DNA of 62,908 nt, the filler included, from Octopus bimaculoides (taxonomy: Eukaryota): assembly GCF_001194135.2 (NCBI RefSeq). It is 4 parts of 4 records of this genome, joined end to end, with 100 filler letters (N's around TTAATTAATTAA, not from the genome) between each part and the next. Parts side by side here need not be neighbours in the genome. Positions count along the whole stretch, not along the records: positions 48,273 to 60,530 come from NC_068987.1; 3 more parts are not named here. One strand, given 5' to 3'. Each line of letters opens with the position of its first letter. Position 1 is the first letter of the stretch. Under the pieces are notes generated by a model. That model was not told the origin of the DNA. It saw nothing but the letters and a program-made list of their open reading frames with translations, and searched no databases. Both the position numbers and the translations under genes were made by a program. Of this stretch, positions 1-62,908 are shown piece by piece.

Positions 1-51797: not shown

Positions 51798-52620
51798 TAG
51801 CGAAATCTATCTGGAGCAATGTTAGTGAAGGGGAGTAACTCTAAGTTTTGGTAAAGAGGGAGCTAACTCTGACTTTATTAATATTTAATTATATATAATT
51901 ATACTTAGAAAAGGAAAATTCTCCTTTATATATATTTAATTATAATTAAAAAGTTAANNNNNNNNNNNNNNNNNNNNNNNNNNNNNNNNNNNNNNNNNNN
52001 NNNNNNNNNNNNNNNNNNNNNNNNNNNNNNNNNNNNNNNNNNNNNNNNNNNNNNNNNNNNNNNNNNNNNNNNNNNNNNNNNNNNNNNNNNNNNNNNNNNN
52101 NNNNNNNNNNNNNNNNNNNNNNNNNNNNNNNNNNNNNNNNNNNNNNNNNNNNNNNNNNNNNNNNNNNNNNNNNNNNNNNNNNNNNNNNNNNNNNNNNNNN
52201 NNNNNNNNNNNNNNNNNNNNNNNNNNNNNNNNNNNNNNNNNNNNNNNNNNNNNNNNNNNNNNNNNNNNNNNNNNNNNNNNNNNNNNNNNNNNNNNCGAGC
52301 TTAAACAGTACCCACTCTATTTCTTCTCAGAAAGACTATTACCACAACTTCGACTAAAATGTAAGACTAACTTTACCTAACTCTATTTTTATACCACTAT
52401 ATGCATTACTATATCCCCTAACTGTTACTCCTGCATCTCTCATACCATGAACTTTAATACTCTTCTCAACATTCTGAAGATATCTGCCAATCAAATTGGC
52501 ACATCGAAACGATCGTCAATGAATCATTATAAAATCTCAACATAATTAAATCAATGGCTAACTAGCGCAATTGACCTGCTTCTTCTTGTGTTTGTTTCTC
52601 CATTCTCCACTTGATTATTC

Positions 52621-52678
<58 letters not shown>

Positions 52679-52740
52679 AATTCAACTTGCGTTGAAAGTC
52701 AACAAAGAAAGTTTGCTGTAGAAGCGTTGAGATGTATTAA

Positions 52741-52872
52741 AGCATTTGACGCGTAATCACAGCGATGTGAGTTCGAGTCTCATGGCTAGCCACCGACAGA
52801 TTTTTCTCCAAAATATGGGTAGTTTATCCTGTTCATGTTATATTATTAGCATTATCCTGCGTTTGAGAATAA
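52741..52872 (+). repeat. Dispersed copy of the 317-bp tRNA-like unit
   Basis: GACGCGTAATCAC...GTGAGTTCGAGTCTCAT (intact B box)...TTATCCTGTTCA.GTTATATTATTAGCATTATCCTGCGTTTGAGAAT matches 47781-47900. Confidence 0.85.
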
Positions 52873-52910
52873 AATTATTTCCTTATCTGTATATGTATGT
52901 ATGTATGTAT

Positions 52911-52949
<39 letters not shown>

Positions 52950-53385
52950 GACAGAGAGTGGGGCAGTGAAAGCTTACTCTTCCTCTCTCCAAAAGCTATT
53001 CGCCCCCACCCCTCCATCCATGAATATCATATGAACTAAGTTTCGAGGATCTATAAACACGAACATAGGGGACTATATATNNNNNNNNNNNNNNNNNNNN
53101 NNNNNNNNNNNNNNNNNNNNNNNNNNNNNNNNNNNNNNNNNNNNNNNNNNNNNNNNNNNNNNNNNNNNNNNNNNNNNNNNNNNNNNNNNNNNNNNNNNNN
53201 NNNNNNNNNNNNNNNNNNNNNNNNNNNNNNNNNNNNNNNNNNNNNNNNNNNNNNNNNNNNNNNNNNNNNNNNNNNNNNNNNNNNNNNNNNNNNNNNNNNN
53301 NNNNNNNNNNNNNNNNNNNNNNNNNNNNNNNNNNCAATATTACTGTAATTTGTAGGGCGGTGAGCTGGCAGCACGCCGGGGAAAA

Positions 53386-56277
53386 TGGTGAAAGACTACA
53401 AGGAACCCAGGCCTGGAGTAATTTGCTATCGATGCAGACAAACAGGCCACATCACCAGTGAATGCATTCAGAGAAAAGGTCTAAGGGAAACTACTGCGCC
53501 GGTAGTCGTCCCGTCGAAAGAATAAAGGTGCGTATACAGTCGTTGCCAGTTTTAGATGTCGTGGTGAACGGAAAGGTGTCACGAGCCCTCGTGGACACGG
53601 GCTGCTCAACAACCCTAATGACTCCGGAGGTGGCGAAAGAATGGAGTGGAGTGAGTAGTGTAAGGTACAGAAGTTGAATACAGAGGAAGTAGCGATGTGT
53701 AGATGGTGGTACGAGGAACGAGATTTAGGTTGTGCGCGATCGTGATCGACCGCGTGGTGGACGGAATCGATGTGATGATGGGGATGGACGCCATTGTCCG
53801 TTTGGGAGGTGCTACGGTCAATGAAGCCGGTGTAACGTTCGGTGATGCGGGGGCGCTATGCACCGTGAGTCCGCAACAGGAGAGTGGTGAGAGTTGCGAA
53901 GAAAAATATGCTGCACACACCGTTACAGACAAGGATTTTCGGGCTGTGTTCGACAGCCAGCAGTGGACAGTGGAATGGTACTGGAAGGGAGATCCTCGGC
54001 GTTGAAAAAACGGAGTAGGCTGCAATCAGCATACCCCGAAAGGGGATGCCAGAAGCGAGTTCGGGGGAGAAGTGGAACGGTGGATCAACAAAGGTATTCT
54101 GATCCCTTGGAAGGAGGAAGTGGAGAGTGGAGTACTACCACTGATGGCAGTGATTCAGCCGACGAAGCATAAAGTCAGGCCAGTATTAGATTTCCGAGAG
54201 CTAAACATCCACGTATTGTGCCATATGGGCAGCGAAGCCATGGACATTTGCAGCGAAACCTTGAGAGAGTGGAGGAAGATGACAGGGGCCTCCACAATCG
54301 TCAATTTGAAGTCGGCATACCTGCAGCTACATGTGGCTGAGAGACTACGGAAATATCAGCTAGTAAGATATAAGGGTCGGACATACTGCCTGACCAGGTT
54401 GGGATTTGGGCGAAATTCAGCACCGAAAATTATGGCGACGATTCTCAAAACCATCCTGGGAAAGGCGGATAAAGTGAAAAGAGCCACCAATTCCTATATT
54501 GGTGACATCCTGGTGGACAAGAGCATAGTGTCGGCAAAGGAGATCATATGCTACCTGAAGAGTTTTTAGCTAACTGCCAAACCGCTGGAAGTGATGGAAG
54601 GAGGAGCTGCACTGGGACTCAAGATACGGAGAGACAAGGCCGGTGCATTGGTGTTTCGGAGACGGAATGAGATCCCAGAACTGGGATCAAAGATGAGTAG
54701 GCGAGAACTGTTTTCCGTGTGTGGGAAGTTGCTGGGACACTACTCAATTGCAGGATGGCTCCGGACGGTATGCAACTTCATCAAGAGGCGAGTTGAAGAA
54801 GTGAGGTGCAGTGACAACGTGAGCGAGAAGACAACTGCATTGTTGCAAGAAGTCTAGGAAAGAGTGACTACGGAGGACCAAGTAGAGGAAAATGGCATGT
54901 GCCCAAATTGAAGAATGGAATCATGTGGTGTGATGCCAGCAGCATAGCAACGGGAGTTGTCCTGGAAATTGGAGGTGTCGTAGTGGAGGATGCGGCCTGG
55001 CTCAGGAAGAAGGACGACTGCAACCACATCAACGTGACGGAGCTGGATACCGTGTTGAAGAGGATGAACCTGGCCCTGAGGTGGGGGCTGCGTACCAACG
55101 AAATCCGGGCCGATTCGACCACTGTACTTAGATGGGTGGGATCAGTGGTCACCGGCGAACCAAAGGGGGCGCAGAGATGTTGATAAGACGCCGTTTAGGA
55201 ATTCTGAGTGAGCTAGCTGCCGAGGTTGACCTGAAGTTGAGTGTGGTTTTTGTGCNNNNNNNNNNNNNNNNNNNNNNNNNNNNNNNNNNNNNNNNNNNNN
55301 NNNNNNNNNNNNNNNNNNNNNNNNNNNNNNNNNNNNNNNNNNNNNNNNNNNNNNNNNNNNNNNNNNNNNNNNNNNNNNNNNNNNNNNNNNNNNNNNNNNN
55401 NNNNNNNNNNNNNNNNNNNNNNNNNNNNNNNNNNNNNNNNNNNNNNNNNNNNNNNNNNNNNNNNNNNNNNNNNNNNNNNNNNNNNNNNNNNNNNNNNNNN
55501 NNNNNNNNNNNNNNNNNNNNNNNNNNNNNNNNNNNNNNNNNNNNNNNNNNNNNNNNNNNNNNNNNNNNNNNNNNNNNNNNNNNNNNNNNNNNNNNNNNNN
55601 NNNNNNNNNNNNNNNNNNNNNNNNNNNNNNNNNNNNNNNNNNNNNNNNNNNNNNNNNNNNNNNNNNNNNNNNNNNNNNNNNNNNNNNNNNNNNNNNNNNN
55701 NNNNNNNNNNNNNNNNNNNNNNNNNNNNNNNNNNNNNNNNNNNNNNNNNNNNNNNNNNNNNNNNNNNNNNNNNNNNNNNNNNNNNNNNNNNNNNNNNNNN
55801 NNNNNNNNNNNNNNNNNNNNNNNNNNNNNNNNNNGCCCAGGTCGGGACAGGCTGAGGAGTCAGTGCCACACATGATAATATTGAAGTACGAGTGGAGACA
55901 TCCATGTACCGCATCGCCACAACCCGCAGAAGAGAAAGAGCGTGTCTTTGTGTGGGTCGGGGAAGAAGTCTGGGTTAAACCCCCTAATGCCCAGTGCACA
56001 TCTCAATGGGGAAAGGGGACAATAACCTCTGTAAATTCGAGGAACAAATATGTCCGTAGATGGCATGATACGTCATGTTTTGGCTGTGCGCAGGATCATC
56101 ACTTCGACGGAGGATGGAGCCAACAGTAATGGACAAGAGGACGAAGCTGGCAGCAACATGCCAGGAATTGAGGCCAGTCCTGAAGTCCCACGGCGGTCGC
56201 AGAGGGACTGGTGCCCTACTCACTGGTTGGTTGATTACGAGACAAGTTAAGGCGTATGGTCAAGGTTGAGGAGAGGG
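53386..56277 (+). mobile_element. Decayed LTR retrotransposon internal region (gag end, PR, RT, RNase H, IN; Ty3/gypsy domain order)
   Basis: Gag knuckle CYRCRQTGHITSEC (53424-53465); protease LVDTGCS and DVMMGMD; RT VRPVLDFRELN, (D)LKSAYLQ, LTRLGFG.NSAP, YIGDI (YxDD mutated); RNase H WCDAS...HINVTELD...DSTTVLRW; IN C-terminus VGEEVWVKPP...WGKG. The integrase core falls in the gap at 55256-55834. Polypurine tract GAGGAGAGGG at 56268-56277. Confidence 0.9.
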
Positions 56278-56566
56278 TGTTGGCAAGTTGGTTGAATGAT
56301 CTTCAGATCAGTGGGGCGTGTGGTGTTATGAGCCAGGCTGTGTTGTAGGGAAGGACCAGAAGTGAGGGAGTGCGCATTTCCTGTCGGAAGTGGGGCCTGT
56401 GGGTCCCACTGGGAGGGCTGCGGTGGGCATGCAGGGTCGGCAAGGTGCGAACAGCCAGTTGGCGGTGGACAGCGTACGAGAGCAGACGTGTTAGACGGTA
56501 CGGTGGCAGACAGAGCATGTGGACGCTGTGAGTGACCCTTCTAGATTGACAGGTAAGACTACCACA
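56278..56566 (+). mobile_element. Probable 3' LTR (right end uncertain)
   Basis: Begins TG immediately after the polypurine tract; GC-rich until about ACCACA at 56566. No 5' LTR is visible for comparison. Confidence 0.5.
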
Positions 56567-57419
56567 ATTCTCTCTTTGCTTACATCTTTTTCTTCTTTCA
56601 CATAACCATCAAATGTTCTGTTTGAGAGGACGAGAAATCTTACATTGATCTACTTCTCCTCTCGTTTACTCAGTACAACTGTTGACTTTTTTAAAGTTTA
56701 ATTTTGATTTAATGATGATCGGTTGGCCAAAGTCATTTCTTTGAAAATGATCGTTTCACAGAATATTAATCCATGATGTGTCGAGGATTCAATGTTATTC
56801 CATTTGAAAAACTTTTAGCCATGCAAAATTTATCTAATGTAATGTCTATCAACCGCTACTATACAACTACATTTTTTCCACTGATTTCACGGATTCCCAT
56901 GACTCTCCGTCGTCATGCAATTCCATTATTATGAAATGAATTGGAAGCATGTGTCATAATGAATCTTTCCTTAGCTGATGACACTACCATGGACATCACT
57001 CCTTTGAATGTGTTGCAGTTACTCTTCTGCTAGAGCTTGGTGGTCCTGACCATTGATCTTCTAGGTTTCCTCCGCTCAGCATCAATGTAAGAAGCACTAT
57101 TGACTCGGTTGAACTCTTCCGCTACCTCTTCACATTCCACCATGCTGCAGTCCTGTGACTTCGCCGTATCTCTAGCAGGATGGCTAAACGAGTGCTGTGC
57201 CTTGCCAAAGGGCAGCCTCGATTAGGTATTTTCAAAGTAACATAAACTATATACAACTACATAAATAATGTCGATTAAGTATAAATACAGTAAAAACAGG
57301 CATTGGTCTCTTGCTTTCTAACATATGTCATTTTATGGAGAGAATACTGCAAGTGAGATGTATTAAAACCGTGAAACGTTGTAGCAATTATATAGAAAAA
57401 CACATTAAAAAATTAATAC

Positions 57420-57459
57420 CCGCTACTATTCAGGAGGAAATACAATATTAAGTTATATA
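57420..57459 (+). promoter_or_regulatory. Candidate upstream Pol III elements of the Gly(CCC) copy
   Basis: CCGCTACTA at -58 and ATATTAAGTTATATA at -33, the same offsets as at the Gly(GCC) gene. Confidence 0.5.
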
Positions 57460-57477
57460 AAATTGACTACAGTGTCA

Positions 57478-57548
57478 GCATAGGTGGTCCAATGGTAGAA
57501 TGCTCGCCTCCCACGCGGGAGGCGCGGTTTCGGTTCCCGGACTATACA
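57478..57548 (+). pseudogene. tRNA-Gly(CCC) pseudogene
   Basis: 71 nt, colinear with tRNA-Gly, anticodon loop CT-CCC-AC. Mismatches in the acceptor stem (2), D stem (1) and T stem (2), plus A58G. Confidence 0.85.
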
Positions 57549-57915
57549 TATAAAAGTAACTTTTTATTGTGTTATTTATATATTACATTTTGTTGACATA
57601 CATTTCCAACATTTGTCGGATCTTTTGTGTAGCTGCACCTGTGGAAATTTCAAAGTTTATTTAAAATTTTAAAATTTGGTGTATTGTATAATTTTCCACG
57701 CTGAATTTCAGAAGATATTTTTCTTAGTCCAGAAAAAAATTATGAAAAAAAGTTAAAGAAGTTTAACTTCTGATAATTTTTACCCAGTCAGGAAACGATT
57801 TGGAAGCTGTCATTTTGTGCGTGATAGCATATATTGTGAGTGTTTCTTTGCGATGGACAGCACAAAAGCCACCTGCCCATCTTTCCTTAAAGCAACGTAT
57901 TCCTCACACTCTCCA

Positions 57916-57984
<69 letters not shown>

Positions 57985-58519
57985 NNNNNNNNNNNNNNNN
58001 NNNNNNNNNNNNNNNNNNNNNNNNNNNNNNNNNNNNNNNNNNNNNNNNNNNNNNNNNNNNNNNNNNNNNNNNNNNNNNNNNNNNNNNNNNNNNNNNNNNN
58101 NNNNNNNNNNNNNNNNNNNNNNNNNNNNNNNNNNNNNNNNNNNNNNNNNNNNNNNNNNNNNNNNNNNNNNNNNNNNNNNNNNNNNNNNNNNNNNNNNNNN
58201 NNNNNNNNNNNNNNNNNNNNNNNNNNNNNNNNNNNNNNNNNNNNNNNNNNNNNNNNNNNNNNNNNNNNNNNNNNNNNNNNNNNNNNNNNNNNNNNNNNNN
58301 NNNNNNNNNNNNNNNNNNNNNNNNNNNNNNNNNNNNNNNNNNNNNNNNNNNNNNNNNNNNNNNNNNNNNNNNNNNNNNNNNNNNNNNNNNNNNNNNNNNN
58401 NNNNNNNNNNNNNNNNNNNNNNNNNNNNNNNNNNNNNNNNNNNNNNNNNNNNNNNNNNNNNNNNNNNNNNNNNNNNNNNNNNNNNNNNNNNNNNNNNNNN
58501 NNNNNNNNNNNNNNNNATA

Positions 58520-58880
58520 AAGTTAGAGTATAGTGCTGATAAATTTTATATCAAAGTGCTTGATGAATTGAACAGATTGACAAATAAATTTTAAATAACT
58601 CGTTATTTGTAGATTCTGTTTTCTTTAATTTCTCTTGTAACCAGCAACGGTCATCACGGCAGGGTCGTTGCCATGGTATTGTTAATGAGGGAACACCAAA
58701 GTCCAGTGAACAGGAGTATCAAGCACGATGCATAACCTGTTGATAGAAGTGCATTTTCTCACATTAAAACTAGTTCATAGCGCTTTCACAGATGGAGTGG
58801 TGGGGCGAATGGCATTTGGTGAGCGGGAGAGGAAGGTTCCACTACTCCATTCTCTTCCTTGGCGATTGGCTTGCATCATG
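58520..58880 (+). repeat. Left outer arm of the palindrome
   Basis: Reverse complement of 59638-59998 with 9 substitutions in 361 bp by manual comparison. The left end abuts an N gap. Confidence 0.95.
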
Positions 58881-59193
58881 AAAAAGGATGTAATCGGTCA
58901 AGTGGCTATGCAGGACAGACGGACATAGAACCACACACAACACTGTATAAAGTGCTGTGAATGGATATTTGCTTATAGGTTTCTTGTTTCAAGCCTCTGA
59001 TTTAAAATCAAGCTCTCTCGTCGACAAATGGGATCTTTTCTTTAAAGAAGAAAACATTTTCTCACAGGAAGTAGATGTGGCTGGTATGGTCAGAATCAGA
59101 ATCAGAGTTAGTAATTCTGTTACTTCGGCCAGGGCTTGATTTATTTCATACTCTCGTATTAAGTCTGCGACTTCTCAGTTGTGTGACATTTAA

Positions 59194-59233
59194 CCGCTAC
59201 TACTCTGAAGAGAATGACATATTAAGTTATATA
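59194..59233 (+). promoter_or_regulatory. Candidate upstream Pol III elements of tRNA-Gly(GCC)
   Basis: CCGCTACTA at -58 and TATA-like ATATTAAGTTATATA at -33, conserved with 57420-57459 while the spacers differ. Confidence 0.5.
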
Positions 59234-59251
59234 GGAGGTTAGAAAATGTCA

Positions 59252-59322
59252 GCATCGGTGGTTCAGTGGTAGAATGCTCGCCTGCCACGCGGGCGACCCG
59301 GGTTCGATTCCCGGCCGATGCA
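59252..59322 (+). tRNA. tRNA-Gly(GCC), intact
   Basis: GCATCGG/CCGATGC acceptor stem, D arm GTTC-AGTGGTA-GAAT, anticodon arm CTCGC-CTGCCAC-GCGGG, T arm CCGGG-TTCGATT-CCCGG, discriminator A. Canonical metazoan Gly-GCC. Confidence 0.98.
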
Positions 59323-59335
59323 CTGTGGAATACTA

Positions 59336-59349
59336 TTTTTTTTTTTTTT
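59336..59349 (+). terminator. Pol III oligo-T terminator
   Basis: T14 run 13 nt downstream of the tRNA. Confidence 0.85.
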
Positions 59350-59637
59350 ACTGTGTTAACTTTTGACGTCATACATTTTGAACATTTGTCAAGTCAACTT
59401 GATTTTAAATAAGAAGCTTGAAACAGGAAATCTACAATCAAATATTGATTCATGGCATTTATTCTGTGTTACTTGTGGTTCTTTGTCCGTGTGTCACGCA
59501 GTTATTTGACCAACTACACTCGTTTTCAGTCATTAGACTGTGGTTATTCTGGGGCACCACCTTGAATTATCAGTAAACATTTGTGTGTGTGTGTGTATCA
59601 GTGGTGAAGTGTTACTTGGAAACCAGGAAATGCAGTC

Positions 59638-59998
59638 CATGATGCAAGCCAATCGCCAAGGTAGAGAATGGAGTAGTGGCACCTTCCTCTCCCGCTCACC
59701 AAATGCCATTCGCCCTACCACTCCATCTGTGAAAGCGCTATGAACTAGTTTTAATGTGAGAAAATGCACTTCTATCAACAGGTTATGCATCGTGCTTGAT
59801 ACTACTGTTCACTGGACTTTGGTGTTCCCTCATTAACAATACCTTGTCAACGACCCTGCCGTGATGACCGTTGCTGGTTACAAGAGAAATTAAAGAAAAC
59901 AGAATCTACAAATAACGAGTTATTTAAAATTTATTTGTCAATCTGTTCAATTCATCAAGCACTTTGATATAAAATTTATTAGCACTACGCTCTAACTT
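59638..59998 (-). repeat. Right outer arm of the palindrome
   Basis: Inverse of 58520-58880. The ORF track independently shows the same 51-aa string on opposite strands. Confidence 0.95.
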
Positions 59999-60530
59999 CA
60001 TCTTCAAAATACCTTTATTCATGGAAATGAAAACGAAATTACTCAAGTTTCCTTCCTTTGAGAACATCTATGTTGTTGTTGGCACTCCGTCGCTTACGAC
60101 ATCGAGGGTTCCAGNNNNNNNNNNNNNNNNNNNNNNNNNNNNNNNNNNNNNNNNNNNNNNNNNNNNNNNNNNNNNNNNNNNNNNNNNNNNNNNNNNNNNN
60201 NNNNNNNNNNNNNNTTTGTTTATTGTTCTTCTCTCGGTTATTCTCTTCTGATGTCGGAGTTCTTTACTGACAGCTTTTAGCTCCTGCTTGAGGGTAAGCA
60301 GTTTTCAAGTGAGCATCCTCATTTTGCAATCTCTCATTTTACATCTTTCTGAATAAACTCTATTTCTTCTTGCAATTCATGCCTTGTTGGAGCCGAACGA
60401 CTATACTTTTACTTAGCTTACCAGTTGCTAACCTTCTCTGTAAATTTTATGCATTCGTTTCTTGTTTTGTCTTATTTTTATGTTGTTCTGTTCAACTTTT
60501 TATTGTGTGTATACGTGTGTATGTACACAC

Positions 60531-60630
60531 NNNNNNNNNNNNNNNNNNNNNNNNNNNNNNNNNNNNNNNNNNNNTTAATTAATTAANNNNNNNNNNNNNN
60601 NNNNNNNNNNNNNNNNNNNNNNNNNNNNNN
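60531..60630. other. Artificial 100-bp scaffold linker
   Basis: N44-TTAATTAATTAA-N44. Confidence 0.95.
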
Positions 60631-61463
60631 CGGGTGACAGGTAAAAGCACCCACTACACTCTCTGAGTGGTTGGCGTTAGGAAGGGCATCCAGCTGTAGA
60701 AACTCTGCCAAATCAGACTGGAGCCTGGTGTTGCCATCCGGTTTCACCAGTCCTCAGTCAAATCGTCCAACCCATGCTAGCATGGAAAGCGGACGTTAAA
60801 CGATGATGATGATGATGATACGAAAGGCTTCTTTCAGTTTCTGTCTACCAAATCCACTCACAAGGATTTGGTTGGCCCGCAGCTATAGTAGAAGACACTG
60901 ACCCAAGGTGCCACGCAGTGGGACTGAACCAGGAACCATGTGGTTCGGAAGCAAGCTTCTTACCACACAGTCACTTCTTGTATATGGTGGCACGTCTAAA
61001 GACATTCAAGTGAGATCGTTGCCAGTGCCGCTGGACTGGCTCCTATGCGGGACATGAAACTCGGCTTGTGAAGACCTGTTGGGGCAAGCGAACTCGTGAT
61101 GGCACCTGTGCCCAGTGTCGCCTTACTGGCACGTGTAAAGACATTCGAGAAATATCGTGCCAGTGCCGTTGGACTGGCTCCTGTGCAGGTGGAACATAAA
61201 ATACACCATTTTGAGCGTGGCCATTGCCAGTACCGCCTGACTGGCCTTTGTGCTGGTGGCACGTAAAAGCACTCACTTGGAGTGGTTGGTGTTAGGAAGG
61301 GCATCCAGCTGTAGAAACTCTGCCAGATCAGTTTGGAGCCTGGTGTAGCCATCTGGTTTCACCAGTCCTCAGTCAAATCATCCAACCCATGCTAGCATGG
61401 AAAGCGGATGTTAAACGATGAGGATGATGATGATGATAAGAGACCAAAGTGTACGTACACCAC

Positions 61464-61496
<33 letters not shown>

Positions 61497-61735
61497 AATA
61501 TAAAATGGGACAAGAACGCAAAACATAAAAAAGGCGACAACTGGTGCTGGTGCCATGTAAAAGGCATCCAGTACACTCTCTAAAGTAGTTAGTATTAGGA
61601 AGGGCATCCAGTCATAGAAACTGTGCCAAAAAAAAAACAATGGAGTTCTGTGTGACCCATGGACTTACCAGTTCCTATCAACCTATCTAACCCATGGCAG
61701 CATGGAAAGTAGACGTTAAATGATGATGATGATGT
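60631..61735 (+). mobile_element. Cluster of family C elements with (GAT)n tails and internal ~60-bp tandem units
   Basis: GAGTGGTTGG.GTTAGGAAGGGCATCCAGCTGTAGAAAC...CCCATGCTAGCATGGAAAGCGGA.GTTAAACGATGATG at 60631-60819, 60985-61437 and 61545-61735 (diverged). The GGAAGGGCATCC segment resembles recalled RTE-clade 3' UTRs. Confidence 0.8.
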
Positions 61736-62084
61736 GTCTTCACTTCTTGTATGACACAAATCCATTTGACAACACATGTAGCGGTCAGTTTCTATACCAC
61801 CTGAACTCCCCTGAATCAAAACACCCCTTTTTATAATTATTTTAAATGAAATTATAATCTGTGAAATCTAAGGGAGAAAAAGAGGACTATCATTCTGTTA
61901 ATGGTTGCTATAAAACTCAATGCACGTGTTAACTGAAATTTTGGGACTCATTTCTGATATGTTGTTTCTGAAGTGAATTTTATAAAGAAAAGAACTGCAT
62001 ACGGATCACTAAAATACTATTTCTGTTGTAATGCTTGTACGTCCCATGTCAGTTGTCTGTTACTAATTTAATAAATATAAATAA

Positions 62085-62333
62085 ATGAGCCCTTTTAAAG
62101 CCTAGCCAGGCTCATGGGCCCAGTTTCCTGGTTTCAATGGCGTATGCGTTCCCCAGCTGGACGGGACGCCAGTCCATCGCAGCGTTACTCATTTTTGCCA
62201 GCTGAGTGGACTGGAGCAACGTGAAATGAAGTGTTTTGCTCGAGAACACAACATGTCGCTCGGTCCAGGAATCGAAACCACAATCTTACGATCATGGTGC
62301 TGACACTCTAACCACTAAGCCATGTGCCTCCAC
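62085..62333 (-). mobile_element. SINE family D
   Basis: Near-identical to 40851-41099. Confidence 0.85.
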
Positions 62334-62504
62334 CTGTTACTAATTGCATTTTATTAATTACTAACATCTCTTTTTACCGACTTTGTTTGAATGATCTGTT
62401 TTCTAGTTTTACTTAATTAATTAATAATTACACATGCACAGCATTATATTCTGTACAAATGACCAGATTAAAAAAGTGTGTGTGTGTGTGAGGGGGGGAA
62501 AAAT

Positions 62505-62775
62505 ATTTTCTGCATCAACCAAAACTTTGTGAATAGATTTGGTAGATAGAAATTGAAACAAGCCTGTTGTGTGTGTGTGTGTGTGTGTGCGCTCTTCTTT
62601 GTCCCCATCCACTGCTTGATAACCAGTGTTGGTTTGTTAACATTCCTGTAACTTAGCAGTTCAGCAAAAGTGACCGATAGAATAAGTACCAGGTTTAAAG
62701 AAAGAATTAGTACTGAGGTCCATTTGGCCAAGGGACTGCTCCAAAATGACCACAGTCCAGAGCCTGAAACCAGTA
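62505..62775 (+). mobile_element. SINE family B, body and 3' part
   Basis: GATTTGGTAGATAGAAATTGAAAC...GACCGATAGAATAAGTACC...AATGACCACAGTCC. Confidence 0.75.
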
Positions 62776-62908
62776 AAAGATGAAAGAATGATGGTGCCAA
62801 TTGTCTTGATAATCTGATGACAAGGACATACACTGCAAGTATTTGACTACAAAAATTTTCAGCAGGACATTCAGATTATATATATATATATATATATACA
62901 TATATATA

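What the first reader, a model, noticed from the sequence alone, without database searches (positions are those of the whole stretch)
58520..59998. Intact tRNA-Gly(GCC) at the centre of a two-age palindrome (outer arms ~97% identical, inner arms ~70-80%)
Seen: 361-bp arms (58520-58880 / 59638-59998) differ at only 9 positions. Further in, 58898-59030 is also an inverted homologue of 59382-59515, for example TTTCTTGTTTCAAGCCTCTGATTTAAAATCAAG versus the reverse complement TTTCCTGTTTCAAGCTTCTTATTTAAAATCAAG. The inner match is much more diverged, and a SINE-B tail fragment sits in the right side only. The left arm is an inverted copy of the tRNA's downstream flank but lacks its own tRNA. Inference: an old inverted duplication of a tRNA unit whose distal arms were later homogenised by arm-to-arm gene conversion, or a foldback element that captured a tRNA gene. 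Either would be an unusual setting for a tRNA gene.
Basis: partly seen in the sequence, partly recalled or inferred. Interest (0 to 1): 0.7.

Follow-up and report, generated by a model that had tools for sequence, protein, structure and literature searches.

The report
Inverted repeat pair around tRNA-Gly gene
An ordinary, intact glycine tRNA gene sits between two old, oppositely oriented copies of a non-coding repeat in which one 342-base patch has been made nearly identical again, probably by gene conversion; the structure is real in this draft assembly but not exceptional.

Summary
The arms 58517-58880 and 60001-59638 match at 354 of 364 positions with no indels. A weaker inverted match, about 76%, continues inward over 58881-59030 / 59527-59383. 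A canonical tRNA-Gly(GCC) gene (59252-59322) lies between the arms.

Four details change the picture.
- The left arm starts at the first base after a 532-N gap, so the outer boundary is unknown.
- The near-identical part is a 342-nt patch (K2P 0.018). It is flanked on both sides by about 0.24 divergence.
- The inner edge of the patch falls exactly at a 110-nt insertion found only on the right (59528-59637).
- A 95-nt piece of the arm recurs at 52949-53044 with about 77% identity.

The tRNA belongs to a separate 200-bp module. A decayed direct copy of that module lies 1.77 kb upstream (57417-57617), and the module ends exactly where the inverted homology begins. So no tRNA unit was duplicated in inverted orientation.

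Best reading: two old copies of a repeat in inverted orientation, with a gene-conversion patch, and the tRNA gene as a bystander in the spacer.

I could not test genome-wide copy number, orthologous loci or assembly correctness, because no octopus DNA was reachable. Interest is low to moderate.

The parts
58517..58538 (-). Left arm, outermost zone. Low-identity inverted homology to 59980-60001 (18/22; all 4 differences are transitions). It abuts the gap 57985-58516.
   Evidence: Fisher p=0.0017 against the middle zone; K2P 0.23
58539..58880 (-). Left copy of the 342-nt high-identity patch. Partner 59638-59979; 336/342 identical; K2P 0.018.
58881..59030 (-). Left inner arm. Old inverted homologue of 59383-59527 (about 76%, 3 small indels). 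Ends ...GACAAATG.
59031..59190 (.). Single-copy spacer segment W'. It starts with GGATCTTTT and holds no tRNA remnant and no other match in the piece.
59191..59390 (+). tRNA module B. Conserved upstream blocks include ATATTAAGTTATATA at 59219-59233. The tRNA-Gly(GCC) gene is at 59252-59322 and the T14 terminator at 59336-59349. The downstream flank ends AACATTTGTC.
59383..59527 (+). Right inner arm (old homology). Begins CATTTGTC, overlapping the end of the tRNA module by 8 nt.
59528..59637 (-). 110-nt insertion present only in the right arm: a reverse-oriented SINE-tail fragment, a (TG)7 run and about 36 further nt. It sits exactly at the identity step.
59638..60001 (+). Right outer arm. 59638-59979 is the high-identity patch and 59980-60001 is the low-identity outer zone.
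57417..57626 (+). tRNA module A. Direct, about 74% copy of module B, with a decayed tRNA-Gly-like sequence at 57478-57548 (CCC at the anticodon position, broken T stem). It is followed by GGATCTTTT instead of the arm sequence.
   Evidence: (28.4 bits, gathering 29)
52949..53044 (+). Third, partial copy (95 nt, about 77%) of arm segment 59659-59751 / 58858-58764. It lies between a microsatellite and the gap that starts at 53081.
   Evidence: (nhmmer E 5e-11)
57985..58516 (.). Assembly gap (532 N) that cuts off the left arm.

Best explanation
The arms are two old copies of a non-coding repeat unit X, at least 0.5 kb long, that lie in opposite orientation 352 bp apart.

The background divergence between the two copies is K of about 0.24. 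That is the same as their divergence from a third partial copy 5.5 kb away, and the same as the divergence between the two tRNA modules.

Within this old pair, one 342-bp stretch was copied from one arm to the other, or kept alike, by non-allelic intrachromatid gene conversion. This gives 98.2% identity. On the inner side the tract stops at a 110-nt insertion that interrupts homology in the right arm.

The tRNA-Gly(GCC) gene is a normal RNA polymerase III gene with A and B boxes, a T14 terminator and a conserved TATA-like upstream block. It lies in the spacer as part of an independent 200-bp duplicated tRNA-Gly module. It is neither the unit that was inverted nor the cause of the symmetry.

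Shown: the anatomy, the identity zones, the module boundaries and the third copy.
Inferred: gene conversion as the mechanism, the bystander status of the tRNA, and the correctness of the assembly.
For: - Three-zone identity profile, 18/22, then 336/342, then about 76%, with K2P 0.23 / 0.018 / 0.25. Both flank-versus-patch contrasts are significant (p=0.0017 and 4e-12).
- The step at 58880 coincides to the base with the right-only insertion 59528-59637. On the left the homology is continuous across that point.
- The patch has 6 substitutions and no indels over 342 nt. This is what two real, recently homogenised paralogues would show.
- The third copy at 52949-53044 is about 77% identical to both arms.
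- The tRNA module A/B homology (57417-57617 against 59191-59390, 74%) ends where the arm homology begins.
- The spacer holds no inverted tRNA remnant.
- The arms have no family match and no conserved reading frame: no Pfam hit, no protein homologue, and the third copy breaks the frame.
Against: - Recombination between sequences only about 76% alike is inefficient. A late conversion event therefore needs either a rare initiation or continuous homogenisation since the duplication.
- The outer low-identity zone is only 22 nt long and lies at a contig end next to a gap.
- Copy number of X in the genome is unknown. The third copy covers only 95 nt.
- The correctness of the assembly could not be checked.
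- The three-way junction (CATTTGTC and GGATCTTTT) is not explained by this model.
Confidence: 0.45

Rival explanations
1. Two independently inserted copies of a mosaic transposable element, with no gene conversion. Both copies carry a recently shared module (the 342-nt block) joined to anciently diverged subfamily-specific parts. They happen to lie head to head on either side of the tRNA gene.
For: - Part of the arm is a dispersed repeat.
- The piece is dense in repeats and holds another inverted repeat made of two SINE copies (51087-51258 / 51711-51540).
- A retrotransposon lies 3 kb away.
Against: - The model needs two mosaic boundaries at homologous positions in both copies.
- One of those boundaries would have to coincide by chance with the right-only 110-nt insertion.
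- No target-site duplications, tails or terminal structures could be identified.
- The third copy matches only 95 nt internal to the block.
Confidence: 0.2
2. A long terminal-inverted-repeat or foldback-type mobile element is involved. Either [arm - spacer with tRNA - arm] is an element carrying a tRNA gene as cargo, or the element is [X...X'] inserted at the CATTTGTC|GGATCTTTT site downstream of a tRNA module, and the unit was then tandemly duplicated. In the second case the contig would show the right end of one copy and the left end of the next.
For: Module A reads ...CATTTGTC|GGATCTTTT. This is the left flank of X joined to the right flank of X', like an empty site. The 9-mer at a fixed offset has a chance probability of about 6e-6, or about 1.6e-4 allowing for offset slack. 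Gaps flank both arms, as expected if long palindromic DNA resisted short-read assembly.
Against: - There is no direct target-site duplication. The 8-mer is inverted, not direct, on the two sides.
- The element's would-be termini are the least conserved part (76%).
- There are no subterminal tandem repeats and no transposase.
- W (57618-57916) and W' (59031-59190) are unrelated beyond the 9-mer.
- The outer ends cannot be seen.
Confidence: 0.1
3. Assembly artefact. The left arm, which runs straight into a 532-N gap, is misplaced, misoriented or chimerically joined sequence from the right arm's neighbourhood or from another copy.
For: The left arm starts at the first base after the gap. The same scaffold shows a clear gap-edge artefact: a perfect 40-nt direct duplication on either side of a 10-N gap (49950-49989 / 50000-50039).
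Against: - The arms differ by 10 substitutions and no indels, so this is not a perfect fold-back.
- The left arm continues without a gap into its own, much more diverged inner segment, which lacks the 110-nt insertion. It is therefore a distinct paralogous sequence and not a flipped allele.
- Both arms and the tRNA lie in one ungapped contig, 58517-60114.
Confidence: 0.12
4. One reading: an old inverted duplication of a whole tRNA unit (gene plus flank), with the left copy later losing its tRNA.
For: The left arm is an inverted copy of sequence that lies downstream of the tRNA.
Against: - The inverted homology begins 60 nt after the tRNA, exactly at the end of the separately duplicated 200-bp module.
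- 59031-59190 shows no similarity to the reverse complement of either module. In 200 shuffles, 14 reached the observed score against module B and 191 against module A.
Confidence: 0.05

Closest known systems
Inverted segmental duplications and palindromes whose arms are kept alike by arm-to-arm gene conversion, for example the primate sex-chromosome palindromes (PMC6790999; general knowledge)
   Same: Inverted arms around a unique spacer. Identity is much higher than the age of the structure implies. Homogenisation is limited to stretches of uninterrupted homology.
   Different: The arms seen here are about 0.5 kb, not tens of kb to Mb. The high-identity part is a 342-nt patch at 98%, not whole arms at over 99.9%. 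The arms carry no genes. Conversion is inferred from a single sequence and not from a comparison within and between species.
Yeast chromosome VII '403' site: tRNA genes lying among nearby inverted repeats (Ty LTR fragments), a site linked to fusion of the inverted repeats and to unstable chromosomes (PMC5065131, and Paek et al. 2009 cited there)
   Same: A tRNA gene lies between inverted copies of dispersed repeat DNA a few hundred bp apart. This architecture can undergo template exchange or recombination between the repeats.
   Different: The organism is different and the repeats are of unknown class. No evidence of instability, fork stalling or rearrangement is available here.
Foldback or long-TIR DNA transposons
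   Same: Long inverted arms flank a non-repeated middle segment.
   Different: There are no subterminal tandem repeats, no visible target-site duplication and no transposase. The inner arm parts are more diverged than the outer parts. The outer termini cannot be seen.
tRNA-derived SINEs of octopods (Ohshima & Okada 1994, cited in PMC10886601)
   Same: The same piece holds such SINE copies, for example the one whose tRNA-like head starts at 51376. A tail fragment of one lies in the right arm.
   Different: The tRNA-Gly here is a complete cloverleaf at 66.6 bits. Its own T14 terminator follows 13 nt after the 3' end, and no SINE body follows. It is a gene, not a SINE head.

Membership tests
Nuclear tRNA gene (RNA polymerase III type 2 promoter) | Cloverleaf scoring above the Rfam tRNA gathering score, with a defined anticodon | tested here: met
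   RF00005 at 66.6 bits against 29, full length 1-71. ARAGORN calls Gly(GCC).
Nuclear tRNA gene (RNA polymerase III type 2 promoter) | Internal A box and B box, and an oligo-T terminator shortly downstream | tested here: met
   Read from the sequence: TGGTTCAGTGGT at gene positions 8-19, GGTTCGATTCC at positions 52-62, and T14 at 59336-59349.
Nuclear tRNA gene (RNA polymerase III type 2 promoter) | Transcribed and aminoacylated | not testable with these tools
   No expression data were available.
Palindrome maintained by arm-to-arm gene conversion | Two inverted arms with a unique spacer | tested here: met
   The spacer is 352 nt between the full arms and 757 nt between the high-identity parts.
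Palindrome maintained by arm-to-arm gene conversion | Arm identity is heterogeneous in a way that points to homogenised tracts | tested here: met
   K2P 0.018 in the 342-nt patch against 0.23-0.25 on both sides. The inner edge of the patch lies at a heterology.
Palindrome maintained by arm-to-arm gene conversion | Arms more alike within a species than orthologous arms are between species | not testable with these tools
   No related octopod sequence could be reached.
Foldback / long-TIR transposon | Target-site duplication outside the outer ends | not testable with these tools
   The left outer end is in the gap 57985-58516. The right outer end is undefined before the gap that starts at 60115.
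Foldback / long-TIR transposon | Tandem subrepeats in the arms (classical foldback elements) | tested here: not met
   Tandem Repeats Finder reports only (TCAGAA)2.8 in the spacer and (TG)7.5 in the insertion.
Foldback / long-TIR transposon | Multiple dispersed copies with the same ends | tested here: inconclusive
   Only a 95-nt internal fragment recurs in the 12-kb piece. The genome could not be searched.
tRNA-derived SINE | A tRNA-related head continuous with a non-tRNA body and a 3' tail | tested here: not met
   The terminator T14 lies 13 nt after the gene, and the downstream flank is shared only with module A.
Fold-back assembly or read chimera | Perfectly identical arms, usually with little or no spacer | tested here: not met
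   10 substitutions in 364 nt, a diverged inner continuation and a spacer of 352 nt or more.

The most novel reading that the evidence does not exclude
The structure may be mechanistically tied to the tRNA gene. One possibility is a mobile long-inverted-repeat element that carries, or specifically inserts beside, tRNA-Gly modules. The junction CATTTGTC|GGATCTTTT in module A would then be the empty site. The other possibility is an inverted duplication triggered by replication stalling at an active RNA polymerase III gene, with the arms still exchanging sequence.
Probability: 0.1. Interest if true: 0.55.

Novelty: new member of a known kind. Interest (0 to 1): 0.25.

Why it matters
If the patch is a true conversion tract, the locus is a small, clean example of sequence exchange between short inverted repeats in a cephalopod genome. 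One tract end is set by an insertion, and a functional tRNA gene lies in the invertible spacer. That would be useful for studies of repeat dynamics but is not surprising. It would matter more only if the arm family proved to be systematically associated with tRNA-Gly modules. That would point to a mobile element that targets or carries RNA polymerase III genes in molluscs.

Tried and rejected
External copies of the arms.
- Exact look-ups of five window reading frames that cover the arms, the spacer and the tRNA antisense strand found nothing on record.
- A protein homology search with the 66-aa arm frame found no candidate.
- Two exact-pattern scans of metagenome contigs, one with arm sequence and one with the tRNA upstream motif, gave no hits.

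Sampling related genomic DNA through the nearby retrotransposon.
- The reverse transcriptase frame has 121 relatives at E<=1e-10. The best named one is from the octopod Argonauta hians at 65% identity.
- The two long ENA contigs I fetched (L001, L002) contain no arm, spacer or SINE match. They come from a different organism and were no help.

Ideas rejected.
- Coding arms. The 51 aa shared by both arm frames differ only at three synonymous third positions. However, there is no Pfam hit and no homologue, and the third copy has an indel and a stop in that frame. I treat the frame as chance.
- An inverted tRNA remnant in 59031-59190.
- Homology between W (57618-57916) and W' (59031-59190) beyond the 9-mer.
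- Elevated mutation near the tRNA gene as the cause of the diverged inner arms. The change is a step at an insertion and not a gradient, and the left inner arm lies 221-371 nt from the gene.
- Classical foldback subrepeats.

Literature. Searches gave analogies only and nothing on this locus or on octopod nuclear tRNA gene organisation.

Not used: the third protein homology search. The only remaining candidate frame, on the minus strand at 57030-57210, has no family hit and was unlikely to lead to an orthologous locus.

Full report
**What is in the sequence**

The piece 48273-60530 is a gap-ridden draft scaffold. N runs lie at 49990-49999, 51958-52295, 53081-53334, 55256-55834, 57985-58516 and 60115-60214. 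It is AT-rich and full of microsatellites and SINE copies.

The finding lies in one ungapped contig, 58517-60114. The repeat finder and a self-BLAST both report an inverted repeat, 58517-58880 against 60001-59638. It spans 364 nt with 10 substitutions and no indels (97.3%, E 3e-141).

The left arm begins at the very first base after the 532-N gap, so its true length is unknown.

Inward, the homology continues without a break on the left (58881-59030). On the right it continues once 59528-59637 is removed (59527-59383). Identity here is about 76% with three small indels (BLAST E 2.8e-24; alignment).

**The tRNA gene**

ARAGORN calls tRNA-Gly(GCC) at 59252-59323. Rfam scores 59252-59322 at 66.6 bits against a gathering score of 29.

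Reading the sequence shows canonical A and B boxes and a run of 14 T at 59336-59349. This is an ordinary, apparently functional RNA polymerase III gene and not a SINE head.

**New elements of the anatomy**

1. A second tRNA module. 57417-57617 is a direct copy of 59191-59390 at about 74%.
   - It holds a decayed tRNA-Gly-like sequence at 57478-57548. This has CCC at the anticodon position and a broken T stem. Rfam gives 28.4 bits, just under the threshold, and ARAGORN does not call it.
   - The two modules share conserved upstream blocks: CCGCTACTA, ATATTAAGTTATATA at -33 to -19, and TGTCA at -5 to -1.
   - They also share a downstream block ending AACATTTGTC.
   - The module homology ends at 59390 and the inverted arm homology begins at 59383. 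The tRNA module and the arm repeat are therefore separate units that abut with an 8-nt overlap.
   - 59031-59190 holds no remnant of an inverted module.

2. Three identity zones, not two.

| Zone (left-arm coordinates) | Identity | K2P |
|---|---|---|
| 58517-58538 | 18/22 | 0.23 |
| 58539-58880 | 336/342 | 0.018 |
| 58881-59030 | 113 matches, 30 substitutions over 143 aligned positions; about 75% counting 7 gap columns | 0.25 |

   - Both flank-versus-patch contrasts are significant (p=0.0017 and 4e-12).
   - The inner step lies exactly where the right arm carries a 110-nt insertion.
   - The insertion consists of a reverse-oriented SINE-tail fragment (59522-59567, matching 51776-51732), a (TG)7 run and about 36 further nt.

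3. A third partial copy. A 95-nt piece of the patch recurs at 52949-53044 with about 77% identity to both arms (nhmmer E 5e-11 and 3e-9). That is the same divergence as between the old parts of the arms.

4. A second inverted repeat in the same 12 kb. Two SINE copies form an inverted repeat at 51087-51258 / 51711-51540 (175 nt, 72.6%). Inverted pairs of repeats are evidently commonplace here.

**Interpretation**

Everything in this neighbourhood is about 25% diverged: the inner arms, the outermost 22 nt, the third copy and the two tRNA modules. The one exception is the 342-nt patch at 1.8%.

A near-identical patch with two ends inside an old inverted pair, with one end at a heterology, is the expected footprint of non-allelic gene conversion between the arms. 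It could also reflect homogenisation that persisted only where uninterrupted homology was long enough.

The tRNA gene lies in the spacer, 221 nt from the left full arm and 60 nt from the right. It belongs to a different duplication history. I therefore read it as a bystander.

As a single strand the region would fold into a long stem. With a spacer of 352 nt or more, cruciform extrusion in duplex DNA is not expected (general knowledge).

**Rivals**

- Mosaic transposable-element copies inserted independently. This needs coincident mosaic boundaries, one of them at the insertion.
- A long-TIR or foldback element. It gains some support from an odd three-way junction. Module A reads CATTTGTC|GGATCTTTT, the right arm follows CATTTGTC, and the inverted left arm ends GACAAATG|GGATCTTTT. 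The chance of the 9-mer at a fixed offset is about 6e-6. Against it: there is no direct target-site duplication, the would-be termini are the most diverged part, there are no subrepeats, and the outer ends cannot be seen. I leave this junction as unexplained.
- An assembly artefact. It cannot be excluded, because the arm abuts a gap and the scaffold shows a 40-nt perfect duplication across a 10-N gap at 49950-50039. However, the left arm has its own diverged continuation and substitution-only differences. It is not a flipped copy of the right arm.
This is contradicted by the module boundaries.

**Limits**

No DNA of this or a closely related octopod could be reached.
- Exact look-ups of five window reading frames found nothing.
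- A protein search with the arm frame found nothing.
- Two metagenome scans found nothing.
- ENA contigs carrying related Pao-like reverse transcriptases hold no arm or SINE match.

Genome-wide copy number, orthologous loci and read-level support therefore remain untested.

**Comparison and verdict**

The structure works like small-scale versions of conversion-maintained inverted duplications (PMC6790999). In architecture it resembles the yeast chromosome VII site where tRNA genes lie among inverted repeats (PMC5065131). It does not meet the tested criteria for a classical foldback element, a tRNA-derived SINE or a fold-back chimera.

I rate it as a new member of a known kind, with interest 0.25.

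Noticed in passing
window 57478-57548 (module 57417-57626): A decayed tRNA-Gly-like sequence with CCC at the anticodon position lies 1774 nt upstream of the intact gene on the same strand. Acceptor-stem pair 5-68 is A-T where the intact gene has C-G, a change on both sides. The copy may therefore once have been a functional isodecoder. Its T stem is now broken (Rfam 28.4 bits, gathering score 29).
   Followed up: partly
window 57608-57626, 59023-59039, 59381-59398: Three-way junction. CATTTGTC is shared by the end of both tRNA modules and by the inner ends of both inverted arms. GGATCTTTT follows the module in copy A and follows the inverted left arm in the B locus. No model I tried fits all three junctions.
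   Followed up: partly
window 49950-49989 and 50000-50039: A perfect 40-nt direct duplication lies on either side of a 10-N gap. This is most likely an unmerged overlap of contig ends, that is, an assembly artefact at a gap edge.
   Followed up: no
window 53462-56250 (+): Remnant of a BEL/Pao-like LTR retrotransposon. It has aspartyl protease, reverse transcriptase, DUF7047 and RNase H-like frames, broken by frameshifts and by the gap 55256-55834. The best named relative is from the octopod Argonauta hians (65% identity over the reverse transcriptase frame).
   Followed up: partly
window 51087-51258 / 51540-51711, and 51376-about 51795: A full tRNA-derived SINE copy (tRNA-like head at 51376, internal microsatellite) and a partial second copy in opposite orientation form another inverted repeat (175 nt, 72.6%, about 280-nt spacer).
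   Followed up: no
window 58728-58880 (+) and 59790-59638 (-): Both arms carry the same 51-aa open frame. The three arm differences inside it are all synonymous third-position changes. There is no family hit or homologue, and the third copy breaks the frame, so this is probably chance.
   Followed up: yes
window 57000-57210 (-): A GC-richer stretch (about 48% against about 33% around it) holds a 63-codon frame without stops (SRLPFGKAQHSF...MVRTTKL). It has no Pfam hit. It may be a decayed transposable-element or exon fragment.
   Followed up: partly
window 60073-60114: The sequence GTTGTTGGCACTCCGTCGCTTACGACATCGAGGGTTCCAG runs into the 100-N gap. From memory it resembles the start of a common octopus interspersed repeat. 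I did not verify this with a tool.
   Followed up: no
window 49270-49336 (-): Weak similarity to the 3' half of the tRNA-Gly module (nhmmer E 0.002). This is probably the head of another tRNA-derived SINE.
   Followed up: no
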